A stretch of DNA of 64,000 nucleotides from a phage. This document shows positions 1-64,000 of the stretch, piece by piece (the first letter of the stretch is position 1; each line of letters starts with the position of its first letter). Below the pieces are notes generated by a model. It searched no databases, was not told where the DNA came from, and was given only the letters and a program-made list of their open reading frames with translations. The position numbers were made by a program, and so were the translations under genes. The stretch lies in assembly GCA_012225525.1 (NCBI GenBank), contig GCA_012225525.1_3923.1; one strand, 5' to 3'.

Positions 1-977
1 TCGGAGATTTGAACAGGCTGACTTATGGTGGTTACGGTTTAGGTGAGATTACAACTATTGCAGCACCATCTTCAGTAGGTAAGTCAGCTTACACTCGTGA
101 GATGATTTACTCAGCTTGGAAAGAAACTGATTATAATATCGGTGTAATTCCTGTAGAAGATACCTATGAAGAGTTGATGGAGATGCTCTGTGCAATCCAC
201 CTGAGCAAGCAGATTTCTGAGATTCCTTATGATGAACGGGATTGGGATGAATTAAAAGGAGCACACGCAGAACTGTCTAAAGGCCGTCGTATCCATATCG
301 TTGACCATCAAGGGGCAATTGACCAAGATAACCTGCTAGAGTTTGTTGACTATCTTGTTAACAGTTTAGACTGTAAGATTATCATTCTTGACCCTATCAC
401 GTTAGCCCTGTCACGTTCTGATACGGATGAAGAAGAAGTTTTGTCTGAGCTATTGCGTCGTTGCAAACGCTACCAGTATGCGCAGGTAAACGTATGTCAC
501 GTTCGTAAGAGTGCAGGTGGTCAGAAAGCTAACTCTGAAGGTGGAGATATCTCTGAAGAGGATATCAAAGGTTCTGGTGCGTATTTTCAGATTTCTATGA
601 ATAACATTCTGTTAATGCGTAACAAGGTTGACCCAGACCCTGTTAAGAAAAACTTGACAAAAATCAAGTTAACTAAATGCCGTCGTCACGGTAAGTCGAC
701 AGGTATTGCTGGTCATACTTGGTACAATCCAGATACAGGACGTCTCATTAAAGCCTCTGGTTGTGGAGTTGACATTGATGGCGCAGCAGAAAATATTCGC
801 CAACAGTTTGGTATTGGTGAAGCTGAAGACCATTACGATGACTCTTTGCCACATTATGAGGATGAAGTATTTGACCGTGAGACTGGTGAAGTCTATACTG
901 AAGAGCAGCGTCAAAGCTCAACGATTCCACCTGTATTAAGTGAGGATGCAGATGACTGCCCATTCGAAACTGAGTGA
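1..977 (+). CDS. DnaB-like replicative helicase, C-terminal RecA-like domain (5' end probably truncated by window edge)
   Basis: Track ORF 9..977 begins with TTG and frame stays open to position 3; Walker A-like AAPSSVGKS near N-terminus. Confidence 0.5.
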   Translation, partial: GDLNRLTYGGYGLGEITTIAAPSSVGKSAYTREMIYSAWKETDYNIGVIPVEDTYEELMEMLCAIHLSKQISEIPYDERDWDELKGAHAELSKGRRIHIVDHQGAIDQDNLLEFVDYLVNSLDCKIIILDPITLALSRSDTDEEEVLSELLRRCKRYQYAQVNVCHVRKSAGGQKANSEGGDISEEDIKGSGAYFQISMNNILLMRNKVDPDPVKKNLTKIKLTKCRRHGKSTGIAGHTWYNPDTGRLIKASGCGVDIDGAAENIRQQFGIGEAEDHYDDSLPHYEDEVFDRETGEVYTEEQRQSSTIPPVLSEDADDCPFETE

Positions 978-1229
978 TAGTTATAAAAGAGAGGGGTTCA
1001 CACCCTTCTTTGAAGAAAAAAGTTTAAATAAATTTCAGGAAGAGTGTTTGACAAAGATTGATAGGTTCTATAGAATGCTCTACATGAAATGTGATGGTGG
1101 CGTTGAGGTAGAAGAAAAGTTCCATCACAGTATTATCACAGTCACTATTACTATACCTGAACATAATATTGGTTGGCTGTTTATAATGAAAGAAAATGTG
1201 TTTGAATATCAAGTATATCGGAGAATATC

Positions 1230-1379
1230 ATGAAACACTCTAAAGCATTTGAAAAAGTTTTTGGGGACTCTTTAAAAGCCACTGCTGGAAAACCAGCAAA
1301 ATACTATGAAGAAAAACGTGTAAGAACTGGAAAAACTGCACGTAAAGCAGCTTCTAAAGATAAGCACAACTTCCAGTAA
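1230..1379 (+). CDS. small basic hypothetical protein (49 aa)
   Basis: ATG at 1230 with GGAGA about 8 nt upstream; below the track size cutoff. Confidence 0.2.
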   Translation: MKHSKAFEKVFGDSLKATAGKPAKYYEEKRVRTGKTARKAASKDKHNFQ

Positions 1380-1451
1380 TTAATGTTTGACAATAGAGTA
1401 TCAACAAATTAGAATTGGTACTCTTCATAAATTGAGATAGAGGTTTAAATA

Positions 1452-2309
1452 ATGTCTAAAGTTGTTAAAATGAAAGCTCCGGTAGAGAAGTACAACGGTA
1501 CTGAACGTCAAACTCTGCGTTACCTGCTGAAAGATGTCTGGTTTTATTACCTGAATACTTCACCACGTCCGGGAAAAGGTAAGTCTATTGATAAGAAATT
1601 CCCAGGAAAAGATTGTAACTACAGCGTATCAATTCTGGCAGAAGACGGTAACAAACTGTTTAAAGAGTTTACTAAGTCTAAGAAAAATCCAGAAGGATGG
1701 GATAAAGTTACTACTGAAGCAGTTGATGCAGACGACTTCGAAGAGAAGTTTGGTTGCAAACCACCTTTTGAAGCAGACACTTACTACATCTTGAAAGTAA
1801 GTCGTGCAGCAGCTTATAAAGATGGTGCTGTATGGACAGCTAAACAGTCATTCCCTGTAATGCTGATTGAAGAAGTAAATGGTAAGCGTGTAGCTGTTAA
1901 GCAGCCGATGAAGAAAATCAAAGCTCAAGCATCTGACAAACATGAAGATGATAAGAACTATGATGTAATTCATCCAGATATTGCAGTTGGTAACGGTTCT
2001 TTTGGTAGTGTGATTCTTTCTACTCACTTCTACACTTTTGAGAACAATGTCTTGACAAAGCCTATTCAGGAACAGTTTATCATTGATACTCTTGTACCTT
2101 ACACTGGTGGTAACGGTGCTAACGGTGAACCTGAACTGGATGAAGATGAACTGGCTATGCTTGGTCTTGATGGTGTCGAAGATAACGGTGAAATCACTGA
2201 AGAAGACGCAACAGACCATAAATCTTCGAATGATTCTGATGATGGTGACGATGAAGACTTGCCAGACCCAGATGACGAAGAAGATGAAGACTTCGATACA
2301 GAAGACTAA
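1452..2309 (+). CDS. hypothetical protein with strongly acidic C-terminal tail (possible ssDNA-binding protein)
   Basis: 285 aa; C-terminus DDEDLPDPDDEEDEDFDTED resembles acidic tails of phage SSBs; position in replication block. Confidence 0.35.
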   Translation: MSKVVKMKAPVEKYNGTERQTLRYLLKDVWFYYLNTSPRPGKGKSIDKKFPGKDCNYSVSILAEDGNKLFKEFTKSKKNPEGWDKVTTEAVDADDFEEKFGCKPPFEADTYYILKVSRAAAYKDGAVWTAKQSFPVMLIEEVNGKRVAVKQPMKKIKAQASDKHEDDKNYDVIHPDIAVGNGSFGSVILSTHFYTFENNVLTKPIQEQFIIDTLVPYTGGNGANGEPELDEDELAMLGLDGVEDNGEITEEDATDHKSSNDSDDGDDEDLPDPDDEEDEDFDTED

Positions 2310-2371
2310 TCTCTAAAAGTTACTTTAAAGCCCTGTACTTAGTATGGGGCTTTTTCATATGGAGAGCCATA

Positions 2372-3412
2372 ATGGAGAAGTACACATTAACAAAGCTTCC
2401 CGATTCAGTTACACATGTCTTTATTGACTCTGACAGCATTGCCTATAAAGGTGCTTGTGTAGTTGAGAAAGCAAAGTATAAATACGTTAATAAACTCACA
2501 GCAGAAGAATCTGAACCATTTGATAATGCGAAAGATGCTGCAAGATGGTTAGCAGACCAGAGAATCCTTGTGGAAGAGCTTGGCCTGACATTTGATGAAG
2601 ATGAATGGGAAAGACAGACTTGGAAAGAAGCTAAGAGTGAAAAAGAAGCTATCATGGCTACTCAACAGGTGCTTCAGGAATGGCTTAAGGTTGTTGGGAA
2701 AGAGAGAACTTGGGTAGGCTATTTAACAGAGAAAGGTGTGCATAAACATAAAGACGTTAAAGGTCTTGAGCACCAATATCAAGGCAACCGTAAAGATGCT
2801 GTCACACCAACACACTTAGTTGCTTGTCGTGAATACCTTCTGTCAAGACCAGAGTTTAAGCTCTTAAAGGGGGGCTTCGAAGCCGATTCAATCGTAATCG
2901 CTAAAGCTGAAAAGATGGGTAAGAAAGCTGCTCTTATGAGTATTGACAAAGACCTTCGACAAGCTGAAGGAACTTATTGTATTGATATGACTTATGAAAA
3001 GTCACCACTAATTTTTATTGCTGACAATAATGTTGGTGATATCTGGGATTGCCCTATCAAATCAAAACCAAAAGCTGCAAAAACAGTTGGCGTAGGTTTT
3101 AAATTCTTGTGTTATCAGGCTGTTGCTGGAGATAATGCAGACAACTACTTCGGCCTAAAAGGTGCTGGTAAAGTAGCTGTGATGAATGCTTTAGAGGGTA
3201 AAGAGACCTACAAAGAGTGTCTTGACGCTATCTATGAACTTTATGCTAAAAAAGATTCTTATACCTATGTGTCATGGGATGGACAGACTGTTACCAAAAC
3301 ACCATTAGAGTTAATGGAACAGCATTTCTGGATAGCATATCAAGAGAGAAATCCAAAAGACAATTTCTCTTTCAAGAAATATAATTGGGAGCCGTGTATG
3401 AATGAAGATTAA
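2372..3412 (+). CDS. 5'-3' exonuclease / flap endonuclease (FEN, RNase H-like)
   Basis: N-terminal HVFIDSDSIAYKG, GGFEADSIVIA and AGDNADNYFGLKGAGKVA motifs typical of PIN/H3TH 5' nucleases. Confidence 0.65.
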   Translation: MEKYTLTKLPDSVTHVFIDSDSIAYKGACVVEKAKYKYVNKLTAEESEPFDNAKDAARWLADQRILVEELGLTFDEDEWERQTWKEAKSEKEAIMATQQVLQEWLKVVGKERTWVGYLTEKGVHKHKDVKGLEHQYQGNRKDAVTPTHLVACREYLLSRPEFKLLKGGFEADSIVIAKAEKMGKKAALMSIDKDLRQAEGTYCIDMTYEKSPLIFIADNNVGDIWDCPIKSKPKAAKTVGVGFKFLCYQAVAGDNADNYFGLKGAGKVAVMNALEGKETYKECLDAIYELYAKKDSYTYVSWDGQTVTKTPLELMEQHFWIAYQERNPKDNFSFKKYNWEPCMNED

Positions 3413-3899
3413 AGGATTTGGCAATTGCCCCACCTACGGTCATTGGGTATCTTTATGTGGGGAAGTTGACCCCACTAAACATTTTGGCTTTGTCTATTTA
3501 GTGCACTGTAAGAAGACTGGACAATATTATATCGGAAAGAAACAGCTTAACAGTGTGACAAAAAGAAAAGTTGCTGGGAAGACTCGGAAGAAGGTAGTCA
3601 CTAAGGAGAGTGATTGGATGACTTACGAGACTTCTTCTGAGTATATTAAAAAAGATATTGAGAGCTTTGGAAAAGAATTTTTTGACTTTTACATCATTCA
3701 GACCTACTACACAAAAGGTGGCCTAGTCTATGGTGAAGCAAACCTTCAACATAAATTCGATGTAATGACAAAAAGGATTGACTCGAAGCTCAGACTCTTC
3801 TACAATGCCAATATTGCAGCAATTAAGTTTATTACTAAAGAAACTTATGAAGATGCTGAAAAAAGAATCCATAAGGTAATGAAAGCAAATTGTGCTTGA
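3402..3899 (+). CDS. GIY-YIG family endonuclease (homing-endonuclease-like)
   Basis: FVYLVHCKKTGQYYIGKK matches GIY-(10 aa)-YIG spacing. Confidence 0.5.
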   Translation: MKIKGFGNCPTYGHWVSLCGEVDPTKHFGFVYLVHCKKTGQYYIGKKQLNSVTKRKVAGKTRKKVVTKESDWMTYETSSEYIKKDIESFGKEFFDFYIIQTYYTKGGLVYGEANLQHKFDVMTKRIDSKLRLFYNANIAAIKFITKETYEDAEKRIHKVMKANCA

Positions 3900-3905
3900 T
3901 AACTA

Positions 3906-4169
3906 TTGAGAGAGAATAAAATGTTTAACAAAAGCAAAGCTGTGAATCATGTAGCAAAAGTTGACAGTAAGATTGAAGAACTTGAGCGCATTCTTGCAAA
4001 TGCTAGAGAATCAATAATTAAAGAAGTTGAAGCTGTTGAATCACAAATGCAGCACCTAATGCTTAAACGCCAAGAGCTACGTGAGCATCTAGAATATATT
4101 GAAACACGAGAGCTAAAAGTTAACAGATATTTTAAGGAGTCCGAATGTTTAACTCAAGAGAATCAGTAA
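3906..4169 (+). CDS. hypothetical coiled-coil protein
   Basis: Track ORF; probable start ATG at 3921 after GAGAGA. Confidence 0.4.
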   Translation: MRENKMFNKSKAVNHVAKVDSKIEELERILANARESIIKEVEAVESQMQHLMLKRQELREHLEYIETRELKVNRYFKESECLTQENQ

Positions 4170-4900
4170 AAAACTGGAACCTTCGTTGTGGAAACACTCA
4201 AAAGCAACCTTACAGTAATGAGTATTGGGAATCTTTAAAATCTCAATCTCTGTGTATGCTTGAAGAAGCAAAAGAGCTTGTAAAAGCAATTGAAGAGAAA
4301 GACCCCATTGAGACATTGGATGCTCAGGCAGATTTGCAATATGTTCTTGACGGTTTGATTTACCTGTCACAACATGACCACAACGGTGCTATGGAAGCTG
4401 TTTGCCATAATAATGACCTGAAGTACACAGATGACTATGAAGAAGCTTTAAAACGTCTTGCAGACATTGAAAAGCGTACTGGTCAAGAGTGTATTATTCG
4501 AATGTCAGTGGTTGATGGTAAAGAGTGGTATGCGATTGTCCGTGCAGCCGATGGGAAGATTATGAAGCAATCAAATCTCCCTAAAGTACAGCTTGGTGAA
4601 TACATTGTAGAGCTTGAAAGCCAAGAACTTTTTGTGGTAGTATCTGAGACATGCGTTATCTGCAAAGGTATTGTAGGTAGCTTAAAGGATTTGGGTGTAG
4701 ATGGTTTTGTAGAAGTTAATCCAATTACCTCTAAAGCAGATAAAGACTTCTGTAAAGAGAATGGACTATGGATTGCAGATATTGTCTACTATGATGGTGA
4801 GCAGTTCCATGTAACCTCATACCCGAAACTGAATTATGATGCTAATAACCTGAAGTGCTGGTTAAAAGGGGTTGGTTATAATGGATTCACAGAACATTAA
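4145..4900 (+). CDS. hypothetical protein, possibly MazG-like NTP pyrophosphohydrolase N-terminal domain
   Basis: LEEAKELVKAIEEKDPIETLDAQADLQYVLDG resembles the all-alpha EExxE...D motif; weak. Confidence 0.3.
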   Translation: MFNSRESVKNWNLRCGNTQKQPYSNEYWESLKSQSLCMLEEAKELVKAIEEKDPIETLDAQADLQYVLDGLIYLSQHDHNGAMEAVCHNNDLKYTDDYEEALKRLADIEKRTGQECIIRMSVVDGKEWYAIVRAADGKIMKQSNLPKVQLGEYIVELESQELFVVVSETCVICKGIVGSLKDLGVDGFVEVNPITSKADKDFCKENGLWIADIVYYDGEQFHVTSYPKLNYDANNLKCWLKGVGYNGFTEH

Positions 4901-5204
4901 TAAAGAGGGTGTGGCTCAGAAGAGCCACTTCTCAAACTACAATATTTCTATGACGGTGTTTATGAATGACCCGTTACTTGAGAAGTATGGTGAGACTCCA
5001 GATACACTTCTGGATAATGAACAAGTTTTAAAAGCAGTCCTGTACAAATACGGGATTGACATTGAGAAAGAGTATTCTTTTGAAATCTGCCAACACAGGA
5101 ATACTTTCGGTAAAGTTGTGATGGCTCCGCTCTTTATGGGTGTAGAAAGGACTGACTATGGTTGGCTGTATCTGAAAAGAAACTTGGAGAAATACCGTGT
5201 TTAA
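4872..5204 (+). CDS. hypothetical protein
   Basis: Track ORF in co-directional gene array. Confidence 0.4.
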   Translation: MVIMDSQNINKEGVAQKSHFSNYNISMTVFMNDPLLEKYGETPDTLLDNEQVLKAVLYKYGIDIEKEYSFEICQHRNTFGKVVMAPLFMGVERTDYGWLYLKRNLEKYRV

Positions 5205-5532
5205 AGCAAAAAAGCTATCTTATGATGATATCATTTCTGGCGCTAAATTAGGTGTTGACAGTCTCGGACAAGACGTTAAACACGGAGACACAGTGATGTA
5301 CTGTGATGACCGAAGAGGAAGAAGTGCAATCTTGTTTGGAAAAGTTGTATGTAAAATACGCGGTAATTATGTTGTTTCAGATATGGATGTCAACGTCGCA
5401 CAAAAGCTCAAAACAATCATGGATAGCAAGATTTCATCATGGCTCTTAAATTGTATGCACGCATCGTCAATCACAAAGGTAAGTGATAAGTTTTACGATA
5501 TGTGGCAGAATGAGCAAATTTTCAAGATTTAA
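5197..5532 (+). CDS. hypothetical protein
   Basis: Track ORF; followed by hairpin terminator. Confidence 0.4.
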   Translation: MFKAKKLSYDDIISGAKLGVDSLGQDVKHGDTVMYCDDRRGRSAILFGKVVCKIRGNYVVSDMDVNVAQKLKTIMDSKISSWLLNCMHASSITKVSDKFYDMWQNEQIFKI

Positions 5533-5538
5533 ACTAGG

Positions 5539-5560
5539 GAGCCTCTTCGGAGGCTCTTTT
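5539..5560 (+). terminator. intrinsic terminator hairpin
   Basis: GAGCCTC-TTCG-GAGGCTC followed by TTTT. Confidence 0.6.
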
Positions 5561-5578
5561 CATCTGTAGGATTTAAAA

Positions 5579-7813
5579 ATGATTAAGACAATTAAAAAAT
5601 CAAACGGTACAGTAGTAAGCTTTGACCCAGAAAGACTGAATAAATGGGCATCATGGGCAGATAAGCGTGGAATTATCTGGTCAGAAGTCACTATGGAAGC
5701 TATGAAACGTGTCTATGAAGGTTGCACCACAAAAGAGATGCACCAAGCCATGATTGATGTTTGTGTTGATAAACAAACTCAAGAGTACTCAGATATGGCT
5801 GGACGACTGCTTTTGGGTATTATCTACAAAGAAGCCTTTGGAGGCTTTACTAAGGTTCCTACGCTGGTTACCTTCGTTAAAAATATGGAGAGAGCAGGAC
5901 TTTGGGAGAAGATGGACTATTCTCAGGAAGAGCTTGAATACCTGCAAGGGTACATTGTGCACTCAAAAGATATCTCTTATGGTTATGCAGTCCTGAAACA
6001 GTTCAGAGACAAGTATGGTATCCGTGATATTAAAACGGGAAGACTTTTTGAGTCACCACAATTTATGTTTATGGGTATGGCTATGAAAGCCTTTGAGAAG
6101 CAACCAAAGCACCGTAGACTACAAGATGTTATCAAGCTGTACACTTACCTATCTGACCTGAAGATTAACGCTCCTACTCCTTACCTGAATGGTTTAAGAG
6201 CCACTAAATCAGGTTATGCGTCATGCTGTTTGATTAAGGCGAATGATACCGCTGAATCTCTCGGTATTGCTGCAAAGGTTGCTTATGATATGACTACAAA
6301 GCAAGCTGGTATCGGGATGCTGATGGAGACTCGCACTATTGGTGATGGTATCCGTCAAAATACTATTGAACACATGGGTAAGCTACCTTATTACAAGCTT
6401 GTACGTTCATCTGTAGAGGCAAACAAACAGAAGAGTCGTGGTGGTTCAGCTAACAACTTCTATACTGCTCTAGACCCGCAGATTGAAGATTTACTGCGTT
6501 TGAAGCACCCTACAACGGTTCCTTCGAAACGTATTAACGAGATGGACTACTCATTTGGTACAAATGATTATTTCTGGCAGTGTGTTCAATATGATACAGA
6601 CTGGTTGCTATTCTCTTACAAGGATGCACCAAAACTCTATGACATGTTCTACACAGCATCTGCTGATGAGTTTGCTATGGCAGTTGGTCACGCAGTCCAT
6701 TCAGGTGTTAAGCACAGACGAGTAAAGGCTCGTGAAATTGCTAAACTGTTTATCCAGCAGCGTTATGCAACAGGCCGTGTGTACCCATTCTTCACGAATA
6801 ATGCAAACACACATACGCCATTTAAAGAACCTTTGAAGATGTCAAATCTTTGTATGGAAATTGTGTTGCCAGTGTACGGCTTTGAGAAAGAGACAGACCT
6901 TTACAGAGATGATGCTGTGAAAGAGGATGGTGAGGTAGCTCTTTGCTTCCTAGCTAGTTTGGTTGCAGGGAGAATTTCAGAAGATGAATACGCTGACGTT
7001 GCTTATTATGCTCTTGCAATGGTTGACTCCGTTATTGACCTTATGGATTATCCGTATCCGTCGATGCGTAACCATGTTCAGAAGCGTCGTTCTGTTGGTA
7101 TTGGCCTTACAAATGTGGCTCATTACCTTGCAAAAAACTACGTGAACTACTCTTCAAGAGCAGGTAAGACGAAGCTTCATGAGCTTGCTGAAATGCACTC
7201 TTACTACTTACACGAAGCTTCTTTAAGACTTGCTAAAGAACGTGGTGTACCTGAGTATATGCAGTTCACTAAGTATCCTGAAGGCTGGGTTCCTCCAAAG
7301 ACAGCTAACAAGAAGATTGATGAGAAGCATGATGCAAAACTTCGTTATGATTGGGATGACTTAGCACAACGTATTAAAGAAAATGGTGGAATCCGTAACT
7401 CTGTATTAGAGGCTTACATGCCTAATGAGAGTTCTTCACTGGCAACTAATACGACAAACGGCTTGTACCCAATTCGTGACTTTATTTTAACTAAAAAGTC
7501 TGCAACTGGTAACGTACTGTTTATTGTTCCAGATTACGAAGAGTTGAAGTATGTCTATGAAATTGCTTGGGATATTGACACCTTTGACCTGATTGATTGT
7601 TATGCAATTGTTCAAAAGTTCACTGGTCAAGCTATCTCTTCAGATTTCTATGTTGACTACGCAAAAGCTAAGAAGGTATCATTGGCTCAAGCTTTGAAGT
7701 ACATGATTTATGCTAACTCAGTAGGTATGAAAACTATGTACTACCTTAACAGTCGCATTGGTGTAGGTAAATCTGCACTGCAAGATGCTTATTGCGAGGG
7801 TTGTGGTGTTTAG
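5579..7813 (+). CDS. nrdA: ribonucleoside-diphosphate reductase large subunit (class I RNR alpha)
   Basis: 744 aa; ATP-cone-like N-terminus; followed by NrdB and redoxin genes. Confidence 0.9.
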   Translation: MIKTIKKSNGTVVSFDPERLNKWASWADKRGIIWSEVTMEAMKRVYEGCTTKEMHQAMIDVCVDKQTQEYSDMAGRLLLGIIYKEAFGGFTKVPTLVTFVKNMERAGLWEKMDYSQEELEYLQGYIVHSKDISYGYAVLKQFRDKYGIRDIKTGRLFESPQFMFMGMAMKAFEKQPKHRRLQDVIKLYTYLSDLKINAPTPYLNGLRATKSGYASCCLIKANDTAESLGIAAKVAYDMTTKQAGIGMLMETRTIGDGIRQNTIEHMGKLPYYKLVRSSVEANKQKSRGGSANNFYTALDPQIEDLLRLKHPTTVPSKRINEMDYSFGTNDYFWQCVQYDTDWLLFSYKDAPKLYDMFYTASADEFAMAVGHAVHSGVKHRRVKAREIAKLFIQQRYATGRVYPFFTNNANTHTPFKEPLKMSNLCMEIVLPVYGFEKETDLYRDDAVKEDGEVALCFLASLVAGRISEDEYADVAYYALAMVDSVIDLMDYPYPSMRNHVQKRRSVGIGLTNVAHYLAKNYVNYSSRAGKTKLHELAEMHSYYLHEASLRLAKERGVPEYMQFTKYPEGWVPPKTANKKIDEKHDAKLRYDWDDLAQRIKENGGIRNSVLEAYMPNESSSLATNTTNGLYPIRDFILTKKSATGNVLFIVPDYEELKYVYEIAWDIDTFDLIDCYAIVQKFTGQAISSDFYVDYAKAKKVSLAQALKYMIYANSVGMKTMYYLNSRIGVGKSALQDAYCEGCGV

Positions 7814-7868
7814 TTTTAATAACTATGAGGGTCGTAAAAGACCCTCTAAAATTAACTTTGGAGAGACT

Positions 7869-8126
7869 ATGAAAGACTTAATAGCAAATCACGAATGGCC
7901 CATATACTTGTTCCACAAACCTCGGAAAACGATGTACTATGTGAGTAGCACAGACATGATGATAAAACAAAATGATGACTCATGGGTCGATGGTGTCTCT
8001 TACATCTCTACAGCAGATGGTAAAATCTATGCAAGACCTTATGACATGTTTAACAAAGAAAATTGGGAAGTTTTAGACAGAAAACAAGCCTTAGAGATGA
8101 TAAAGAAAGGAGAAATCACGCTATGA
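7869..8126 (+). CDS. small hypothetical protein between nrdA and nrdB
   Basis: ATG at 7869 (MKDLIANHEW...) inside track ORF 7785..8126. Confidence 0.35.
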   Translation: MKDLIANHEWPIYLFHKPRKTMYYVSSTDMMIKQNDDSWVDGVSYISTADGKIYARPYDMFNKENWEVLDRKQALEMIKKGEITL

Positions 8127-9196
8127 TTAACCAACACCCAATCTTTTTAGGTGGTGAGAGAAAGACATTTGACTCACTTAACAAGCACTACCCAAAAATC
8201 TTTGAACTCTATAAACAACAAAAAGCACAAGACTGGTCAGAAGATGAGTTCCCTTTTGAACAATCACGTCTTGATTTTGAGAGTGTACCAGCATCAATGT
8301 CAGGTGTAATGCTTGAGATTCTTAAGTGGCAGTGGGAAGCAGATACCCAAGTTGCTAAGAGTTTAGCGTTTGCTTTTGCACCATTCATCTCTGATGACAT
8401 TTATGCAACTGCAATTATGAAGCAGTCTGAGATTGAAAACCTACATGCTCTTACTTACTCGGAGATTGTAAGACAGTGTATTAAAAATCCTGAAACAATC
8501 TTAGATGAGATTAACCAGAACATTGCTGTACAAGACCGATTAAAAACTGTGAATCGTGTTCTTGAAGAATTACTGGATGAAGGTATAAACTATCGACTGA
8601 GTTATGTCCGTGACTCACTTCTGGATAAAGACCCTTTGCACTTCCATAAAGTGATTCTGAAAGGGCTGTTTGCAGTGACTGCACTTGAAGGCATATCTTT
8701 TATGGCATCCTTTGCATGTACTTTTGCACTTGATGCTCAAGATAAATTTCAGGGTATTGCTCAAGCTGTGCAGAAGATTATGCTTGATGAAATCCTTCAC
8801 ACTAAAATTGATATTGAAGTTTTAAAAGAAACTTTAAGAGATGATGAGTGGCAGAAAGCTTTTCAACAAATTCTTCCAGAGATTAAAGTAATCTTAGATG
8901 AAGTAGTTGAAAGTGAAGAGAAATGGTCGTATTATATCTTCTCCGAAGGACGTGCTGTAGTTGGCTTAAATACAAAGCTTCTTCATGAGTGGGTTTACTA
9001 TAATGCTGCCCCACTGTATGATATGTTTGGAATTCCCAGAGATTTTGTAGCTCCTAAAGAACCACCTTTGAAGTACATGATTAAGAAGATGGAAATTGAT
9101 AAAGAGCAGAATGCTAATCAGGAGCAACAGAACGGTGCGTACCTGTTGAATACTGTTGTAGATGATTTGAATAGTGGATTTTTAGAGGTTCCTTAA
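8123..9196 (+). CDS. nrdB: ribonucleoside-diphosphate reductase small subunit (class I RNR beta)
   Basis: ATG at 8123 (MINQHPIF) with AGGAG upstream; about 357 aa; track ORF from 8063 likely over-extended. Confidence 0.85.
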   Translation: MINQHPIFLGGERKTFDSLNKHYPKIFELYKQQKAQDWSEDEFPFEQSRLDFESVPASMSGVMLEILKWQWEADTQVAKSLAFAFAPFISDDIYATAIMKQSEIENLHALTYSEIVRQCIKNPETILDEINQNIAVQDRLKTVNRVLEELLDEGINYRLSYVRDSLLDKDPLHFHKVILKGLFAVTALEGISFMASFACTFALDAQDKFQGIAQAVQKIMLDEILHTKIDIEVLKETLRDDEWQKAFQQILPEIKVILDEVVESEEKWSYYIFSEGRAVVGLNTKLLHEWVYYNAAPLYDMFGIPRDFVAPKEPPLKYMIKKMEIDKEQNANQEQQNGAYLLNTVVDDLNSGFLEVP

Positions 9197-9438
9197 TGAC
9201 TTATGTAATTTACTCCAAAACTGGATGCCCTCAGTGTGAGACTGCAAAGAATTTTGCAAAAGCTCGTGGTATTGACCATGTTGTGAGAATGTTAGGGCAG
9301 GACTATGAACTATCAGACCTGATGGATATTGCACAGATGCCAGTTCGTCAGATGCCATTCATCATGAAAACTGATGGACAAAACCTAAAACCTGTTGGAA
9401 CGCTACAGAATTTTATGGCAGAGGTGAATAATGCTTAA
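9196..9438 (+). CDS. nrdH: glutaredoxin-like / NrdH-like redoxin
   Basis: 80 aa; CPQC active-site motif near N-terminus; adjacent to nrdAB. Confidence 0.65.
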   Translation: MTYVIYSKTGCPQCETAKNFAKARGIDHVVRMLGQDYELSDLMDIAQMPVRQMPFIMKTDGQNLKPVGTLQNFMAEVNNA

Positions 9439-9637
9439 ACGCCTTTGGGAAGGTCTGGTTGTTGATGCACCAGCCATTGTGATTGGTATGCTTGTTGTTA
9501 ACCTATTTACTGATTTTGAACAAGGTTCATTGTTTGGAGCCATGTTACTATGGGTTATCTTTGAAATATTAGAGATACAGTTAGGCATCACTGAAAAACT
9601 GAGAAAACTCGTTTCTAAGTTTTCTAAAAAGATTTAA
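9431..9637 (+). CDS. small hydrophobic protein
   Basis: 68 aa with hydrophobic stretch. Confidence 0.3.
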   Translation: MLKRLWEGLVVDAPAIVIGMLVVNLFTDFEQGSLFGAMLLWVIFEILEIQLGITEKLRKLVSKFSKKI

Positions 9638-9643
9638 AATGAA

Positions 9644-9667
9644 AGGGTCTCTTCGGAGACCTTTTTA
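9644..9667 (+). terminator. intrinsic terminator hairpin
   Basis: GGGTCTC-TTCG-GAGACC followed by TTTTT. Confidence 0.6.
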
Positions 9668-9685
9668 GCATGTAAAGGGGCAATA

Positions 9686-11830
9686 ATGAACAAAGTGCAG
9701 ATTATTAAAAAGAATGGCTCACTCGAAGAACCTGATATCAAAAAAGTTTTAGCAGCAGTCACAAAGTCAGCTAATAGGGTTGGTTATAAAGAGCTTCCAC
9801 CAGATGTTACTCAAGCTCTTGAGTCAGCATTTATGAGGATTCTGGTAAAGTCCGCTAAGCAGAATAATTTGCTTATCTCGGTAAATGATATTCACAGTAT
9901 TGTTGAAGGTGCTTTGGCAGAAGTTAATCACGAGATTTATGAGTCTTACTCAACATATAGAAATTACCGTAAAGAAGTTGCTCAAAATTGGGATGAACTC
10001 TACCAGAAGACCAAAGATACACTCTTCTTAGGTGACAGAGAGAATGCTAACTTTGACAGCAGTTTAATTTCTACAAAAGGTTCAATTATTCGTGGTTATC
10101 TGACTAAAGAAATCTTTAAACAGTACCATTTAACACCAGAGGAACTTGAAGCCATTGAAAAAGGGTTTATCTATATCCATGATTTAAGAGACCTAATCTT
10201 TGGTGGTATCAACTGTTGCCTGTTTGACATTGGTAAAGTCCTGAAAGGTGGCTTTGAAATGTCTGGCATCGAATATTGTGAACCAAAGTCTGTGCTGTCG
10301 GCCTTACAGGTTATTGGTGACGTAGTTCTTTCAGCAACTGCACAGCAATTTGGTGGCTTTACTTTAGCAGAGATTGATAAGGTACTTGTACCGTATGCTA
10401 AGAAGTCTCTACGCTATCATGCTGAGAAAGCAGCATCTTATGGTATTCCTAAAGAACATTACCACAATTATGTCATGGAGCAGCTACAGATTGAACTAAC
10501 TCAAGGTTTCCAGTCACTTGAAATGAAACTAAATACCGTACCTTGTAGCCGTGGGGATTTTGCATTTACAACTTTGACATTCGGGTTACTTGACTCAGAT
10601 ATGTCTAATGAAGATAACCGACTGCAATATATGATTGCAAGTACTCTCCTAGATGTTCGTATGAATGGACAAGGTAAGAGCAAGAAACCTGTTGTATTCC
10701 CTAAACTGGTTTATATTTATGACCAGAAGAGACATAATGAGAATATCTGTCAAGGCCACCTGTACAGTAAAGCTATAGAGTGTTGCTCTAAAGCGATGTA
10801 TCCAGATTTCTTAAGTGTATCTGGTCATGGTGCTGTAGCAGAAGCTTTTGAGCGTTCTGGCAAGGTAATCTCGCCGATGGGTTGTAGAGCCTTCTTATCT
10901 CCATATCTTAACGAGGATGGGGAAGAGTTCTACGTTGGTCGTGCTAACATTGGTGCTGTATCTTTGAACTTACCAATGATTTACCAGTATTCTAAAGAGA
11001 ATGGTTTAGATTTCTGGAAAGAGCTTGATAAGTACCTAGAGATGATTCGCAGCTTCCACAAGAAACGCTACGAAATGATTGCTAATATGCCAGCAAGTTC
11101 TAACCCTCTTGCGTTCACACAAGGTGGTCTGTACAAAGGAACTAAGAAACCTACTGACAAGGTTGGTTGGGATATTGTGAAGTCCTTCACAGCTTCTTTT
11201 GGTGTTACTGCGCTTGATGAGTTGTCTGTTCTTGCTGAAGGTAAACGACTTCATGAAGTTGGAAGCTATAGTTTTGCATATGATGTTCTGGCATACATTA
11301 ACATGAAAACCGAAGAGTTTAAAAATGAAGATGACTTCTTATATGCCGTCTATGGTACTCCAGCAGAATCACTATGTGGGACTCAGCTAAAACAGTTCAG
11401 AGATATGTTTGGGGTTATCAAAGGTGTTTCCGATAAGGAATACTTTACAAATAGTTTCCATATGAATGTTGCAGCAGACATCTCACCATTTGAGAAGCAG
11501 GACTTAGAAGAGCCATTCTTCCATATCTGTAGAGGCGGTAGAATCCAGTATGTAAGAGTAGCTAACCCAGAAAACTTAACAGCACTTAAAAGTTGTATTA
11601 CAAGAGGTATGTTGAAAGGTTTCTATCAGGGACTTAACTTTGACTTAGCAATCTGTGAACATTGTGGTAACAGGCCAAAGGCTGATGTTGAAGAATGTGA
11701 AGTTTGTCACTCACATGATATCTCTGTGATTAACAGGGTGTGTGGGTATCTTGGATGGACTAAGATTAAAGGTGAATCCCGAATGAACGATGCAAAAATC
11801 GCTGAGATTCGTGACAGGGTTTCTATGTAA
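9686..11830 (+). CDS. nrdD: anaerobic ribonucleoside-triphosphate reductase (class III RNR)
   Basis: 714 aa; C-terminal Cys cluster and NRVCGYLG glycyl-radical motif. Confidence 0.9.
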   Translation: MNKVQIIKKNGSLEEPDIKKVLAAVTKSANRVGYKELPPDVTQALESAFMRILVKSAKQNNLLISVNDIHSIVEGALAEVNHEIYESYSTYRNYRKEVAQNWDELYQKTKDTLFLGDRENANFDSSLISTKGSIIRGYLTKEIFKQYHLTPEELEAIEKGFIYIHDLRDLIFGGINCCLFDIGKVLKGGFEMSGIEYCEPKSVLSALQVIGDVVLSATAQQFGGFTLAEIDKVLVPYAKKSLRYHAEKAASYGIPKEHYHNYVMEQLQIELTQGFQSLEMKLNTVPCSRGDFAFTTLTFGLLDSDMSNEDNRLQYMIASTLLDVRMNGQGKSKKPVVFPKLVYIYDQKRHNENICQGHLYSKAIECCSKAMYPDFLSVSGHGAVAEAFERSGKVISPMGCRAFLSPYLNEDGEEFYVGRANIGAVSLNLPMIYQYSKENGLDFWKELDKYLEMIRSFHKKRYEMIANMPASSNPLAFTQGGLYKGTKKPTDKVGWDIVKSFTASFGVTALDELSVLAEGKRLHEVGSYSFAYDVLAYINMKTEEFKNEDDFLYAVYGTPAESLCGTQLKQFRDMFGVIKGVSDKEYFTNSFHMNVAADISPFEKQDLEEPFFHICRGGRIQYVRVANPENLTALKSCITRGMLKGFYQGLNFDLAICEHCGNRPKADVEECEVCHSHDISVINRVCGYLGWTKIKGESRMNDAKIAEIRDRVSM

Positions 11831-11844
11831 AACTTGACATGGTG

Positions 11845-11879
11845 GTGTGAGTCTTGATAGGCTTACATCACCTTTTTTA
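11845..11879 (+). terminator. probable intrinsic terminator
   Basis: Imperfect hairpin GGTGGTGTGAG...CTTACATCACC followed by TTTTTT; approximate coordinates. Confidence 0.45.
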
Positions 11880-11984
11880 TTGGATGTTAGATATGGCAGA
11901 GAGTATTATTAGGTTGTTCATAGGTTCTGTCTTACTAGGGTTCTTTTTAGGACTCTCTTATTGTGAATTAAGAGGCAAGTTAAA

Positions 11985-12185
11985 ATGTTTAAAATATCAA
12001 AAGCGTTGATATACATTCTCCACATTCTAATCTTCTTCTTTGGGGTTAGTGTTATGGTATGGGGTTTTTCAGACCCACAATGGAGTTTCGCATATCAGGG
12101 TCAGATGGATTTATGGTCATGCTTCAAACCATTTTTAGGGTTAGTCATAGCATTCAGTGCATTGCCAACTAAGGTGAAATTATGA
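11985..12185 (+). CDS. small membrane protein
   Basis: 66 aa, hydrophobic. Confidence 0.25.
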   Translation: MFKISKALIYILHILIFFFGVSVMVWGFSDPQWSFAYQGQMDLWSCFKPFLGLVIAFSALPTKVKL

Positions 12186-12577
12186 TTAAGTTGAACAAAA
12201 AACAGTTAGAGTGGATTAAAGATTATGCCTCAGAGTGTGGCTCTTGCGAAAAGAATCACGTAAGATATTCAACATTCCATACAGCCTTTACATTATATCT
12301 CAGCGAAAACGTTCTAGCTGATTCTGTAGAAGATGGTGTGTCATTACCTAATGAGTTACTTGATAAATTAGCTGTAGTTACTGGAACTTGGTCTGAAGAA
12401 GATGGTCATGAGTTATCTGATGATGTTGTCTTCTACAGTCTTGAAAATATTATGAATCCAGAGTATATTGCACTAATGACCTGTGCACAAGACTGTGTAA
12501 TCTTGCAGGATTTCATCAAGAAACACTGCGAAGAATTTATTACTAAACAGGTTCCTTGTCAGGTGGTGTTTGAATGA
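12182..12577 (+). CDS. hypothetical protein
   Basis: Track ORF; start overlaps previous stop (ATGA). Confidence 0.4.
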   Translation: MIKLNKKQLEWIKDYASECGSCEKNHVRYSTFHTAFTLYLSENVLADSVEDGVSLPNELLDKLAVVTGTWSEEDGHELSDDVVFYSLENIMNPEYIALMTCAQDCVILQDFIKKHCEEFITKQVPCQVVFE

Positions 12578-12873
12578 GTAAAACAATTCGAAGAAAAGGT
12601 TTAAAGAACGTTCATGGACTCTATGAGTGGAGAAATGAGGTACGTAACAGAGAAAATGCTTCAGATGTCTACTTCCATTCTGATATGATGTCCAGAAAAG
12701 GTGGCTCTTACGACTTCACAAGCCAGCCTTGTAGAGAGATTAAGAAGGCCACTAAACGTCTTACAAGAACACAAATAAGGCAGCTTTCTAAGACATCCTT
12801 CTTAGATGAAGATTTTGATATTGATAGCAAGTCTCCAAAGAAAGCCGCTAAGAACACTTATATGTATTGGTGA
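12574..12873 (+). CDS. hypothetical protein
   Basis: Track ORF; overlapping stop/start with neighbour. Confidence 0.4.
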   Translation: MSKTIRRKGLKNVHGLYEWRNEVRNRENASDVYFHSDMMSRKGGSYDFTSQPCREIKKATKRLTRTQIRQLSKTSFLDEDFDIDSKSPKKAAKNTYMYW

Positions 12874-12882
12874 GGTAACTAG

Positions 12883-13368
12883 ATGAATTACATGGAGATT
12901 CGACCATTTGACACAGCTAATGGTGAAGGGGTTCGTGTAAGCCTCTTCGTAGCTGGTTGTAAGCATCACTGTGAAGGTTGCTTTAATAAGGAATCTTGGA
13001 AGTTTAATGCTGGTAAAGAGTTCACTTATGCAAACCTTTATGGCATCATTAAGTTAATGGATGATAATGCCATCAGTGGGCTGTCAATACTTGGTGGAGA
13101 ACCTCTGGATGATAGAAACATTCAAGAGGTTACCAACATATGCAAACGTATTAAAACCGTTTACCCAGAAAAATCTATCTGGCTCTGGACAGGTTTTCAG
13201 TTACATGAAAAAATTCACCTTGATGTGATGAAATATGTTGACGTGGTGATTGATGGTAAGTATGATTCATCTAAACCAACAGTTAAACCGTATCGTGGTT
13301 CAGATAACCAAAACCTCTGGAGAAAAGAGTACGGATGGCAAGGTGATTGTCAGTGGAGAGCAGAGTAA
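12883..13368 (+). CDS. nrdG: anaerobic RNR activating enzyme (radical SAM)
   Basis: CKHHCEGC (CxxxCxxC) radical-SAM cluster motif near N-terminus. Confidence 0.85.
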   Translation: MNYMEIRPFDTANGEGVRVSLFVAGCKHHCEGCFNKESWKFNAGKEFTYANLYGIIKLMDDNAISGLSILGGEPLDDRNIQEVTNICKRIKTVYPEKSIWLWTGFQLHEKIHLDVMKYVDVVIDGKYDSSKPTVKPYRGSDNQNLWRKEYGWQGDCQWRAE

Positions 13369-13492
13369 ATCTCGTTATAAAGTAGGTTATCGGTAAAAGC
13401 CACTTTACAATGTTCTACAGAACAAACTTAACCGTTGGTATCACTGAAGAAGAACTTAAAACATTTTGTGAAAAGATTGAGAGAGATATGAA

Positions 13493-13750
13493 ATGGGACT
13501 CTGGAATAGTTTTAAATCAAAAGTGAAAGCAGCACTAGCTTCATTAGGTATGCTCACTGGTGTTGATGTGACTCATCTTATGCAGAACTTCAAGATGGAT
13601 GAGAAACTGGCTAATGAGATTATGAAAAGCATCTATGTAGGCCGTGGCAAAGGTGGTAAGAAGCAAGCCCATCGTCCGACTGGTGCAGCAGCAATTAAAC
13701 GCGCAGCTAAGAAAGCTCGTAACCGTAAACGTAATAAGAAGGCTAAATAA
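13493..13750 (+). CDS. small protein with basic C-terminus
   Basis: C-terminal KKARNRKRNKKAK. Confidence 0.35.
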   Translation: MGLWNSFKSKVKAALASLGMLTGVDVTHLMQNFKMDEKLANEIMKSIYVGRGKGGKKQAHRPTGAAAIKRAAKKARNRKRNKKAK

Positions 13751-13752
13751 TC

Positions 13753-14073
13753 ATGAGCAAAGTTTATAACACTCGTAAATTACAGATTTTCTTACTGTGC
13801 CAGTTTATGGCTAGAGAACATAACTCCTACTATTGTGGTACAGGATTCATTAGTGATAATGATGGCTCATATCTCCCATTCAAAGAGGCTGTAAAACTCT
13901 TCAATGAAGAGAAAAGCTCTGAGAAAGATATTGAAAAGGTTAAATTAACCTATAGTAAGAAAGATAAGAAGATTATCTGCCTAGATAACTTTGTGAAAGT
14001 TACCAAAGAAACTAAAGAGTTAATGGAAGAAAGTGAAATTCCATTCACAAGAATCTTGAAAGTAGCTCAGTAA
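13753..14073 (+). CDS. hypothetical protein
   Basis: Track ORF. Confidence 0.35.
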   Translation: MSKVYNTRKLQIFLLCQFMAREHNSYYCGTGFISDNDGSYLPFKEAVKLFNEEKSSEKDIEKVKLTYSKKDKKIICLDNFVKVTKETKELMEESEIPFTRILKVAQ

Positions 14074-14084
14074 ACAGATACTAT

Positions 14085-14113
14085 AAGGGGACTGTAAAGG
14101 TTCCCTTTTTATT
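14085..14113 (+). terminator. probable intrinsic terminator
   Basis: Hairpin around GGGGACTGTAAAGGTTCCC followed by TTTTT; approximate coordinates. Confidence 0.4.
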
Positions 14114-14124
14114 TTGGAGGTAAA

Positions 14125-14640
14125 ATGTATCTGTCAAACCTGAAACGTTCGGTTGCAATGTCAGTTCTAAGACTCAGCTTTGATGAGCGTCAAGAGTTTA
14201 TAGACTCCCACAAATATGACCCTTCAAATTCTAATCACATGGTTCTTTGGAATCGTGGTAACTTACGTGAAAGAGCACTTGTCCGTTATTACCCACACTA
14301 CACAATAGATAACCTGTATGAATGGTGTGTTGTGAAGAACACCATTGCAACACTGAACAATCTTTGCAGGTATACGGGTAAGCAAATATTTACATTAGGT
14401 CATCACAAACCTGTTACAAAAGGTGGTGAGCATCACTGTGCAAACTGGTTTATCCAAACTAAAGCTGATAACCAGAAGCAAGGAGATAGCCTCCTAAGTA
14501 TCCCTAAGATGACCTATGAAGAGCAAGAGAAATATATCAAAAATAATATGCCAGATGTGCTTGACAACAACTATACAGATTTGGCAATATCTCTCCTGTT
14601 GAAGTTCGAGACAGTTTATAGGGCAACTTATAATGACTAA
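14125..14640 (+). CDS. HNH family endonuclease
   Basis: GHHKPVTKGGEHHCANWFIQTKADNQKQG fits HH...GG...N...N-x-x-K pattern. Confidence 0.5.
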   Translation: MYLSNLKRSVAMSVLRLSFDERQEFIDSHKYDPSNSNHMVLWNRGNLRERALVRYYPHYTIDNLYEWCVVKNTIATLNNLCRYTGKQIFTLGHHKPVTKGGEHHCANWFIQTKADNQKQGDSLLSIPKMTYEEQEKYIKNNMPDVLDNNYTDLAISLLLKFETVYRATYND

Positions 14641-14911
14641 AGAAAAGTGGGAGATTTTACCATTAGTCAGTGAAGGAGGTAATGGTTGTGAAATGTACAT
14701 GATACGTGGTCATGTTCCAGAGCCAATTGCACTTGAGATGGTAAACAACTTTACAGATGGTTCTTACAAAGACTTAGGCGAACCAACTGTCAAGCAACAA
14801 TGGGTTAAACCTGTACCAGACAGCACAGGTAACTGTAGTGTACTTTATCACGTTGTAGACCCTGCAAAATGCAAATCTGCAATGGCAGTAACAAACGTAA
14901 CTTTTGATTGA
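14633..14911 (+). CDS. hypothetical protein
   Basis: Track ORF. Confidence 0.35.
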   Translation: MTKEKWEILPLVSEGGNGCEMYMIRGHVPEPIALEMVNNFTDGSYKDLGEPTVKQQWVKPVPDSTGNCSVLYHVVDPAKCKSAMAVTNVTFD

Positions 14912-14922
14912 GAGAGAAAACT

Positions 14923-15804
14923 ATGAAAACATCTATCCGTGTTACAGTTCATTCACCAACTAAAGGGACTCATGAAGAAGAGTTTAACATCGTCCAATTC
15001 CCTTCTGGTGAGATTGGTGGACACTTTTCGCCAGAGTTTGTTGATTTTACTGCTTATGCAGCATCATCCATCAACAATGTGATTATGATTGTAAAAGGTT
15101 ATGACAAGGACACATTGTTTGCTGTGGCACTTGCTAAAGAAGCAATTGATGATTTAATTCCTCATGATTATGCTTTAAAGACTGTCATCTTTTACTACTT
15201 ACCAAATGCACGATATGACCGTCACATGTTTAAAGGTGACGCAGCAGCTTTAAAGGTTTTTGCTAAACAGATTAATGCAATGGGATTTGGCGCAGTCTGT
15301 GCAGTTGACCCTCACAGCTATGTACCAGATAACCTGTTTAACTGCTTCCAGAGTATTCCTCAAAAGGAGATTGCAGTCCACTATGCAAATGACCCACTGA
15401 TTGATTACTTAGTAGCCCCAGATGCAGGTGCTGCTAAGAAGATTGCAGAGACTGCTAAAGAGGTGGATAAACCATATATCACAATGTCTAAAGTACGCAA
15501 CCTTAAGACTGGTGAAATTACTGGTATGCGAATCCTTGATGATGTTGATTTGACAGATAAAACCGTCATGATTCTGGATGATATCTGTGATGGTGGTCGA
15601 ACCTTCATAGAAGCAGCTAAACATCTTCGTGAAGCAGGTGCAAAACGTGTGGAACTCTATGTAACACACGGTATCTTCTCTAAAGATGTTGAAAACCTTC
15701 TTGACAATGGCATTGACCACATCTACACTACAAACTCTTTAGGGGAAGCTAAAGACCGTGGCTTAACACATTATGGTCAAGTTACTGTAGCAAACCTTGA
15801 TTGA
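14923..15804 (+). CDS. ribose-phosphate pyrophosphokinase-like enzyme (Prs family)
   Basis: PRPP-binding-loop-like ILDDICDGGRTF and VAPDAGAAKK; ATG at 14923 (track ORF starts at TTG 14908). Confidence 0.8.
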   Translation: MKTSIRVTVHSPTKGTHEEEFNIVQFPSGEIGGHFSPEFVDFTAYAASSINNVIMIVKGYDKDTLFAVALAKEAIDDLIPHDYALKTVIFYYLPNARYDRHMFKGDAAALKVFAKQINAMGFGAVCAVDPHSYVPDNLFNCFQSIPQKEIAVHYANDPLIDYLVAPDAGAAKKIAETAKEVDKPYITMSKVRNLKTGEITGMRILDDVDLTDKTVMILDDICDGGRTFIEAAKHLREAGAKRVELYVTHGIFSKDVENLLDNGIDHIYTTNSLGEAKDRGLTHYGQVTVANLD

Positions 15805-15813
15805 AACTTTATA

Positions 15814-15834
15814 GGGGCTTAAAAGCCCCATTTT
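15814..15834 (+). terminator. intrinsic terminator hairpin
   Basis: GGGGCTT-AAA-AGCCCC followed by ATTTT. Confidence 0.55.
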
Positions 15835-15849
15835 GAGAGAGATTAAAAG

Positions 15850-17631
15850 ATGACTAAATCACTTTATGCAGTACCAGCAGGTTTAAACGCAGATGCTTAC
15901 AAATCTGGTCATGTTTACCAGTACCCTAGTGCAACAGAGTACTTGATGTTCAACCTGACACCACGTAGTGACAAATGGTTTAACAGCCCCTTAGCAATTG
16001 ATGGTGTAGTAGCTTTTGGTATTCAACGTTTCGTTAAAGATTACTTGATAGACCACTGGAACGCCACTTTCTTTGAACGTGATAAAAAAGAAGCCATTGA
16101 TGAAATCTTAGAAGTCATGAATGGTGTTCTGGGTAAAGATGCTATCGGTCGAGAGCATTGGGAAGCACTTCACGACTTAGGTTATCTACCAGTTGAAGTA
16201 TACGCTGTAGAAGAAGGTACAGTTGTTCCTATGCGTGTACCAATGATTGTCTTCCAGAACACTGTTTCAGGTTTCCATTGGGTAGCGGGGTATCTGGAAG
16301 ATGCTTTCTCTGCTGAGATTTGGAAGGCTTGTACCATTGCAACTATTGCATTGCATTATAAACGCATCTGTAAGAAGTGGGCTGACCTTACTTGCGACAA
16401 TGACTTACATTTGCCTTATCAGTGCCATGACTTTGCTATGCGTGGTATGTCCGGCTTTACTGATGACGCATTTAACGCTGTAGGCCACTTAACCAGCTTT
16501 AAAGGAACTGATAGCTTCCCTGCTGTGTATACGGCTAAACGAATCTATGGACAGTCTTACCCAATCTCTGATATTGGTAGCTCTGTACCAGCCACTGAGC
16601 ACTCTGTAATGTGTGCAAACATTGCTTGGGAAGGTGGTAATGATTTGGTTGAAGAAGAAAGACGCTTTAAAGGTGAGTTACAAACCTTCCGTCGTTTCTT
16701 AACAGAAACTTACCCAACTGGTATTGCAAGTGTTGTTTCAGACACTTATAACTTCTGGAGAACTGTGTCAGAAATCTTACCAGCACTTCGTAAAGAAATT
16801 ATGGAACGTGATGGCAAACTGGTAATTCGTCCTGACTCTGGAGACCCTGTACATATTGTCACAGGTTATAAAGCAATCCACTTAGAATGTGCTAAGAAGG
16901 CTTATTACGAGCACCTAATCAAGCTGGAAGCCAGTGACACAATGTTGAATGCTGTTCTGAACATGAAGCTTGAAAACATCAACTATGGTATTGCTGGATG
17001 GCTACTGTCAGAAGGCTACGAAATGGTTGTTGACAGAGAAGACTTTGAAGTTGCTGATACAGTGATGTTGAAAAACGCCTATATGGTTGGTTCTGCAAAC
17101 GTTGTAACACGTCCTGTAGCAGAGATTGATGGGGCCATTAAGACCTTGTATAACATCTTTGGAGGAACTATCAACTCTAAAGGGTTTAAGGTACTGGATG
17201 AGCACATTGGCCTTATCTATGGTGACTCTATCACGTTGGAACGTGCAAACGAAATCCTGAAGCGTTTGTATGAAATGGGTTTTGCAAGCTCTAACGTAGT
17301 GTTTGGTGTAGGTTCTTACACTTACCAGTACATGACTCGTGACACCTTTGCATTTGCTGTCAAAGCAACTCTTGCAAGCATTGGTGGTAAAGAGATTATG
17401 CTTGCAAAAGACCCTAAAACAGATAGCGGTATTAAGAAGTCTGCTTTTGGTGGTGTAGCCCCTATGTGGGATGGTGAGAATCTGAAAGCTGTAGATGGCT
17501 ATGGATTCCAGAGTTTTGCAGATGCACTTGAGCATCCAGCTTGTGCTTTACGTTTAGTCTTTAGCGACTCTGAGCAGTTCGGCTACACAACTCTTGGCGA
17601 TATTCGAAATAATATTGACAAGCAGCTTTAA
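15850..17631 (+). CDS. nicotinamide phosphoribosyltransferase-like enzyme (NAMPT family)
   Basis: 593 aa; N-terminal DAYKSGHVYQYP resembles NAMPT DSYK region; adjacent to Prs-like gene. Confidence 0.8.
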   Translation: MTKSLYAVPAGLNADAYKSGHVYQYPSATEYLMFNLTPRSDKWFNSPLAIDGVVAFGIQRFVKDYLIDHWNATFFERDKKEAIDEILEVMNGVLGKDAIGREHWEALHDLGYLPVEVYAVEEGTVVPMRVPMIVFQNTVSGFHWVAGYLEDAFSAEIWKACTIATIALHYKRICKKWADLTCDNDLHLPYQCHDFAMRGMSGFTDDAFNAVGHLTSFKGTDSFPAVYTAKRIYGQSYPISDIGSSVPATEHSVMCANIAWEGGNDLVEEERRFKGELQTFRRFLTETYPTGIASVVSDTYNFWRTVSEILPALRKEIMERDGKLVIRPDSGDPVHIVTGYKAIHLECAKKAYYEHLIKLEASDTMLNAVLNMKLENINYGIAGWLLSEGYEMVVDREDFEVADTVMLKNAYMVGSANVVTRPVAEIDGAIKTLYNIFGGTINSKGFKVLDEHIGLIYGDSITLERANEILKRLYEMGFASSNVVFGVGSYTYQYMTRDTFAFAVKATLASIGGKEIMLAKDPKTDSGIKKSAFGGVAPMWDGENLKAVDGYGFQSFADALEHPACALRLVFSDSEQFGYTTLGDIRNNIDKQL

Positions 17632-17645
17632 AAGTATATGATAAT

Positions 17646-17667
17646 AGGCTCCTACGGGAGCCTTTTT
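17646..17667 (+). terminator. intrinsic terminator hairpin
   Basis: AGGCTCC-TACG-GGAGCCT followed by TTTT. Confidence 0.6.
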
Positions 17668-17684
17668 AATTTCTGGAGAAAATT

Positions 17685-18020
17685 ATGAAAATCAAAGAGA
17701 TGAACATCAACATTGTCTTAGAAGAGCGTTGGGAGAACATCAAGAAGCCTGAAAATGGTCATAAGTTCCTCAACAAAATCTTAGTAGCAGCTAAAGAAGA
17801 ACTGACTGGGAAGATTGCAGCAGCAATCACAATAAAGGTGTGTGTAAAAGGTCTTCCAGACAATCACCAATTTGCACTTGACGAGTTTAAAGAAAGCTTC
17901 TACAATCCAAACAAACAGATGCTTGAAAGTAACTTTGCAGTATCTACAAGTATCGTCCATGACAGAAGCTTTATCCTTTACAAAAACATGAGAGGTGAGT
18001 CATGCAAGCATATTGGGTAG
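17685..18020 (+). CDS. hypothetical protein
   Basis: Track ORF. Confidence 0.4.
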   Translation: MKIKEMNINIVLEERWENIKKPENGHKFLNKILVAAKEELTGKIAAAITIKVCVKGLPDNHQFALDEFKESFYNPNKQMLESNFAVSTSIVHDRSFILYKNMRGESCKHIG

Positions 18021-18178
18021 AAATTTTACTGTCACTTGGTAGTGTAGCAGTCCTTGTTTACCTTCTTTGTAAGTACTTTGCAGAACACAAGAAGTGTGAC
18101 TACTGTAATGGAGAAGGGTATACAAGAGCAGGTTGTTGCCCTATGTGTGGTGGTTCTGGTAAAATGTTTAATAAGTAA
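18002..18178 (+). CDS. small membrane-anchored zinc-finger protein (58 aa)
   Basis: ATG 18002 after GAGG; hydrophobic N-terminus then CDYCNGEGY...CCPMCGGSG (two CxxCxGxG units); not in track (under 60 aa). Confidence 0.3.
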   Translation: MQAYWVEILLSLGSVAVLVYLLCKYFAEHKKCDYCNGEGYTRAGCCPMCGGSGKMFNK

Positions 18179-18206
18179 TTTAACAGTAAACTAAGAGGAA
18201 AGTATT

Positions 18207-20573
18207 ATGCGCATGGTAAATGACCACGCAGAAGTGATTAAGAGTTCAACTTCTTTAGAGACGTCTCAAGCACAGATTACAATGACACCTGAGATGTTCA
18301 GCCTTTTGAGTTCTGGTGTATATACCTTTAAAGAAAGGGCAGTGATTCGTGAACTGTCATGTAACGCAGTAGATGCTCAGAAAGAAGCTGGAAAAGAGAA
18401 CATCCCGTTCCATGTGCATTTACCTACTCGTTTTGAGCCTTACTTTGAAGTTCGTGATTTTGGAACTGGATTGACTCATGATAAAGTTATGAGTTTGTAC
18501 CTAAACTACGGGGCTTCTACGAAGAATGACTCTAATGACTACATTGGTGCAATGGGTATCGGCTCAAAATCCCCATTTGCAATTGCTCAGTCATTCACAG
18601 TATCTAGCTATGTTGATGGTGTTGTTAATAAGTACTCTGTTTATCTTGAGAATGGTATCCCTCAAGTAACTAAGCTGACCACTAACCCAACAAAAGAACC
18701 TAATGGTTTAGCTGTACGTGTGGCAGTTGCTGACCACCGTATCTCAAAGTTCTTTGAAGAAGCTGGAAATGTGTACTCATACTTCACTGTAAAACCAGAA
18801 AGTAATATTGAGTACGACGATGTATTAGCAGATATGAACGTCATTGCCCGTGAAGAAGGTGTTTATGATGCCATGATTCATAAGCAAAGCTGGCGTTCTA
18901 GTGGTAATAGGACAGAGTTTAATGTGGTGATGGGTAATATTGCCTATCCAGTGAACATGGAAGCATTACTTGGTGATGATTTCTTCAAAGTCTTGCCAGA
19001 GTTTTTCCGTAGGAGCGTAGACCTTGTAAACATCTACATGCCTATTGGTTCAGTTGCTATAGCCGCTTCTCGTGAAGCATTGCAGATGAATGATACGACA
19101 AAAAATGTTATCATCGAGGCTACCAAAAAGATAACTGAAGCAATTACAAAGGATGTTATCAAGAAAGTTAATAGCCAACCTACACTGATGGATGCTGCAC
19201 AGGCTTATGCAGAGTTACGTTTGAACTCACGAGAGATGTTTAATGCTGTGTGTCCAAAGCTAGAGTGGGGAGGCGTTAAGCTTGATTCTCTGGAAGAAGA
19301 ATTGTTAAACATTCGTCGTGGAATTATCTACGCAGAAGACGGCTCAGTCATTTATGAACGTGACGGTAAAGGCAATATTAAGGTTGATAGGAACGGGAAT
19401 AATATCCCTAAAGTAGATTATCTTTATAACCCAGTTGCTTATGTCAAGTTCAACTCTTTAGAGAGTAAGATTCGTGCAACAGCACTTTCCTACACTCAAG
19501 AGGCAAGTATGTTCAATATCTTTGGTGCAATGCGTAAAAGCCAAATTGAACAGTTTTTGTTCGTGATTAATGACCGTCGCAATAAAAACGGTACTGAGAA
19601 GACTGTAGGACGCAATCAAATCTTGCGTGGTGCATGTCGAGACTACGCTAACGAGTCAAGTCTGTTCCACAGATACAATGGTATTGTGTTTGTATTCTCG
19701 ACTGAGAAAGAGCTAGATGACTTAATCAATCTGCACAAACTTGATAAAAGCTTGTTAAAGATTGTGAAGATGTCTGATAAGGAACATCACTATCAGCGTA
19801 AAGAAGCTGTAAGAGGTGTTGTAAAACTCTGGAAAGCTGTTCCAGCAGAAGGTGTAGCTTCCTATAAAGAGGTTTCAGAGGACTTTGATACAATTGAAGA
19901 ACCTCAGCTTTACATTAAGGCAGTTGGTGACACAGTTGATGGCGAATGTTTTTGCTCATCTCCAGAAGATGTGGCTAAGTCAGTTGCTAATGTTATAGGG
20001 AAGACAGTCTATGTTTTCCGAAAAGCAAATTGGAAAAAGATACCAGAAGACTGGATTGAAGTAGATGAGAAGCTCTTGAACGACAGCTTAACTGATGTTC
20101 ATTGGATTAATCATAACAGGTATATGACACGCATCTACATGAATGGTGTTCTTGACCTTACAAGCAGTTGGATTATTGCCAGAAACTTTACATTCAATAA
20201 CAGGAAGATTTCTCGTGGCTATTGCTATTCACGAGATACTAGCAAAACTATCTTCCTAGAAGGTAATGAAGAGGCTGTAGAGGCTATGTTCGGTAAAATC
20301 CAGTATGTTGCTGCACCGTTTGCATACACTTACACTATTAGCAGATTGCAAACTTTGAAAGAATGCCTTGACAATGATACAAAGCTTTACAAGAAAATTA
20401 AGAAAGCTGGTGACCGTATGGTTATTAAGGTGACAAACTACCTTTCAAAAAGAAAACAAGAAAACTTCTTGCTTTCTCATTTAGATTGGAATAAAGTGTC
20501 ACCCATCGAAGTGAGTAAGTTCTTAGGCTTTGATGTGAAGTGTGTTCCAGAAGGAACTACAGTTTACGATTAA
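18207..20573 (+). CDS. GHKL-superfamily (HSP90/MORC/GyrB-like) ATPase domain protein, 788 aa
   Basis: N-box ELSCNAVDA, G1 box VRDFGTGLT, G2 box GAMGIGSKSPF in the N-terminal 130 aa. Confidence 0.55.
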   Translation: MRMVNDHAEVIKSSTSLETSQAQITMTPEMFSLLSSGVYTFKERAVIRELSCNAVDAQKEAGKENIPFHVHLPTRFEPYFEVRDFGTGLTHDKVMSLYLNYGASTKNDSNDYIGAMGIGSKSPFAIAQSFTVSSYVDGVVNKYSVYLENGIPQVTKLTTNPTKEPNGLAVRVAVADHRISKFFEEAGNVYSYFTVKPESNIEYDDVLADMNVIAREEGVYDAMIHKQSWRSSGNRTEFNVVMGNIAYPVNMEALLGDDFFKVLPEFFRRSVDLVNIYMPIGSVAIAASREALQMNDTTKNVIIEATKKITEAITKDVIKKVNSQPTLMDAAQAYAELRLNSREMFNAVCPKLEWGGVKLDSLEEELLNIRRGIIYAEDGSVIYERDGKGNIKVDRNGNNIPKVDYLYNPVAYVKFNSLESKIRATALSYTQEASMFNIFGAMRKSQIEQFLFVINDRRNKNGTEKTVGRNQILRGACRDYANESSLFHRYNGIVFVFSTEKELDDLINLHKLDKSLLKIVKMSDKEHHYQRKEAVRGVVKLWKAVPAEGVASYKEVSEDFDTIEEPQLYIKAVGDTVDGECFCSSPEDVAKSVANVIGKTVYVFRKANWKKIPEDWIEVDEKLLNDSLTDVHWINHNRYMTRIYMNGVLDLTSSWIIARNFTFNNRKISRGYCYSRDTSKTIFLEGNEEAVEAMFGKIQYVAAPFAYTYTISRLQTLKECLDNDTKLYKKIKKAGDRMVIKVTNYLSKRKQENFLLSHLDWNKVSPIEVSKFLGFDVKCVPEGTTVYD

Positions 20574-20578
20574 AGTGT

Positions 20579-20608
20579 TTGACAAGGGGCTTCAAAGCCC
20601 CTTAGAAT
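20579..20608 (+). promoter_or_regulatory. promoter-like TTGACA/TAGAAT with hairpin in the spacer
   Basis: TTGACA at 20579, hairpin AAGGGGCTTCAAAGCCCCTT, TAGAAT about 18 bp downstream. Confidence 0.35.
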
Positions 20609-20652
20609 AGCCTTACAAAATGATTTATTAACTAACAAGAGAGAGTAATAAG

Positions 20653-21762
20653 ATGACTACTAAAACTAAAGCACAGATTGACGCAGAAATTTACAAACTG
20701 GTTAAAGAAGGTAAGCTGACTAAAACAGCTATTGCACAGAAATTTAATACTTCAACCCGTTCAGTTGGTCGTGCTGTAGAGCGTCATGAAGCAACCTTAA
20801 AAGGGAATAAGAAGGCGACTTCTACACCAGCTACGAAAACTTTGAAGCAAGTTGCTAAGACCTTTAAGAAGAAAGCTGGCAAACCAGTTGAAAAGGCTGT
20901 TAAAGACACTGTACAGAAAGCTCCAGTAAATAAACTGCACGAAGCTATGCAGAAAGATGACAAGATTGAGTACATGATTACTGGTGATTCTGTAATTATG
21001 ACTTATGGTTCAGAATCTGAAATTGTTGAGTCTACTCATCCGAACTATCAAGAGATTGTAGTTCATGTTGTGAAAGGTGAGTTCAAGAAAGCATTTGAAC
21101 TGATGAACATTCGTAAGTCTATCGAAAACTTCACTCAGGGTGCTATCACAATCAAAGGTGACAAGCTATTCTACGGTGCTGTTGAGATGCGTTCTACTCT
21201 GGTTGACCGTATTCTTCACATGATGAAAACTGGCGATAAAGGTTTTGAACGACTTGTAATGTTCTTCGAAAAACTGATGGAAAACCCATCTAAAGATTCT
21301 GTAGAACAACTTTGGGGATTTGTATCTCACCTTGATGTTGAAATTGATGAAGAAGGCTACATCATTGGTTGGAAGAAAGTCTCTACTCGTGAAGGCAAGC
21401 TGGTTGACTCTCACACCTACAAAGTTCCTAATGATTTGGGTAACATTGTAGAAATGCCACGTTGGATGGTTGATAATAACCGTAACGTAACTTGCTCTCA
21501 AGGTCTTCATGTTGGTGCTTGGGATTATGTTCGTTGCTTCTCAGGTGATACAATCCTGAAGGTTCGCGTACATCCACGAGATGTTGTATCTGTTCCAACT
21601 GATTACAACGATATGAAGATGCGTTCCTCTCGTTATGAAGTTGCAGCAATCGTTGATAATCAACGTAAAGTGCTGGAAGCATGGGACGGTAAGACTGAAG
21701 CTTTGCATGTCATCGTTGGCACTGCTGGTGAACTCATCTCTCAACGTAAACGTGAAATCTAA
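20653..21762 (+). CDS. hypothetical protein with N-terminal helix-turn-helix-like segment
   Basis: TKTAIAQKFNTSTRSVGRAVERHE near N-terminus followed by Lys-rich linker. Confidence 0.4.
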   Translation: MTTKTKAQIDAEIYKLVKEGKLTKTAIAQKFNTSTRSVGRAVERHEATLKGNKKATSTPATKTLKQVAKTFKKKAGKPVEKAVKDTVQKAPVNKLHEAMQKDDKIEYMITGDSVIMTYGSESEIVESTHPNYQEIVVHVVKGEFKKAFELMNIRKSIENFTQGAITIKGDKLFYGAVEMRSTLVDRILHMMKTGDKGFERLVMFFEKLMENPSKDSVEQLWGFVSHLDVEIDEEGYIIGWKKVSTREGKLVDSHTYKVPNDLGNIVEMPRWMVDNNRNVTCSQGLHVGAWDYVRCFSGDTILKVRVHPRDVVSVPTDYNDMKMRSSRYEVAAIVDNQRKVLEAWDGKTEALHVIVGTAGELISQRKREI

Positions 21763-21778
21763 TAAGTAATTTCTTAAA

Positions 21779-21801
21779 AGGCTGCTTCGGCGGCCTTTTT
21801 T
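21779..21801 (+). terminator. intrinsic terminator hairpin
   Basis: AAGGCTGC-TTCG-GCGGCCTT followed by TTTTTT. Confidence 0.6.
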
Positions 21802-21862
21802 ATTTGTATTTTGTGCAGAGTGCTGTATAATTGTTGTCACGATAAACTAAACAGGAGAACCA

Positions 21863-22411
21863 ATGAAGAAATTGATTCTAGGTTTGTGCTTAATGTTTAC
21901 AGCACACTTATCTTATGCAGTTGACTGCCCAGAGCTATCAATTAGCCAAAAAGTGAACATGTTAAAAGCTTACCAGTATGGTGAGAATAACATGGGTAAA
22001 GGTTGGGGTATCACTCTAGCAGCTATAGCCTTACAAGAGTCAGAGTTAGGTCTGAAGGTAGAAAATAAAAAGACCCATGACTATGGTATCTTCCAGAATC
22101 ACTTGAAGACTGTTGTAAAGCGTAACAAAATTAGTCCTAATGTTGCTAAAAAGAAACTCTTAAAAGATTTTGACTATGCCGCAAAAGAAACACATAAAGA
22201 GCTTGAGTTTTGGACGAAGGTACATGGTCACCCAAAGTCAAAGAAGACTTTACAAAAAGTTTTAGCATCATATAATGCTGGGTATTCGTACAGAATCCCT
22301 AAAGCTAAGAAATACTCTCAAGATGTCTATAACAATATGAAAGTTATCGCTCAATGTGAATTTGCAACAAACATTTCTAAGGTAAATCATGAAAAAATTA
22401 AGAAAGTCTGA
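21863..22411 (+). CDS. secreted lysozyme-like / lytic transglycosylase-like protein
   Basis: Signal-peptide-like N-terminus MKKLILGLCLMFTAHLSYA; QESELG...YGIFQNH resembles SLT catalytic region. Confidence 0.4.
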   Translation: MKKLILGLCLMFTAHLSYAVDCPELSISQKVNMLKAYQYGENNMGKGWGITLAAIALQESELGLKVENKKTHDYGIFQNHLKTVVKRNKISPNVAKKKLLKDFDYAAKETHKELEFWTKVHGHPKSKKTLQKVLASYNAGYSYRIPKAKKYSQDVYNNMKVIAQCEFATNISKVNHEKIKKV

Positions 22412-23084
22412 TGAAGTCCTGTGCCACGCTTATGACTTGCATCCTCATGAGTTAGGTCTTGATTCCTGTGTATGGACTCCAGAACAGTGCAGAGATTTTG
22501 AAGACACTGCAAGAGAGGTTGTATGTTCACTTGAAGAGTTCCACACATCAGAACCCATTGTGAACGTTGTGGACAAAGAGACTGGACAAACTATAGGTGT
22601 AAGGCGTGATAGTTTAGTGATAGTCAATAAAGACCTTGTAGAAAAAGGTAACCTCATCTTAGCAGATATTGATGGTGTTCTTACAAATTTTAATCACGAA
22701 GATTGCTCAACGGAATTGACTGATGGGTCATTCTCACAGTACACTAATCTTCTTGATTCTGTAAGAGCAAAACCAACATATGTTTTCAACATTATTGATG
22801 CAATTGCAAATCATGCAGCAGTTGGACTCTTGACAGCAAGAGGTGAATCTCAGAGAATACCTACTGAGATGTTTTTAAGGCACAATATAGAGCATGATTA
22901 CTTGCTTTTTATGCGTGGTTTTGGAACTAACTCTATAAGTGCAGAAAGTTTGAAAGTGAGGATGATTCAGTCTTGCATTCTTCCTTACTTTAATATAGTA
23001 TGCTTTATAGAAGATACAGAGAAGAATGTTCAGAAGGTAAACAGAATCCTTCCACACATTAAAACCATGTTAGTTAAACATTGA
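22389..23084 (+). CDS. HAD-superfamily hydrolase-like protein
   Basis: ILADIDGVLTNF matches HAD motif I (DxDG[TV]L). Confidence 0.4.
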   Translation: MKKLRKSDEVLCHAYDLHPHELGLDSCVWTPEQCRDFEDTAREVVCSLEEFHTSEPIVNVVDKETGQTIGVRRDSLVIVNKDLVEKGNLILADIDGVLTNFNHEDCSTELTDGSFSQYTNLLDSVRAKPTYVFNIIDAIANHAAVGLLTARGESQRIPTEMFLRHNIEHDYLLFMRGFGTNSISAESLKVRMIQSCILPYFNIVCFIEDTEKNVQKVNRILPHIKTMLVKH

Positions 23085-23095
23085 GAGAAGAACTT

Positions 23096-23560
23096 ATGAA
23101 CAATATCATTACGGTAGCACTGGACGATACGGCAAACAAATCTGAAGTAGTTCGTAAAATGATTCAAGGTAACTTTGAAGGTAAAATTTTCCGTGCTGTT
23201 AATGTAAAAGCTGATGGCAGCATTCGTGAATATCGTGCATTGTTGAACGTTAAGAAGCACGTAAAAGGTGTTGGTTCAACGACTGCACACAAAGAAAACC
23301 TGATGACTATCTATGATATGGGTAAGGCTTCAGAGTTAGGTGCTGAAGGTATCGTTAAAGAAGGTGCTCCGTATCGCTCTTTCAATCTGGAAACTACCCT
23401 TATGCTTTCCTTTACAAGTGGTTCCAAAACAATCACTTATCTCTTTACTGATGCTGCAACGGTATCTGCTATTAAGGATAGCACTGTCAAAGCTGGCGTA
23501 GTTGCTGCTGCAAAAGCTTCTTCGATGGCTGCGAATATCCTTGCTAAAGTCCTCGGTTAA
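23096..23560 (+). CDS. hypothetical protein
   Basis: ATG 23096 inside track ORF 23081..23560. Confidence 0.4.
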   Translation: MNNIITVALDDTANKSEVVRKMIQGNFEGKIFRAVNVKADGSIREYRALLNVKKHVKGVGSTTAHKENLMTIYDMGKASELGAEGIVKEGAPYRSFNLETTLMLSFTSGSKTITYLFTDAATVSAIKDSTVKAGVVAAAKASSMAANILAKVLG

Positions 23561-23571
23561 GGTTAAGATAC

Positions 23572-23593
23572 AGGCTCCTTCGGGAGCCTTTTT
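23572..23593 (+). terminator. intrinsic terminator hairpin
   Basis: AGGCTCC-TTCG-GGAGCCT followed by TTTT. Confidence 0.6.
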
Positions 23594-23612
23594 CATTTCA
23601 GGAGATTGTTAA

Positions 23613-23960
23613 ATGACATTTAAAGAGTTCTGTCAAGCTACTTTCATAATTGTTTTCTTAGTTGGGACAGGTGTCTGGGGAGGATACTCTTACAGAGACT
23701 ACCAAGTTGCTGAAACTGAGCTAAACAACCAGAAGCTAATAAGTGTTGCTAAAGATGCTTATCAGGAAGGATTAGCTACACTGAGCACCAATTACAAAAA
23801 TGATTTGAAAGACGTGCTTGCTAAGAATAAGCACACAAAAGAGGTACTGACATATGAAAAGACTAAGCCAGAGTTTTATAATGTTTGTGTTACTGATAAC
23901 TATGTCAGGGTGTTCAACGAACAAAGTGAACAGTACATTCAAAAACTCCCAAGTAAGTGA
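23613..23960 (+). CDS. i-spanin-like protein (N-terminal TM segment plus coiled-coil periplasmic part)
   Basis: FIIVFLVGTGVWGGY TM helix then charged helical region; a lipoprotein ORF is embedded in the +1 frame. Confidence 0.35.
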   Translation: MTFKEFCQATFIIVFLVGTGVWGGYSYRDYQVAETELNNQKLISVAKDAYQEGLATLSTNYKNDLKDVLAKNKHTKEVLTYEKTKPEFYNVCVTDNYVRVFNEQSEQYIQKLPSK

Positions 23961-24123
23961 GAGTGATAAGTACACTCAAGAAGAATCACGGTATATCATC
24001 AAAGGCAACACAGGCAGTGATGTAGCAGCAGCACTTGAGTTCTACCGTGACGGCTTTTACCAGTGTACAATTAAAGCTAATAACCTTATTGACATGATTT
24101 TATTAGGGAATAAGCAGCAATGA
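23854..24123 (+). CDS. lipoprotein, possible o-spanin, overlapping 23613..23960 in another frame
   Basis: Signal peptide with lipobox-like ITMSGC; starts inside the upstream gene. Confidence 0.3.
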   Translation: MKRLSQSFIMFVLLITMSGCSTNKVNSTFKNSQVSESDKYTQEESRYIIKGNTGSDVAAALEFYRDGFYQCTIKANNLIDMILLGNKQQ

Positions 24124-24389
24124 CAGAGAATCAAGACACTTTCTATGTAGAAGGTTACTTACTGTTACCACGACCAAAAGAAACTTATATGCGAATCGAT
24201 TTCTTACCAACCATTATGGATAATGTGATGTGTCATATCTTTATGCAAGGTGTCACAGCACAGCTTAAGCATGTTGGTAAAGATTGCAAAATAAAGGTTG
24301 ACACTCATCCAGAAATCAAAGAGAATCACTACACATGGTTCTTACCAGATTCTAAAGAAATCTTAGCAGTTCTTAAAACGAGGAAGTAA
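24120..24389 (+). CDS. hypothetical protein
   Basis: Track ORF. Confidence 0.35.
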   Translation: MTENQDTFYVEGYLLLPRPKETYMRIDFLPTIMDNVMCHIFMQGVTAQLKHVGKDCKIKVDTHPEIKENHYTWFLPDSKEILAVLKTRK

Positions 24390-24391
24390 CT

Positions 24392-24718
24392 ATGCAGATT
24401 AATGGAAGAGACTTTGTAGCCGTTTACTACGAGAAAGATAAAGAAGTTGGCGTAGCACAAGTGTCTTATAGCAATGGTAAGTGGCTATATGGAACAATCG
24501 CAGTAGTTGGAACAAGAAGTGATACAAAAACTTTTAAAGATTGTGTTGACCTTCTTGAAGAATCCATTCAGAATCATTGGTGTCTGATATGGATGACTGA
24601 CAATGAAGTGATAGAACGCTTCAAAAAGATTGATATCAACATTGATAGTATTGAGCATGTTGATTTATATGAGCTAACTGAGAAGGTAAACTATGAGAGT
24701 AATTCTAGCCAGAGATAA
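24392..24718 (+). CDS. hypothetical protein
   Basis: Track ORF. Confidence 0.35.
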   Translation: MQINGRDFVAVYYEKDKEVGVAQVSYSNGKWLYGTIAVVGTRSDTKTFKDCVDLLEESIQNHWCLIWMTDNEVIERFKKIDINIDSIEHVDLYELTEKVNYESNSSQR

Positions 24719-24920
24719 AAAGACACGGAAACTCATCCGGTCAGCAGTATTCATTGGAAGAAATGAAGTCATCCCGTTTACAGCAAACGATGTGATAGCC
24801 TACAGGAAAAACTTAGTATTTAGTGATTGCTTGCGTGGCTTCATCTCCCAACCGTTGGAAGACTTTAAAAGCCGTTGTGGTAAAGGTATCATCATTCAAG
24901 AGGCAATTATCAATGGCTGA
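24693..24920 (+). CDS. hypothetical protein
   Basis: Track ORF overlapping neighbours. Confidence 0.25.
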   Translation: MRVILARDKKTRKLIRSAVFIGRNEVIPFTANDVIAYRKNLVFSDCLRGFISQPLEDFKSRCGKGIIIQEAIING

Positions 24921-25113
24921 CTTCTGCAAAGACTGTTCTATAGAAATGTTTGGACGTGATACAGGTGACTTAAAAGGTCTTATCACTGAGGATGACTTTA
25001 AAGCTGGCTACGCAATGCCAGTAATCTGTGAAGGCTGTGGGTGCATCTGGGTAGACCACGAAGGACAGCGTGTAAAACCTTCAGAAGATAAAGAGTCTTG
25101 GGAGAGATGTTAA
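24913..25113 (+). CDS. small zinc-ribbon-like protein
   Basis: ATG 24913 (MADFCKDC...CEGCGC) within track ORF 24823..25113. Confidence 0.3.
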   Translation: MADFCKDCSIEMFGRDTGDLKGLITEDDFKAGYAMPVICEGCGCIWVDHEGQRVKPSEDKESWERC

Positions 25114-25899
25114 ATGGGTATTGTAAAAATAATCAATGGTGATATCTTTGCCGCATTTGATAAAGGTAAGTTTGACATCATCGGTCACGGTTGCAACTGT
25201 ATGAATTTAATGGGTGCAGGTATCGCTGACAAGATTTCTAAACTTTACCCAAAAGCATATGAGACCGATACAGAAGTTTATCTATATGCAGGTGGTATAG
25301 GACACAAACCCTGTGAAAATTTACTGGGTAATTTCTCTGTAGCACGTTTAAAACAAGGTCGTATAGCTAACCTTTACACTCAGCTTAAGACTGGTAAAGA
25401 TGCCCGATACAGTGCTTTAGAGTCATCTTTGAAACAGCTTAACAGATACTGTGAAGTTAATCAGTTGAAGAAAGTTGGTTTACCTATGATTGGTGCAGGT
25501 ATTGGTGGGCTGGACCCTCAAGCTGTCATAGTTATCATCAATCAGGTGATGAAGAGTGTAGATGTTTATCTGTATGTCTATGAAGGAGAGATGTACCACA
25601 AGTTACGCTCAGGTTGGAAGAACTACTGTGAACCAGAATACTTTGCAGGTGTAGCAGTGTTCACAGATAACGCAGTTACCCTCTTCAGACGAAGAAAAGG
25701 TAAGATACATCAAAGTAACCCTCCGGTTGAAAAGATGTCTCTGAGTAACGCTCTAGTTACCCACCTGTCGAAGAGCAATCACAGGATTGCAGTAACATTT
25801 GGCAGTGATGCAGATACTTATATCTATGCAAGAACTGATGAGGATATCGAGACAGTTTTCTCTTCACCAGAAGTTACCTTCTTAGACGCAAAGAACTAA
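25114..25899 (+). CDS. macro-domain-like protein (ADP-ribose binding/processing)
   Basis: INGDIF...FDIIGHGCNCMNLMGAGIADKI and GLPMIGAGIGGLDP resemble macro domain N-terminal and Gly-rich motifs. Confidence 0.5.
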   Translation: MGIVKIINGDIFAAFDKGKFDIIGHGCNCMNLMGAGIADKISKLYPKAYETDTEVYLYAGGIGHKPCENLLGNFSVARLKQGRIANLYTQLKTGKDARYSALESSLKQLNRYCEVNQLKKVGLPMIGAGIGGLDPQAVIVIINQVMKSVDVYLYVYEGEMYHKLRSGWKNYCEPEYFAGVAVFTDNAVTLFRRRKGKIHQSNPPVEKMSLSNALVTHLSKSNHRIAVTFGSDADTYIYARTDEDIETVFSSPEVTFLDAKN

Positions 25900-25967
25900 G
25901 AAACTCTGTAGAATATTCACAATAGACTAAGCCTTTCTTATCTGGTAAATTTTTCAGGTAAGGAGGG

Positions 25968-26153
25968 CTTTTTCATTTCAGGATTGTGCAGGTAGAGTTC
26001 TGTAGAGAAATCTGTAGAGAGAATTTTGAACTCCAAAGAGAAAATTCATTTTCAAACTGTGCAGGTAATCTCCAAAGAGCTTTTTCATTTTCAAAACGTG
26101 CAGACCCCGCTCAGGTCGGGCAAGAAAAATCATTTTAGAATTGTGCAGGTAGG
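25968..26153 (+). repeat. four imperfect direct repeats of about 26 bp (TTTCATTTTCAAA-TGTGCAGGTA)
   Basis: Copies at about 25968, 26040, 26078, 26125; also duplicated TCTGTAGAGA and CTCCAAAGAG. Confidence 0.7.
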
Positions 26154-26154
26154 T

Positions 26155-26205
26155 TTTTATAGAGAGCCAGACCAACCCCTCTCCCCCTCTTACTCCCCCT
26201 CTCCC
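26155..26205 (+). repeat. polypyrimidine C-rich tract
   Basis: CCAGACCAACCCCTCTCCCCCTCTTACTCCCCCTCTCCCC. Confidence 0.6.
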
Positions 26206-26327
26206 CAAAAGTCAAGAGAAAAATTTGTAGTGGATTGAAAAATAATTCTTGATTTGTGTTCTGTTTTGTGGTAGTCGCGTGCGCCCGTTTCATTACAGTT
26301 TTGCTAAAAATATTTTTAAAAATTTTC

Positions 26328-26356
26328 TTGACTCTTTGAACGGGGTTATCTAATAT
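26328..26356 (+). promoter_or_regulatory. sigma70-like promoter
   Basis: TTGACT-17 bp-TAATAT upstream of first small gene. Confidence 0.55.
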
Positions 26357-26408
26357 TTGCATCAGACGGGGCGACAAGCTCAACAACCTTAAACTAGGAG
26401 ATTCAAAA

Positions 26409-26789
26409 ATGGCATATCGTGCACCTAAATTCATCAACAAAGACAACTTTCGCAACGCACTGGAGAAGTCACTTGATGAAAATTTTAAAGGTAACATTAT
26501 CGTTGTTCACGCATTCAATTTTAAGTATGATGTAAACGGGAATAGAATCAACCATTACACGGCAACCATGTCAGATGGTACACTTTCAAGTGAAAAAGCC
26601 GTACTAAATGCACTGGCAGGACGTGGAAAGGTATTAGTAAGATGTGATAAGAGACGTTATCAGGGCGGCGCATATGGTTATGATGATGCTGTTTACCATC
26701 TTGAAAATATGGGCTATCAAGTAGAAAAAGCTGGAGCATCACAAATCATCGGCAGCGATGGTTATGTAACAATCTTCAAAATTAACTGA
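26409..26789 (+). CDS. small hypothetical protein (array gene 1)
   Basis: Preceded by TTAAACTAGGAGATTCAAAAATG leader. Confidence 0.5.
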   Translation: MAYRAPKFINKDNFRNALEKSLDENFKGNIIVVHAFNFKYDVNGNRINHYTATMSDGTLSSEKAVLNALAGRGKVLVRCDKRRYQGGAYGYDDAVYHLENMGYQVEKAGASQIIGSDGYVTIFKIN

Positions 26790-26877
26790 TAAAGTACTTT
26801 ACAAGGGGCTTATAGTTCGATAAAGTAAGCCCCAGATAAAGAGCTTTACCACTAAATCCTAAATTGGAGATTCAAAA
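26786..26877 (+). repeat. cassette type B copy 1
   Basis: CTGATAAAGTACTTTACAAGGGGCTTATAGTTCGATAAAGTAAGCCCCAGATAAAGAGCTTTACCACTAAATCC...GGAGATTCAAAAATG. Confidence 0.75.
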
Positions 26878-27168
26878 ATGGCTACTATCAAAAACGTTGT
26901 AATTCCTGTAAAAACTCGTGATGACGCTCGCATCATGGCGAAAAAGTTAGGCGGGAAAGTGGTTGACAACGGAAAACAATCTGCTGTAAGATGGGGTGTG
27001 AAGGCTGATAAACAGTTGAAGTTAAAAAATTCACCAATAAATCTTTTTACATGTGTAAACACTATCGGAAAGACAAATGTATACACGAAAAAGGCATATA
27101 TTAGACGCGTAGCCTTAACATCTCCAATTCGTACAATGAGAGGTTATGCAAAGCTGAAAATTAACTGA
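26878..27168 (+). CDS. small hypothetical protein (array gene 2)
   Basis: Follows cassette B. Confidence 0.5.
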   Translation: MATIKNVVIPVKTRDDARIMAKKLGGKVVDNGKQSAVRWGVKADKQLKLKNSPINLFTCVNTIGKTNVYTKKAYIRRVALTSPIRTMRGYAKLKIN

Positions 27169-27256
27169 TAAAGTACTTTACAAGGGGCTTAAAAGTTGGT
27201 ATCTTAAGCCCCAGATAAAGAGCTTTACCACTCAATCCTAAACTGGAGATTCAAAA
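27166..27256 (+). repeat. cassette type B copy 2
   Basis: Same architecture, hairpin GGGGCTTAA...TTAAGCCCC. Confidence 0.75.
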
Positions 27257-27553
27257 ATGAAATTACCAAATAAAGTTCGTGAAAATCTAAGCAAATTACT
27301 CAACAAAATTGATTTCATTGAAACATCAAGAAATAGCCATGATGTTATGGAATGGTTACACGGCAAAATAAAAGGTCGTCGTGTAGTGATTTGCTTATGG
27401 AATAGTTGCAGGGAGTATAAAAAACCTGTATTGCAAGTTAATATCTATGATGATACTCTTAAAAGTCCTGTCAAATCTAAAAGCGATTTACTAGATTCTT
27501 ATGAGATAACTGTAAATGGCAAAGTGTCACGTAAAGAGGAAGCACCATGTTAA
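27257..27553 (+). CDS. small hypothetical protein (array gene 3)
   Basis: Follows cassette B. Confidence 0.5.
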   Translation: MKLPNKVRENLSKLLNKIDFIETSRNSHDVMEWLHGKIKGRRVVICLWNSCREYKKPVLQVNIYDDTLKSPVKSKSDLLDSYEITVNGKVSRKEEAPC

Positions 27554-27879
27554 TGACTGGTATCACTGCAATCATTGCCATTTTCGCGCTCTATAAGGCA
27601 TATAAAGCCTATAATCTAGCAAATAAGGCAATTACACAACAGGTTAGCAATAACCTTGTAATGAGCTTTCTAGAGCGGTTGAGCGATGAACAATTAAAGC
27701 GGTTAGAAATGAGCTTCAGATTCAGGGCGAGAACTTATCAAATCAGCGACATTTTCAAAGATGATTTTCAATTAGTCGATGATTATAATTCTCTGATAAA
27801 TGCTTTAAATATTAGTGACTTAAAAGACTATCATACTGTAATTGTTCAAGAGTTGAGCAAACGAAAACAAAACTGTTGA
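27547..27879 (+). CDS. small membrane-associated hypothetical protein (array gene 4)
   Basis: N-terminal hydrophobic segment; overlaps previous stop. Confidence 0.4.
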   Translation: MLMTGITAIIAIFALYKAYKAYNLANKAITQQVSNNLVMSFLERLSDEQLKRLEMSFRFRARTYQISDIFKDDFQLVDDYNSLINALNISDLKDYHTVIVQELSKRKQNC

Positions 27880-27969
27880 CACTGGTTTTTAGATAGATTA
27901 AATTACACATCAACGGGGAGGGAATGACCTTCCCCACTAAATAAAGTCCTTAAACTAGGAGATTCTAAA
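27876..27969 (+). repeat. cassette type A copy 1 (promoter TTGACA-17-TAAATT, hairpin 27915..27935, RBS)
   Basis: TTGACACTGGTTTTTAGATAGATTAAATT...GGGGAGGGAATGACCTTCCCC...TTAAACTAGGAGATTCTAAAATG. Confidence 0.75.
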
Positions 27970-28242
27970 ATGTATACTACTAACAATGGCCGCACTTTGA
28001 ACGTCACACTACGTCACTATGTAGATGGTGTCATGCACTTTGAAGATTTACAAGCTGAACAACATATCTTAGATTGGCAAGTCGCAGGACTCCAAAAAAC
28101 TGCTACGGGATACGGTAAAAAGATTCCAACTAGTTGGAAAGTTCACTATGAAGGACGTTTGCGCAGAATTTATCAAGATGTGCAAAGCAATAGTGCATCG
28201 AGTTACATTATAGTAAAAGGTAAAAAACTGCATTTAGTGTAA
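27970..28242 (+). CDS. small hypothetical protein (array gene 5)
   Basis: Follows cassette A. Confidence 0.5.
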   Translation: MYTTNNGRTLNVTLRHYVDGVMHFEDLQAEQHILDWQVAGLQKTATGYGKKIPTSWKVHYEGRLRRIYQDVQSNSASSYIIVKGKKLHLV

Positions 28243-28325
28243 AGTACTTTACAGGGGGTTATCAAGCTGATAAGATAGCCCCAGATAAAGAGCTTTACCA
28301 CTAATCCTAAATTGGAGATTCAAAA
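28243..28325 (+). repeat. cassette type B copy 3
   Basis: AAAGTACTTTACAGGGGGTTATCAAGCTGATAAGATAGCCCCAGATAAAGAGCTTTACCACT. Confidence 0.7.
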
Positions 28326-28730
28326 ATGGCTATCAATAATCGTGAATTATCAATCTTAAAAGCACGTTTGACCGTTAATCGAATCAATGTTATCACGTCA
28401 TCAGCACCGGATGAAACATTGCACAACATTATCGGAAAGATTCAAAGCGTTATCTTAGACGTTGAAAACGTAAAAAGTTCATTGGCTGACGTTGCAGCAG
28501 GTATCACGCTAGACGGTGCGCAATATGAAATGGCTGACATGTTAGGCAAATCAAAGGTAATGAATAAAGAACTTGATTTAAAAATGTTTCGATTTGCCGT
28601 GAAAGTATGGCTATCCGTCGAGTATGACGCTAATTTTGCAATCGCTGATTTCTTCGCCACTTGGTTGCAACGTAATTTGACAAATCATGATTTTCGTGAC
28701 ATCTGCGACGCAATTTATGCAGAACTCTAA
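28326..28730 (+). CDS. small hypothetical protein (array gene 6)
   Basis: Follows cassette B. Confidence 0.5.
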   Translation: MAINNRELSILKARLTVNRINVITSSAPDETLHNIIGKIQSVILDVENVKSSLADVAAGITLDGAQYEMADMLGKSKVMNKELDLKMFRFAVKVWLSVEYDANFAIADFFATWLQRNLTNHDFRDICDAIYAEL

Positions 28731-28738
28731 AAATTTTA

Positions 28739-28831
28739 TTGACACTGATTTTTAGATAGATTAAATTACACATCAACGGGGAGGGAATGACCTTCCCCAC
28801 TAAGTAAAGTCCTTAAACTAGGAGATTCAAA
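28739..28831 (+). repeat. cassette type A copy 2 (promoter TTGACA-17-TAAATT, hairpin 28778..28798, RBS)
   Basis: Near-identical to copy 1. Confidence 0.75.
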
Positions 28832-29029
28832 ATGGCTATTATCAACGGTTTAACCATTGAAACCACGCACATCAAAGACATTAAAGTTGGTGATGTAGTT
28901 CTTTCCCACGGCGTAGAAAAAACAGTCACTGCAAAGGATATCAAAGATGATTCTTTCATGGGTAGAACTCTCTTCGGTGATTCTTATTGCTTAGGTTATC
29001 TTGCAGTTTTAAAAGTTGTCAAAAATTAA
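28832..29029 (+). CDS. small hypothetical protein (array gene 7)
   Basis: Follows cassette A. Confidence 0.5.
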   Translation: MAIINGLTIETTHIKDIKVGDVVLSHGVEKTVTAKDIKDDSFMGRTLFGDSYCLGYLAVLKVVKN

Positions 29030-29122
29030 CTGATAAAGTACTTTACAAGGGGCTTATAGTTCGATAAAGTAAGCCCCAGATAAAGAGCTTTACCACTAAA
29101 TCCTTAAACTAGGAGATTCAAA
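29030..29122 (+). repeat. cassette type B copy 4
   Basis: Near-identical to copy 1. Confidence 0.75.
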
Positions 29123-29665
29123 ATGAAATGCTTTCACGGTACTACTCAAGAAAACTTTATCAACCTGATTAATAACGGTGATAAACCATCAGGTGTATGG
29201 AATTGTTCGGATATGGACGGCAATTTTTACGTGTACCCAGAAAATAAACTCTATGGTGATGATGAGGAAGAGATAGCATCGGAAGGTATCCAGCAAGCTC
29301 TAGGAAATGCCACTATCACGGCAGCTTTTCAGATGAAAACTCAAAATATTGTTATCTTAGAACTTGACATTCCAGAGGATGAGCTAAATGATGATTATTC
29401 TTGTGATAACATGTCAAATATAGCAAGCTTTACAGAGTACTTTGATGTAAATTGGATTAAAAAGGTCTATACAACAGAGTTCAACGCTATGTATTCACCT
29501 TTTTGTCTCCCTTCACTGGATAACCCAAATTTAAATTATCTTGATGAAACATTGGAGCTACTTGCTAAAAGTATCCAACAATCCGACAGTATTCAGGTTT
29601 TTTGTGACATCATGGATACACTGACAGAAAACATTGTAGAGAGTGATTTAAAGGTCTTTTTCTAA
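29123..29665 (+). CDS. hypothetical protein (array gene 8, 180 aa)
   Basis: Follows cassette B. Confidence 0.5.
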   Translation: MKCFHGTTQENFINLINNGDKPSGVWNCSDMDGNFYVYPENKLYGDDEEEIASEGIQQALGNATITAAFQMKTQNIVILELDIPEDELNDDYSCDNMSNIASFTEYFDVNWIKKVYTTEFNAMYSPFCLPSLDNPNLNYLDETLELLAKSIQQSDSIQVFCDIMDTLTENIVESDLKVFF

Positions 29666-29731
29666 AAACCTATACATTCACCTTATAAACACTGATTAAC
29701 CCCTTACAGGGGCTTTTAGAGGGCTTAAATC

Positions 29732-29965
29732 ATGCTTACAACCATTTATCTCATCCTTTCCATTTGTAACGGCCATTCATGTGACTTTAAAGGGCTTGAA
29801 GAGTTTACAGGAAGTAAAGAAAATGCTATTCAAGTTTGCCAGATAGCAAGACAAGACTACCCCGCCAGTGATGATATACAATGTTACTTTAAGACAGAAG
29901 ATGACGAAGGAATCTATTTCGACAGTGTCGATGGTCAATATGAAATTATCATTGAAAAAGACTAG
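29732..29965 (+). CDS. small hypothetical protein (array gene 9)
   Basis: Preceded by hairpin CCCCTTACAGGGG; no A/B cassette. Confidence 0.4.
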   Translation: MLTTIYLILSICNGHSCDFKGLEEFTGSKENAIQVCQIARQDYPASDDIQCYFKTEDDEGIYFDSVDGQYEIIIEKD

Positions 29966-30058
29966 ACAAGCCTGATAAAAGTCTGTAAATTATCAATCAA
30001 CGGGGAGGGAATGACCTTCCCCACTAAGTAAAGTCCTTAAACTAGGAGATTCCAAAAA
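29966..30058 (+). repeat. cassette type A copy 3 (hairpin 30002..30022)
   Basis: ATCAACGGGGAGGGAATGACCTTCCCCACTAAGTAAAGTCCTTAAACTAGGAGATTCC. Confidence 0.7.
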
Positions 30059-30307
30059 ATGTATACTAAAACTCAACTAAAAAACATGGTTAGCAATGGC
30101 TTAATGGATGAAGTCTATAAAGAGTGTAGACGCTACGGGGAAATTAAGGATAAGACTAGTTATGAGTATACCCACACAATAGACTTTAAAACCAATGAGA
30201 AGAGGACTGACCTTGTTACTGTAGTAGTGATTGAGTATAAACGAATTATTTGGACCTTTGAGCTAGTAAAAGGTGAGTGCACAGAGATAGAATATAAAGA
30301 CGCTTAA
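30059..30307 (+). CDS. small hypothetical protein (array gene 10)
   Basis: Follows cassette A. Confidence 0.5.
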   Translation: MYTKTQLKNMVSNGLMDEVYKECRRYGEIKDKTSYEYTHTIDFKTNEKRTDLVTVVVIEYKRIIWTFELVKGECTEIEYKDA

Positions 30308-30392
30308 AGTACTTTACATGGGGCTTATTAGTCTGTATAGTAAGCCCCAGATAAAGAGCTTTACCACTCAATCCTAAACTGGAGATTCTAAA
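30308..30392 (+). repeat. cassette type B copy 5
   Basis: AAGTACTTTACATGGGGCTTATTAGTCTGTATAGTAAGCCCCAGATAAAGAGCTTTACCACT. Confidence 0.7.
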
Positions 30393-30734
30393 ATGGCTTA
30401 TGTAACCGTAATTACCGATAAAGCTGGCTCATCTTGGTCAACTCAAGTAAGTGATAAGATGTCACCTATGCAGTGCCTAAAATACTTTGAACAGTGGAAC
30501 AAAGGCGAGGGTGTAAGCCCCTTTCAAGTGATGCAAATCATCCATACAGATAACGAAGGGAATAAAACGACCTTGAACAGTGAATACTACGCAAGCCGTT
30601 TTGAAACGAGAAGTAAAACAATGAAGCTTTTACGTGAATCCGGTTATGCACATATTGCCGCTTTAATCTGGGATGACCTGCTAAAAAGTCAGCGTATCAG
30701 CTATGTAAAACCTGAAAAAATATTCATCAGTTAA
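30393..30734 (+). CDS. small hypothetical protein (array gene 11)
   Basis: Follows cassette B. Confidence 0.5.
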   Translation: MAYVTVITDKAGSSWSTQVSDKMSPMQCLKYFEQWNKGEGVSPFQVMQIIHTDNEGNKTTLNSEYYASRFETRSKTMKLLRESGYAHIAALIWDDLLKSQRISYVKPEKIFIS

Positions 30735-30862
30735 TCAATAACTTATAAAAAACTTTTAAAAAAGTGTTGACAATACCCATTGACATTGGTAACTTTGTTC
30801 GAGGGGGTTATCTAAAAGGGATTCACTTAATAGATTCTTTATAGATAAACTTAAAAAATTGC

Positions 30863-30955
30863 TTGCAAAGGCAAATCAAAACAAGTATAGTACTAATCAA
30901 CGGGGAGGGAATGACCTTCCCCACTAAGTAAAGTCCTTAAACTAGGAGATTCAAA
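30863..30955 (+). repeat. cassette type A copy 4 (promoter TTGCAA-17-TATAGT, hairpin 30902..30922)
   Basis: Additional TTGACA-like elements at about 30769-30790. Confidence 0.7.
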
Positions 30956-31486
30956 ATGAACAAGTTTCAAGCTATCAACTACATTCGCTCATCTAACGTT
31001 ATGACTAAACCCGTTAAAGATACCTTCGAATTTCGTTGCAACGGTGTACACTTTGCAACTATCACTAAATCAGAAAACGGGGCTTATTATATACATCGTC
31101 GTAATGTTTCTACTGTTGTAGTATCTCACTTTATGCAAGCTGTAGCAGAACTGTTACCGCTATTCTTAGGTATTTACTTAGATGAGTGTAAAAACGTTCG
31201 CAACCACGTTAAAGACCTTTTAAATGGTTATAAAATGGCTTATGAACGTTCTATCAAGAATCTTAACAAGTTCTATAAAGCCCCTGAAAACACCGTATCA
31301 ATAGCTTATGATGTAAGCGGTGAAATGGTCAACCTCTCCAATGTAGAACAAATTGGCCTTTATGATTTACGTCCTAGCGGTTATTCTAAGACTCTCGGTG
31401 AAGGCTTATCCTTCAATATCAAGAACTTAGAAAAAACTTTAAAAGATATTGAAAAAGATATTGACGAGACAATCAAAAGTCTGTAA
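30956..31486 (+). CDS. hypothetical protein (array gene 12, 176 aa)
   Basis: Follows cassette A. Confidence 0.5.
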   Translation: MNKFQAINYIRSSNVMTKPVKDTFEFRCNGVHFATITKSENGAYYIHRRNVSTVVVSHFMQAVAELLPLFLGIYLDECKNVRNHVKDLLNGYKMAYERSIKNLNKFYKAPENTVSIAYDVSGEMVNLSNVEQIGLYDLRPSGYSKTLGEGLSFNIKNLEKTLKDIEKDIDETIKSL

Positions 31487-31553
31487 ATTGTCAATCAACG
31501 GGGAGGGATTAACCTTCCCACTAAGTAAAGTCCTTAAACTAGGAGATTCAAAA
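31487..31553 (+). repeat. cassette type A copy 5 (variant hairpin 31499..31518)
   Basis: GGGGAGGGATTAACCTTCCC variant then TTAAACTAGGAGATTCAAAAATG. Confidence 0.7.
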
Positions 31554-31817
31554 ATGGAAAACGTAGAATTAACCACACTTTTACAAATTGCAACCGACAA
31601 AGAAGATGTAGCATTATTCCACCGTATCGAAAGCGATTTGTTCAATGGTGAAATCATTAAAGAATCTTACGAAGTTGTCGGATTCAAAGATGGTAAAGCA
31701 TTTGGCTTTTTTGACCTCGACAAAAGCAAAGCGGTTACAATGTACGATGTTCTATCTTGTGAAATTCTGACAAAATACAACGAAAAAAGGCTTGCAACCT
31801 ACGCCAATATGCAGTAA
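31554..31817 (+). CDS. small hypothetical protein (array gene 13)
   Basis: ATG 31554 directly after cassette RBS; track ORF 31449..31817 over-extended upstream. Confidence 0.45.
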   Translation: MENVELTTLLQIATDKEDVALFHRIESDLFNGEIIKESYEVVGFKDGKAFGFFDLDKSKAVTMYDVLSCEILTKYNEKRLATYANMQ

Positions 31818-31884
31818 ATTACTAATCAACGGGGAGGGAATGACCTTCCCACTAAACAAAGTCCTAAACTGGAGAATCTAAATT
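31818..31884 (+). repeat. cassette type A copy 6 (hairpin 31831..31850)
   Basis: ATCAACGGGGAGGGAATGACCTTCCCACTAAACAAAGTCCTAAACTGGAGAATC. Confidence 0.7.
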
Positions 31885-32133
31885 ATGTCAACTATCCGCG
31901 TAACTGTTAATGCTTATGGCTGCCACCAACTTGATGCAAAATTCGATATCGGTGGAACAGATAACACCTTTGACCTTATCAAAATGCTGATTCAGCAGGT
32001 GATACCAGATTATAACCCTACTGATGACTTCTGGAAAGATGCCGTAAAAGAAGCCATAAACGAGGAATCTCACTACCATTATTGGGGTGACTTGATTATC
32101 TCTCTGTACTACAGCAAACAAGGTTACAACTAA
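31885..32133 (+). CDS. small hypothetical protein (array gene 14)
   Basis: Follows cassette A. Confidence 0.5.
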   Translation: MSTIRVTVNAYGCHQLDAKFDIGGTDNTFDLIKMLIQQVIPDYNPTDDFWKDAVKEAINEESHYHYWGDLIISLYYSKQGYN

Positions 32134-32143
32134 TCGACGCAAC

Positions 32144-32196
32144 GGGGCTAAATAGCCCCAGATACCTGAAAAGCTCCTTCTCATAGGGGCTTTTTT
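32144..32196 (+). terminator. terminator region ending the rightward small-gene array
   Basis: Hairpin GGGGCTAAATAGCCCC, then GGGGCTTTTTT. Confidence 0.5.
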
Positions 32197-32199
32197 ACG

Positions 32200-33700
32200 T
32201 CTATAAAGAGACTCTATACAATCCCTTTCCTTTCCTTCCTAGAATCTATCCCGTACCTTAAAAGCAATAACTCTATAGGTTATTCTATAGCCCCTTATCA
32301 AATCAACTTAAATAAAAGCCAATAACCCCAGAAAGGGGATGGCCCATTAAAACGCTCTATAAAGCTCTATAACAGCCTTATCAACCTAACTTAAGCAATC
32401 ATATTAACCCACTCTAAAAAGCCCTTTATAGAGCTTCCCAGAGCCTTAAAAGAATCTTATAAGGGTGTAAGTTTATAGGCTGGCTAGTATCTTGTGAATA
32501 ACTAAACAATCCCCTTGATAGTCACTAAAAAGCATGTTATAGGGGGTATAAAGTTACTTCAAAGTAACGTAAAAAAGGCTATAAAGTTACGTAAATGCTA
32601 GCCCCCTTAACATTTTCTTAACAATTTCTTAACAATCCCTACATAGTTATGCTTGTTAGCCCCTTGTTAAATCTCTGTTAAGACCACGTAAAAGCCTTGT
32701 AAGAGTCTTTGACATAGCCTTAAAAGCTCCTGTAAAGCCCTATAAAGAGGTGTCTGTATAGTTGGGGTGTAATTACTAGGAAGAGACTTAAAAGAGCTTA
32801 CAAGGAGCTATAGAGAGCTTTTAAGAGGTATGTTTAAGAGTTCACTAAGAAAGGAAGGGAACGATAAGAAAAGAGATAGTGACCATGTTAATAGCTTGTT
32901 AAAAAGATTAAACACTTGTTAGGAACTTGTTAATTATCTTAATTGGTATTGTTACCAATCCCTACAAAATAACTCTTTAAAATTAACTTGTTAGCTCTTG
33001 TTAGTCATCTGTTAAGCCTCTGTAAAGACTATTCAGCACTTGTTAGAAAACTGTTAAGCCCTTGTTAGTTCTGTTAAGAAACTGTTAAGACCTTTGAAGA
33101 GATGTTAAGAGCTTGAGAGAGTTGTTAAGAGATTGTTAAGGATATTTTAAAATTTTGCAAAGTACTTGTAAGGGAGCTGTTAAGGGCTACCAAGCAGATA
33201 TACATCTTCTACAGATATTTTTCAGTCCCTTCAAAGACCCTAAAAAATGACTTGATAGTCCTATTTTATAAAAATTTTAAAATTCTGAATAATTACCTAG
33301 ACAGTCTTTTAAAAATACAGGTAGAAACAGGCTTATAAGATACCTTGTTAGTACCGTGTTAGACCTTGTGAGATAAGGTCTGTAAAGATATTCCTGTTAA
33401 GTTTGTTAAAACAGTCTATATAGAGGCTTAGTAGTGCCTAGTGAACACCTATAGAGGGTAACATAGCTAACCTAGAGATTAAGAGGTGTATAGGAGCTTC
33501 TAAGAGGGTGTAGAGAGATGGTTAAGGTGATTGTATAGGTTGTTAAGAAGGCTTGTTAGAAGAGTGTTTAGAAGGGCTATACAGAGGGGCTATTAAGACC
33601 ACTAGATAGATACTAAGATACTATATAGTACTATATAACTATATAGAGAGTAAGATTAAGAAGGTTGTTAAGAAGGGTAGATATTTTATTCACATATGAT
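32200..33700. repeat. ORF-free, motif-dense non-coding region (about 1.5 kb)
   Basis: No ORF of 60 aa or more on either strand; dozens of short motifs (CTTGTTAG, CTGTTAAG, TTGTTAAGA, CTATAAAG, TTAAAAG, TATAGAG). Confidence 0.8.
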
Positions 33701-33739
33701 GGTGACCCAGCGGTTGGGACAACCGATAAATTTTATAAA

Positions 33740-33778
33740 AATTAAAAAGCCCCCGATTAAGGAGGCTCTTAAGATATT
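33740..33778 (-). terminator. probable terminator for the leftward block
   Basis: Minus-strand hairpin around GAGCCTCC/GGGGGC followed by T-run; approximate. Confidence 0.35.
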
Positions 33779-34372
33779 TTAAATCAGTGTTTCCAGAACT
33801 GTTTTCAATGATGACTTGGTTGTCTGATAAAAATGAGTAAATCCATTGTTATTATCGAATACCTGCATCATGATATCATCTCCCTTGATTGGGTACACTC
33901 GGATATCATAGTGAAAACCATTAAAGACACAAGAGCCATTACAGAATGCACTAAAGTCATCCACTGAGATATACTCTTCATGTCCTGTGATTTTTATACA
34001 AACACCTTTACTCGGTCTCTTAGGGTTGATATCTTCCATCACAGACATACTCTGTCCACCAAGAGACACCATAGTGACCACTTTACGGTTCTTCTGTTTA
34101 AAGTACATCTTAACTTTCTGCAAAGTGTCTTCATAGAACGGATAAGACTTCTCTACAAATATTCCTTCAAGTGGCTCTTTACCATTTTCAACTTCTCTGG
34201 TATGTCGTACTGCAAAGATAATTTGTTGGAACCAGTCAAGATTTTCTTCGGAGAGTGCTTCTCGAACATCACTCCAGTCAAGGACTAGATAGTTACCTTC
34301 AACTTCTTTTAAGTTATCTTTTTCCATATCTATCACACCATTATCGTAAAACTTGATATTCTGGTACTGCAA
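33779..34372 (-). CDS. hypothetical protein
   Basis: Track ORF, 197 aa. Confidence 0.45.
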   Translation of the reverse strand: MQYQNIKFYDNGVIDMEKDNLKEVEGNYLVLDWSDVREALSEENLDWFQQIIFAVRHTREVENGKEPLEGIFVEKSYPFYEDTLQKVKMYFKQKNRKVVTMVSLGGQSMSVMEDINPKRPSKGVCIKITGHEEYISVDDFSAFCNGSCVFNGFHYDIRVYPIKGDDIMMQVFDNNNGFTHFYQTTKSSLKTVLETLI

Positions 34373-34805
34373 ACTTGTTGCTATTGTTCCTAATAAGGTC
34401 TTCTTCTGTTACTAAGAATGTAATCCCACATAAGTGCGTATAGTGGCTGTCATACTCGAATATTTTAAGTAAGTATTTACCATCATGATAAACAGATTCT
34501 ACTACACCTTTTGCAACAATCTTTCCAGTCTTGAAGTCTTTAAGAGGGTATGTATTACCAACTTTAGGGACTGTTTTCACTTCAGGTTCTTTTAGCTTCT
34601 CACTAGCTTCTACATCACCTAGTAAGTTAGAACTTTCAAAAGCTCTGAATCTCATATAAGCTTCTGAACATTCCCAGATAAAACAATGTACAAGAACCTT
34701 AGCAGCATGTCTTGAGCAATTCAACTCATCACAGATTTCTTTGTACATTTCATCTTTAGTTGAATTGGTAAGCATTGCTTTTCGAACTGTTTCTTTAATT
34801 TTCAT
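34341..34805 (-). CDS. hypothetical protein
   Basis: Track ORF, 154 aa. Confidence 0.45.
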   Translation of the reverse strand: MKIKETVRKAMLTNSTKDEMYKEICDELNCSRHAAKVLVHCFIWECSEAYMRFRAFESSNLLGDVEASEKLKEPEVKTVPKVGNTYPLKDFKTGKIVAKGVVESVYHDGKYLLKIFEYDSHYTHLCGITFLVTEEDLIRNNSNKFAVPEYQVLR

Positions 34806-35223
34806 AAGCTCTCCGAATAACCCTATTAAGCATCTCTAAAGTCAGCTTTCCAGACTCTAAATGTGGCATAACAAGCTTTAAAGCTTTTTCAACATCATGC
34901 ACAACATCTATTATACCTTCTTCATAGGCTTCTACAAGGATATCTTTTACGTTTTGTTGGTTATCTTTTTGTGGTATTGCTAGACGCATATTAAACTCAT
35001 TTGCTTGAGGGTGGTCACTACCACGCCAGTAACCATCTTTGTTAAAGCTGATGTAGTCACCGTGGTAAAAGTGTACACCATTAGCTTTAAACTTCTCCAG
35101 CACAAGGCATTGAATTGGGTATTCAGTATTCCACTCCCTGACTCCTATAACCTTCACTGTTGCGATGTACTCCTGTGTTTTTGCATCTATGATGTCAAGT
35201 TCTTGACCAGCTATGATTTGCAT
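34795..35223 (-). CDS. hypothetical protein
   Basis: Track ORF, 142 aa. Confidence 0.45.
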   Translation of the reverse strand: MQIIAGQELDIIDAKTQEYIATVKVIGVREWNTEYPIQCLVLEKFKANGVHFYHGDYISFNKDGYWRGSDHPQANEFNMRLAIPQKDNQQNVKDILVEAYEEGIIDVVHDVEKALKLVMPHLESGKLTLEMLNRVIRRAYEN

Positions 35224-35277
35224 ATTCGCTACCTTCTAAGTTTCTACAAAGGGGCTATCAAGTAACCCCTCAAGTTA

Positions 35278-35502
35278 TTACTCAGACTTTTCAGTCTTCT
35301 TGTCGGATTTCTTACTAGTCTTCTTCTCAGCTTTCTGCTCAGGCTCCTTCTCAGAAGTTGCCTTAATAACCATATCAAGAAGCTCTGATAAGTCACTCTT
35401 CAGTAAAGTAACAGGCTGCTCATTGTAGAAGTTTTTGTCAAGATAGACTTTGAACTCTTCAATAGATGGAAATCCAAAAATTGGTACAGGTGTCTTAATC
35501 AT
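35278..35502 (-). CDS. small hypothetical protein
   Basis: Track ORF, 74 aa. Confidence 0.35.
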   Translation of the reverse strand: MIKTPVPIFGFPSIEEFKVYLDKNFYNEQPVTLLKSDLSELLDMVIKATSEKEPEQKAEKKTSKKSDKKTEKSE

Positions 35503-35578
35503 TACTTAGTTTCTCCATAAGCATCTTTCAAGATTGCCTTGTTAATCATTTCAGCGATTGCAAAACGAACACATACAG

Positions 35579-36112
35579 CTATAATTGTAGGTTGCATTCT
35601 TTACTTACCTCTTCAAGTTTAACCTCAGAGTCCTTAAGTCGTTTCTTATGAACTCTGAATCTCATTAGTGAGATGATGATACCAACTAAAGGGACAGCAT
35701 ACAAGTACCAAACATCATATACCTTTGCAGTAATCTGTGCAATTGTCAAATCTTGAGCTATGCAGCTAATTACTGATACTGCCAGTAACGTTGCTAAGAA
35801 GAAAGCCAGTATCATAACAATATTCAGACAACCTCTGGCATGGTATTCATGCTTAATGCACTTATTCTTTTCGTCAACAACCCTGTTGTAGTCGTTTGTA
35901 AAGTCTCTGTAGAAAGCTTTCAAGTATTCTTGAGTGTAGCCTTCAAAGCAACCTGTACCATACCAATAATCACCACCAAAATGTGCTATGATACCGGTAT
36001 CTCCATTTGGTTTGGTTACTCTTAAAGAGACATGATGACCAGTCTTCTGGTAATCTATCTTATATCTTTCTTCGTAAATCATTTTCCAACCCCTCTCAAT
36101 CTCTTGTTCCAT
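35579..36112 (-). CDS. membrane protein
   Basis: Two hydrophobic segments (ILAFFLATLLAVSVI, LYAVPLVGIIISL). Confidence 0.4.
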   Translation of the reverse strand: MEQEIERGWKMIYEERYKIDYQKTGHHVSLRVTKPNGDTGIIAHFGGDYWYGTGCFEGYTQEYLKAFYRDFTNDYNRVVDEKNKCIKHEYHARGCLNIVMILAFFLATLLAVSVISCIAQDLTIAQITAKVYDVWYLYAVPLVGIIISLMRFRVHKKRLKDSEVKLEEVSKECNLQL

Positions 36113-36297
36113 TCAAGGTCAACAAATCTTTGCAGAACTTTTCCTCTAGGTGTTACACCTTTTAAATCTGCATCGTAACAATGGTAAAAATCACCTTCAG
36201 CGTGTTTACCATAGCATTTTCTGATATTCTGGCTTCTGCGATACTGTTCTAACAAGGACAGTTTGTAGTAATCTTCAACTGTAGTTAGTTTTTTCAT
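36079..36297 (-). CDS. small hypothetical protein
   Basis: Track ORF, 72 aa. Confidence 0.3.
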   Translation of the reverse strand: MKKLTTVEDYYKLSLLEQYRRSQNIRKCYGKHAEGDFYHCYDADLKGVTPRGKVLQRFVDLEWNKRLRGVGK

Positions 36298-36839
36298 TCT
36301 TTCACCATAGCATTTCTGAACTGGCGTTGTGTTTCTCTTGTAATTTCGTTTGGGGTAAACCCTGCTTTTAGCATATCTCTGAAAAGAACTTCTAAGTGGT
36401 CCCTCTCAATGGTGTAAATGGCATTCTGAATAGCTGTTTTACGCTCCTTCAGGTCGCTGCTAATCTCTTCGCACTTGCTTGTAAGTTCTGTGTCAACTTT
36501 CTTATAGACTGGCATAACATGTGCATAACAACCTTTATTGGTCTCCATGAAGAATTTAAAAGATTCTTCAGAGTCCTTTAGAGCAATCCCTATAAAGTTC
36601 TTGTAAGCACCTGTGAAAGATAAGGACTCAATCTCAGCAGTTGAGTATACAGTCCCTGCACACAGCCTTGCAGAAGTACTAAATGTGTGGTTTGGTGTCA
36701 TGTCAAAATCTAAGTTCTTCAGTGGCCTGAAATAAACAATACCGTTGTGTGAGATATGTGTTACAACAGCCTCAACACTCTTTGAAGGATTCTGTTTAAC
36801 ATACAAAATAATTTTATCGTGTTCTTTCACTTTAGCCAT
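36294..36839 (-). CDS. hypothetical protein
   Basis: Track ORF, 181 aa. Confidence 0.45.
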   Translation of the reverse strand: MAKVKEHDKIILYVKQNPSKSVEAVVTHISHNGIVYFRPLKNLDFDMTPNHTFSTSARLCAGTVYSTAEIESLSFTGAYKNFIGIALKDSEESFKFFMETNKGCYAHVMPVYKKVDTELTSKCEEISSDLKERKTAIQNAIYTIERDHLEVLFRDMLKAGFTPNEITRETQRQFRNAMVKE

Positions 36840-36911
36840 ATCTATTCTCCAGAAACTAAAAAGGGAACTACCTTTCGATAGCTCCCATCATAATCAATAT
36901 TGTATACTCGG

Positions 36912-37493
36912 TCAAGAGTATTTTTTAGGCAGTAATGCACTGCGCTTGTTGCTCTCTTCACTCAGCAGTGCGATAAATTCATCACCTTTACCCTTCCACG
37001 GGCTAAATGTAGGGATGTGTTCTCTGATAGCGTCAATCACTGTTTTCAGGGCATTGTTTTTTAGCCACCAATCAGACACTGCTGAAGCTACAATATAATA
37101 AGCACCATCATCTGTGAAGATTGGCTCAGAGATACATGGTGAAATCATAGTGGTGATGATAGAGCCGTTATTCATGTAATATGTTCTTTTTTCAACCTTA
37201 TCAAGAAGCTTATGTAGGTCTGCAAAGAGACTCACAACCTCTTTATGGTCAATATCTTTTTCAAGATTTGCTCTATATTTCAGCAGTGCAGCATCAACCT
37301 CTTTATCATTAAATTTGAAGTACTGGACTTCTTCATTCACACATACACTGATGTTGTTAGTGTTTATCGTCAATTTGCACAGTTTGACTGGAGAGTTGAT
37401 GTTGGTCTGAAAAAGTGCTACACAGCCTTCTACATTTCCGAAATGTTTTACTAATGTAACTTCTGGTTGGATATGCTCATGTTCTTCTGACAT
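36912..37493 (-). CDS. hypothetical protein
   Basis: Track ORF, 193 aa. Confidence 0.45.
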   Translation of the reverse strand: MSEEHEHIQPEVTLVKHFGNVEGCVALFQTNINSPVKLCKLTINTNNISVCVNEEVQYFKFNDKEVDAALLKYRANLEKDIDHKEVVSLFADLHKLLDKVEKRTYYMNNGSIITTMISPCISEPIFTDDGAYYIVASAVSDWWLKNNALKTVIDAIREHIPTFSPWKGKGDEFIALLSEESNKRSALLPKKYS

Positions 37494-37837
37494 TACAGTT
37501 TCCTCATTAAATACTTTTTAAGTTGTGTGTTAGGTTTCTCAAAAACTTCTATAGAAGATATCTTGACAGACTCACCACGCATACCAGTATGTTTGAATAT
37601 GTAGTACTCTAACATCCCTATGTACTTTGCTGGTAAGTCATATTTGACATACACCGTCACAGAATCTTCAAATTCTACAACCTTTGTACCATCTTTGTAG
37701 TTGAACTCTTTAGGATGGTTGTAGTTGTCTATGTCATACATTAAAAAGAGTCTTTTACGTTGTAAATCAAGCTTATTTGTTAAAGACTCTTTGATATCTG
37801 AGAAGTTTTTGTACACTGTGACATGGAGCTTACTCAT
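37493..37837 (-). CDS. hypothetical protein
   Basis: Track ORF, 114 aa. Confidence 0.4.
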   Translation of the reverse strand: MSKLHVTVYKNFSDIKESLTNKLDLQRKRLFLMYDIDNYNHPKEFNYKDGTKVVEFEDSVTVYVKYDLPAKYIGMLEYYIFKHTGMRGESVKISSIEVFEKPNTQLKKYLMRKL

Positions 37838-38123
37838 CGTTAAACTCTCTGACGAAGAAATAGTTGACTTTGTTATTACCTACCATAAGGTCAAAGCAGG
37901 TATTTTCAAAAGGTTTGTTGTAGGCATCGTATGAAACATATGGGTCAGCTACTTGCTTAGTGCTTAACTTCTTACTTGATGGATTTAAGAGGCCACCATA
38001 CAGCTTCTTGATAGCCTCTTCTACAACAGACCAGATAATTTCGTCAGTAATTTCTTCGTACAGGTCAAGTTCACGCTCTAGTGAGAAGTCACAAATAGGG
38101 AAAACAACCTGTACTTTACTCAT
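37830..38123 (-). CDS. hypothetical protein
   Basis: Track ORF, 97 aa. Confidence 0.4.
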   Translation of the reverse strand: MSKVQVVFPICDFSLERELDLYEEITDEIIWSVVEEAIKKLYGGLLNPSSKKLSTKQVADPYVSYDAYNKPFENTCFDLMVGNNKVNYFFVREFNDE

Positions 38124-38512
38124 TAACGAACAACCTGTGAGACTTGAATTGCTTCAGTTACAGACAAATCACCAACTTTCTCTTCTTTGATAAAAGTGAA
38201 GGTGAGTTCAACAGGCTCTTGCTCTTCTTGCTCAACTGGAATGCCATTAAGCTCATCGCGGATTGATTGAGTTGTCCAGTCTTCTCCACCATCTGGATAA
38301 TGGATGGCGTAAAGAGGAAACTCCGTGTCATACCAGCCAAATACAGGGCAACCATCTGCATCATCTCGCATTCTGCGAAGGGTGCTACCTGAGCCTGTAA
38401 AGCGAAGACTAATATTCCCATTACACTCAAAAATCACTGCGTCAGCAAGTCCAGCATCTTCTCGACCATCATGGCCAAAGGTGTCAACTTTTACTTGAAT
38501 CTCTTTATTCAT
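38123..38512 (-). CDS. hypothetical protein
   Basis: Track ORF, 129 aa. Confidence 0.4.
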   Translation of the reverse strand: MNKEIQVKVDTFGHDGREDAGLADAVIFECNGNISLRFTGSGSTLRRMRDDADGCPVFGWYDTEFPLYAIHYPDGGEDWTTQSIRDELNGIPVEQEEQEPVELTFTFIKEEKVGDLSVTEAIQVSQVVR

Positions 38513-38903
38513 AAAAACCTCTCTCTGCTTGTTCTATTTTTGCTCTTAAAGCTTCGCAATGTTGTAAATGATAGTTAGCTTCTTGCTCATGTGTTGCTAA
38601 CTGCCTTTCCAGAACAGTTTTATAATAACTTGCGAGTTGCTCTTTTGTCAATGGGTGCTCTGAAATAATATCAAGTCCACTTTCACCAAGAGGGTTGAAT
38701 TGTCCATGTTCGTTGACATTGTAAGTCTCAAACTTGAACAGGCCATTGTTCACAGACTCAATAGGTGACAGTTCAACAAGCTCTACAGTAAACCGTGTAT
38801 ATACCTTGTCACCTCTTGAAACCACATTGTTCCCGACAATGCGTACAAGCGAGCCATTACGAGTGTACTTAAAAGTTCCAAAGTCACTAGCCCAAAGTTT
38901 CAT
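38505..38903 (-). CDS. hypothetical protein
   Basis: Track ORF, 132 aa. Confidence 0.4.
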   Translation of the reverse strand: MKLWASDFGTFKYTRNGSLVRIVGNNVVSRGDKVYTRFTVELVELSPIESVNNGLFKFETYNVNEHGQFNPLGESGLDIISEHPLTKEQLASYYKTVLERQLATHEQEANYHLQHCEALRAKIEQAERGFYE

Positions 38904-38931
38904 AGCTTTCTCCTTAGAAAATAAAAAAGGC

Positions 38932-38954
38932 TCCCGAAGGAGCCTATGAAGATA
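38932..38954 (-). terminator. intrinsic terminator after endolysin gene
   Basis: Minus-strand AGGCTCC-TTCG-GGAGCCT followed by TTTTTT. Confidence 0.55.
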
Positions 38955-39419
38955 TTACTTTGGGTATACACTGTCAAGATAAATGTCAGCTTCCATTCTA
39001 CGTCTGTTTTTCAGACCGTTTGAAGTGACCTTCTTACCTTTGACTGTAACCTTGTTCCACCACTGCATAGCTTCTGCACAACCTACCTTATTACCGGCAT
39101 TGTGGCGCTTGATAAATGTGGAATCCTGCATAGCTGTGATACCGATGTTGTATGTTTCACTTACAAGTGCATCGAACTCATTCTGAGTAGTTGGAACCTT
39201 GATAGCTTTGTTCACTGCTGCAACAAACTTCTCAACATCCGCGAGAAGATACTGTTCAGCTTGTTCAGCAGTAATTTTCATACCCATCTTAACAGGTTTT
39301 CCGTCAATACGGATTGTCCCATACCCGATTGTTGGGATTCCGGCAGAATCTTCGTAAGCCTCTAACTCCAGACCTTCGAAGAACTTAATAGCATCTAAAC
39401 CTTTTCTTGAGAGTTGCAT
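38955..39419 (-). CDS. endolysin, phage lysozyme (GH24 muramidase-like)
   Basis: LELEAYEDSAGIPTIGYGT motif typical of T4/lambda-type lysozymes; 154 aa. Confidence 0.7.
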   Translation of the reverse strand: MQLSRKGLDAIKFFEGLELEAYEDSAGIPTIGYGTIRIDGKPVKMGMKITAEQAEQYLLADVEKFVAAVNKAIKVPTTQNEFDALVSETYNIGITAMQDSTFIKRHNAGNKVGCAEAMQWWNKVTVKGKKVTSNGLKNRRRMEADIYLDSVYPK

Positions 39420-40552
39420 TACGCCTCCCCTGCTGGGTTAACTGTAACTGTTGCTGCATTGGATGTTACAGAGCCACCTGCACCAGTAACTACACAGGTG
39501 TAGCTTCCTGCATCAGCAGCGGTCGCACCTTCTTTGGTGTAAGTTGCAGTAGTTGCATCAAGGATGTCTTCCTCACCTTTCTTCCACTGGTAACCTGTCG
39601 CACCTGTTGCCACAACATTCAGCGTTAAGGTCTCACCTTCATTGATTTCTTGATTGGTTGGCTGTTGAGTGATTACCGGAAGTGCGTTAACAGTAACCGT
39701 TGCAGGGCTAGAAGTGACAGAACCACCTGCACCTGTTACAACGCAAGTGTATGAACCTGCATCTGCTGGCAGAGCACCAGACTTACTATAGGTTGCATCT
39801 GTAGCCGAAGGAATGTCAGAGCCATCTTTCTTCCACTGATAACCTGTTGCACCTGTTGCAGTCACTTCCAAGTTGATGTTTCCACCCTCATTGACGGTCT
39901 GACCAGAAGGTTGCTGTGTAATAACAGGCAGTGCGTTGACAGTAACTGTTGCCGCATCTGAGGTAACACTTGTCCCAGCCTCTCCAGACACAACACAAGT
40001 ATAAGAACCAGCATCAGAAGGTGCTACAGATTGTTTTGTGTAGGTTGCAGATGTGGCGCTAGTGATATCCTCACCATCCTTTTTCCATTGATATCCAGTG
40101 GCATTGGTTGCAATAACGCTTAGGGTAAGTGTATCACCTTCATTTACTGTTTGATTGGTTGGTTGCTGAGTGATTGATGGTGGCTTGATAGCATCCTTCA
40201 ACTTAGCATTCAACATTGAGAATGGTTTAACTCTTGCCAGCCATTCACAATAAACTGTATCAACGTCTTTACCATTGATAATTGCATATTGTAAGTCCAT
40301 GAAGAAGTCAGAAGTTCTCATTTGAGCACCAACGCTGTAAAGCAACTCATCACTAAATGGGACTTTGTAGTCTGGTTTGTAGTCAAACTTCTCAACTTCT
40401 GCAATATCAGCTTCAGGCCAATACGAGCTATAGGTGAGTGGTAAAATAGCCTCTTGATATGTTCTAAAATCATATCTCTTACCAGCCTTTACATTTGCAA
40501 TGAAGCCCTTCACAAACTCTTTGAAGTCTGGGTAAGTCTTTGCTTTAATCAT
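39419..40552 (-). CDS. protein with N-terminal unknown domain and three C-terminal Ig-like repeats
   Basis: Three tandem ~90-aa repeats each with QQPTNQTVNEG...ATGYQWKKDG...DAGSYTCVV (I-set-like pattern). Confidence 0.6.
   Translation of the reverse strand: MIKAKTYPDFKEFVKGFIANVKAGKRYDFRTYQEAILPLTYSSYWPEADIAEVEKFDYKPDYKVPFSDELLYSVGAQMRTSDFFMDLQYAIINGKDVDTVYCEWLARVKPFSMLNAKLKDAIKPPSITQQPTNQTVNEGDTLTLSVIATNATGYQWKKDGEDITSATSATYTKQSVAPSDAGSYTCVVSGEAGTSVTSDAATVTVNALPVITQQPSGQTVNEGGNINLEVTATGATGYQWKKDGSDIPSATDATYSKSGALPADAGSYTCVVTGAGGSVTSSPATVTVNALPVITQQPTNQEINEGETLTLNVVATGATGYQWKKGEEDILDATTATYTKEGATAADAGSYTCVVTGAGGSVTSNAATVTVNPAGEA
39422..40180 (-). repeat. three tandem ~280-bp coding repeats (Ig-like domains)
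   Basis: Repeated nucleotide blocks; antisense ORF 39407..39628 is a by-product. Confidence 0.65.
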
Positions 40553-40920
40553 TTCTTTTCAGCCTCTAAATGTGCGTTTAGCCTAAAATAACCTTTGTGA
40601 TTCGGAGATACATCACCAACAACAATACCTTTAACCTTATAACCTTTACCAATTACATACTGGATATCCATAAGGAATCTTCCAAGACCAACAATATGGA
40701 ACATTGGATATAATAGATTCTCAGAGTCTGGAATATTGATTTCAGGTTTGTAGGTGCGTTGTTCGCTTGTTGGTGTAATATCTTCTTCAGGCCATTTACT
40801 GAGTCTCCATGTCAAAGGTGTTGGGATAACATCATTAAGGTTGTACCTTTCACCATTTTGCACGGAATTGATATAGGATTGTAGGAAGCAATAAAAGTCT
40901 TTTGCACTCTTAGCTTTCAT
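40549..40920 (-). CDS. paralog of the N-terminal domain of the Ig-repeat protein
   Basis: LMDIQYVI vs FMDLQYAI and similar overall pattern; 123 aa. Confidence 0.45.
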   Translation of the reverse strand: MKAKSAKDFYCFLQSYINSVQNGERYNLNDVIPTPLTWRLSKWPEEDITPTSEQRTYKPEINIPDSENLLYPMFHIVGLGRFLMDIQYVIGKGYKVKGIVVGDVSPNHKGYFRLNAHLEAEKK

Positions 40921-40967
40921 TAAATATCCTTATAAATAGTTAAAGGGGCATCAGCCCCTATTCACAC

Positions 40968-41558
40968 TTAAGCTTTGGTCTTAAGTAGGTTCTTAAGTTT
41001 TTTAAGATTCATACTCTCATCAAACTTAAAACCAAATCCATTGACATAATCAATGAACTCGGATTTCTTACTGAGTGACAATGCGTAACTCATATCAAAG
41101 TTCTTACTTGTTTCTGCGTCTGGACTAGAGTTCACATCAAATGAAATTTCTGTAGGCTCCTGCTTACTTTTTCTCATATTATCAACCAACAAACATGTAT
41201 AGTTTGCTGGATAGAAATTTACACTACCATCAACGTAGCTGTACTTATTATTATGGATAAGGTTGGAAAATACCTTAAGGAATGTTTCTGAGTCGTGGCA
41301 AACAAGTTTGAATTGGCTGCTCTCTCCAAGCGCAACTAATGAATACGGACTTTCACTATCAAAGTCATAATTTGGATTAGATGCCGTCACTGTTACACGC
41401 ATCAAGTTATTAGCAATAGTCTTCTGTTTAAAAGAATTTTGAACATAGTGAAGACCTCTATCACACTGATTGACTAGCTCTTTAAGAAGGTCATTTGCAT
41501 ATGGTGAATTAATTGATACAGAGCCATCACTATTGTAATTAAAACTTACTGTTAACAT
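40968..41558 (-). CDS. hypothetical protein
   Basis: Track ORF, 196 aa. Confidence 0.45.
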   Translation of the reverse strand: MLTVSFNYNSDGSVSINSPYANDLLKELVNQCDRGLHYVQNSFKQKTIANNLMRVTVTASNPNYDFDSESPYSLVALGESSQFKLVCHDSETFLKVFSNLIHNNKYSYVDGSVNFYPANYTCLLVDNMRKSKQEPTEISFDVNSSPDAETSKNFDMSYALSLSKKSEFIDYVNGFGFKFDESMNLKKLKNLLKTKA

Positions 41559-41785
41559 TTTTCAGTTCTCCTGCGATTTATAATTTTGCTGCAATAGAGA
41601 AACGAAGTAAACTCACTGGAAGAAACCATTAAGTGTTGTTCACTAGATTGAGCCATTGCCCTGAAATACATTCCAGTCAAAGCATCATAGTGACTATTCT
41701 TTCCAATTGAGGTTATATAGCCATGACTCTTTGCAGTTTGATATAAATCTATAATATCTGCGATTTCTAATTGGGAACTACACAT
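41552..41785 (-). CDS. small hypothetical protein
   Basis: Track ORF, 77 aa. Confidence 0.35.
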   Translation of the reverse strand: MCSSQLEIADIIDLYQTAKSHGYITSIGKNSHYDALTGMYFRAMAQSSEQHLMVSSSEFTSFLYCSKIINRRRTEKC

Positions 41786-41949
41786 AGATAATCCTCTTGT
41801 CTTCTGTAATTTTGAAAGAACAGGTACAGACCAATTTCAGAGGATGAATAGTAGATTAACTCTACCCTTTTTGATTCCTTACAGTGATTGGTATTCTTAC
41901 CTTTCTTCGGTTTATTTGATTTTCTCATTAAGTCTCCTTTGTAGAACAA
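41767..41949 (-). CDS. small basic hypothetical protein
   Basis: Track ORF, 60 aa. Confidence 0.3.
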   Translation of the reverse strand: MFYKGDLMRKSNKPKKGKNTNHCKESKRVELIYYSSSEIGLYLFFQNYRRQEDYLCVVPN

Positions 41950-42019
41950 GGCAGACCTACAGCTTTAAGTAAGATGGTACAGTAATCCATACAACAAGTC
42001 AAGAACTATTGCAAGTTAA

Positions 42020-42170
42020 AAAAGTTGTTGACAAAGTACTTGACAAGGTGTAGGCTTATAAATACTTAGAAGATAACTTAAAAGGTTCCTCTAAAAAGGC
42101 TATTTAAACAGATATCTTTCTGGATATCTATCTTTTATCTTAAAAGCCTTTTAAGAGGTCTTATAAGAGG
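42020..42170. promoter_or_regulatory. divergent promoter/operator region
   Basis: TTGACA-like hexamers at about 42025-42050; palindrome AGATATCTTTCTGGATATCT; TTAAAAG/TTATAAGAGG motifs also seen in 32.2-33.7 kb. Confidence 0.4.
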
Positions 42171-42177
42171 CATACCA

Positions 42178-42549
42178 ATGAAAAACAGAACAAACAAAGG
42201 CCAGTTTAAAAAAGGCCAGTCTGGAAACCCATCTGGAAGACCAAAAGGCTCTCGTAACAAAAGCTCACTTGTAAAAGCTCAACTGACCATTGATAATTCT
42301 GCTGAGTTTGCTGCAAAGTTGTTTGAGGCGATTGTTACAAGGGACGCGGCTAAGCTTGCAGAGTTTGGGTTAAACACAGACGACGTAACCATCAAGAGCA
42401 TGATTGAGGTCGGTAAAACTATCATGACCCACTCAGCAGGTGAGATGAAAGCAATTGCAGCAGATACTAAGAAGACTCCTGATAATGGTGGTCAGTCTCA
42501 GACAGATAACAAACCAACGTTCTCTGCTGTTGCAACCCTTAAAAAATAA
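42178..42549 (+). CDS. hypothetical protein with N-terminal GNPSGRPKG motif (possible nucleic-acid binding)
   Basis: KGQSGNPSGRPKGSRNK near N-terminus. Confidence 0.4.
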   Translation: MKNRTNKGQFKKGQSGNPSGRPKGSRNKSSLVKAQLTIDNSAEFAAKLFEAIVTRDAAKLAEFGLNTDDVTIKSMIEVGKTIMTHSAGEMKAIAADTKKTPDNGGQSQTDNKPTFSAVATLKK

Positions 42550-42561
42550 TTTTAAAAGATG

Positions 42562-42595
42562 TTGACAGACTCTATAAAGTTGCTCTAAAGTCTGT
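42562..42595 (+). promoter_or_regulatory. promoter-like TTGACA embedded in hairpin GACAGACT...AGTCTGTC
   Basis: TTGACA at 42562; 8-bp inverted repeat spans spacer. Confidence 0.35.
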
Positions 42596-42630
42596 CACAT
42601 CAAACAACAAATGAGAGAAGAGAGTAAAAT

Positions 42631-44046
42631 ATGAGCGAATTATTTAAACATGCGCACCTTCATGCAGGTCGAACTGAAAATGGTGCTGTAAACCATACTT
42701 CATCAATGTCTACTCTTGTAGACTTTTACAAAGCTGCTGGTTCAAGCCGTAGCAATGTAGAAATCTTACCAGACTTGTTCTACAAAGCTTTGCGTGAGGA
42801 TGTTGATGTTGCAGTTCGTATTTTACTGCATATGCGAGATGTACGAGAAGGCATGGGTGAGCGTAAAGCCTTCAGAACTGTTTTGCTTCAAGCGATTGAA
42901 GATGAAGTTTTAGAGCCTACGCAGGTTCTTCGCATTATGGATAAGATTGCAGAACTTGGTCGTTTTGATGACTTCAAAATCTTTGTAGGTACTCGTTTCG
43001 AGACAGATGCCTTCAAGCATTTAGAAGCAGCATTACTAGACCCTGCAACAGCAGGTTTGGCGGCTAAGTGGTTACCACGAGTCAAACCACGTCATAAGCA
43101 GTTTGTAAAACGTTTCTGCAAGTTTGCCAACTTGAGTGAGAAAGAGTACCGCACACTGTTGTCTGCACTATCTGATACAGTTGAGCAAAAAATCTCTGCT
43201 AATGAGTTTGGTAAGATTGACTACAGTAAGATTCCTTCACTTGCTGCTGCACGTTACCAAAAACTGTTTAACCGTAAAGATGGAGAGCGTTACAAAGCTT
43301 ACATCGAGTCCTTATCAAAAGGTGAGACTAAGATTAACGCTGGTGCTGTTTACCCATACGATGTGATTAAATCTTTCAAGTATGGTAATGCAGATGTTGC
43401 TAATGAGCAGTGGAAAGCACTACCAAACTGGATGGCAGAAGGTGAAAACATCTTGTGTATGTCTGATGTATCAAGTTCAATGTCTTGGGTGAATTTTGGC
43501 TCCATTACTGCTCTGGATATTGGTGTATCACTTGCCTTGTATGTAGCAGAACGCAATACAGGTTGCTTTAAGAATGAGTTGATGGTTTATTCGACAAACC
43601 CTCACTTCATCGAACTGAGTGGTGATTTACGAAACCGTCATCGTCAGGTGATGCGACACGTTGAATATGGCTCAACTAACTTACAAGCAGCTTTTGACCG
43701 CATTCTTGAAACAGGTAAAAGAAACAACTTGACTCAGAAAGATATGCCAAGTAAGCTTATCATCTTCTCCGATATGGAGTTCAATCAGGTTGATGGAGCT
43801 AACGGTCGTACAAACTTTGAAGCAATTCAGAGTAAGTACAAAAAAGCTGGATATGAGATGCCACAACTGGTATTCTGGTACTTAGCAAACCGTAATGGTA
43901 CTTGCGAAGTATCTGTTAAGGATAACGGTGTAGCAATGGTATCAGGGTTCTCTCCAGCCACTTTAAAAGCTCTGCTTGGTGGTGAGAAGTTTGACCCAAT
44001 CAGTGTAATGCTCAAAGCAGTAATGATTGACCGTTATATCTGGTAA
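42631..44046 (+). CDS. von Willebrand factor A (vWA) domain protein with MIDAS motif
   Basis: DVSSSMS (DxSxS) MIDAS motif about residue 280; 471 aa; sits immediately upstream of the tRNA array. Confidence 0.5.
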   Translation: MSELFKHAHLHAGRTENGAVNHTSSMSTLVDFYKAAGSSRSNVEILPDLFYKALREDVDVAVRILLHMRDVREGMGERKAFRTVLLQAIEDEVLEPTQVLRIMDKIAELGRFDDFKIFVGTRFETDAFKHLEAALLDPATAGLAAKWLPRVKPRHKQFVKRFCKFANLSEKEYRTLLSALSDTVEQKISANEFGKIDYSKIPSLAAARYQKLFNRKDGERYKAYIESLSKGETKINAGAVYPYDVIKSFKYGNADVANEQWKALPNWMAEGENILCMSDVSSSMSWVNFGSITALDIGVSLALYVAERNTGCFKNELMVYSTNPHFIELSGDLRNRHRQVMRHVEYGSTNLQAAFDRILETGKRNNLTQKDMPSKLIIFSDMEFNQVDGANGRTNFEAIQSKYKKAGYEMPQLVFWYLANRNGTCEVSVKDNGVAMVSGFSPATLKALLGGEKFDPISVMLKAVMIDRYIW

Positions 44047-44064
44047 AAAGTTTTAAAAAGGGTA

Positions 44065-44093
44065 TTGACAATGTGTTTAATACCCTTTAATAT
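44065..44093 (+). promoter_or_regulatory. sigma70-like promoter for tRNA array, -35 inside hairpin
   Basis: TTGACA-17-TAATAT; flanking inverted repeat AAGGGTATT/AATACCCTT. Confidence 0.5.
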
Positions 44094-44211
44094 GTTCTAC
44101 ATAGAAACGAAATGAGAGCTTTTCTAAGATACTGAAAAATATTTTAAAAAAGTTCTTGACAACCACTAAAAAATAATGTTAAAGTGGTTACATAGAGTTT
44201 GAAAAGTTTAT

Positions 44212-44288
44212 CTCTGTTTAGCTCAGCTTGGTAGAGCGTTCCGTTTGGGGCGGTAAGGCCGGAGGTTCAAGTCCTCCAACAGAGACCA
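44212..44288 (+). tRNA. tRNA-Pro (anticodon TGG)
   Basis: Manual cloverleaf; T-arm GGAGG-TTCAAGT-CCTCC; CCA encoded. Confidence 0.7.
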
Positions 44289-44295
44289 AATTAAT

Positions 44296-44373
44296 GTTCC
44301 AGTAGACAAAATGGTAAAGTCACCACTCTTTCAAAGTGGATATCTGAGGGTTCAAATCCCTTCTGGAACGCCA
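44296..44373 (+). tRNA. tRNA-Glu (anticodon TTC)
   Basis: Acceptor GTTCCAG/CTGGAAC; anticodon loop CTTTCAA. Confidence 0.7.
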
Positions 44374-44463
44374 GTTTTGACAGAAGACCAATTACAGCAA
44401 ACTTAATCTACTCATCTGAAAGTTAATCGGACAAAGAAGATATTTGGTCTGGTCATTAAGAAT

Positions 44464-44540
44464 TGCGGGTATAGAGAAAGGGCGTCTCACATGTCTCATT
44501 AGCATGGTATCGGCAGGTTCGACTCCTGCACCCGCCTCCA
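44464..44540 (+). tRNA. tRNA-like element, anticodon arm unresolved
   Basis: Perfect T-arm GCAGG-TTCGACT-CCTGC and CCA end; internal GTCTCA duplication. Confidence 0.3.
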
Positions 44541-44623
44541 AATTTACAGAAGACCGTTTACAGCAATATTTATTAAATTTTTAGCGGAAAAATTGAAAGA
44601 TACGGTCTGGTAATACTAAACAT

Positions 44624-44700
44624 GGTTAGGAAGCACATAAGGTATGTGCGGTCGCCTGTTAAGCGAATGGCACAGGGTTCGAATCCCTGACTAACCGCCA
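44624..44700 (+). tRNA. tRNA-Asn (anticodon GTT)
   Basis: Anticodon loop CTGTTAA; T-arm CAGGG-TTCGAAT-CCCTG. Confidence 0.7.
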
Positions 44701-44769
44701 AATTTAGGAGAGAAGCGATTGCTCACCGATTTGTAAGGTGCAAGTCCTTAGCCTGAATAGAAATCAAAT

Positions 44770-44857
44770 GTGTCGTTATCCCGTAGATGGTAGCGGTGGG
44801 GACTGTAAATCCCTTGTCATTGAGACTCGGTAGGTTCGACTCCTACACGGCACACCA
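44770..44857 (+). tRNA. tRNA-Tyr (anticodon GTA), long variable arm
   Basis: Anticodon loop CTGTAAA; 88 nt. Confidence 0.7.
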
Positions 44858-44863
44858 AATAAA

Positions 44864-44941
44864 GGTTATGTAGTTTAATCTGGTTAAAATACTCCCCTGT
44901 CACGGGAGATGATGAGGGTTCAAATCCCTTCATAACCGCCA
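44864..44941 (+). tRNA. tRNA-Asp (anticodon GTC)
   Basis: Acceptor GGTTATG/CATAACC; anticodon stem-loop CTCCC-CTGTCAC-GGGAG. Confidence 0.75.
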
Positions 44942-45370
44942 ATTTTGAGAGGGCTATTTAGCCCCTCCCTTAAAGAGTTCTTACGAGTATTCTTTAAAGG
45001 AGCAGAAGACCAAATACAGCAAGAATGTATGAAATTTCAAGCCAATTCAATTTTGAAAATTTAAAACTTGGTCTGGCTCAACAAATTTACAGAAGACCGT
45101 TTACAGCAAAACTTAAACAATCTATTTCTCCGGTAAAGAAAAGGCGAAGGTTCGATTCCTTCACTCGGCAGATGTCGAGTTGGTGTAATGGTAGCACTTA
45201 AGATGATAAACAACGGTCTGGTAATTATCTTTGTAGATAAGTTATTAAGCTTACCTGTGAGTATGCGACCACAAAGGGTGAAAGGGTAAATTCTAGATTT
45301 AAACCCAAAAAGGCACATCGCTACAGACCTTAAGCAAGTCTGGGTAGCTTATCTACAAAGATAATTTAAT

Positions 45371-45446
45371 GGAAGTGTAGCAGAATGGTGATGCGGCAGA
45401 CTTTTAATCTGACAGGCGATGGGTTCGAATCCCTCCACTTCTACCA
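45371..45446 (+). tRNA. tRNA-Lys (anticodon TTT)
   Basis: Anticodon loop CTTTTAA; T-loop TTCGAAT. Confidence 0.65.
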
Positions 45447-45524
45447 AATTCACCCTTAACTGAGAAACACCTGCGCGGCTGGAAACACCCACTCAACAGT
45501 TTCTCTAACTAGGGTACTTATTCT

Positions 45525-45601
45525 GGTTCAGTCGCAGATAAGGTAATGCAAGGGTCTCATAAGCCCTATGAATGTGGGTTCGATTCCCATCTGAACCTCC
45601 A
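45525..45601 (+). tRNA. tRNA-Met or Ile2 (anticodon CAT)
   Basis: Acceptor GGTTCAG/CTGAACC; anticodon loop CTCATAA. Confidence 0.7.
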
Positions 45602-45602
45602 A

Positions 45603-45678
45603 GCTGGTATAGTTAAGAAGGTTATAACACTCCCCTGATAAGGGAACATCGGTGGTTCGATTCCACCTACCAGTACCA
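45603..45678 (+). tRNA. tRNA-Ile (anticodon GAT)
   Basis: Anticodon loop CTGATAA; T-arm GGTGG-TTCGATT-CCACC. Confidence 0.7.
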
Positions 45679-45693
45679 ATTTCAATAAAGTTG

Positions 45694-45722
45694 TTGACAT
45701 TGAGATGTGACTACTTTATAGT
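45694..45722 (+). promoter_or_regulatory. sigma70-like promoter inside tRNA array
   Basis: TTGACA-17-TATAGT. Confidence 0.5.
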
Positions 45723-45924
45723 AACCTTAGTTTTCGTTGCGTAGCGTCTATTTTGCAAATTTAAAATAAATGCAAACGACAATGTTTTTCTGGCAGTAGC
45801 TTGATAGGCTAAACACCAGTGAGGTCTTCCAATCCCTCATCAAAGAATTTGGCGTACTCGCCCACGGTATGATTAATAAGGTGGGCATCTTTAAGGGCTT
45901 TCTAAGAGAGTCTTTAAAGATAAT

Positions 45925-46001
45925 GCACCCTTAGTTCAATTGGATAGAGCAACGGTCTTCTAAATCGTTAGTTACAGGTTCGAATCCTGTAGGGTGTACC
46001 A
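45925..46001 (+). tRNA. tRNA-Arg (anticodon TCT)
   Basis: Anticodon loop CTTCTAA; T-arm ACAGG-TTCGAAT-CCTGT. Confidence 0.7.
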
Positions 46002-46143
46002 AATAGTTAGCAGATTACTTAGACGGCCTTAGCGGGTCTTCCTGTAGGGAGGTGGTCTGTATCTCATGTTTTCCAGAACATGTAAATAATCTGAGAAGAA
46101 GCTTGACAGTGTTGAGATAACAGGGTAAGCTTCGAATTATAAT

Positions 46144-46226
46144 ATGGGACGATGTTAAGACTCTAAGGCATGAGCAACGGCCTCCAAAACCGTTTCAAAG
46201 GGGTTCAACTCCTCCGTCCCATGCCA
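46144..46226 (+). tRNA. tRNA, probably Trp (anticodon CCA), atypically long D region
   Basis: Perfect acceptor ATGGGAC/GTCCCAT, CCA end, candidate loop CTCCAAA; 83 nt. Confidence 0.4.
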
Positions 46227-46239
46227 AAGTCTTATTAGG

Positions 46240-46327
46240 GGTAGGTAGCGGCTAATGGCAGCCAAACAGTCTTGAAAACTGTTGCCACTGTAGAGATACG
46301 GTGAGGGTTCGACTCCTTTACTTACCG
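46240..46327 (+). tRNA. tRNA-Ser (anticodon TGA), long variable arm
   Basis: Anticodon stem-loop ACAGT-CTTGAAA-ACTGT. Confidence 0.7.
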
Positions 46328-46483
46328 CCTAATAAGATTTACTCCGTCCATGCTTGTTCGCATTGTCGGTTTATCCCTCGTGTATTGTCGTACACTGTCA
46401 AAGCACCTAGTAGGTGTCACGGAGAAGAGATAATATCAAGCTCTCCAAAGGTTCTAGTCACCGGATTAAACAAGACTATGCAA

Positions 46484-46503
46484 AGACCTATTTAGGTCTT
46501 TTT
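46484..46503 (+). terminator. intrinsic terminator within tRNA region
   Basis: AGACCT-ATTT-AGGTCT followed by TTTT. Confidence 0.5.
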
Positions 46504-46582
46504 AGAGGGCTTCTAAGGTTATTACAGCTTGTTGTGGAACCTTGTTGCTTAGGTTCTTAGAAGTTCTCTAAAAAGATTTAAT

Positions 46583-46660
46583 GGGAGATTGACGGTAATT
46601 GGTAAACCTACCATCCTTAGAAGTTGGTGTTTGAGGGTTCGAATCCCTTGTCTCCCACCA
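46583..46660 (+). tRNA. tRNA with anticodon TAG (Leu-type) but short variable loop
   Basis: Anticodon loop CTTAGAA; discriminator A; 5-nt variable loop. Confidence 0.55.
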
Positions 46661-46667
46661 AATTAAT

Positions 46668-46743
46668 GCAGGTGTAGCAAAATGGTTATGCGGCTGACTC
46701 TTAATCAGTAAGACGATGGGTTCAATTCCCTCCACCTGTACCA
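46668..46743 (+). tRNA. tRNA-Lys (anticodon CTT)
   Basis: Anticodon loop CTCTTAA. Confidence 0.65.
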
Positions 46744-46749
46744 AACAAT

Positions 46750-46825
46750 GGGGTCATAGTTTATATGGTTAAAATTCGAGTTTTGCAAACTTGGGAACTG
46801 AGTTCAATTCTCAGTGACTCCACCA
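46750..46825 (+). tRNA. tRNA-Ala (anticodon TGC)
   Basis: Anticodon loop TTTGCAA; T-arm CTGAG-TTCAATT-CTCAG. Confidence 0.7.
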
Positions 46826-46831
46826 ATTAGT

Positions 46832-46906
46832 GCATCCATAGTTTAAACGGGAAAATTACAGTCTTCCAAACTGAGGTTGAGGGTTCGATTCCCTCTGGAT
46901 GCTCCA
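46832..46906 (+). tRNA. tRNA-Gly (anticodon TCC)
   Basis: Acceptor GCATCCA/TGGATGC; anticodon loop CTTCCAA. Confidence 0.7.
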
Positions 46907-46913
46907 AATTAAT

Positions 46914-46989
46914 GCTCCTATCGTATAATTGGCTATTACGGTTGCCTTGTAAGTAACTTATCAGGGTTCGAATCCTTGTGGGAGCACCA
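46914..46989 (+). tRNA. tRNA-Thr (anticodon TGT)
   Basis: Anticodon stem-loop GTTGC-CTTGTAA-GTAAC. Confidence 0.7.
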
Positions 46990-47085
46990 ATTTAGAGGTC
47001 AAGTGAAAGACCGCTTTGAGTCAACTGAAGACCGTAACAAATCCCACGGAGTTGAGTTAGCGGAACAACTTCAGACCTCTTTCAT
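46990..47085 (+). ncRNA. candidate structured spacer RNA
   Basis: Closing inverted repeat AGAGGTC...GACCTCT enclosing TGAAGACCGTAACAAATCC. Confidence 0.3.
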
Positions 47086-47160
47086 ACTCGCTTAGTTTAT
47101 ATGGTAAAACATCACCCTTACAAGATGAAGAAAAAGGTTCAAGTCCTTTAGTGAGTACCA
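47086..47160 (+). tRNA. tRNA-Val (anticodon TAC)
   Basis: Anticodon loop CTTACAA; T-arm AAAGG-TTCAAGT-CCTTT. Confidence 0.6.
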
Positions 47161-47161
47161 T

Positions 47162-47239
47162 GTTCCAGTATCCCAATTGGCAGAGGATGCAAGCTCAAAC
47201 CTTGTACTAGTGACGGTTCGAATCCGTCTTGGAACACCA
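47162..47239 (+). tRNA. tRNA with anticodon CAA (Leu-type) but short variable loop
   Basis: Anticodon stem-loop GCAAG-CTCAAAC-CTTGT; 6-nt variable loop; discriminator A. Confidence 0.55.
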
Positions 47240-47255
47240 ATTTTAGGAGAACACT

Positions 47256-47363
47256 ATGAGTAATAAATCAATTGCAAAAAAGTTTATAGCGTCATTCAAA
47301 AACAGGCGTAAAAACAACTCTTGTGAAAAACTGTATGGTGTTCTTGTAGGTAAGCAGGATTAG
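47256..47363 (+). CDS. very small ORF (35 aa) with strong RBS inside tRNA array
   Basis: TAGGAGAACACTATG; stop overlaps 5' end of the next tRNA. Confidence 0.2.
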   Translation: MSNKSIAKKFIASFKNRRKNNSCEKLYGVLVGKQD

Positions 47364-47429
47364 TTCAAATGGATAGAGCAACAGTCTACGAAGCTGTTAA
47401 TAGGGGTTCGAATCCCTTATCCTGCGCCA
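47354..47429 (+). tRNA. tRNA-Arg (anticodon ACG)
   Basis: Perfect acceptor GCAGGAT/ATCCTGC; anticodon loop CTACGAA. Confidence 0.7.
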
Positions 47430-47448
47430 ATTTAAAGAGGCTATTTAA

Positions 47449-48006
47449 ATGAGATACTTGAAGTATGCTTCATGGATTTTCTTAGCTTTGCTAGAGCCAT
47501 TGGCAGCAATCTTAGCAGTTATCTTAGCACCTTTTGTAGTTCCATTTTACAGTGAGAAGAAAGGACACTTACCTTTTGGATTCAGATGGATGGAGACATA
47601 TGACAACCCGATTGATGGTGATGAAGGTCACGTTAAAAGATGGGCTAAGATTAGAAAGATTGGTAAGCTTGGTGTCTATTTGCAGAGAGTTGGATGGCTC
47701 TGGAGAAACAAAGCTTATAACTTCTCTTACCATGTGTTAGGAAGAGATGTAAAAGATGTTACTAAGTGGAAAGGCAATATCAACGTAAGTTCTGACCCTG
47801 AAGATAATCAGACAGGTTATCTCCTAATGTGGAACAGTAATGCTTGGGGATTATTCGCTTTTATCCCATCAATTAAAGTCTTTGGTAAACAATTCTACTG
47901 GAGAATTTATGTTGGATGGAAGCTAAAAAGTGTTGTCCCAGAAGAAAGAGCATTCTCAAGGGAAAGAGTTATGTTGGCATTCTTTATTCATCCACTGAGA
48001 AAGTAA
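47449..48006 (+). CDS. membrane protein embedded in tRNA array
   Basis: 185 aa; N-terminal hydrophobic segments. Confidence 0.5.
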   Translation: MRYLKYASWIFLALLEPLAAILAVILAPFVVPFYSEKKGHLPFGFRWMETYDNPIDGDEGHVKRWAKIRKIGKLGVYLQRVGWLWRNKAYNFSYHVLGRDVKDVTKWKGNINVSSDPEDNQTGYLLMWNSNAWGLFAFIPSIKVFGKQFYWRIYVGWKLKSVVPEERAFSRERVMLAFFIHPLRK

Positions 48007-48014
48007 AGATTTAA

Positions 48015-48090
48015 AGGGGATTAGTTTACAAGGTTAAAACCTCGGTCTTTGAAATCGAAGAAGTTGGTTCAATTCCAACATCCCCCGCCA
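48015..48090 (+). tRNA. tRNA-Gln (anticodon TTG)
   Basis: Anticodon stem-loop TCGGT-CTTTGAA-ATCGA; T-arm GTTGG-TTCAATT-CCAAC. Confidence 0.65.
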
Positions 48091-48092
48091 AT

Positions 48093-48171
48093 GCTCCATT
48101 ACTCCAATTGGCAGAGAGGCCAGACTTAAAATCTGTGTTATGTATCGGTTCGAATCCGATATGGAGTACCA
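48093..48171 (+). tRNA. tRNA with anticodon TAA (Leu-type) but short variable loop
   Basis: Anticodon loop CTTAAAA; 7-nt variable loop; discriminator A. Confidence 0.55.
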
Positions 48172-48176
48172 AATTT

Positions 48177-48252
48177 AGCGGTATAGCATAACTGGCAATG
48201 CAGCAGTCTCTGAAGCTGTCTTATTAAGGTTCAAATCCTTATGCCGCTGCCA
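48177..48252 (+). tRNA. tRNA-Gln (anticodon CTG)
   Basis: Anticodon loop CTCTGAA; T-arm TAAGG-TTCAAAT-CCTTA. Confidence 0.65.
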
Positions 48253-48283
48253 CTTCTAAGGATTCTTACGAGAGTCCTTAAAT

Positions 48284-48359
48284 GTGGCCTTATCATAAAT
48301 GGTAATGACCCATGCTGTGAACATGGTCTATACGGGTTCAAATCCCGTAGGTCACCCCA
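48284..48359 (+). tRNA. tRNA-His (anticodon GTG)
   Basis: Anticodon stem-loop CCATG-CTGTGAA-CATGG. Confidence 0.7.
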
Positions 48360-48364
48360 ATTTA

Positions 48365-48439
48365 TAGTCCAAGTAGCTTATATGGTTAAAGCGCGTGTCT
48401 GAAAAACATGAGAAGAGGGTTCAAATCCCACTGGACTAC
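48365..48439 (+). tRNA. tRNA-Phe (anticodon GAA), CCA not encoded
   Basis: Acceptor TAGTCCA/TGGACTA; anticodon loop CTGAAAA. Confidence 0.65.
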
Positions 48440-48457
48440 CAATTTCAAAGGTGCTTA

Positions 48458-49192
48458 ATGAAAGAGATGACAGAACAAGGTAAGGAGATTTTTAATCTCT
48501 TAAAAACTGGTAAAGGGTTTTCTAACCCCCTTATTACTGGTGCAGCAGTTCTCGGTGGAACCGTAGCTGCCTCTACATCACTTGTAAGCTCTATTAGTTC
48601 TGTATCAGACCCTACAGTAAAGGATAAGCTTGTTGCTGCTGGACTTACAACAGTTCTGCTTAACAGCTTTACCACGAGTCTGACAAGCACTACATCAACT
48701 ACCAAAACACTGACAGATTACGGTCAAAAGTCCATTGATGAGTTTTCATCACGTATGCAGGTAGCAAAAGGTTATTCTAATGTTATGGGTGCAGCAGGTG
48801 AACAAGTTGGCTGTACACCATTTAGTGGTATTATGGGTGTTGCTACAGAGTATGGTCAAAAAGCTATTGATATGATTAACAGTGCACTAGACGGTGTTAA
48901 TGATGTATTAAGTGACTTACAAGACGCTATTGACAAAGGTCTTGATACTATTTCTGATTTAGCTAACCAAGCTGTTAGTAAGATTAATGAAGGTATCTCG
49001 AAGATTACAGCTTATGCAGATGAAGTTGTGCAGATGATTGAAGAAGAAGCTGCCCTTATTGCAGAGTACCTTAAAACGAATATCAATGGGTTCTTAGCAG
49101 GTATCTTACCAGACTGGTTTGATGATGCTTGTAAAACTGGTGTAATTGACACTATTGCAACACCAGAAATGAAGAACGCATTACAGAAATAA
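48458..49192 (+). CDS. Ser/Thr-rich hypothetical protein
   Basis: ATG 48458 after AAAGG; track start 48395 lies inside tRNA-Phe. Confidence 0.5.
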   Translation: MKEMTEQGKEIFNLLKTGKGFSNPLITGAAVLGGTVAASTSLVSSISSVSDPTVKDKLVAAGLTTVLLNSFTTSLTSTTSTTKTLTDYGQKSIDEFSSRMQVAKGYSNVMGAAGEQVGCTPFSGIMGVATEYGQKAIDMINSALDGVNDVLSDLQDAIDKGLDTISDLANQAVSKINEGISKITAYADEVVQMIEEEAALIAEYLKTNINGFLAGILPDWFDDACKTGVIDTIATPEMKNALQK

Positions 49193-49194
49193 AT

Positions 49195-49287
49195 GGAAGA
49201 TTAACCCTAAAAGGTAAGGGAGCAGTTTGCTAAACTGCCAGTAGCTGAGAAATCGGTGTACCAGTTCAAGTCTGGTATCTTCCTCCA
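49195..49287 (+). tRNA. tRNA-Ser (anticodon GCT), long variable arm
   Basis: Perfect acceptor GGAAGAT/ATCTTCC; anticodon stem-loop GCAGT-TTGCTAA-ACTGC. Confidence 0.75.
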
Positions 49288-49291
49288 ATTT

Positions 49292-49367
49292 GAATCCGTG
49301 ACAGAAATGGCTATGTGCCTGTCTGCAAAACAGGTTTATAAGGGTTCGAGTCCCTTCGGATTCTCCA
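49292..49367 (+). tRNA. tRNA-Cys (anticodon GCA)
   Basis: Perfect acceptor GAATCCG/CGGATTC; anticodon stem-loop CCTGT-CTGCAAA-ACAGG. Confidence 0.75.
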
Positions 49368-49406
49368 AGTTATTTTACTCTCTCTCTCAATTAAAATAAT
49401 AATAAT

Positions 49407-49466
49407 GCCCTGCTATAAGTATTCTTCCTTTCGCTACCGAAGAGTATTTTTAGACAGGGCTTTTTT
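49407..49466 (+). terminator. intrinsic terminator closing the tRNA array
   Basis: GCCCTG...CAGGGC stem followed by TTTTTT. Confidence 0.6.
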
Positions 49467-49591
49467 ACAGAGTTATACTTTATAAGAAGTCTTATACAGT
49501 ATGTCTCTGACGTACATTGTGGTTTCTCCTTGACGGTCTCTGTACCGTCTTTTTTAAGGGGAAACATGGTTAACTATTTGGAGAAAACATA

Positions 49592-49792
49592 ATGAGCGAG
49601 ACCGTTTATAAAGAACTTTATGAAGCTAATAAAAAGCTAGAATTTATGCAGAATACTATCATGGCAATTGCAGACAGATTGTCTGTAGCAACAGGTATTG
49701 ATATTAAAGAAGCATCTATGGATGCACTTCTTGATGCTGTTGATGCAAAGTTCGAAGTTAAGAAAGAAGAGACTGCTACAGACTCTGAATAA
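49592..49792 (+). CDS. small protein upstream of terminase (possible small terminase subunit or DNA-binding partner)
   Basis: 66 aa; position only. Confidence 0.35.
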   Translation: MSETVYKELYEANKKLEFMQNTIMAIADRLSVATGIDIKEASMDALLDAVDAKFEVKKEETATDSE

Positions 49793-49813
49793 TTCTATTT
49801 GCGGAGGTGCTTA

Positions 49814-51415
49814 ATGGACTTAAATGCTGTTAAGCAGAAGCGAGTGGAAGATGTTAGGAAAGTCCTAGCTGGAGAGTTGGGGCTTTCTGATGAAGTAAAA
49901 GAAATTATCAAATCATTCGGTAAAGACCCCTCTAAATTCCTTCCAACTCAAATTCTGACTTTATTAAGATACACACCAGACCAAGTTCGCCTTATCTTTA
50001 AATTGATGACTGATAAGAATTATGTAGCCCCTCAGCCGGGTTCTCAAGAGGTCTTTTTAAACACTAATGCTGACTTGGTTCTTTATGGTGGTGCTGCTGG
50101 TGCTGGTAAAACTGCTGCATTGTTAATGGACTCTTTAAGATTTATTGAAGACCCTAACTATAATGCTGTATATTTCCGTCGAAATACAACACAGCTACAA
50201 GGTGGTTTATGGCCTGCTGCAAAGAAACTATTTGGTAAGTTTGGTGGGATTCCTCACGAGCAGAAAATGACTATCACATTCCCTTCTGGGGCAACTATCA
50301 AGTTTACCTACCTAGAACTTGAAAAGCACGCTGAAGGTCATCAGGGTATTGAATACTCAGCTATCTACTTTGACGAAGGTACACACTTCTCTGCTTCACA
50401 GATTTCATACCTACAGACCCGTCTACGTTCTGGTGCTGAAGGCGACTCATACATGAAGATTTCTATGAACCCAGATAGAGACCACTTCATTTATGATTGG
50501 GTAGAACCCTTCTTAGATGAAGAAGGTTACCCAGACCCTGAGAAGTGCGGTCGTATTCGTTGGTATGTTATGAATGACGGTGTGATGGTTTCTGATTGGG
50601 AAAGAGACAAGATTCTTGAAATGTTCCCTCTTGAGATTCCTCAGACATACACCTTCATCTCTGGTACGATTGATGATAACCCAATTCTTGACTTCTTAGA
50701 ACCTAAATATCGTGGTAAGCTGGAAAACAACACCCCTGTAAACGTTGCAAGACTTCGTTTCGGTAACTGGAAGGCTCGTGCAGAAGGTTCAAACTATTGG
50801 CAAAGACAATGGTGTGAAATTGTTGATTCACTCCCAGAAGATGTATTCGATGTCAGAGCATGGGACTTAGCAGCAACTTTACCATCTGAGATTAACCCTA
50901 ATCCAGACTGGACAGCAGGTGTTAAGATGGGTAAATCTAAAAAAGACGGTTGCTATTATATCATTGATGTAGTAAGATTTAGAGATAGACCCTCTGGAGT
51001 CGAAACACAAATTAATTTGACTGCTGAAAGTGACGGTAAGCGAACTGGTATTTTTATCCCTCAAGACCCAGGCGCTGCTGGTAAATCCTACGCAACATCC
51101 CTCATCAGGAAACTTGCCGAGAAAGGTTATCGAGCAAGAGCTAAACCAACAAATAAAGACAAAGTTACCCGATTTGCGGGGTTTTCTGCTGCTTCTGAAG
51201 CTGGACTTGTAAAAGTCTTGAGAGGTAGTTGGAATGAAGCTTACTTTCAAGAGCTTGAAGGCTTTTGTGGTGATGGTAAAACTAAAGATGACCAAGTGGA
51301 TGCTACCAGTGATGCTTTCAACAGTCTTAACGAAGTTAAATTATTCAAGCCACCATCAATGGGTGCTCACACAGATTTAGTGAGAGGAAACCCATATGAG
51401 GGGCTTAGACGTTGA
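49814..51415 (+). CDS. terL: terminase large subunit
   Basis: Walker A LYGGAAGAGKTAA; ATG 49814 after GGAGGT; followed by portal. Confidence 0.8.
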   Translation: MDLNAVKQKRVEDVRKVLAGELGLSDEVKEIIKSFGKDPSKFLPTQILTLLRYTPDQVRLIFKLMTDKNYVAPQPGSQEVFLNTNADLVLYGGAAGAGKTAALLMDSLRFIEDPNYNAVYFRRNTTQLQGGLWPAAKKLFGKFGGIPHEQKMTITFPSGATIKFTYLELEKHAEGHQGIEYSAIYFDEGTHFSASQISYLQTRLRSGAEGDSYMKISMNPDRDHFIYDWVEPFLDEEGYPDPEKCGRIRWYVMNDGVMVSDWERDKILEMFPLEIPQTYTFISGTIDDNPILDFLEPKYRGKLENNTPVNVARLRFGNWKARAEGSNYWQRQWCEIVDSLPEDVFDVRAWDLAATLPSEINPNPDWTAGVKMGKSKKDGCYYIIDVVRFRDRPSGVETQINLTAESDGKRTGIFIPQDPGAAGKSYATSLIRKLAEKGYRARAKPTNKDKVTRFAGFSAASEAGLVKVLRGSWNEAYFQELEGFCGDGKTKDDQVDATSDAFNSLNEVKLFKPPSMGAHTDLVRGNPYEGLRR

Positions 51416-51431
51416 TAGCTAGGTGAGAAGA

Positions 51432-52898
51432 ATGGCAGATATTACAGAAACACAAGAAAGCTTACCACCATTTAGAATGGGTGAAGTAGGTTCTTTGGGT
51501 CTGAAGGTTAAGAATGGAAGAATCTATGAAGAACCTCGTCAGGCACTAAGGTTCCCTGAAAGTATTAAAACTTTCCAATTAATGATGCGTGACCCTGCTG
51601 TAGCAGCATCTGTAAATATTATTAAGATGTTTGTCAGAAAAGTCAACTGGAGATTCGTACCTCCAAAGGGGAAAGAGCAAGACCCTAAAATGCTTGAAAG
51701 AGCAGACTTCTTTAATTCTTTAATGGATGACATGGAGCATGATTGGGCAGATTTTATTAACTCTGTAATGTCATTCTGCACTTATGGGTTCTGTGTTAAC
51801 GAAAAGGTTTATAAGAAACGTCAGGGTAAAAAAGGAAAGTACCAGTCAAAATTTGATGACGGTCTAATTGGGTGGGCTAAATTACCAATCAGAAACCAGT
51901 CAACACTTGATAAGTGGTATTTTGACGAAGACTTTAGAAAAGTTACTGGTGTTAGACAGAATCTGAGAAATGTTTCACATATTGCTGGAGCAATCAATCT
52001 CGGAGAAAGACCACTAACAAGAAAACTTCCACGAGCTAAATTCATGCTGTTTAAGTATGACGATGAATATGGAAATCCAGAAGGTCGTTCACCATTACTT
52101 AACGCTTATGTACCGTGGAAATATAAAGTACAGATTGAAGAGTATGAAGCTGTTGGTGTTTCAAGAGACTTAGTAGGTATGCCAAAGATTGGTTTACCAC
52201 CAGACTATCTGGATGAAAATGCAGAGCCTGAAAAGAAAGCTTTCGTACAATACTGCAAAACTGTTGTTAACGATATGATTGCTAATGACAGAGCAGGTTT
52301 AATCTGGCCTAGATATATCGACCCAGACACTAAAGAGGATATCTTTGAGTTCTCATTGGTTTCTAGACAGGGTGCTAAAGCATACGATACAGGTTCTATT
52401 ATTGATAGATATTCCAAGCAGATTATGATGGCATTCATGTCAGATGTTCTTGCTATGGGTCAGTCAAAATATGGTTCATTTTCTCTTGCAGATTCTAAGA
52501 CAAGCCTATTAGCAATGTCAGTAGATATTCTGCTGAAGCAAATTAAGAACGTAATTAACCGTGACTTAGTTGCACAGACTTATGCTCTTAATATGTGGGA
52601 TGATGAAGAACATGTACAAATCACGTATGATGATATCGAAACTCCAGACCTTGAAGCAATTGGTTCTTATATTCAGAAGACTGTTGCCGTAGGTGCTTTG
52701 GAAGTTGACAAAGAGCTATCTAACAAACTTAGAGAGCATATTGGTCTTCCTCCTGCTGATGAGTCTCAGCCAGTATCTGAAAAGCTTTCTCCAAATAGCC
52801 AAAGCCGTTCAGGAGATGGTTATAAGACCGCTGGAGAAGGTACTGCAAAGACACCTTCAGCGAAAGACCCAAGCACAGCAAATAAGGCAAATAAATAA
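51432..52898 (+). CDS. portal protein
   Basis: About 489 aa directly after terminase; acidic/Lys-rich C-terminus. Confidence 0.6.
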   Translation: MADITETQESLPPFRMGEVGSLGLKVKNGRIYEEPRQALRFPESIKTFQLMMRDPAVAASVNIIKMFVRKVNWRFVPPKGKEQDPKMLERADFFNSLMDDMEHDWADFINSVMSFCTYGFCVNEKVYKKRQGKKGKYQSKFDDGLIGWAKLPIRNQSTLDKWYFDEDFRKVTGVRQNLRNVSHIAGAINLGERPLTRKLPRAKFMLFKYDDEYGNPEGRSPLLNAYVPWKYKVQIEEYEAVGVSRDLVGMPKIGLPPDYLDENAEPEKKAFVQYCKTVVNDMIANDRAGLIWPRYIDPDTKEDIFEFSLVSRQGAKAYDTGSIIDRYSKQIMMAFMSDVLAMGQSKYGSFSLADSKTSLLAMSVDILLKQIKNVINRDLVAQTYALNMWDDEEHVQITYDDIETPDLEAIGSYIQKTVAVGALEVDKELSNKLREHIGLPPADESQPVSEKLSPNSQSRSGDGYKTAGEGTAKTPSAKDPSTANKANK

Positions 52899-53398
52899 TG
52901 GCTGAAGTTATCTCTATTTCAAATGCTACACGAGTGCATTCGTATAGGGGTGTTCTTATCATTACTGATAAGTTATCTGTAGAGGCTGTCTCAAGGGTCA
53001 GCCTTTCAGGTTATGTTAGTGATGGTGGAGTCTCTGACGTTTTCACTATTTGCAGGTTACTTGATGCACCAATGAGTGGTAAACCGTTTATTTCAGGAAA
53101 TTGTAGTGAAATTGTTAAAATTCCATTTGACAGTTCATGCCTTTTGGGTGTAAAGTTATATAACTGCGAGAATAAACGTATCAATGTTAATAGCATTGAA
53201 GCCGCTTTCATTACCCTCGATACTGCATTTCAATCTCCAATGACAGTTAATAAAGAAACAAACAGACTTGAATACATTTTTTCACAAAATGATTACAAAG
53301 TACTTGTCAAAGGTAAAGTATATGATATGATTGTAAATGTGGTAGATGAATCTGGTAACCATTCAACAGTCCTTAAACAAAAAGTAAGGTTTAATTAA
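52898..53398 (+). CDS. head-associated hypothetical protein
   Basis: Track ORF in morphogenesis block. Confidence 0.4.
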   Translation: MAEVISISNATRVHSYRGVLIITDKLSVEAVSRVSLSGYVSDGGVSDVFTICRLLDAPMSGKPFISGNCSEIVKIPFDSSCLLGVKLYNCENKRINVNSIEAAFITLDTAFQSPMTVNKETNRLEYIFSQNDYKVLVKGKVYDMIVNVVDESGNHSTVLKQKVRFN

Positions 53399-53730
53399 TG
53401 GGAACATTAACTATTGATGGTAAGAATAAAATCCTCGCCACGCTAACCCCAACGACTATTATTTTACACAATGTAGACCCAACGGCAGACCCTACAGCAA
53501 ATAAGGTTACTCAGCCAGTGGCTATTTATTTTTCTGAACCGGATAATGGCTTAATTGCCTCAGAAGACACAGTTAATATTACTGTTCCAGCTTCTGCAAC
53601 GGTCTCACACTATAGCTTGTGGGATGCTAACGATAAATGCGTGGCAACTGGTGCTCTTAGCAAACCTCAATTCTTTGCTGAAGAAGGTATCTATGTTATC
53701 TCTTCAGTCTCTGTAGATTTAAACAAATAG
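53398..53730 (+). CDS. head-associated hypothetical protein
   Basis: Track ORF in morphogenesis block. Confidence 0.4.
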   Translation: MGTLTIDGKNKILATLTPTTIILHNVDPTADPTANKVTQPVAIYFSEPDNGLIASEDTVNITVPASATVSHYSLWDANDKCVATGALSKPQFFAEEGIYVISSVSVDLNK

Positions 53731-53741
53731 GGTGAGTAAAA

Positions 53742-55088
53742 ATGAGTTCGAATATCTTCAGACTTGCTGATAGATTATTCAACCAACCTTTACTAGCCAC
53801 TGAATCATTAGCTCACTCAGCAGCAACTTATGTGAATAACAGATTGCTGGGTGATGTCCAAGCAGCAGTAAACTTTGATAAACCTAAAGGTGAAGCAAGA
53901 AGTCTTTTAAAAGTAAAAGATGACATTGCTATTATTCCTATTATGGGTGGTTTAACTCATCGTATGACATTCATTGATGCAATGTGTACAGGTGGTTTAA
54001 GCTCTTATGAAGGTTTACGTAGAGGCTTTGACGAAGCTTTAGCAGATGAGTCAATCAAGACTATTGTTCTGCACATTGATTCTGGTGGTGGTGAAGCTTC
54101 AGGTTGCTTTGAATTAGCACGTCACATCATGGCTTCAAGAGGCCAAAAGAAAATTATTGCTTATGTAGATGAGTTCGCTTGTTCCGCTGCATATGCTCTT
54201 GCATCTTCTGCTGAAGAAATTATTGCATCACCAGATGCAGATGTTGGTTCTATCGGTGTAATCATGGTTCATCAGGAATTAACTAAGGCATTTGAAAAGA
54301 ATGGCGTAACAATTAACGTCATCAAAGCTGGTGAGTTTAAAGGTATGGGTTCACCATTCCAAGCACTTTCAGAAGAAAGCAAAGAAAGACTTCAAAAGAG
54401 AATTAATGATACCTACGCAACCTTTACAGGTTTTGTAGCTGAATCTCGTAATCTCTCTGAAGAAGCTGTAAAGAATACTGAGGCGAATGTTTATTCTGCT
54501 CAGGAAGCTCTTGAACTTGGTTTAATTAACTCAATCATGTCTCAAGATGATTTCTTAAATTACTTACAAGGTTCTGAAGAGGCTCCTGTAAGTTTAAACG
54601 TTAACAATTCAGGTGAAGAAATGACTGAACAAGAAAAGCAAGAACTAGAAGCTTTGCGTCTTCAGGTTGCTCAAATGAAAGCTAAAGAACAGGAAGCTGC
54701 TTTGTCAGATTTGACTAATAAGATTTCTGCTTCTGCTGAAGCTTTTGGGTTTGATGCAAAAGAAGCTGCAACGACTATTTTAGGTGCTGGTCTTGACAAC
54801 CCTCTGAGTGTTCTGTTTATGAATGCTATGGAAGGTGCTAACCAGAAACTTAATGAAACTATCGCGTCCCATGCTTCTGCAATGGAAGAAAAAGAATCAG
54901 AAATTACCAAGCTGAAAGAAACTGCTGGTGCTGTTCTTGAACATTCCAACGCTATGGAAGAAGTGGGTAATGACGGCGAAGCTGATTTGGTTGAAGAAGA
55001 AAAAGAACCAGCTAAGAATGCTTCCGAAGACACCGCTGAACAACGCAAACTGGCTCTCCAGAATGCTCTAAAATCTCTTATCAAATAA
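53742..55088 (+). CDS. prohead protease (S49/ClpP-like) fused to coiled-coil scaffold-like C-terminal region
   Basis: IVLHIDSGGGEASG and FACSAAYALASSAEEIIASP resemble S49 motifs; C-terminal 170 aa helical and acidic. Confidence 0.6.
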   Translation: MSSNIFRLADRLFNQPLLATESLAHSAATYVNNRLLGDVQAAVNFDKPKGEARSLLKVKDDIAIIPIMGGLTHRMTFIDAMCTGGLSSYEGLRRGFDEALADESIKTIVLHIDSGGGEASGCFELARHIMASRGQKKIIAYVDEFACSAAYALASSAEEIIASPDADVGSIGVIMVHQELTKAFEKNGVTINVIKAGEFKGMGSPFQALSEESKERLQKRINDTYATFTGFVAESRNLSEEAVKNTEANVYSAQEALELGLINSIMSQDDFLNYLQGSEEAPVSLNVNNSGEEMTEQEKQELEALRLQVAQMKAKEQEAALSDLTNKISASAEAFGFDAKEAATTILGAGLDNPLSVLFMNAMEGANQKLNETIASHASAMEEKESEITKLKETAGAVLEHSNAMEEVGNDGEADLVEEEKEPAKNASEDTAEQRKLALQNALKSLIK

Positions 55089-55099
55089 GGAACACAATA

Positions 55100-55477
55100 A
55101 TGGCATATCAAGGTTTTACTAAGTTAGGTAACAGAGAACCTCTGAATGATATCATTCTTTGGGAACAAATTACCCCAACAGGCCACTCTCGCAAAGAGTA
55201 CACTCCAGTTGCTTCAACAGAATACCGTGTAGGTGAAGTTCTGAAAGCAGATGGTACTAAGGTACAAGCTGGAGAAGAAGCCCAAGCAGACTCTGTATGT
55301 ATCGTTAATTTCTACGCAGACCTGCAACTGTCTTATCATGGTCAGTTGAAAGTGGTAGGTATCTACCGTGATGCAGAACTAAAAGACATGCTTACTCTTG
55401 AAGCGAGCGTTGATGCTGCTGCCGTCAAGACAGCTCTGGCTGCTAAAGGTATTGATTTCGTACCAACTGGCCTGTAA
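55100..55477 (+). CDS. small head protein (possible decoration protein)
   Basis: 125 aa between protease/scaffold and major capsid. Confidence 0.35.
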   Translation: MAYQGFTKLGNREPLNDIILWEQITPTGHSRKEYTPVASTEYRVGEVLKADGTKVQAGEEAQADSVCIVNFYADLQLSYHGQLKVVGIYRDAELKDMLTLEASVDAAAVKTALAAKGIDFVPTGL

Positions 55478-55510
55478 TAACAATAATAAGACATTCTGGA
55501 GAATTTTACA

Positions 55511-56617
55511 ATGTTGACTAATTCTGAAAAAAGCAGATTTTTCCTTGCTGACCTGACTGGTGAAGTCCAGTCTATCCCAAATACTTATGGGTATATTTCC
55601 AACTTAGGTCTGTTCCGTTCAGCACCAATCACCCAAACTACTTTCCTTATGGACTTGACTGATTGGGATGTTAGCTTGCTTGATGCGGTAGACCGTGATA
55701 GCCGTAAAGCAGAGACTAGCGCACCTGAGCGTGTTCGTCAAATCAGCTTCCCAATGATGTACTTCAAAGAAGTTGAAAGCATTACTCCTGATGAAATTCA
55801 GGGTGTACGTCAGCCAGGCACTGCAAACGAACTGACTACTGAAGCTGTAGTACGTGCTAAGAAGCTGATGAAGATTCGTACCAAGTTCGATATTACTCGT
55901 GAGTTCCTGTTTATGCAAGCTCTGAAGGGTAAAGTTGTTGATGCTCGTGGTACTCTGTATGCTGACCTGTACAAGCAGTTCGACGTTGAGAAGAAGACTG
56001 TTTACTTCGACCTTGACAACCCTAATGCTGACATCGACGCTTCTATTGAAGAACTGCGTATGCACATGGAAGATGAAGCTAAGACTGGCACTGTAATCAA
56101 CGGTGAAGAAATTCACGTAGTTGTTGACCGCTTATTCTTCAGCAAACTGGTTAAGCATCCTAAGATTCGTGACGCTTATCTTGCACAGCAGACTCCACTG
56201 GCTTGGCAACAGATTACTGGTTCTCTGAGAACTGGTGGTACTGACGGCGTTCAGGCTCACATGAACACTTTCTACTACGGTGGTGTTAAGTTTGTCCAGT
56301 ACAACGGTAAGTTCAAAGACAAGCGTGGTAAGGTTCACACTCTGGTGAGCATTGATAGCGTAGCGGCAACTGTTGGTGTAGGTCATGCTTTCCCTAACGT
56401 TTCTATGCTGGGCGAAGCAAACAACATCTTCGAAGTGGCATATGGTCCATGTCCTAAGATGGGTTATGCCAATACACTTGGTCAGGAACTGTACGTATTC
56501 GAATACGAAAAAGACCGTGACGAAGGTATTGACTTTGAAGCTCACTCTTACATGCTGCCATACTGCACACGTCCTCAGTTGCTGGTAGACGTTCGTTCTG
56601 ACGCTAAACCAGACTAA
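55511..56617 (+). CDS. major capsid protein
   Basis: 368 aa following protease/scaffold; biased codon usage suggests high expression. Confidence 0.6.
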   Translation: MLTNSEKSRFFLADLTGEVQSIPNTYGYISNLGLFRSAPITQTTFLMDLTDWDVSLLDAVDRDSRKAETSAPERVRQISFPMMYFKEVESITPDEIQGVRQPGTANELTTEAVVRAKKLMKIRTKFDITREFLFMQALKGKVVDARGTLYADLYKQFDVEKKTVYFDLDNPNADIDASIEELRMHMEDEAKTGTVINGEEIHVVVDRLFFSKLVKHPKIRDAYLAQQTPLAWQQITGSLRTGGTDGVQAHMNTFYYGGVKFVQYNGKFKDKRGKVHTLVSIDSVAATVGVGHAFPNVSMLGEANNIFEVAYGPCPKMGYANTLGQELYVFEYEKDRDEGIDFEAHSYMLPYCTRPQLLVDVRSDAKPD

Positions 56618-56638
56618 TATTCTTAAGGAGGGTTATGA

Positions 56639-57088
56639 ATGTGTTATACAGGCGACCCAGCCAATAACCCTCTTGATAGAGTAAGAATCCTCTGCACAGA
56701 CACCAATAATGATGAAATTCTTATTGAACAGTCTGTGCTAGAGTGGTTCTATCTAGAATCTGGAAAGGATGAAAAGAAAGCAGCCATCAAAGCTCTTAAA
56801 TATTTACTCTTTCAAGTAGCCAAGATGGGAGATGAGAAGGTTGGTGGTGTTTATTTACGTAACTCTTCCAGATTCAAATCTCTGAAAGCTGTTTATGATG
56901 ACCTTGTTAAAAGCTCTGTTTCAGGACTACCCTATGCAGGTGGTATTAATCAGTGTGATATTGACATGCGTCGTCAGAATCCTTGCTCTGTCAAGAAATA
57001 CACAGAATATGGTGATGCTGCCAGATACGAAGGCAGAGATTACTGCAACCGTGTTAATGGCGTATTTATTATCGAGCGAGATGAATAA
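56639..57088 (+). CDS. head completion / neck protein
   Basis: Position between capsid and tail genes. Confidence 0.35.
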   Translation: MCYTGDPANNPLDRVRILCTDTNNDEILIEQSVLEWFYLESGKDEKKAAIKALKYLLFQVAKMGDEKVGGVYLRNSSRFKSLKAVYDDLVKSSVSGLPYAGGINQCDIDMRRQNPCSVKKYTEYGDAARYEGRDYCNRVNGVFIIERDE

Positions 57089-57570
57089 TGGTTAAAAGGG
57101 TTATTCACCCCGCTAGAGCAAAATTAGTCGGGGCTATGAAGAACTTGCAAACGGCTAATGCTCAAGTTGGGTATTTTCAAGAACAAGGTCAACATAGCTC
57201 TGGTTTTTCTTATCCTGCTTTAATGTATTTGCAAGAAGTTATTGGGGTTCCCTCAGCTTCTGGTAAAGTATATCGTAGGTTGTTTGAAATCACTATGATG
57301 CTAAACAGACAGACCTTGTTAGAGCAGACTAAGAAGAATCTATATAAGCAACTTAGCAGTCTCAACACAGACCCTTCAAATACCTTAGAAGCATTTGCAA
57401 AGAATGCTCAAAAGGCAATTAAAAGAGGTTTTGGTAATTCTGCTATACTCCCTCCTAACGCACCTTCCACAGTCAAGAAAAAAGGCTTTAATGCACCTCT
57501 TGTTGAGACAGGTGACTTAAGGGATAACCTTGCTTATAAAATTTCTACTAAGAAGGGTATTAAAAAATGA
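57088..57570 (+). CDS. head-tail connector / neck protein
   Basis: Position; overlapping stop/start. Confidence 0.35.
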   Translation: MVKRVIHPARAKLVGAMKNLQTANAQVGYFQEQGQHSSGFSYPALMYLQEVIGVPSASGKVYRRLFEITMMLNRQTLLEQTKKNLYKQLSSLNTDPSNTLEAFAKNAQKAIKRGFGNSAILPPNAPSTVKKKGFNAPLVETGDLRDNLAYKISTKKGIKK

Positions 57571-57968
57571 GACTCTTAAACAGACACAGCTTTGTAGTAA
57601 AGCGCAAAGTCTCTGAAGATGGTTATTACAATGATGATGGTGATTGGGTAGCTTCACAAGATATTGTAGAGGTTAACTGTAAAGGTAATATCCAGCCATA
57701 TATCAAAGGTTCTGTAAAGAATGGTACACAGATTGCTTTACCGGAAGGTATTAGACTAACCGATACAAGAATCCTGTATACTACATATAAACTTAGAACT
57801 TCAGATGATGTAGAGTGGAATGAGTCTGACATTGTTATGATTGATGGTCATGAGTATGAAGTATTTATGACTATGGATTGGTCACAGCAATTAGCCCATA
57901 CGTCCCATTATGAATATATCATTATTAGAAGGGATAAAATGAATGCAGTTAGAAACAGCAGAACTTGA
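57567..57968 (+). CDS. neck / tail completion protein
   Basis: Position; overlapping stop/start. Confidence 0.35.
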   Translation: MRLLNRHSFVVKRKVSEDGYYNDDGDWVASQDIVEVNCKGNIQPYIKGSVKNGTQIALPEGIRLTDTRILYTTYKLRTSDDVEWNESDIVMIDGHEYEVFMTMDWSQQLAHTSHYEYIIIRRDKMNAVRNSRT

Positions 57969-58542
57969 AAAAGGTCTAGTTAGAACCTTAGTGGATGTTA
58001 TTGGTCACAGACTAGCTCGTGATAAAAATAATAGACCAAATGTAATTAGAGCTTACCCTTCTGATAACTCAAATGACAAAGGTTTAAAACCTGACCAGCC
58101 ATTTATTACCGTATATTGTCAAGATGCTGCAACACCTTATGGTTGGGTTCTTGATAAGTTTGTTGAGGATGATGTAGTTTGCTATAGAATTGCTTTTCAA
58201 ATTCCAGTATTAATTACGGTAAATGGTAAAGGTGCTCACAGTATTATGCTTGAGCTTAAACAACGATTAGAGATGAGTTCAGTCAGAGATTTAATTCTTG
58301 AAGAGACAGGAGCTACAGTTTTAGACACTGGAGCCATCCCAAATGACTACACTTATCTTAATACAGATTTCGAAAATTCTGCACCTCTTGTTGTAACTCT
58401 TGTAAAAAATTCAGTCCTGAAAGATGAACGTGGAAGTATTATTGAGCGTGTCATTGTTGATGGTGAATTAGTTTACGAAGAAGGACAAGAGCCACCAGAA
58501 TATACTATCCATCTAGATGTAGACTCCAAAGGGGTAAAATAA
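57943..58542 (+). CDS. tail completion / sheath terminator protein
   Basis: Position. Confidence 0.35.
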   Translation: MQLETAELEKGLVRTLVDVIGHRLARDKNNRPNVIRAYPSDNSNDKGLKPDQPFITVYCQDAATPYGWVLDKFVEDDVVCYRIAFQIPVLITVNGKGAHSIMLELKQRLEMSSVRDLILEETGATVLDTGAIPNDYTYLNTDFENSAPLVVTLVKNSVLKDERGSIIERVIVDGELVYEEGQEPPEYTIHLDVDSKGVK

Positions 58543-59895
58543 ATGTGGAATCCAATTGTTAATGTAGATATTACATTGAACACCGCAGGAACTACAAGAG
58601 AAGGTTTTGGGCTGCCACTATTTTTAGCTTCAACAGATAACTTTGAAGAAAGAGTCCGTGGTTACACTTCCTTAACTGAAGTTGCTGAAGATTTCGATGA
58701 AAATTCTGCTGCATATAAGGCTGCTAAACAACTTTGGAGTCAGACTCCTAAAGTAACTCAGCTTTATATTGGTAGACGTGCTATGCAGTACACTGTATCA
58801 ATTCCTGATGAGGTTGCTGAGAGCACCGACTATTCTTTAACTGTAGCTGTGAGCGGTGGAGTTTCTCAGCCATTCCAGTACACTTCACAGTCAGAAGATA
58901 CTGCTGAGAAGGTGCTACAGCAGCTTAAAACTCAGATTGAAGCAGAACCTTCTGTAAAAGACCTTGTTACTGTCAATGTAACTGGTGCTGGCGGTTCAGC
59001 AACAATGGTAATCACCAAAGCTGGTGTCAACGACTTCGTGAAGGTTACTACTACAGCACAAACAGTGTCAATTGCAAGCACAACTGCTGACACAGCATCG
59101 ACTGCTCTGGCAGCTATTGAAGCGTATTCAACTGACTGGTATTTCATTGCAGCAGAAGACAGAACTCAACAGTTTGTCTTAGCAATGGCTTCTGAGATTC
59201 AAGCTCGTAAGAAGATTTTCTTTACAGCTAACTCCGATGTAGCAGCACTGCAAGGTACAGAATTAGCGAGTGCAAATGATGTTCCAGCACAGCTTGCTAA
59301 GAATCAGTACACTCGTACAGTTTGCTTGTGGCATCACACAGCAGCAGAAGACTATCCAGAAATGGCTTATATTGCTTATGGTGCTCCGTATGATGCAGGT
59401 TCAATTGCTTGGGGTAACGCACAGTTAACTGGTGTAGCTGCTTCTCTACAGCCATCTAACCAGAGACCTCTGACAAGTATTCAGAAGTCAGCTTTAGATG
59501 CACGTCACTGTAACTTTATTGACCTTGATGGTGGTGTTCCAGTGGTTCGTAGAGGGATTACTTCTGGTGGGGAATGGATTGATATCGTCCGTGGTGTTGA
59601 CTGGTTAGAATCAGACCTGAAAACTTCTCTGAGAGACTTGCTAATTAACCAGAAGGGTGGTAAGATTACTTATGATGATACTGGTATTACCCGTATTCGT
59701 CAAGTCATTGAAACCTCTCTGCAAAGAGCAGTCAACAGAAACTTCCTGTCATCTTACACAGTTAATGTTCCTAAAGCCTCTCAAGTTGCTTTGGCAGACA
59801 AGAAAGCTCGTATCCTGAAAGATGTTACCTTCGCAGGTATCTTGGCAGGGGCTATCTTGGATGTTGACTTGAAAGGTACAGTGGCTTACGAATAA
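58543..59895 (+). CDS. tail sheath protein
   Basis: 450 aa immediately upstream of a 148-aa tube-sized gene. Confidence 0.5.
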   Translation: MWNPIVNVDITLNTAGTTREGFGLPLFLASTDNFEERVRGYTSLTEVAEDFDENSAAYKAAKQLWSQTPKVTQLYIGRRAMQYTVSIPDEVAESTDYSLTVAVSGGVSQPFQYTSQSEDTAEKVLQQLKTQIEAEPSVKDLVTVNVTGAGGSATMVITKAGVNDFVKVTTTAQTVSIASTTADTASTALAAIEAYSTDWYFIAAEDRTQQFVLAMASEIQARKKIFFTANSDVAALQGTELASANDVPAQLAKNQYTRTVCLWHHTAAEDYPEMAYIAYGAPYDAGSIAWGNAQLTGVAASLQPSNQRPLTSIQKSALDARHCNFIDLDGGVPVVRRGITSGGEWIDIVRGVDWLESDLKTSLRDLLINQKGGKITYDDTGITRIRQVIETSLQRAVNRNFLSSYTVNVPKASQVALADKKARILKDVTFAGILAGAILDVDLKGTVAYE

Positions 59896-59910
59896 TAGAG
59901 GTAAATTGGA

Positions 59911-60357
59911 ATGGCTATGTATCAGCAATATTCCCCTAAAGACGTTGTGTGTAGCTGGAATGGTATTGCCATTGAAGGCTTTGCCCCAGACTCATTCTTA
60001 CGTCTACAGAGAACATCACCACTTGTGACACCAGTTGTAGGTGCAGGTGGTCAGGTTGCTCTGACAAGAAATGCAGACAAGACAGGTACTATTGAGATTG
60101 AGCTAATGCAGACTTCTCTCTCTAATCAGATGCTTTCTGCAATTCAAGCTAAACAAGACAATATGGAACTTGAAGAAGATATCTCTTCTAACTTCGTAAT
60201 CTACGACCCATCAGGCTCTGTTCTGGCAACTGGTATTAATGCTTGGTTGCAGGAATTACCACAGATTGAACTTGGTCGTGACCAGAACTCTAAAACTTGG
60301 ATTTTTGGTTGTGAGAAGTTAGACTACACTTCTACAATTCCAGCGTCAAGTGTTTAA
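59911..60357 (+). CDS. tail tube protein
   Basis: 148 aa between sheath and chaperone/tape-measure genes. Confidence 0.45.
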   Translation: MAMYQQYSPKDVVCSWNGIAIEGFAPDSFLRLQRTSPLVTPVVGAGGQVALTRNADKTGTIEIELMQTSLSNQMLSAIQAKQDNMELEEDISSNFVIYDPSGSVLATGINAWLQELPQIELGRDQNSKTWIFGCEKLDYTSTIPASSV

Positions 60358-60370
60358 TAAATCCTATAAG

Positions 60371-60403
60371 GGGGAGACTTTAAAAGGTCTTCCCCTTTTT
60401 TGT
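60371..60403 (+). terminator. intrinsic terminator after tube gene
   Basis: GGGGAGACTTTTAAAAGGTCTTCCCC followed by TTTTTTT. Confidence 0.55.
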
Positions 60404-60429
60404 TTCTTTTAAAGTATTAAGGAATCACA

Positions 60430-60828
60430 ATGAAAACAGAATCTAGAGTAATTAATGGTAAGAAAGTAAATATCGTTCTGCTTGGGGCAAGAGATGGTAT
60501 TAAGATGTCTATGAAGTTGGGTAAAATTGTTGTTCCAACATTTGCACAGATGCTGTCAAGCCTGACTGATAAAGATAAGAAAGAAGCTCCAATGGTTCCA
60601 TTTAAAGAACTTGTTGAAGCTTGTTTTGACAGAATTGAAGAAATCAACCTTGAAGAAATGGCTACCCTGTTATTTCAAGGGGCAACTGTTGATGACTTCC
60701 CACTTAATATTGATACATACTTCCAAGCAAACTACGGTGAATTTATTGATTACTTAGCATTTGCGCTGGAGGCAAACTTCGGAAGTTTTTTCGAAGCAAG
60801 CATTTTCAAAAGCCTAACTTCTCAGTAA
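60430..60828 (+). CDS. tail assembly chaperone
   Basis: Position immediately upstream of tape measure. Confidence 0.4.
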   Translation: MKTESRVINGKKVNIVLLGARDGIKMSMKLGKIVVPTFAQMLSSLTDKDKKEAPMVPFKELVEACFDRIEEINLEEMATLLFQGATVDDFPLNIDTYFQANYGEFIDYLAFALEANFGSFFEASIFKSLTSQ

Positions 60829-60830
60829 AC

Positions 60831-61069
60831 ATGGGTAACACTCTACAGACACCACTGACTGATGCTGCTGTAGAGGCAACCTATGAAGAAGCAGACGAGA
60901 TGAAATTTGTGCTTGCTATTTATGGTATGGAAGGGTGTAAAGAAACACTTGACCAACTCTTTGCTATGACATTCTCTGATTTATTATCATTGAGACAATT
61001 TCTTGAGATTCAGAGGTCGTATAAAGAGGAAATTGCTTACAACGAACTTAGAAGAGCAGGAAAAATGTA

Positions 61070-61070
<1 letters not shown>
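60831..61070 (+). CDS. tail assembly chaperone (second small ORF)
   Basis: Position; stop overlaps tape-measure start. Confidence 0.35.

Positions 61071-64000
<2,930 letters not shown>

What the first reader, a model, noticed from the sequence alone, without database searches (positions are those of the whole stretch)
42631..49470. vWA/MIDAS protein immediately upstream of the tRNA and structured-RNA array (Ro60/Y-RNA-like arrangement?)
The 471-aa product of 42631-44046 has a DxSxS MIDAS motif (MSDVSSSMS), so its C-terminal half is a vWA domain; the N-terminal 280 aa are unassigned. Ro60-type RNA-binding proteins combine a helical domain with a vWA domain, and bacterial and phage Ro60 orthologs are often encoded next to tRNA-like Y RNAs. 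Here the vWA gene is followed within 170 bp by a promoter and a tRNA array containing tRNA-like oddities. This is an analogy from domain order and gene context only.
Basis: inference. Interest (0 to 1): 0.55.

Follow-up and report, generated by a model that had tools for sequence, protein, structure and literature searches.

The report
Phage Ro60-like protein with Y-like RNAs
This Felix O1-like phage encodes a divergent Ro60-type ring protein, already linked to counter-defence in a sister phage, and just downstream of it, hidden between the tRNA genes, lie four small RNAs of a widespread, apparently undescribed family that are its likely Y-RNA-like partners, one of them a circularly permuted tRNA mimic.

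Summary

New here: the likely partners are not the tRNAs but four units in the array gaps (U1-U4, 44385-45219). Each has a 7-8-bp closing stem, a single-stranded UWCAGCAA motif and a 3' G. U4 encloses a permuted tRNA-like module (V, T-arm, closed acceptor hairpin, D-arm), as in bacterial YrlA.

The same "clamp" flanks homologous genes in mycobacteriophage, Listeria, Campylobacter and Vibrio phages and many uncultured phages. A covariance model built only from distant phages gives 86 hits, all on the gene strand, in 57 of 81 loci, none in T5, and ranks U2, U1, U3 and U4 top in the window. Binding is inferred, not shown. A conserved tmRNA-like tag RNA also lies in the array.

The parts
42562..42591 (+). 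sigma-70-like promoter candidate upstream of the Ro60-like gene
   Evidence: TTGACA-18-TAAAGT, 10/12 matches. Consensus match only; the scan as a whole is not enriched over shuffles.
42631..44046 (+). Ro60-like protein gene (DUF2828 + DUF7788/vWA with MIDAS), orthologue of Bas63 gp130
   Evidence: ORF; Pfam; PHROG 850 'RNA-binding protein', E 4e-183; AF2 model pLDDT 90; Ro60 fold matches; 97.5% identical to bas63_0130.
44065..44185 (+). two sigma-70-like promoter candidates between the gene and the array
   Evidence: 44065-44093 and 44156-44185, both 10/12 matches. Suggestive only.
44212..49367 (+). array of 26 tRNA genes interrupted by ncRNA units and two ORFs
   Evidence: ARAGORN; Rfam tRNA, 24 hits at gathering score.
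44385..44451 (+). U1, short Y-like clamp unit (stem AGACCAA/TTGGTCT, motif TTACAGCAA, 3' G)
   Evidence: Exact motif; fold; CM R1, trained on distant phages only: 32.0 bits, E 1e-5.
44551..44609 (+). U2, short Y-like clamp unit (AGACCGT/ACGGTCT)
   Evidence: CM R1 best hit in the window, 37.3 bits, E 4e-7.
45007..45075 (+). U3, short Y-like clamp unit (AGACCAA/TTGGTCT)
   Evidence: CM R1 20.4 bits, E 0.011.
45094..45220 (+). U4, YrlA-like unit. Clamp 45094-45101/45212-45219; motif TACAGCAA 45102-45109; V hairpin 45125-45141; T-arm 45146-45162; closed 7-bp acceptor-like hairpin 45163-45180; D-arm 45183-45197
   Evidence: The unforced MFE fold gives this architecture. Orphan T-arm plus closed-hairpin scan. 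The acceptor hairpin covaries with the Moogle copy (ACTCGGC/GTCGAGT versus ACCCTTC/GAAGGGT, Moogle loop GCCAAACA). RNAalifold on 18 diverse units recovers the clamp, T and AS stems. CM R1 gives only a partial hit, 16.9 bits, E 0.09.
45694..45924 (+). promoter-like site (45694-45722, 11/12) and tmRNA-like tag RNA; tag frame 45772-45807 = ANDNVFLAVA**; not part of the clamp family
46143..46226 (+). non-canonical tRNA-like sequence missed by ARAGORN (7-bp acceptor stem, T-arm, GCCA end, enlarged anticodon-loop region containing CCA)
   Evidence: Rfam tRNA-Sec model 23 bits, E 0.55; fold; reading of the sequence.

Best explanation
The gene encodes a divergent member of the Ro60 fold class: a helical ring-type N-terminal domain plus a vWA domain with a complete MIDAS motif. 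The phage also encodes its RNA ligands. These are four Y-like RNAs (U1-U4) embedded in the tRNA-array transcript and probably released by the same RNase P and 3'-end processing that frees the flanking tRNAs. Each RNA has a constant 'clamp': its 5' and 3' ends pair into a 7-8-bp stem that starts with RG and ends with CY, followed by a G, with a single-stranded UWCAGCAA next to the 5' strand. The clamp is the proposed protein-binding site. It encloses a variable module, either a short A-rich loop (U1-U3) or a circularly permuted tRNA-like domain (U4), that would contact other factors. By analogy with Ro60/Y-RNA particles, the complex would tether or sequester host RNA-handling or defence proteins. 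In the sister phage Bas63 the protein is needed to overcome the Ppl defence system. What is shown: the fold, the RNA family, its covariation, and its genetic linkage to the gene. What is inferred: protein-RNA binding, the processing route and the mechanism of counter-defence.

For: RNA in the window: four exact copies of AGAAGACCNNNTACAGCAA lie within 730 bp, and the folds close with the predicted stem.

RNA family: the strict pattern gives 117 units on the gene strand and 1 on the opposite strand in 83 loci. In the 75 distant loci, 58 of 87 units lie within 700 nt of the gene and none inside it, and 24 of the 41 tRNA-free loci have a unit within 700 nt. Stem control: 95 of 185 core motifs have the closing stem, against 20-31 in three controls. 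RNAalifold on 18 tRNA-like units finds compensatory changes in 17 of 18 pairs. Clamp stem covariation is 0.989, against 0.21 when shuffled.

Covariance model: CM R1, built without any Felixounavirus sequence, ranks U2, U1, U3 and U4 as its top four hits in 64 kb on both strands. It gives 86 hits at E<=0.05, all on the gene strand, in 57 of 81 loci, and none in the T5 tRNA region.

Named phages: three tandem units lie directly after Rumpelstiltskin gp54, three directly before A511 gp57, and one directly before the Campylobacter F371 gene.

Function: deleting Bas63 g130 sensitises the phage to Ppl, and complementation reverses this (PMC11482910). Canonical Ro60 genes have tRNA-like Y RNAs within 4 kb on the same strand (PMC4201824). 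The phage phiLo Ro60 binds adjacent Y-like RNAs and host PNPase (PMC12135203).
Against: No binding or expression data exist for U1-U4. Pfam TROVE is not hit by any of 53 family members, and no PDB sequence match exists, so N-terminal homology rests on a predicted structure. The conserved motif (UWCAGCAA) is not the Ro-binding motif of known Y RNAs (GNCGAAN0-1G or GGUCCGA). Units used for the covariation counts were selected for pairing, so 'percent paired' is circular; only the strand, shuffle, T5 and held-out controls are independent. 24 of 81 loci show no CM hit. U4 scores only 16.9 bits with the short-unit model, at the level where background begins. A jumbo-phage homologue (CBB) is annotated as a structural protein.
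Confidence: 0.68

Rival explanations
1. The clamp units are cis-regulatory elements of the gene's own mRNA (leader or trailer sites for autoregulation, stability or processing) rather than stand-alone Y-like RNAs.
For: In many loci units sit within 10-100 nt of the start codon and downstream of a promoter-like site (A511, Campylobacter F371, L010, L016, L017, L044, L051, L055), or between the stop codon and a terminator (Rumpelstiltskin).
Against: In the window the units lie 339-1173 nt downstream of the gene, beyond two promoter-like sites, and are separated from it and from each other by tRNAs that are cut out of the transcript. Units occur in 2-5 copies with unrelated inserts, including complete tRNA-like domains and 150-250-nt structured RNAs. 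Some lie more than 3 kb from the gene. This rival still implies that the protein binds the clamp.
Confidence: 0.15
2. The protein acts on the phage or host tRNAs themselves (quality control or protection of damaged or misfolded tRNAs), and the clamp units are generic processing spacers of phage tRNA arrays, unrelated to the protein.
For: About 34 of 75 distant loci, plus A511, F371 and phi-pp2, have co-oriented tRNAs nearby. Ro60 is known to bind misfolded RNAs. Cluster L phages also carry an RNA ligase and a polynucleotide kinase (PMC13148394).
Against: 24 of the 41 loci with no tRNA still have a unit within 700 nt of the gene. T5's 25-tRNA array, in a 49-kb region that encodes no homologue, has no unit on either strand. 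Units cluster at the gene's ends, not across the arrays.
Confidence: 0.1
3. The protein is a virion or otherwise non-RNA-binding vWA/MIDAS protein, and its resemblance to Ro60 is only a shared scaffold.
For: The homologue in Pectobacterium phage CBB is annotated 'structural protein'. No TROVE sequence signal. The gene lies near lysis and head-decoration genes and upstream of terminase in Ounavirinae.
Against: The full-length Ro60 fold match far exceeds vWA-only matches. There is tight, strand-specific linkage to a structured RNA family across phages of four bacterial phyla. The Bas63 deletion gives a host-defence-dependent phenotype, not a structural one.
Confidence: 0.05

Closest known systems
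Bas63 (Escherichia phage JohannRWettstein) gp130, PhageMaP preprint PMC11482910
   Same: Orthologue: 97.5% identity and the same position directly upstream of the tRNA array. Reported there as structurally similar to Ro60 and as a counter to the Ppl defence system, with the suggestion that Y RNAs might hide among the tRNA genes.
   Different: That work named no RNA. Here the candidates are specific non-tRNA units (U1-U4) that belong to a family conserved far beyond Felixounavirus.
Bacterial and phage Ro60 (Rsr, TROVE domain) with YrlA/YrlB Y RNAs (Chen et al. 2014, PMC4201824)
   Same: Ring-plus-vWA protein fold. RNAs encoded within a few kb on the same strand. Several RNAs per locus, with at least one carrying a permuted tRNA-like domain (V, T, closed acceptor stem, D) and others lacking it. 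A 7-bp acceptor hairpin of the kind that made M. smegmatis YrlA an RNase P and CCA-adding substrate.
   Different: The protein is not recognised by the TROVE HMM (DUF2828 branch). The conserved 5' motif is UWCAGCAA, not GNCGAAN0-1G. The units are embedded in a tRNA array, a context that Chen et al. filtered out. Their search covered only genomes annotated with TROVE. I could not see their supplementary phage list.
Thermus phage phiLo Ro60 with Yrl1/Yrl2 (PMC12135203; PDB 9l5y)
   Different: phiLo Ro60 is a TROVE-annotated protein. Its Yrls use a CGAA motif in a stem-bulge-stem and have no tRNA-like module described.
Mycobacteriophage cluster L 'Ro-like RNA binding protein' (e.g. Rumpelstiltskin gp54, LeBron gp53)
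   Same: Same protein family, about 33% identity over the full length. Rumpelstiltskin has three clamp units, one of them tRNA-like, directly after the gene.
   Different: In the papers I found, only the protein annotation and an overexpression toxicity phenotype are published (PMC13148394); no RNA partner is described there.

Membership tests
Ro60 / TROVE proteins | TROVE domain recognisable by sequence (Pfam PF05731) | tested here: not met
   No TROVE hit for the window protein at E<=1 or for any of 53 family members at E<=10. No PDB sequence or profile hit.
Ro60 / TROVE proteins | Ro60 architecture: alpha-helical ring domain followed by a vWA domain, matched over the full length | tested here: met
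Ro60 / TROVE proteins | vWA domain with MIDAS motif (DxSxS...T...D) | tested here: met
   D279, S281, S283, T349 and D381 are invariant in 53 sequences. Pfam vWA_Ro60 is hit by 11 of 53 members, best E 1.7e-4.
Ro60 / TROVE proteins | Binds Y RNA or misfolded RNA | not testable with these tools
   Needs RIP/CLIP or EMSA.
Y RNA / YrlA | 5' and 3' ends pair to form the protein-binding stem | tested here: met
   Folds. The stem is kept with full covariation across loci. It is enriched over three controls.
Y RNA / YrlA | Conserved Ro-binding sequence GNCGAAN0-1G (bacteria) or GGUCCGA (vertebrates) near the 5' end | tested here: not met
   The conserved element at the equivalent place is UWCAGCAA. 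The motif definitions are from PMC4201824.
Y RNA / YrlA | tRNA-like domain with T-arm, closed acceptor-like stem and D-arm in permuted order | tested here: met
   U4. About 20 further units in distant loci, all on the gene strand. RNAalifold recovers the T and AS stems with compensatory changes. U1-U3 lack it, as YrlB does.
Y RNA / YrlA | Encoded within about 4 kb of the Ro60 gene on the same strand | tested here: met
   U1-U4 start 339-1048 nt after the stop codon, same strand. Family-wide: all 86 CM hits are on the gene strand.
Y RNA / YrlA | Match to a curated Rfam Y-RNA model | tested here: not met
   No Y-RNA-type hit at E<=10 in 41900-49700, nor at E<=0.5 in the Rumpelstiltskin, A511 or F371 loci. 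I did not verify that Rfam 15 contains a YrlA model.
tmRNA (for the tag RNA at 45725-45924) | Tag reading frame with a GCA resume codon and a hydrophobic C-terminus followed by stop codon(s) | tested here: met
   ANDNVFLAVA** at 45772-45807. The frame is conserved with codon-level variation in unrelated phages.
tmRNA (for the tag RNA at 45725-45924) | Attached tRNA-like domain with alanine identity (G3:U70) and a CCA end; Rfam tmRNA gathering score | tested here: not met
   Rfam tmRNA scores 15.7 bits and tmRNA_permuted 29.2 bits, against a gathering score of 47 for each. None at E<=0.01 in four homologous loci. The ARAGORN call in Moogle is a chimera. The U4 acceptor stem has C3-G70.

The most novel reading that the evidence does not exclude
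DUF2828-type Ro60-like proteins and the UWCAGCAA-clamp RNAs form an ancient, widespread phage ribonucleoprotein system. It occurs in phages of Proteobacteria, Firmicutes, Actinobacteria and Campylobacterota. One constant protein-binding clamp presents interchangeable RNA cargoes: tRNA mimics that are RNase P-cleaved and CCA-tailed, and 150-250-nt structured RNAs of unknown kind. These cargoes would act as decoys or tethers against host defence or RNA-decay factors such as Ppl. The system sits in a translation-toolkit region that also holds a TLD-less tmRNA-like tag RNA shared by many unrelated enterobacterial phages.
Probability: 0.35. Interest if true: 0.85.

Novelty: new variant of a known kind. 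Interest (0 to 1): 0.7.

Why it matters
Ro60/Y-RNA particles are conserved from bacteria to humans, yet what they do in phages is nearly unknown. The one genetic phenotype for this protein family, Bas63 gp130 countering Ppl, has no mechanism and no identified RNA. This analysis supplies concrete, coordinate-level RNA candidates with a simple mutable recognition element (stem plus CAGCAA). It shows that they travel with the gene in model phages with good genetics (Felix O1-like/BASEL Bas63, Listeria A511, cluster L mycobacteriophages, KVP40-like and Campylobacter phages). It provides a covariance model for annotating them. That turns 'some tRNAs may be Y RNAs' into directly testable experiments. 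It also extends the Y-RNA concept to a second protein branch with a different recognition motif, and it flags unannotated ncRNAs in hundreds of deposited phage genomes.

Tried and rejected
- PDB sequence searches with the protein and with a 53-sequence profile found nothing relevant. Only fold comparison worked.
- Rfam at gathering and permissive thresholds found no family for the units or their large inserts.
- ARAGORN's 'permuted tmRNA' in phage Moogle is a chimera of the U4 T-arm/acceptor-CCA, part of tRNA-Lys, and a separate tag frame 560 nt away. I rejected it as a real two-piece tmRNA.
- My first loose regex for units was background-dominated (423 versus 284). I replaced it with a strict form plus controls.
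- A search for clamps enclosing very large inserts (260-900 nt), including the ROOL-like RNA of A511, was noise (42 versus 22) and was dropped.
- The supplementary phage list of Chen et al. 2014 is not held, so I could not check whether any DUF2828-type phage was in it.
- Literature searches for DUF2828, DUF7788, 'Ro-like', 'tmRNA-like' and Felixounavirus plus tRNA-like found no description of these RNAs. The library lacks most subscription-journal papers.
- I did not test TROVE-type phage loci (for example cluster C mycobacteriophages) for the clamp.
Full report
**Identity of the window.** The region is 96-98% identical at the DNA level to Felixounavirus genomes (Escherichia and Salmonella phages of the Felix O1 type).

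**The observation.** ORF 42631-44046 (+) encodes 471 aa. ARAGORN finds 26 tRNA genes, all on the + strand, from 44212 to 49367, and Rfam confirms 24 of them at gathering score. The protein carries D279-x-S281-x-S283. In an alignment of 53 family members at 41-89% identity, D279, S281, S283, T349 and D381 are invariant, so the MIDAS motif is complete. Sigma-70-like sites lie before the gene (42562) and between the gene and the first tRNA (44065, 44156). The promoter scan as a whole is not enriched over shuffles, so these are only suggestive.

**What the protein is.** Pfam assigns DUF2828 to the N-terminal part and DUF7788 to the C-terminal part. PHROGs places it in phrog_850, 'RNA-binding protein'. 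Sequence searches of the PDB find nothing.

- An AlphaFold2 model built on the family alignment is confident: pLDDT 90, pTM 0.89.
- The 12 best Foldseek PDB matches are all Ro60/TROVE proteins aligned over the full length: Xenopus and human Ro60, Deinococcus Rsr, and Thermus phage phiLo Ro60. After them come only vWA domains.
- At sequence level no member hits Pfam TROVE, but 11 of 53 hit the Ro60-specific vWA model.

I therefore call it a Ro60-fold protein of a divergent branch, not a TROVE-family member by sequence.

**What is already known.** tblastn finds homologues in 710 phage records: Felixounaviruses, KVP40-like Vibrio phages, Aeromonas, Campylobacter, Listeria A511-like, Enterococcus, Staphylococcus and Bacillus phages, and cluster L mycobacteriophages. 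In the last group it is annotated 'Ro-like RNA binding protein'.

The PhageMaP preprint reports that Bas63 gp130 has high structural similarity to Ro60 and lies directly upstream of the tRNA genes. It reports that the gene is required to overcome the Ppl defence system, with complementation. It also speculates that some Bas63 'tRNA genes' may be Y RNAs. bas63_0130 is the orthologue of our ORF, in the same layout. No RNA partner has been named in the papers I could search.

**The RNA partners I propose.** Reading the gaps of the array shows four exact copies of AGAAGACCnnnTACAGCAA within 730 bp. Each is followed 40-110 nt later by the complement of the nnn-flanked stem and GG. I call them U1 (44385-44451), U2 (44551-44609), U3 (45007-45075) and U4 (45094-45220).

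All four fold with a closing stem. The unforced minimum-free-energy structure of U4 contains, in order:

- a V hairpin;
- a canonical T-arm (GAAGG-UUCGAUU-CCUUC);
- a closed 7-bp acceptor-like hairpin;
- a D-arm (GUGU-AAUGGUA-GCAC).

This is the circularly permuted tRNA-like layout described for bacterial YrlA. In Citrobacter phage Moogle the acceptor hairpin has changed from ACUCGGC/GUCGAGU to ACCCUUC/GAAGGGU, and its loop reads GCCAAACA, i.e. an encoded discriminator plus CCA.

**Generality and statistics.** I fetched 80 loci encoding relatives from IMG/VR, 75 of them at 38-47% identity, plus loci from named phages.

- *Permuted modules.* A scan for orphan T-arms followed by a closed hairpin found such modules only on the gene strand (28 versus 0). 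They are followed by canonical D-arms and often have N-CCA at the start of the loop.
- *Shared clamp.* The flanks of these modules share the same architecture, while the stem sequence differs completely between loci.
- *Strict pattern.* It gives 117 units on the gene strand and 1 on the other. In the distant loci 58 of 87 units lie within 700 nt of the gene, none inside it, and 24 of the 41 loci without any tRNA have one there.
- *Stem control.* 95 of 185 core motifs have the adjacent closing stem, against 20-31 with reversed, displaced or shuffled 7-mers and 17 of 91 on the opposite strand.
- *Independent folding.* RNAalifold, given 18 diverse tRNA-like units, recovers the clamp (7 bp, none broken), the T-stem (5 bp, none broken) and the acceptor hairpin. 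17 of 18 pairs show two-sided changes.
- *Held-out covariance model.* For 31 short units from distant phages only, the clamp stem has 78 two-sided-change cells against 19 when shuffled. A covariance model built from these ranks U2 (37.3 bits, E 4e-7), U1 (32.0, 1e-5), U3 (20.4, 0.011) and the 5' half of U4 (16.9, 0.09) as its four best hits in the whole 64-kb window on both strands.
- *Census.* Over 82 sources (1.13 Mb) the model gives 86 hits at E<=0.05, all on the gene strand, in 57 of 81 loci by my count.
- *T5 control.* The 49-kb T5 region with its 25 tRNAs and annotated stable RNAs has none.

In named phages the units sit next to the gene and appear co-transcribed with it. Three lie in tandem between Rumpelstiltskin gp54 and a terminator, and the middle one is tRNA-like. 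Three lie between a promoter-like site and A511 gp57. One lies 22 nt before the Campylobacter F371 gene. One lies in the tRNA region of Vibrio phage phi-pp2.

The inserts range from about 30-nt A-rich loops through tRNA-like modules to 150-250-nt structured RNAs. None matches an Rfam family.

**Caveat on the statistics.** Units were found by requiring pairing, so 'percent paired' is circular. The independent evidence is the strand asymmetry, the clustering at the gene, the shuffle controls, the T5 control and the held-out CM test.

**Mechanism.** The architecture is a constant stem-plus-motif with a variable module, several RNAs per locus, and at least one tRNA mimic. It lies on the same strand and within a few kb of a Ro60-fold gene. 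That is the definition of Y RNAs in function and layout.

I therefore propose that the protein binds the clamp, and that the variable modules tether or sequester other factors. In the window the RNAs would be liberated from the tRNA-array precursor. The Bas63 phenotype suggests an anti-defence output. All of this is inference.

The family fails two membership tests: the TROVE HMM, and the GNCGAA/GGUCCGA motif. So it is best described as a new variant, a DUF2828-type Ro60 with UWCAGCAA-clamp Y-like RNAs, rather than as canonical Rsr/YrlA. Chen et al. searched only TROVE-annotated genomes and discarded candidates that overlapped tandem tRNAs, which would explain why this family was missed.

**Adjacency to tRNAs.** About 34 of 75 distant loci have at least one tRNA or tmRNA within 7 kb, always co-oriented. 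tRNA adjacency is therefore common but not obligatory, and the clamp RNAs are the tighter companion.

**Side finding.** At about 45725-45924, after the best promoter-like site of the region (11/12), lies an RNA with the frame AUAAAU-GCA AAC GAC AAU GUU UUU CUG GCA GUA GCU UGA UAG, which reads ANDNVFLAVA** (45772-45807). It has 72-82%-identical counterparts in 596 phage records, including Kuttervirus and small Klebsiella siphoviruses.

The frame is conserved with codon-level variation (ANDNTFLAVA*, ANEEMYLAVA*, ANDAQFLAVA**), and a downstream hairpin covaries. No tRNA-like domain or Rfam tmRNA match accompanies it. I found no description of it. It is not a clamp unit, and its relation to the Ro60-like system is unknown.

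Noticed in passing
window 45694-45924 (+); tag frame 45772-45807: A tmRNA-like 'tag' RNA: a promoter-like site (11/12), then AUAAAU-GCA..., encoding ANDNVFLAVA**, directly upstream of tRNA-Arg(UCU). Counterparts occur in 596 phage records, including unrelated Kuttervirus and Klebsiella siphoviruses. The tag is conserved as a coding frame (ANDNTFLAVA*, ANEEMYLAVA*, ANDAQFLAVA**). No tRNA-like domain and no Rfam tmRNA hit accompany it.
   Followed up: partly
window 46143-46226 (+): A tRNA-like sequence missed by ARAGORN: 7-bp acceptor stem, T-arm, GCCA end, an odd long D region, and an enlarged anticodon-loop region containing CCA. Rfam tRNA-Sec model 23 bits, E 0.55.
   Followed up: partly
window 46990-47085 (+): A 96-nt intergenic hairpin structure between tRNA-Thr and tRNA-Val folds far better than shuffles: -29.3 kcal/mol, z -3.6, 0 of 200 shuffles as good. 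It has no clamp motif.
   Followed up: no
window 46470-46587 (+): A terminator-like hairpin (aaagacctatttaggtcttttt) followed by a long, nearly perfect hairpin. Rfam gives a chance-level MIR473 hit, 30 bits.
   Followed up: no
L010 5840-6064, L011 2843-3060, L014 4973-5184, L017 628-833, L031 6409-6659: A conserved 205-250-nt structured RNA enclosed by the clamp (AGAGTGG...CCACTCT) with a shared core (CCTAGGACGATGTAAAAGGTTCGAAC ... CCCTTACACCACTCT). No Rfam family matches it. Other large clamp-enclosed RNAs lie upstream of the gene in L044, L051 and L055.
   Followed up: partly
L085 (Listeria phage A511) 3465-4016: A ROOL-like RNA (87.5 bits, E 2e-16, full model length, below the gathering score of 99.1) about 1 kb upstream of the Ro60-like gene, between tRNAs. 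It is not enclosed by a clamp.
   Followed up: partly
L045 13694-14069; also L035, L041, L056: A bona fide tmRNA gene (Rfam 80.8 bits in L045) lies 5-6 kb downstream of the Ro60-like gene, and ARAGORN calls tmRNAs in three further loci.
   Followed up: no
L088 (phage T5) 15285-26567: The T5 record annotates eight 'stable RNAs with unknown functions', some tRNA-like, inside its tRNA region. None has the clamp.
   Followed up: partly
window 48395-49192 (+): The listed ORF starts at a GTG that overlaps tRNA-Phe (48366-48441). The PHROG 2114 match begins at residue 28, so the true start is probably the downstream ATG (MKEMTEQ...). Weak similarity to tape-measure and GTP-binding families.
   Followed up: no

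What the first reader, a model, noticed from the sequence alone, without database searches (positions are those of the whole stretch)
44374..47085. Recurrent ~20-nt motif and closing-stem structures in the spacers between tRNA genes
The motif CAGAAGACC(A/G)NTTACAGCAA occurs at about 44378, 44552, 45015 and 45086, with a variant TGAAGACCGTAACAAATCC at 47027. Each is followed 40-110 nt later by the partly complementary GGTCTGG (44447, 44604, 45069, 45215). Two spacers are closed by long inverted repeats: CTTTGTAGATAAG...AGCTTACC (45229-45256) pairs with GGTAGCTTATCTACAAAG (45333-45350), and AGAGGTC (46994) pairs with GACCTCT (47074). A further conserved hairpin TTCTTACGAG appears at 44975 and 48262. 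These look like small stable RNAs or processing signals, as known in T4 and T5 tRNA regions.
Basis: seen in the sequence. Interest (0 to 1): 0.6.

Follow-up and report, generated by a model that had tools for sequence, protein, structure and literature searches.

The report
Phage Ro-like protein's partner small RNAs
The four repeats between the tRNA genes of this Felix O1-like phage look like small RNAs that partner a neighbouring Ro60-shaped protein, and their frame matches the enigmatic "Class I" RNAs so far known only from Dictyostelium.

Summary
CAGAAGACCNNNTACAGCAA occurs four times (0.17 expected), and each copy is closed by a fully complementary, co-varying 7-8 bp helix. The 47027 "variant" is a chance match and not a member.

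The window is a Felixounavirus. The gene 332 nt upstream (42631-44046, DUF2828+DUF7788) has a Ro60 fold: the top eight PDB matches are all Ro60/TROVE.

The same RNA frame, (A)AGR-helix / (U)UACAGCAA / variable part / helix-YCU-G, lies beside DUF2828 genes in Gram-negative, Gram-positive, mycobacterial and uncultivated phages.
- The structural pattern matches 152 times on the gene strand, 33 on the opposite strand and 17-40 in shuffles.
- A model trained on named phages found 32 hits in 75 independent loci, all on the gene strand and 29 within 600 nt of the gene.

Unit 4, like one long unit in many phages, carries a permuted tRNA-like module (T arm, closed acceptor stem, D arm) as in bacterial YrlA Y RNAs. 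The short units match Rfam's Dictyostelium Class I RNA model below its threshold.

Best explanation: Y-RNA-like partners of a Ro-fold protein, released from the tRNA transcript. RNA binding, expression and a Dictyostelium DUF2828 protein remain untested.

The parts
42631..44046 (+). Gene for a 471-aa Ro60-fold protein (helical ring plus von Willebrand A domain), proposed protein partner of the RNAs. It is the homolog of Bas63 gp130.
   Evidence: Pfam DUF2828 (1.2e-28) plus DUF7788 (1.8e-43), with no TROVE hit. PHROG 850 'RNA-binding protein'. AlphaFold2 model with pLDDT 88.9. The Foldseek top 8 PDB hits are all Ro60/TROVE, E 3e-8 to 6e-7, TM 0.5-0.64. Homologs in mycobacteriophages are annotated 'Ro-like RNA binding protein'. 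The Bas63 homolog counters the ppl defence system (preprint).
44065..44185 (+). Two promoter-like sites (44065-44093 and 44156-44185) that would drive the tRNA/RNA-unit transcript.
   Evidence: 10 of 12 consensus matches each. No + strand terminator-like site lies between 44100 and the next strong promoter-like site at 45694. These are consensus matches only.
44378..44455 (+). Unit 1 (78 nt), between tRNA-Glu and tRNA-Met. Layout: outer helix UGAC/GUCA, AGA/G internal loop, inner helix AGACCAA/UUGGUCU, box UUACAGCAA (44392-44400).
   Evidence: Family model R1: 32.0 bits, E 1.1e-4 over the whole window, although this unit is a training sequence.
44544..44613 (+). Unit 2 (70 nt), between tRNA-Met and tRNA-Asn. 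Layout: UUAC/GUAA, AGA/G, AGACCGU/ACGGUCU, box UUACAGCAA (44558-44566).
   Evidence: R1: 36.6 bits, E 9e-6. Rfam Dicty_Class_I_RNA: 20.1 bits, full-length match. The outer helix changes A-U to G-C in other Felixounaviruses (L015, L019).
45000..45079 (+). Unit 3 (80 nt). Layout: GAGC/GCUC, AGA/G, AGACCAA/UUGGUCU, box AUACAGCAA (45014-45022).
   Evidence: R1: 28.7 bits, E 6e-4.
45087..45224 (+). Unit 4 (138 nt), the long form. It has the same frame (UUAC/GUAA, AGA/G, AGACCGUU/AACGGUCU, box UACAGCAA 45102-45109) enclosing a permuted tRNA-like module.
   Evidence: Rfam tRNA matches the V and T region only: 23.3 bits, model positions 14-71. The Moogle homolog keeps the module with a completely different acceptor-like stem.
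45146..45197 (+). The tRNA-like module of unit 4. T arm GAAGG-UUCGAUU-CCUUC (45146-45162); acceptor-like stem closed by a loop, ACUCGGC-agau-GUCGAGU (45163-45180); D arm GUGU-aaugguа-GCAC (45183-45197).
   Evidence: Read directly from the sequence and found by the scans. The V-T-AS-D order is that described for YrlA (PMC4201824).

Best explanation
The four units are genes for small non-coding RNAs that act as Y-RNA-like partners of the Ro60-fold protein encoded 332 nt upstream.

Proposed mechanism:
- The units are transcribed from the tRNA-cluster promoters as part of the polycistronic tRNA precursor (inferred).
- They are released when RNase P and the 3'-end nucleases cut out the flanking tRNAs (inferred).
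- Each RNA folds so that its ends form a helix whose base is 5'-AGR / YCU-G-3'. The single-stranded box (U)UACAGCAA sits directly on the 5' strand (shown by covariation and conservation).
- This invariant platform is proposed to be the binding site of the Ro-fold protein (inferred from the strict gene-RNA linkage).
- The variable interior is a module that recruits or gates other factors. In unit 4 it is a tRNA mimic, as in YrlA, which in bacteria and in Thermus phage phiLo tethers Ro60 to polynucleotide phosphorylase.

The resulting particle would remodel or degrade structured or damaged RNA during infection. It would plausibly contribute to the anti-defence (ppl counter) role reported for the Bas63 homolog.
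For: (1) The motif and helices are far beyond chance, and they co-vary inside the window.

(2) The neighbouring protein has the Ro60 fold.

(3) Units with the same frame but different helix sequences lie beside the DUF2828 gene, on its strand, in 12 of 14 named phages: Yersinia, Citrobacter, Aeromonas, Campylobacter, Listeria, Mycobacterium, Sinorhizobium, Enterococcus, Bacillus, Staphylococcus, Fusobacterium and, weakly, Vibrio.

(4) Over 94 loci, the structural pattern gives 152 matches on the gene strand, 33 on the opposite strand and 17-40 in shuffles. 72 of 94 loci have at least one.

(5) Cross-validation. Model R1 was trained only on named phages. In 75 independent IMG/VR loci (637 kb) it finds 32 hits at E <= 1. 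All are on the gene strand, and 29 lie within 600 nt of the gene.

(6) In that independent set, 6 of 7 helix pairs show double changes. Pairing is 96% against 67% in shuffles and about 40% in slid controls. The terminal A-U (28/32), G-C (30/32) and the 3' G (30/32) are nearly fixed.

(7) Long units in 18 distinct cases carry T arm, closed acceptor stem and D arm, and every acceptor stem is different. Several hit Rfam YrlA at 28.7-39.2 bits, one over the full model 1-114.

(8) Canonical phage Ro60 binds adjacent Y-like RNAs and host PNPase (PMC12135203). At least one Y RNA per bacterial species has a tRNA-like domain (PMC4201824).

(9) The authors of the Bas63 study, a Felixounavirus, noted the Ro60 similarity of gp130 and guessed that Y RNAs hide in the tRNA region.
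Against: - There is no expression, end-mapping or binding data for any of these RNAs.
- The protein is not recognised as TROVE by sequence.
- The YrlA Ro-binding motif GNCGAAN0-1G is absent.
- No Rfam family reaches its gathering score on the window units.
- Two large phages, Aeh1 and CBB, show no units within 6 kb of the gene.
- In many phages the units lie directly upstream of the gene, so a cis-acting (leader) role cannot be excluded.
- Helix pairing in the training alignment is partly a consequence of how the units were picked.
Confidence: 0.7

Rival explanations
1. The units are cis-acting protein-binding sites or leader elements within the operon transcripts of the Ro-like gene (for example autoregulation of its mRNA), and not free RNAs.
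For: In Listeria A511, Campylobacter F371, Aeromonas 4_4572, Enterococcus VRE9_4, Fusobacterium Fnu1 and many IMG/VR loci, the units lie 0-250 nt upstream of the gene on the same strand. In Vibrio phi-pp2 the single unit abuts the start codon.
Against: - In the window, Staphylococcus S-CoN_Ph1 and Mycobacterium Whirlwind the units are downstream of the gene.
- In the window they are separated from the gene by two promoter-like sites and two tRNA genes.
- There are up to 8 tandem copies, and the long forms carry tRNA mimics.
- The matching Dictyostelium RNAs are free, abundant 42-65-nt species.
Confidence: 0.1
2. The units are punctuation or processing signals (RNase E/III/P guides or stabilising hairpins) of the tRNA precursor.
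For: They lie exactly in inter-tRNA spacers and abut tRNA ends in Ounavirinae, Bacillus Skywalker and Aeromonas 4_4572. The extra outer helix in Ounavirinae could help excision.
Against: - The same units occur without nearby tRNA genes.
- Most tRNA spacers in the window (2-8 nt) have none.
- An invariant single-stranded box plus a tRNA mimic is not what a cleavage signal needs.
- The linkage is to the DUF2828 gene.
Confidence: 0.08
3. The units are free decoy or sponge RNAs that act on host factors (a defence nuclease, PNPase, tRNA enzymes, or an RRM protein as in Dictyostelium) independently of the Ro-fold protein. Co-location with the gene would then reflect a shared pathway only.
For: Unit 4 mimics a tRNA body, and many long units encode (N)CCA in the acceptor loop. 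Phage tRNA clusters are commonly read as counter-defence (general knowledge). Dictyostelium Class I RNA DdR-21 binds the RRM protein Rnp1A directly.
Against: The tight, strand-specific linkage to one protein family across phyla is most simply explained by direct partnership, as for Ro60 and Y RNA. The conserved part is the frame, not the variable 'decoy' part.
Confidence: 0.09
4. The units are decaying repeats: rearranged tRNA pseudogenes or remnants of a small mobile repeat, with no function.
For: Unit 4 contains tRNA halves in permuted order. The four copies share about 30 nt.
Against: - There are compensatory changes in both helices and in the acceptor-like stem.
- The box is conserved from Mycobacterium to Campylobacter phages while everything else differs.
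- No copies lie elsewhere in the 64-kb window.
Confidence: 0.03

Closest known systems
Bacterial and phage Y RNAs of the YrlA type with Ro60/Rsr (Rfam RF02553; Chen et al. 2014, PMC4201824; Thermus phage phiLo Ro60-Yrl1/2, PMC12135203)
   Same: - Small RNAs are encoded within about 1-2 kb of, and on the same strand as, a ring-shaped Ro60-fold protein.
- There are several RNAs per locus, one of which has a tRNA-like domain in the order V, T arm, closed acceptor-like stem, D arm.
- The ends pair into a stem with a conserved single-stranded motif on the 5' side.
- Long relatives score 28.7-39.2 bits on the YrlA model.
   Different: - The protein belongs to another sequence family (DUF2828/DUF7788, not Pfam TROVE).
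- The recognition motif is (U)UACAGCAA with an AGR/YCU-G helix base, not GNCGAAN0-1G / CGAA.
- Scores are below Rfam's gathering score of 69, and the window's unit 4 gets no YrlA hit at all.
- The units are embedded in a tRNA operon.
Class I RNAs of dictyostelid social amoebae (Rfam RF01414; Kjellin et al. 2021, PMC7919456)
   Same: [quoted passage not shown]
- The conserved motif CCUUACAGCAA sits directly 3' of the 5' strand. Its near-invariant positions U3, C6, C9, A10 and A11 are all kept in the phage box.
- The termini are (A)AG...CUG(U), with the G-C pair fixed.
- There is an A-rich run before the 3' strand, the rest is variable, and the length is about 50-70 nt.
- The phage units give full-length sub-threshold hits: seven in one 1-kb spacer of Aeromonas phage 4_4572 at 19-29.6 bits, plus hits in the window, L076 and L080.
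- Real Class I sequences read from the paper's supplement (e.g. GGUCCUCUUACAGCAACCAAAC...GGGGACCUG) are nearly superimposable on phage units (AGGUUCCUUACAGCAACCCCUA...GGGAACCUG).
   Different: - Class I RNAs are eukaryotic, independently transcribed genes with a DUSE promoter element. They were reported as absent outside Dictyostelia.
- Their known direct binder is an RRM protein (Rnp1A), and no Ro-like partner is known.
- The phage helix-to-box spacing is 1 nt shorter.
- Phage scores are below the gathering score of 41.5.
- No long tRNA-like forms have been described in Dictyostelium.
Bas63 gp130 (Felixounavirus), reported as Ro60-like and as a counter of the ppl defence system (bioRxiv 10.1101/2024.10.10.617714)
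   Same: It is the same gene family and genus as window ORF 42631-44046. The Bas63 genome (JohannRWettstein) matches the window's tRNA region at 96.5% and the protein at 97.5%. The authors noted the Ro60 similarity and the position upstream of the tRNA genes.
   Different: They only speculated that 'some tRNA genes are possibly Y RNAs'. The candidate RNAs identified here are in the spacers, not among the annotated tRNAs. They are defined by a frame that the preprint does not mention in the two passages retrieved from it.

Membership tests
YrlA-type Y RNA (Rfam RF02553) | Reaches the Rfam gathering score (69 bits) | tested here: not met
   No YrlA hit on window units, even at E <= 10 on a 151-nt search. 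Related long units in other phages reach 28.7-39.2 bits.
YrlA-type Y RNA (Rfam RF02553) | tRNA-like domain in the order V, T arm, acceptor-like stem-loop, D arm between the paired ends | tested here: met
   Unit 4: V hairpin UUUCU-ccgguaa-AGAAA, T arm 45146-45162, AS 45163-45180, D arm 45183-45197. The same order is seen in 18 long units of other phages.
YrlA-type Y RNA (Rfam RF02553) | GNCGAAN0-1G (CGAA) Ro-binding motif near the 5' end | tested here: not met
   The units carry ACAGAAGACC...UUACAGCAA. The invariant box is CAGCAA, not CGAA. Motif definition taken from PMC4201824.
YrlA-type Y RNA (Rfam RF02553) | Encoded next to a Ro60 ortholog (TROVE plus vWA) | tested here: inconclusive
   The adjacent protein has the Ro60 fold but no Pfam TROVE match and no sequence-level PDB hit.
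YrlA-type Y RNA (Rfam RF02553) | Physically bound by the Ro protein | not testable with these tools
   Needs immunoprecipitation or a gel-shift assay.
Dictyostelium Class I RNA (Rfam RF01414) | Reaches the Rfam gathering score (41.5 bits) | tested here: not met
   Window unit 2: 20.1 bits. Unit 4: 12.8 bits. The best phage unit reaches 29.6 bits.
Dictyostelium Class I RNA (Rfam RF01414) | Short stem joining the 5' and 3' ends, conserved in structure but not in sequence | tested here: met
   A 7-bp helix with double changes at 6-7 of 7 pairs. Feature definition.
Dictyostelium Class I RNA (Rfam RF01414) | 11-nt motif CCUUACAGCAA adjacent to the 5' strand, with U3, C6, C9, A10 and A11 near invariant | tested here: met
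   The window has UUACAGCAA three times and AUACAGCAA once, directly after the helix. In the independent set: C 32/32, A 29/32, G 32/32, C 32/32, A 32/32, A 28/32. The first two motif positions are part of the helix in phages.
Dictyostelium Class I RNA (Rfam RF01414) | Conserved termini AAG...CUGU, with the G pairing to the C | tested here: met
   Independent phage set: A 28/32, G 32/32 ... C 30/32, U 29/32, G 30/32. The window has AG...CUGG. True RNA ends are unknown.
Dictyostelium Class I RNA (Rfam RF01414) | Independent eukaryotic genes with a DUSE promoter element about 60 nt upstream; restricted to Dictyostelia | tested here: not met
   The source is a phage genome, and the units lie inside a tRNA operon behind sigma-70-like promoter sites.
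Ro60/TROVE proteins (for ORF 42631-44046) | Helical-repeat ring followed by a von Willebrand A domain (fold) | tested here: met
   The Foldseek top 8 hits are Ro60/TROVE chains covering about 510-570 aligned columns, followed by isolated vWA domains. The model is confident, pLDDT 88.9.
Ro60/TROVE proteins (for ORF 42631-44046) | Pfam TROVE (PF05731) sequence signature | tested here: not met
   Only DUF2828 and DUF7788 match at E <= 0.1. The same holds for ten distant homologs.
   No T4 or T5 sequence was compared. No T4- or T5-like phage carried spacer similarity in the DNA search; only the tRNA genes matched.

The most novel reading that the evidence does not exclude
The phage units and the Dictyostelium Class I RNAs are one RNA family, and its conserved protein partner is the DUF2828/DUF7788 Ro-fold protein.

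On this reading, Class I RNAs are the Y RNAs of a second, unrecognised branch of Ro-like particles found in phages and eukaryotes. Their mechanism has been unknown since 2004, and they were thought to be unique to social amoebae.

A concrete prediction follows. Dictyostelia encode a DUF2828 protein, possibly the function-unknown protein DDB_G0281243 that was pulled down with Class I RNA DdR-21. That protein should bind the AAG-stem/CCUUACAGCAA/CUGU frame.
Probability: 0.35. Interest if true: 0.95.

Novelty: new variant of a known kind. Interest (0 to 1): 0.85.

Why it matters
- **It identifies the missing RNA partners.** A Ro60-shaped protein family (DUF2828, PHROG 850) is very widespread in phages. 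The tblastn search found it in 710 phage records spanning Escherichia, Mycobacterium, Listeria, Staphylococcus, Vibrio, Campylobacter and other hosts. One member has a reported anti-defence phenotype. Concrete RNA candidates make its mechanism testable.
- **It broadens what Ro/Y-RNA particles can look like.** The pairing of ring protein, closing stem with a single-stranded box, and exchangeable module (including a tRNA mimic) exists with a different protein sequence family and a different recognition box.
- **It connects to an old open question.** The frame is the one that defines the Class I RNAs of Dictyostelium, which are abundant, developmentally regulated and of unknown mechanism. This gives a specific hypothesis (a Ro-like partner) that one domain search and one pull-down could test.
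- **It affects annotation.** These spacers are currently blank or mis-called as tiny ORFs in phage records (for example Yersinia phage P778).

Tried and rejected
- The Rfam gathering-threshold scan of the whole window found tRNAs only.
- Filing unit 4 under YrlA was rejected. It gets no hit on the Rfam model and lacks the CGAA motif.
- I first read unit 4 as a split or permuted functional tRNA, or as a pseudogene. I rejected that in favour of a tRNA mimic, because the anticodon arm is replaced by the conserved frame and the acceptor stem is closed by a loop and co-varies.
- The 47027 'variant' and the 46990-47085 spacer are not members.
- MAFFT plus RNAalifold on 15 long units aligned only the T arm. 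The modules were therefore tabulated by a script instead.
- R1 with filters off handled the long interiors worse than the default run and added nothing.
- Sequence-level links from the protein to solved Ro60 structures failed. Only the fold comparison worked.
- Several attempts to learn whether Dictyostelium has a DUF2828 protein failed:
  - The afdb50 library was unavailable.
  - Avesson et al. 2011 is not held.
  - Searches for DUF2828, UCP015417 and 'Dictyostelium' with 'TROVE domain' returned nothing bearing on the question. A search for DDB_G0281243 returned only the Kjellin preprint already read. The Kjellin supplements hold none of the terms DDB_G0281243, DUF2828, vWA or GuaB.
  - No phage homolog is close enough to the Pfam DUF2828 seed to serve as a bridge query.
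- The outgroup 'Class I candidates' listed by Kjellin et al. (for example Arabidopsis ath_can_1, CM score 40) could not be evaluated.

Full report
**What is in the sequence**

The window is a Felix O1-like phage (Felixounavirus); the tRNA region matches many such genomes at 95-99%. A cluster of 26 tRNA genes lies on the + strand from 44212 to 49367. It occurs nowhere else in 64 kb even with three mismatches, against 0.17 expected. Each copy is followed by GGTCTGG.

Read with the two variable bases, the pairing is complete: AGACCAA/UUGGUCU in units 1 and 3, and AGACCGU(U)/(A)ACGGUCU in units 2 and 4. That gives two compensatory positions. A second, outer 4-bp helix co-varies as well (UGAC/GUCA, UUAC/GUAA, GAGC/GCUC). 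The two helices are separated by an AGA/G internal loop.

The units are:

| Unit | Coordinates | Length |
|---|---|---|
| 1 | 44378-44455 | 78 nt |
| 2 | 44544-44613 | 70 nt |
| 3 | 45000-45079 | 80 nt |
| 4 | 45087-45224 | 138 nt |

The interiors are unrelated to one another. The '47027 variant' shares only a 9-mer (about 0.5 expected by chance), lacks the box, and is not detected by the family model.

- the 45229-45350 inverted repeat (z -5.85);
- the AGAGGTC/GACCTCT stem (z -3.6);
- the TTCTTACGAG hairpins.

**Unit 4 holds a tRNA mimic**

Inside unit 4 the sequence reads as follows:
- T arm GAAGG-UUCGAUU-CCUUC;
- a 7-bp acceptor-like stem closed by a loop, ACUCGGC-agau-GUCGAGU;
- D arm GUGU-aaugguа-GCAC.

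These are preceded by a small hairpin in the variable-arm position. This is a circularly permuted tRNA body whose anticodon arm is replaced by the unit's closing helix. It is the architecture described for bacterial YrlA Y RNAs (V, T, AS, D; PMC4201824). In phage Moogle the homologous unit keeps everything but has a completely different acceptor-like stem, ACCCUUC-gccaaaca-GAAGGGU.

**The neighbouring gene**

ORF 42631-44046 ends 332 nt before unit 1. It matches Pfam DUF2828 plus DUF7788 and PHROG 850 'RNA-binding protein'. It has no sequence-level match to solved structures. An AlphaFold2 model built on 39 homologs is confident (pLDDT 88.9). Its eight best PDB matches are all Ro60/TROVE proteins: Xenopus and human Ro60, Deinococcus Rsr, Thermus phage phiLo Ro60 and a 'Trove domain' entry, at E 3e-8 to 6e-7. 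Isolated vWA domains follow.

Mycobacteriophage homologs are annotated 'Ro-like RNA binding protein'. A 2024 preprint on Bas63, a Felixounavirus, reports that the homolog gp130 resembles Ro60 and counters the ppl defence system. The authors speculate, without identifying any, that 'some tRNA genes are possibly Y RNAs'.

**The RNA frame follows the gene across phages**

I fetched the gene's surroundings from 14 named phages and 80 uncultivated viral contigs. A simple structural pattern was used: a helix of at least 6-7 bp, 1-4 nt, CAGCAA, 15-140 nt, then the complementary strand. It finds units beside the gene, on its strand, in these phages:

| Phage | Units found (protein identity to the window, where noted) |
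|---|---|
| Yersinia P778 | 3 (53%) |
| Moogle | 4 |
| Aeromonas 4_4572 | about 8 |
| Campylobacter F371 | 2 (37%) |
| Listeria A511 | 3 (29%) |
| Mycobacterium Whirlwind | 3 (34%) |
| Enterococcus VRE9_4 | 1 |
| Bacillus Skywalker | 3, inside its tRNA cluster |
| Staphylococcus S-CoN_Ph1 | 3 |
| Fusobacterium Fnu1 | 1 |
| Sinorhizobium phiM12 | 2 |
| Vibrio phi-pp2 | 1, weak |

Aeh1 and CBB showed none within 6 kb.

Over all 94 loci there are 152 matches on the gene strand, 33 on the other strand and 17-40 in dinucleotide shuffles. 72 loci have at least one, and the matches pile up within 250 nt of the gene ends.

For a test free of my pattern, I trained covariance model R1 on 35 units from the window and the named phages and searched 75 independent contigs (637 kb). 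It returned 32 hits at E <= 1, all 32 on the gene strand, 29 within 600 nt of the gene.

In that independent alignment:
- the helix is 96% paired, against 67% in shuffles and about 40% when partners are slid;
- six of seven pairs show double changes;
- the two outermost pairs are nearly fixed as A-U and G-C;
- the base after the helix is G in 30 of 32;
- the box reads C32 A29 G32 C32 A32 A28.

The consensus is (a)A-G-R-NNNN-(u)U(a)CAGCAA ... A-rich ... NNNN-Y-C-U-G-(w).

**Short and long forms**

Most loci have short units (25-50 nt interiors) and often one long unit. In 18 distinct long units the interior is T arm, closed acceptor-like stem, D arm. Every acceptor stem is different, and several loops begin with (N)CCA.

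Some long units hit Rfam YrlA below threshold:

| Locus | Score | Note |
|---|---|---|
| Whirlwind | 38.3 bits | |
| L033 | 39.2 bits | |
| L080 | 38.9 bits | over the whole model, 1-114 |
| L080 | 28.7 bits | |

[quoted passage not shown] A second recurrent interior module, without a T arm, appears in four contigs.

**The link to Dictyostelium**

When small regions were scanned against Rfam at permissive thresholds, the only family that kept appearing on the short units was RF01414, the Class I RNAs of Dictyostelium:
- window unit 2, 20.1 bits, and unit 4, 12.8 bits;
- seven full-length hits of 19-29.6 bits (E down to 0.003) in the single 1-kb spacer upstream of the gene in Aeromonas phage 4_4572;
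- hits on units of L076 and L080.

All are below the gathering score of 41.5, so formal membership is not met. Yet the defining features listed by Kjellin et al. are all present:
- a stem of about 6 bp joining the ends and varying by compensatory change;
- the motif CCUUACAGCAA directly after the 5' strand, with its five near-invariant positions kept;
- termini AAG...CUGU with the G-C pair fixed;
- a variable remainder;
- a length near 60 nt.

Actual Class I sequences from that paper's supplement are almost superimposable on phage units. [quoted passage not shown]

DUF2828 is known to have plant members (Aeh1 record note). I could not determine whether Dictyostelium has one. The preprint version of Kjellin et al. 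lists a function-unknown protein, DDB_G0281243, among the four proteins pulled down with Class I RNA DdR-21.

**How it most likely works**

Shown:
- the architecture;
- its covariation;
- its linkage to the Ro-fold gene;
- the tRNA-like module.

Inferred:
- The units are transcribed from the promoter-like sites at 44065 and 44156 with the tRNAs. No + strand terminator-like site lies before 45690.
- They are released by tRNA end-processing.
- The invariant platform (AGR/YCU-G helix base plus the ACAGCAA strand) binds the Ro-fold protein.
- The variable module recruits other factors. By analogy with Rsr-YrlA-PNPase and with phiLo Ro60-Yrl-PNPase, unit 4 would tether the particle to host PNPase or to tRNA-handling enzymes.

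The gene often sits beside tRNA clusters, RNA ligases and a CCA-adding enzyme, and the Bas63 homolog has the ppl-counter phenotype. Both fit an RNA repair/decay or counter-defence role.

Rivals are a cis-acting leader element, tRNA-processing punctuation, independent decoys, and decaying repeats. They are weighed in the rival list. None explains the strand-specific, cross-phylum linkage to one protein family as simply.

**Verdict**

These are members of an undescribed phage RNA family that looks like the Y-RNA partner set of a second kind of Ro-like protein, and its frame equals that of Dictyostelium Class I RNAs.

I found no description of these RNAs in Rfam 15 or in the searchable literature. 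The closest prior statement is the speculation in the Bas63 preprint.

I rate it a new variant of a known kind (the Ro/Y-RNA principle), of high interest. The main uncertainties are the lack of expression and binding data and the untested presence of a DUF2828 protein in Dictyostelium.

Noticed in passing
window 45694-45924 (tag-like ORF 45772-45807): Behind the strongest promoter-like site of the region (45694-45722, 11/12), the sequence reads GCA AAC GAC AAT GTT TTT CTG GCA GTA GCT TGA TAG = ANDNVFLAVA**, which resembles a tmRNA tag. Rfam gives weak hits here: tmRNA_permuted 29.2 bits and tmRNA 15.7 bits. ARAGORN calls a permuted tmRNA with exactly this tag in phage Moogle (L002:7382-8130) but not in the window. 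This may be a phage-encoded tmRNA-like RNA.
   Followed up: partly
window 46146-46220: A tRNA-like gene missed by ARAGORN. It has acceptor ATGGGAC/GTCCCAT, a T arm GGGGTTCAACTCCTC and a 3' GCCA, with a possible anticodon CCA (Trp) in an odd anticodon loop. Its only Rfam hit is tRNA-Sec at 23 bits.
   Followed up: no
window 45226-45365: A 140-nt structured spacer closed by a 20-bp stem (z -5.85), with 3 compensatory stem changes against Moogle and a diverged interior. Its last inner hairpin, AGAC-CUUAAGCAA-GUCU-GG (Moogle: AAACC-CUUUAGCAA-GGUUU-G), looks like a miniature of the unit frame. It could be a fifth, degenerate binding site.
   Followed up: partly
window 44964-44995 and 48253-48283; L001:7722-7750: Conserved hairpins containing CUUACGAG, that is a UACG (UNCG-type) tetraloop, placed after tRNA-Asp and after tRNA-Gln. 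One is also present in Yersinia phage P778. They are not family members. Their role (stability or processing) is unknown.
   Followed up: no
window 46990-47085 and 45447-45524: Two further structured spacers (z -3.6 and -4.3). The first is almost invariant in Moogle and absent from P778 at the same position. Neither has the box. Function unknown.
   Followed up: partly
L005 (Aeromonas phage Aeh1) 9920-10300: Three tRNA-like genes with long internal insertions, or a doubled T arm. One is annotated as a 122-nt tRNA-Val, and none is called by ARAGORN. They may be intron-containing or otherwise unusual tRNAs, 2.5 kb from the DUF2828 gene.
   Followed up: no
L021:3133-3232, L024:149-280, L025:1265-1373, L036:3734-3828: Long units in four uncultivated phages share a different interior module, GAACCUUUCUGGAGGGGAAAGCAAAAACUCGCC, in place of the tRNA-like one. 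This suggests a second kind of exchangeable module.
   Followed up: no
L002:7466-7487, L008:7585-7605, L009, L070, L080 long units: In many long units the loop closing the acceptor-like stem begins with (N)CCA. The RNA is therefore a permuted tRNA with an encoded CCA end, a possible substrate for RNase P as shown for M. smegmatis YrlA. The window's unit 4 loop is AGAU and has no CCA.
   Followed up: partly
Loci L004, L007, L010, L011, L014 (gene neighbourhoods): DUF2828 genes repeatedly sit next to tRNA clusters (Listeria A511, Enterococcus VRE9_4, Bacillus Skywalker, Campylobacter F371). Aeromonas 4_4572 also carries an RNA ligase 2 gene about 3.7 kb downstream. In CBB an RNA ligase gene lies about 0.7 kb upstream and a CCA-adding enzyme gene about 3.5 kb downstream. 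In Mycobacterium Whirlwind a Band-7-like gene lies about 1.3 kb upstream.
   Followed up: no
Supplemental Table S4 of PMC7919456: Among the outgroup candidates that the authors dismissed is an Arabidopsis sequence, ath_can_1 (UGUUUUC-AUUACAGCAAUCAAAC...GAAAAC-UG), with CM score 40. Plants have DUF2828 proteins, so this candidate deserves a second look. Its genomic position is not given.
   Followed up: no

What the first reader, a model, noticed from the sequence alone, without database searches (positions are those of the whole stretch)
45125..45370. tRNA-half-like fragments in inverted order (possible permuted or degenerate tRNA)
At 45139-45170 there is a canonical T-arm (GAAGG-TTCGATT-CCTTC) followed by ACTCGGC, but no matching 5' acceptor strand upstream. 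Instead, 5 nt downstream lies GTCGAGT-TG-GTGTAATGGTAGCAC, which looks like a tRNA 5' acceptor strand plus D-arm and pairs perfectly with the upstream ACTCGGC. So 3'-half-like sequence precedes 5'-half-like sequence. This could be a degenerate tRNA remnant, a permuted tRNA gene, or part of a larger structured RNA.
Basis: seen in the sequence. Interest (0 to 1): 0.5.

Follow-up and report, generated by a model that had tools for sequence, protein, structure and literature searches.

The report
Phage Y RNA with tRNA-like domain
The "inverted tRNA halves" are real, but they are most likely not a broken or permuted tRNA gene: they look like the tRNA-mimicking domain of a small Y RNA, which a Felix-O1-type phage encodes next to its Ro60-like protein, and which is not annotated as a Y RNA in the phage records inspected.

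Summary
On the + strand a canonical T arm (45146-45162) runs into ACTCGGC. Four bases later comes GTCGAGT, which pairs with it over 7 bp (one G-U), then UG and a D arm (45183-45197).

ARAGORN and Rfam call no tRNA here. The order T arm, closed acceptor-like hairpin, D arm, enclosed by a 5'/3' helix, is the architecture of bacterial YrlA Y RNAs.

The window is a Felixounavirus. The gene 1 kb upstream on the same strand (42631-44046, Pfam DUF2828+DUF7788) gives an AlphaFold model whose 12 best PDB matches are all Ro60/TROVE. It is 34% identical to mycobacteriophage "Ro-like RNA binding proteins".

The acceptor-like helix covaries among Ounavirinae. A covariance model finds 43 related units next to homologous genes in 29 of 79 sources, all on the gene's strand.

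All units share a "handle": a helix followed by UUACAGCAA. The window holds four handles, and only this one carries the tRNA-like payload.

The anticodon-like loop varies in length and sequence, so a decoding permuted tRNA is unlikely. RNase P cleavage into a two-piece RNA is predicted from the M. smegmatis precedent, not shown.

Verdict: new member of a known kind. The handle also weakly resembles Dictyostelium Class I RNAs, which is untested.

The parts
42631..44046 (+). Gene for the Ro60-like protein (471 aa), the presumed protein partner of the RNA
   Evidence: Pfam DUF2828 (1e-28) plus DUF7788 (2e-43). The AF2 model has pLDDT 86.9 and pTM 0.87. The Foldseek top 12 PDB hits are all Ro60/TROVE, full length, E 8e-9 to 7e-7, TM 0.47-0.66. 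It is 34% identical over 98% of its length to mycobacteriophage 'Ro-like RNA binding protein'. The Felixounavirus Bas63 gp130, described in the same genomic position, was noted as Ro60-like in PMC11482910; orthology with the window's gene is inferred from that position, not aligned here.
44065..44185 (+). Two sigma-70-like promoter matches upstream of the tRNA/Y-RNA array (44065-44093 and 44156-44185)
   Evidence: Matches of 10/12 each. The next strong match is at 45694, and no + strand terminator-like site lies between them. These are consensus matches only.
44377..44458 (+). Handle module A without tRNA-like payload (inner helix 44385-44391 / 44444-44450; motif TTACAGCAA 44392-44400)
   Evidence: Model R1 scores 35.9 bits, E 7e-4. 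Rfam Dicty_Class_I_RNA aligns at 44386-44451, 17.8 bits.
44543..44616 (+). Handle module B without tRNA-like payload (inner helix 44551-44557 / 44602-44608; motif 44558-44566)
   Evidence: R1 scores 39.1 bits, E 1.7e-4. Rfam Dicty_Class_I_RNA aligns at 44552-44609, 20.1 bits.
45000..45079 (+). Handle module C without tRNA-like payload (outer helix GAGC/GCTC, inner helix AGACCAA 45007-45013 / TTGGTCT 45068-45074, motif ATACAGCAA 45014-45022)
   Evidence: Read from the sequence. Invariant across 7 Ounavirinae. RNAfold's MFE does not draw this helix, so the assignment rests on analogy with the other three modules.
45086..45227 (+). The YrlA-like Y RNA that contains the finding
   Evidence: R1 scores 106.9 bits (a seed member). 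The MFE fold shows the outer helix, inner helix and four-way junction.
45094..45109 (+). Handle, 5' side: inner-helix strand AGACCGT (45094-45100) followed by the conserved motif TTACAGCAA (45101-45109)
   Evidence: T, C, G, C and A of the motif are invariant in alignment A3.
45125..45141 (+). V hairpin TTTCT-CCGGTAA-AGAAA (looks like an anticodon arm; corresponds in position to the V stem-loop of YrlA)
   Evidence: Loop length and sequence vary among orthologues.
45146..45162 (+). T arm GAAGG-TTCGATT-CCTTC
   Evidence: Invariant in Ounavirinae. GGTTC.A..CC is invariant in A3.
45163..45180 (+). Closed acceptor-like hairpin: ACTCGGC / loop AGAT / GTCGAGT. Predicted RNase P site between 45173 and 45174
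   Evidence: Three covarying versions occur in Ounavirinae: ACTCGGC/GTCGAGT, ACACGTT/GGCGTGT and ACCCTTC/GAAGGGT. All 7 pairs show two-sided changes in A4. Cleavage is inferred from M. smegmatis YrlA (PMC4201824).
45181..45197 (+). U8-G9 linker and D arm GTGT-AATGGTA-GCAC
   Evidence: The equivalents of U8, G10, A14, G18/19 and A21 are invariant in A3.
45213..45224 (+). Handle, 3' side: ACGGTCT (45213-45219), bulged G 45220, outer-helix strand GTAA (45221-45224) pairing with TTAC at 45087-45090
   Evidence: The outer helix covaries among the window's modules: TTAC/GTAA, TGAC/GTCA, GAGC/GCTC.
45222..45368 (+). Long conserved hairpin (about 24-bp stem enclosing three small hairpins) between the Y RNA and tRNA-Lys. 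Role unknown; possibly an RNase III-type processing site
   Evidence: fold. One search shows compensatory changes at 4 stem pairs in Ounavirinae. The function is a guess.

Best explanation
The element is the effector (tRNA-like) domain of a phage-encoded Y RNA of the YrlA type.

Shown:
- The RNA at 45086-45227 has a handle and a payload. The handle is an outer helix, a bulge and a 7-bp inner helix (AGACCGU/ACGGUCU), directly followed by single-stranded UUACAGCAA.
- The payload has a V hairpin, a T arm, a 7-bp acceptor-like hairpin closed by AGAU, and a D arm. The conserved tRNA elbow nucleotides are present.
- It lies 1 kb downstream of a Ro60-like gene, on the same strand.
- The same handle with tRNA-like or other payloads recurs next to homologous genes in many unrelated phages.

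Inferred:
- The RNA is transcribed with the tRNA array from the promoters at about 44065 and 44156, and cut out by the tRNA-processing nucleases that release tRNA-Asp and tRNA-Lys.
- The handle is bound by the phage Ro60-like protein. This would be analogous to Ro60 binding the terminal stem of Y RNAs.
- The tRNA-like domain folds into an L shape and recruits or occupies host tRNA-recognising factors.
- Because the acceptor-like stem has 7 bp stacked on a T arm, RNase P probably cuts 5' of G45174. The 3' side would then be trimmed and receive CCA, giving a two-piece RNA held together by the acceptor helix and the handle. M. smegmatis YrlA behaves this way.

The biological role is likely tethering or gating the Ro60-like protein during infection. 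The Ro60-like gp130 of the Felixounavirus Bas63 is reported to counter the Ppl defence system.
For: Architecture.

Orthologue covariation, unbiased by any model: acceptor-helix pairs change on both sides among Felixouna-, Moogle- and Suspviruses.

Protein partner: DUF2828+DUF7788. The AF2 model's 12 best PDB hits are all Ro60/TROVE, including Thermus phage phiLo Ro60. It is homologous to mycobacteriophage Ro-like proteins.

Family-wide association:
- The strict scanner gave 18 hits on the + strand, 0 on the - strand and 0 in shuffles.
- All 13 units carry a helix next to a CAGCAA-like motif, against about 11% of shuffled flanks.
- Model R1 gave 43 hits at E<0.01 in 864 kb, all on the gene's strand and most within 400 nt of the gene.
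- In the fitted alignment 96.5% of cells pair, against about 40% when partners are slid, and 21 of 23 pairs show two-sided changes.
- Independent lineages match too: mycobacteriophage Lewan 65.9 bits, 94 nt after its Ro-like gene with no tRNA genes nearby; Bacillus phage Tsamsa 64.8 bits; Staphylococcus phage SEP9 has a bare handle after the gene.

Link to YrlA: a family member (L037 7707-7815) matches Rfam YrlA RF02553 over the full model at 40.9 bits, E 1.5e-7.

[quoted passage not shown] The PhageMaP authors suspected that Y RNAs hide among the Bas63 'tRNAs' (PMC11482910).

Processing hint: N-CCA begins the acceptor-hairpin loop in 5 of 21 units with a 7-bp stem. My own binomial estimate gives p about 2e-5.
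Against: - No expression, binding or cleavage data exist for this RNA.
- The window's own unit gets no Rfam YrlA hit at E<=10, and relatives stay below the gathering score of 69 bits.
- The YrlA Ro-binding motif GNCGAAN0-1G is not in the handle. It is replaced by UUACAGCAA.
- The protein has no sequence-level TROVE match.
- Six tRNA genes lie between the protein gene and this RNA. In many phages the gene sits beside tRNA arrays, which partly confounds the association.
- Only 29 of the 79 sources searched gave a hit at E<0.01.
- Two natural isolates (ESCO45, SP116) have deletions removing part of the unit, so it is dispensable for plaque formation.
Confidence: 0.8

Rival explanations
1. It is a genuinely permuted or split tRNA-Thr(GGU) gene. 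The 3' part (anticodon arm, T arm, 3' acceptor) and the 5' part (5' acceptor, D arm) are joined or held together after processing, and the product decodes ACC/ACU.
For: In Moogle- and Suspviruses the loop reads CUGGUAA, a canonical Y32-U33-GGU-A37 anticodon loop on a 5-bp stem, with a 4-nt variable loop. The acceptor stem has 7 bp, and Mordin encodes G-CCA after it. tRNAscan-SE called a 129-nt 'tRNA-Thr-GGT' here in the phage ASO1B record. The array has Thr only as TGT.
Against: The loop is 6 nt (CGGUAA) in several Felixounaviruses and has C33 in the window. It reads CUAUAAA or CUAUGAA in ESh21-type phages, and no comparable anticodon-arm-like hairpin is evident at that position in the Mordin group. 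The break would lie at position 26, between long single-stranded linkers of 24 and 15 nt that carry a conserved non-tRNA motif. No bulge-helix-bulge motif stood out on reading the flanks, though no dedicated search was run. From general knowledge, E. coli has no tRNA splicing endonuclease. Related units in other phages have no anticodon-like hairpin at all.
Confidence: 0.05
2. It is a non-functional remnant of rearranged or tandemly duplicated tRNA genes in a recombination-prone tRNA array.
For: The array is mosaic. HNH endonuclease insertions and deletions occur nearby in relatives. A tandem tRNA duplication followed by loss of the outer halves would give this order, and it may well be the evolutionary origin.
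Against: The unit is 95-100% conserved in more than 200 records and about 80% in other genera, with compensatory changes that keep the acceptor helix. The flanking handle is conserved more strongly than the neighbouring tRNA spacers. The same composite architecture occurs in Actinobacteria, Firmicutes and marine phages.
Confidence: 0.05
3. It is a structured RNA of the tRNA array that works independently of the Ro60-like protein. Examples would be a processing platform for RNase P, RNase E or RNase III, or a tRNA decoy that soaks up host tRNA-targeting defence nucleases.
For: It is embedded among tRNA genes and flanked by a long RNase III-like hairpin. A 7-bp acceptor on a T arm is a minimal RNase P substrate (general knowledge). 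The Ro60-like gene is usually next to tRNA arrays, so linkage with tRNAs and linkage with the protein are hard to separate.
Against: In mycobacteriophage Lewan, Staphylococcus phage SEP9 and several metagenomic contigs the units sit directly beside the Ro60-like gene, with no or few tRNA genes around. The conserved handle with bare payloads has no obvious role in tRNA processing.
Confidence: 0.1

Closest known systems
YrlA Y RNAs (Rfam RF02553; Chen et al. 2014, PMC4201824; Wang et al. 2018, bioRxiv 10.1101/312249), especially M. smegmatis YrlA and the mycobacteriophage versions
   Same: The order V stem-loop, T arm, acceptor-like stem-loop, D arm, enclosed by a 5'/3' stem. Conserved tRNA elbow nucleotides. 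Encoded within 4 kb of a Ro60-type protein gene and on the same strand. A 7-bp acceptor-like stem as in M. smegmatis YrlA, which RNase P cuts and which receives CCA. A related phage unit matches RF02553 at E 1.5e-7.
   Different: The handle carries UUACAGCAA after the 5' strand instead of GNCGAAN0-1G inside it. The score is below Rfam's gathering threshold, and the window's own unit gets no hit. The partner protein falls in Pfam DUF2828 and is not detected as TROVE by sequence. The RNA is embedded in a tRNA array, with three further handle-only modules alongside.
Dictyostelid Class I RNAs (Rfam RF01414; Kjellin et al. 2021, PMC7919456)
   Same: A short stem joining the 5' and 3' ends, directly followed on the 5' side by (CC)UUACAGCAA. 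A variable interior. The 3' strand is followed by CUG. The bare modules are about 60 nt long. Rfam's model aligns exactly to the module boundaries.
   Different: Scores are only 12.8-26.8 bits against a gathering score of 41.5. Class I RNAs are eukaryotic Pol III-type genes with a DUSE promoter, and were reported as unique to Dictyostelia. Their known direct binder is the RRM protein Rnp1A, not a Ro60-like protein. Homology versus coincidence is untested.
Circularly permuted tRNA genes of Cyanidioschyzon merolae and other algae (from general knowledge)
   Same: The 3' part of a tRNA is encoded upstream of the 5' part on one strand, with a short linker between the acceptor strands.
   Different: Those yield decoding tRNAs through a circular intermediate made by the eukaryotic or archaeal splicing endonuclease and ligase, and their anticodon loops are conserved. 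Here the anticodon-like loop is not conserved, and the open ends carry a protein-binding handle.
Two-piece (permuted) tmRNA (Rfam RF04321 and related families)
   Same: A permuted gene order, with T arm and 3' acceptor before 5' acceptor. The mature RNA is in two pieces after the loop is excised.
   Different: There is no tag reading frame conserved among orthologues. Position 3:70 is C-G, not G-U. A full D stem is present. ARAGORN and Rfam tmRNA models are negative.

Membership tests
YrlA-type Y RNA | Encoded within about 4 kb of a Ro60 orthologue, on the same strand | tested here: met
   The RNA starts 1040 nt downstream of the gene at 42631-44046, on the same strand. The Ro60 relationship rests on structure and on homology to mycobacteriophage Ro-like proteins.
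YrlA-type Y RNA | T-arm-like and D-arm-like stem-loops with conserved tRNA nucleotides, separated by an acceptor-like (AS) stem-loop | tested here: met
   The invariant columns of A3 correspond to U8, G10, A14, G18/19, A21, G53 and T54-Psi55-C56, A58 and C61. AS covariation is shown.
YrlA-type Y RNA | 5' and 3' ends pair to form the stem of the Ro60-binding module | tested here: met
   Inner helix 45094-45100 / 45213-45219 plus an outer helix. All 7 pairs show two-sided changes across the family.
YrlA-type Y RNA | GNCGAAN0-1G motif near the 5' end | tested here: not met
   The handle carries UUACAGCAA instead. The Rfam YrlA consensus has cggCgaAUG in the 5' strand, and the phage handle is not aligned to it. 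A GGCGAAG lies just before the T stem (45142-45148), but it is not conserved in phiSUSP1, ESh21 or Mordin.
YrlA-type Y RNA | Scores at or above the Rfam RF02553 gathering threshold (69 bits) | tested here: not met
   The window unit gets no hit at E<=10. Relatives score 40.9, 25.8 and 21.1 bits. No hit at gathering score in 13 loci.
YrlA-type Y RNA | Bound by the Ro60 protein; carries tRNA modifications (Psi55, D); cut by RNase P where the AS has 7 bp | not testable with these tools
   This needs RIP or EMSA, primer extension, and M1 RNA cleavage assays.
Ro60 / TROVE protein (for the neighbouring gene) | HEAT-repeat ring (TROVE) followed by a vWA domain | tested here: met
   AF2 model with pLDDT 86.9. 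Full-length Foldseek matches to 9kop, 2i91, 2nvo, 9l5y and 1yvp, with TM up to 0.66.
Ro60 / TROVE protein (for the neighbouring gene) | Sequence match to Pfam TROVE or to solved Ro60 chains | tested here: not met
   Pfam lists only DUF2828 and DUF7788 at E<=0.01. phmmer against PDB gives nothing relevant at E<=10.
Permuted tRNA gene (decoding) | 3' half upstream of 5' half, with complementary acceptor strands | tested here: met
Permuted tRNA gene (decoding) | A 7-nt anticodon loop and an anticodon conserved among orthologues | tested here: not met
   The loop is 6 or 7 nt and occurs in five different sequences; no comparable hairpin is evident in the Mordin group.
Permuted tRNA gene (decoding) | Bulge-helix-bulge at the precursor ends, and a splicing endonuclease and ligase in the host | tested here: inconclusive
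   The flanks form a plain helix with a one-sided bulge, and no dedicated BHB search was run. That E. coli lacks the endonuclease is general knowledge, not tested here.
Two-piece tmRNA | Detected by tmRNA models; tag ORF; G3-U70 | tested here: not met
   ARAGORN and Rfam are negative. Position 3:70 is C-G. The ATG at 45204 is absent in orthologues.
Dictyostelid Class I RNA | A roughly 6-bp terminal stem, the 11-nt motif CCUUACAGCAA after the 5' strand, and a 3' CUGU | tested here: inconclusive
   The stem is 7 bp, the motif matches 9 of 11 (UUACAGCAA), and the 3' end reads CUGG or CUGA. Features are cited from PMC7919456.
Dictyostelid Class I RNA | Scores at or above the Rfam RF01414 gathering threshold (41.5 bits) | tested here: not met
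   12.8, 17.8 and 20.1 bits in the window; 26.3 and 26.8 bits in L037.

The most novel reading that the evidence does not exclude
The helix-UUACAGCAA-...-helix-CUG handle may be the recognition element of DUF2828-type Ro60 paralogues in general. The Class I RNAs of dictyostelid amoebae have the same stem, the same motif and the same 3' CUG, and have been regarded as an orphan class unique to Dictyostelia. They could then be Y RNAs of this kind. That would link an unexplained abundant eukaryotic ncRNA class to a Ro60-like RNP that is widespread in phages. A second, smaller novel reading concerns lineages that encode N-CCA in the acceptor loop. There the RNase P-processed two-piece RNA may expose a genuine CCA end and could be aminoacylated.
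Probability: 0.15. Interest if true: 0.8.

Novelty: new member of a known kind. Interest (0 to 1): 0.55.

Why it matters
Felix O1-type phages are classic typing and therapy phages, and hundreds of their genomes are sequenced. This 140-nt RNA and its three sister modules are not labelled as Y RNAs in any of the records I inspected. There they are left unannotated, overlaid with 'hypothetical protein' ORFs, or called an odd tRNA-Thr.

Pinning down the Y RNAs gives concrete candidates for something the PhageMaP authors only suspected for the Ro60-like anti-defence protein gp130 of Bas63, namely RNA partners. That makes the mechanism of Ppl evasion directly testable.

The survey also shows that the DUF2828 'Ro-like' proteins of at least 710 phage records come with a shared RNA handle. 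This handle differs from the published YrlA motif, so current models (Rfam RF02553) miss them. The RNAs can carry tRNA-like or other payloads. If the resemblance to Dictyostelium Class I RNAs reflects common ancestry, it would give that orphan RNA class a candidate protein partner.

Tried and rejected
1. Permuted intron-exon (group I) arrangement, with intron halves at 44942-45124 and 45198-45370. Rejected: there is no Rfam Intron_gpI signal even at E<=10, no G precedes the would-be 3' exon, and the flanks resolve into separate handle modules and a hairpin.

2. Two-piece tmRNA. Rejected.

3. Protein-coding reading. The ORFs at 45025-45201 (+) and 45061-45318 (-) are annotated as hypothetical proteins in some records. 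Rejected as spurious: they overlap a conserved structured RNA whose substitutions are compensatory in helices.

4. The idea that the unit supplies the missing tRNA-Trp. The array lacks Trp, but no CCA anticodon is present.

5. Whether the junction next to the tRNA core forms a conserved 'anticodon-stem' helix (AUCU/AGAU or CUUA/UAAG). Undecided: AUCU/AGAU never varies in 6 orthologues and is absent in Mordin, and CUUA/UAAG is not conserved.

6. A test for whether Dictyostelium encodes a DUF2828 or Ro60-like protein, for example DDB_G0281243, a Class I RNA pull-down partner of unknown function. The AFDB Foldseek library was unavailable, the literature search gave nothing, and no eukaryotic genomes are in the collections.

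7. The supplementary phage list of Chen et al. 2014 is not held. Whether any Ounavirinae were in their 22 phages is inferred only from a later summary naming mycobacteriophages, CcrColossus and Bacillus phage G.
Full report
**Observation.** The window's + strand reads GAAGG-TTCGATT-CCTTC (45146-45162), ACTCGGC (45163-45169), AGAT, GTCGAGT (45174-45180), TG, and GTGT-AATGGTA-GCAC (45183-45197). So a T arm and a 3' acceptor strand do precede a 5' acceptor strand and a D arm. The two acceptor strands pair over 7 positions, one of them G-U. Upstream lies TTTCT-CCGGTAA-AGAAA (45125-45141), which looks like an anticodon arm. ARAGORN finds 26 tRNA genes between 44212 and 49367 but nothing between tRNA-Asp (ends 44941) and tRNA-Lys (starts 45371). 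Rfam at gathering thresholds sees only tRNAs in the whole window. Its tRNA model matches the anticodon-like and T arms only partially, at 22-23 bits against 29. A strict pattern scan found this one site in the window. Over related loci it gave 18 hits on the + strand, none on the - strand and none in shuffles. RNAfold draws a four-way junction of V hairpin, T arm, closed acceptor hairpin and D arm, enclosed by a helix.

**Source and conservation.** The 430-nt Asp-Lys spacer matches 252 phage records, all of them Felix-O1-like Ounavirinae once evident mislabels are set aside, and most at 95-100% identity. It is syntenic in Mooglevirus and Suspvirus at about 80%. Aligning seven orthologues shows an invariant T arm and D arm. 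The acceptor-like helix occurs in three mutually compensating versions: ACTCGGC/GTCGAGT, ACACGTT/GGCGTGT and ACCCTTC/GAAGGGT. In the Mordin type the 3' strand is followed by G-CCA. These orthologues were collected by similarity and synteny, not by structure, so this covariation is unbiased. The anticodon-like loop is not conserved. It reads CCGGTAA or 6-nt CGGTAA within Felixounavirus, CTGGTAA in Sf19 and SUSP1, and CTATAAA or CTATGAA in ESh21-like phages. No comparable hairpin is evident in the Mordin group. That argues against a decoding tRNA.

**The lead.** Relatives annotate the gene upstream of the array (window 42631-44046) as 'vWFA protein' or 'RNA-binding protein'. Pfam gives DUF2828 plus DUF7788, and there is no sequence match to PDB chains. 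An AlphaFold model built on 35 homologues has pLDDT 86.9 and pTM 0.87. Its 12 best Foldseek PDB hits are exclusively Ro60/TROVE proteins: Xenopus Ro60, D. radiodurans Rsr and Thermus phage phiLo Ro60. They align over the full length, with E from 8e-9 to 7e-7, and vWA-only hits follow far behind. tblastn finds homologues in 710 phage records. Among them are mycobacteriophage 'Ro-like RNA binding proteins' at 34% identity over 98% of the length.

Ro60 proteins bind Y RNAs. Chen et al. 2014 (PMC4201824) showed that bacterial and phage YrlA Y RNAs consist of a 5'/3' stem plus a tRNA-like module ordered V stem-loop, T arm, acceptor-like stem-loop, D arm. They are encoded within 4 kb of Ro60 on the same strand. 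M. smegmatis YrlA, the one with a 7-bp acceptor-like stem, is cut by RNase P and receives CCA in vivo. That is the layout seen here. For the Felixounavirus Bas63, the PhageMaP preprint noted that gp130 is Ro60-like, lies directly upstream of the tRNAs and counters the Ppl defence. It guessed that 'some tRNA genes are possibly Y RNAs' without identifying them (PMC11482910).

**Family-wide test.** I fetched loci around homologues of the protein. Outside Ounavirinae, the strict scanner found 12 orphan T-AS-D units in 9 loci. All lie on the gene's strand and none overlaps a complete tRNA. Their flanks revealed a shared 'handle'. It is a 6-10-bp helix of variable, complementary sequence whose 5' strand is directly followed by U(U/A)(A/U)C(A/C)GCAA. 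The 3' strand is followed by G(A/G/U)UA. All 13 units have it, against about 11% of shuffled flanks.

A covariance model (R1) built from 16 units found 43 matches at E<0.01 in 864 kb, in 29 of the 79 sources searched. All 43 are on the gene's strand and most lie within 400 nt of the gene. They comprise units with a 7-bp acceptor-like stem, units with a short one (as in Salmonella YrlA), and bare handles of about 75 nt with non-tRNA payloads. In the model-fitted alignment 96.5% of cells pair, against about 40% when partners are slid, and 21 of 23 pairs show two-sided changes. A fitted alignment leans towards its own model, so this is supportive rather than decisive.

Independent lineages agree. 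Mycobacteriophage Lewan has a unit 94 nt after its Ro-like gene, with no tRNA genes annotated within 4 kb (65.9 bits). The same unit is conserved in 42 mycobacteriophage records that include Faith1 and Rumpelstiltskin, and is sometimes mis-annotated as tRNA-Asn. Bacillus phage Tsamsa has a unit inside its tRNA array (64.8 bits), and Staphylococcus phage SEP9 has a bare handle right after the gene. One family member matches Rfam YrlA over the full model at 40.9 bits, E 1.5e-7, below the gathering score of 69. No locus reaches the YrlA gathering score, and the window's own unit gets no YrlA hit.

**Anatomy in the window.** Four handle modules lie in the array. They share the inner helix AGACC(AA/GU)/(UU/AC)GGUCU, the motif (U/A)UACAGCAA, a one-sided bulge (AGA against G), and a 4-bp outer helix that covaries between modules (UUAC/GUAA, UGAC/GUCA, GAGC/GCUC). 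They sit at 44377-44458, 44543-44616, 45000-45079 and 45086-45227. Only the last carries the tRNA-like payload. Sigma-70-like promoters lie at 44065 and 44156, and no + strand terminator-like site follows before 45694, so co-transcription with the tRNAs is plausible (consensus matches only). A conserved, covarying hairpin of about 147 nt (45222-45368) separates the Y RNA from tRNA-Lys.

**Mechanism.** What is shown: the architecture, the covariation, the linkage to a Ro60-like gene, and the recurrence. What is inferred:
- The RNA is released from the array transcript by tRNA-processing enzymes.
- The Ro60-like protein binds the handle.
- The T-loop/D-loop elbow makes an L-shaped tRNA mimic that engages host tRNA-binding factors.
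- RNase P cuts 5' of G45174, and the 3' side is then trimmed and receives CCA. This yields a two-piece RNA, as in M. smegmatis.

One sequence hint supports processing at the loop. The acceptor-hairpin loop begins with N-CCA in 5 of 21 units with a 7-bp stem: Mordin, L099b, two units in L111, and L088. About 0.3 would be expected by chance, and my own binomial estimate is about 2e-5. The biological role is probably tied to the reported anti-Ppl function of gp130, or more generally to RNA surveillance during infection. In Listeria phage cka15 the gene lies near genes annotated 'tRNA splicing ligase' and 'RNA ligase'. That is a single neighbourhood and remains speculative.

**Rivals.** A decoding permuted tRNA-Thr(GGU) is disfavoured by the loop variability and the long motif-bearing linkers at the would-be junction. 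A dead remnant is contradicted by conservation and covariation. A Ro60-independent array element is not excluded, but it is disfavoured by the units that sit beside the gene where no tRNA genes are nearby. A group I permuted intron-exon arrangement and a two-piece tmRNA were examined and rejected.

**Comparison and novelty.** The RNA works like, and most likely is, a YrlA-type Y RNA. [quoted passage not shown] The handle differs, and this fits a protein partner that is too divergent from TROVE to be matched by sequence. Chen et al. already reported YrlA-like RNAs beside mycobacteriophage Ro-like genes, so the kind is known. The Felixounavirus RNA, its sister modules and the shared UUACAGCAA handle are, as far as the searched literature shows, not described. 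I rate it a new member of a known kind.

**An unexpected side observation.** Rfam's Dictyostelium Class I RNA model has the consensus stem-CUUACAGCAA...stem-UG. It aligns exactly to the phage handles: 26.8 and 26.3 bits in L037, and 20.1, 17.8 and 12.8 bits in the window, against a gathering score of 41.5. Class I RNAs are about 60-nt RNAs with a 6-bp terminal stem, the 11-nt motif CCUUACAGCAA and a 3' CUGU. They were reported as unique to Dictyostelia, and one of their pull-down partners (DDB_G0281243) has unknown function (PMC7919456 and bioRxiv 10.1101/2020.04.05.026054). DUF2828 proteins also occur in eukaryotes, since plant papers mention them. I could not test whether dictyostelids have one. 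This may be coincidence in short AU-rich RNAs and is flagged only as a lead.

Noticed in passing
window 44377-44458, 44543-44616, 45000-45079: Three further 'handle' modules lie in spacers of the tRNA array. Each has the AGACC.. helix, UACAGCAA and a GGUCU-G helix, and none has a tRNA-like payload. They are probably additional Y-like RNAs, comparable to YrlB.
   Followed up: partly
window 45095-45220, 44552-44609, 44386-44451; L037 7534-7592 and 7619-7670: Rfam's Dictyostelium Class I RNA model (RF01414, consensus stem-CUUACAGCAA...stem-UG) aligns to the phage handles at their exact boundaries, at sub-threshold scores of 12.8-26.8 bits against a gathering score of 41.5. Class I RNAs were reported as unique to Dictyostelia.
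   Followed up: partly
window 45222-45368: A conserved hairpin of about 147 nt has a roughly 24-bp stem enclosing three small hairpins, with compensatory changes among Ounavirinae. Some Felixounaviruses (pSJ21 group) carry the Mooglevirus-type version, so it behaves as a separate module. It may be an RNase III-type processing site or another ncRNA.
   Followed up: partly
window 44950-45000: Two hairpins are nearly invariant across Ounavirinae genera: GGGCT-ATTT-AGCCC and CTCCCTTAAAGAGTTCTTACGAGTATTCTTTAAAGGAG. They are more conserved than the tRNA-like unit. No T-run follows, so they are not an obvious terminator. Function unknown.
   Followed up: no
L119 1642-1770 (Escherichia phage vB_EcoM_ASO1B); H144/H146 (mycobacteriophages Wilder and Gardann): Annotation pipelines sometimes call these Y-RNA units as tRNAs. 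Examples are a 129-nt 'tRNA-Thr-GGT' in ASO1B and 'tRNA-Asn' in some cluster L-type mycobacteriophages. Synechococcus phage B23 has a 110-nt 'tRNA-Undet' right after its DUF2828 gene (L124 6848-6957), overlapping a weak R1 hit at 6786-6896.
   Followed up: partly
window 45025-45201 (+) and 45061-45318 (-): ORFs of 58 and 85 aa overlap the structured RNA. 'Hypothetical protein' features overlapping this stretch in several GenBank records may correspond to these ORFs, and they are probably spurious gene calls.
   Followed up: no
L033 (phage ESCO45) and L035 (phage SP116): Natural deletion variants exist. ESCO45 lacks tRNA-Asp through the T/acceptor part of the unit. SP116 lacks everything from the T loop through tRNA-Lys. 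The Y RNA is therefore dispensable for propagation in the laboratory.
   Followed up: partly
L065 1293-1616; L060 10696-10922; L122 7810-9021 and 10581-11455: Other RNA-biology features sit near DUF2828 genes in other phages: a permuted tmRNA (Rfam RF04321, 71.7 bits), a group I intron (71.5 bits), and, in Listeria phage cka15, genes annotated 'tRNA splicing ligase' and 'RNA ligase'.
   Followed up: no
window 44212-49367: The 26-tRNA array covers 19 amino acids and lacks tRNA-Trp. Thr is represented only by anticodon TGT.
   Followed up: no
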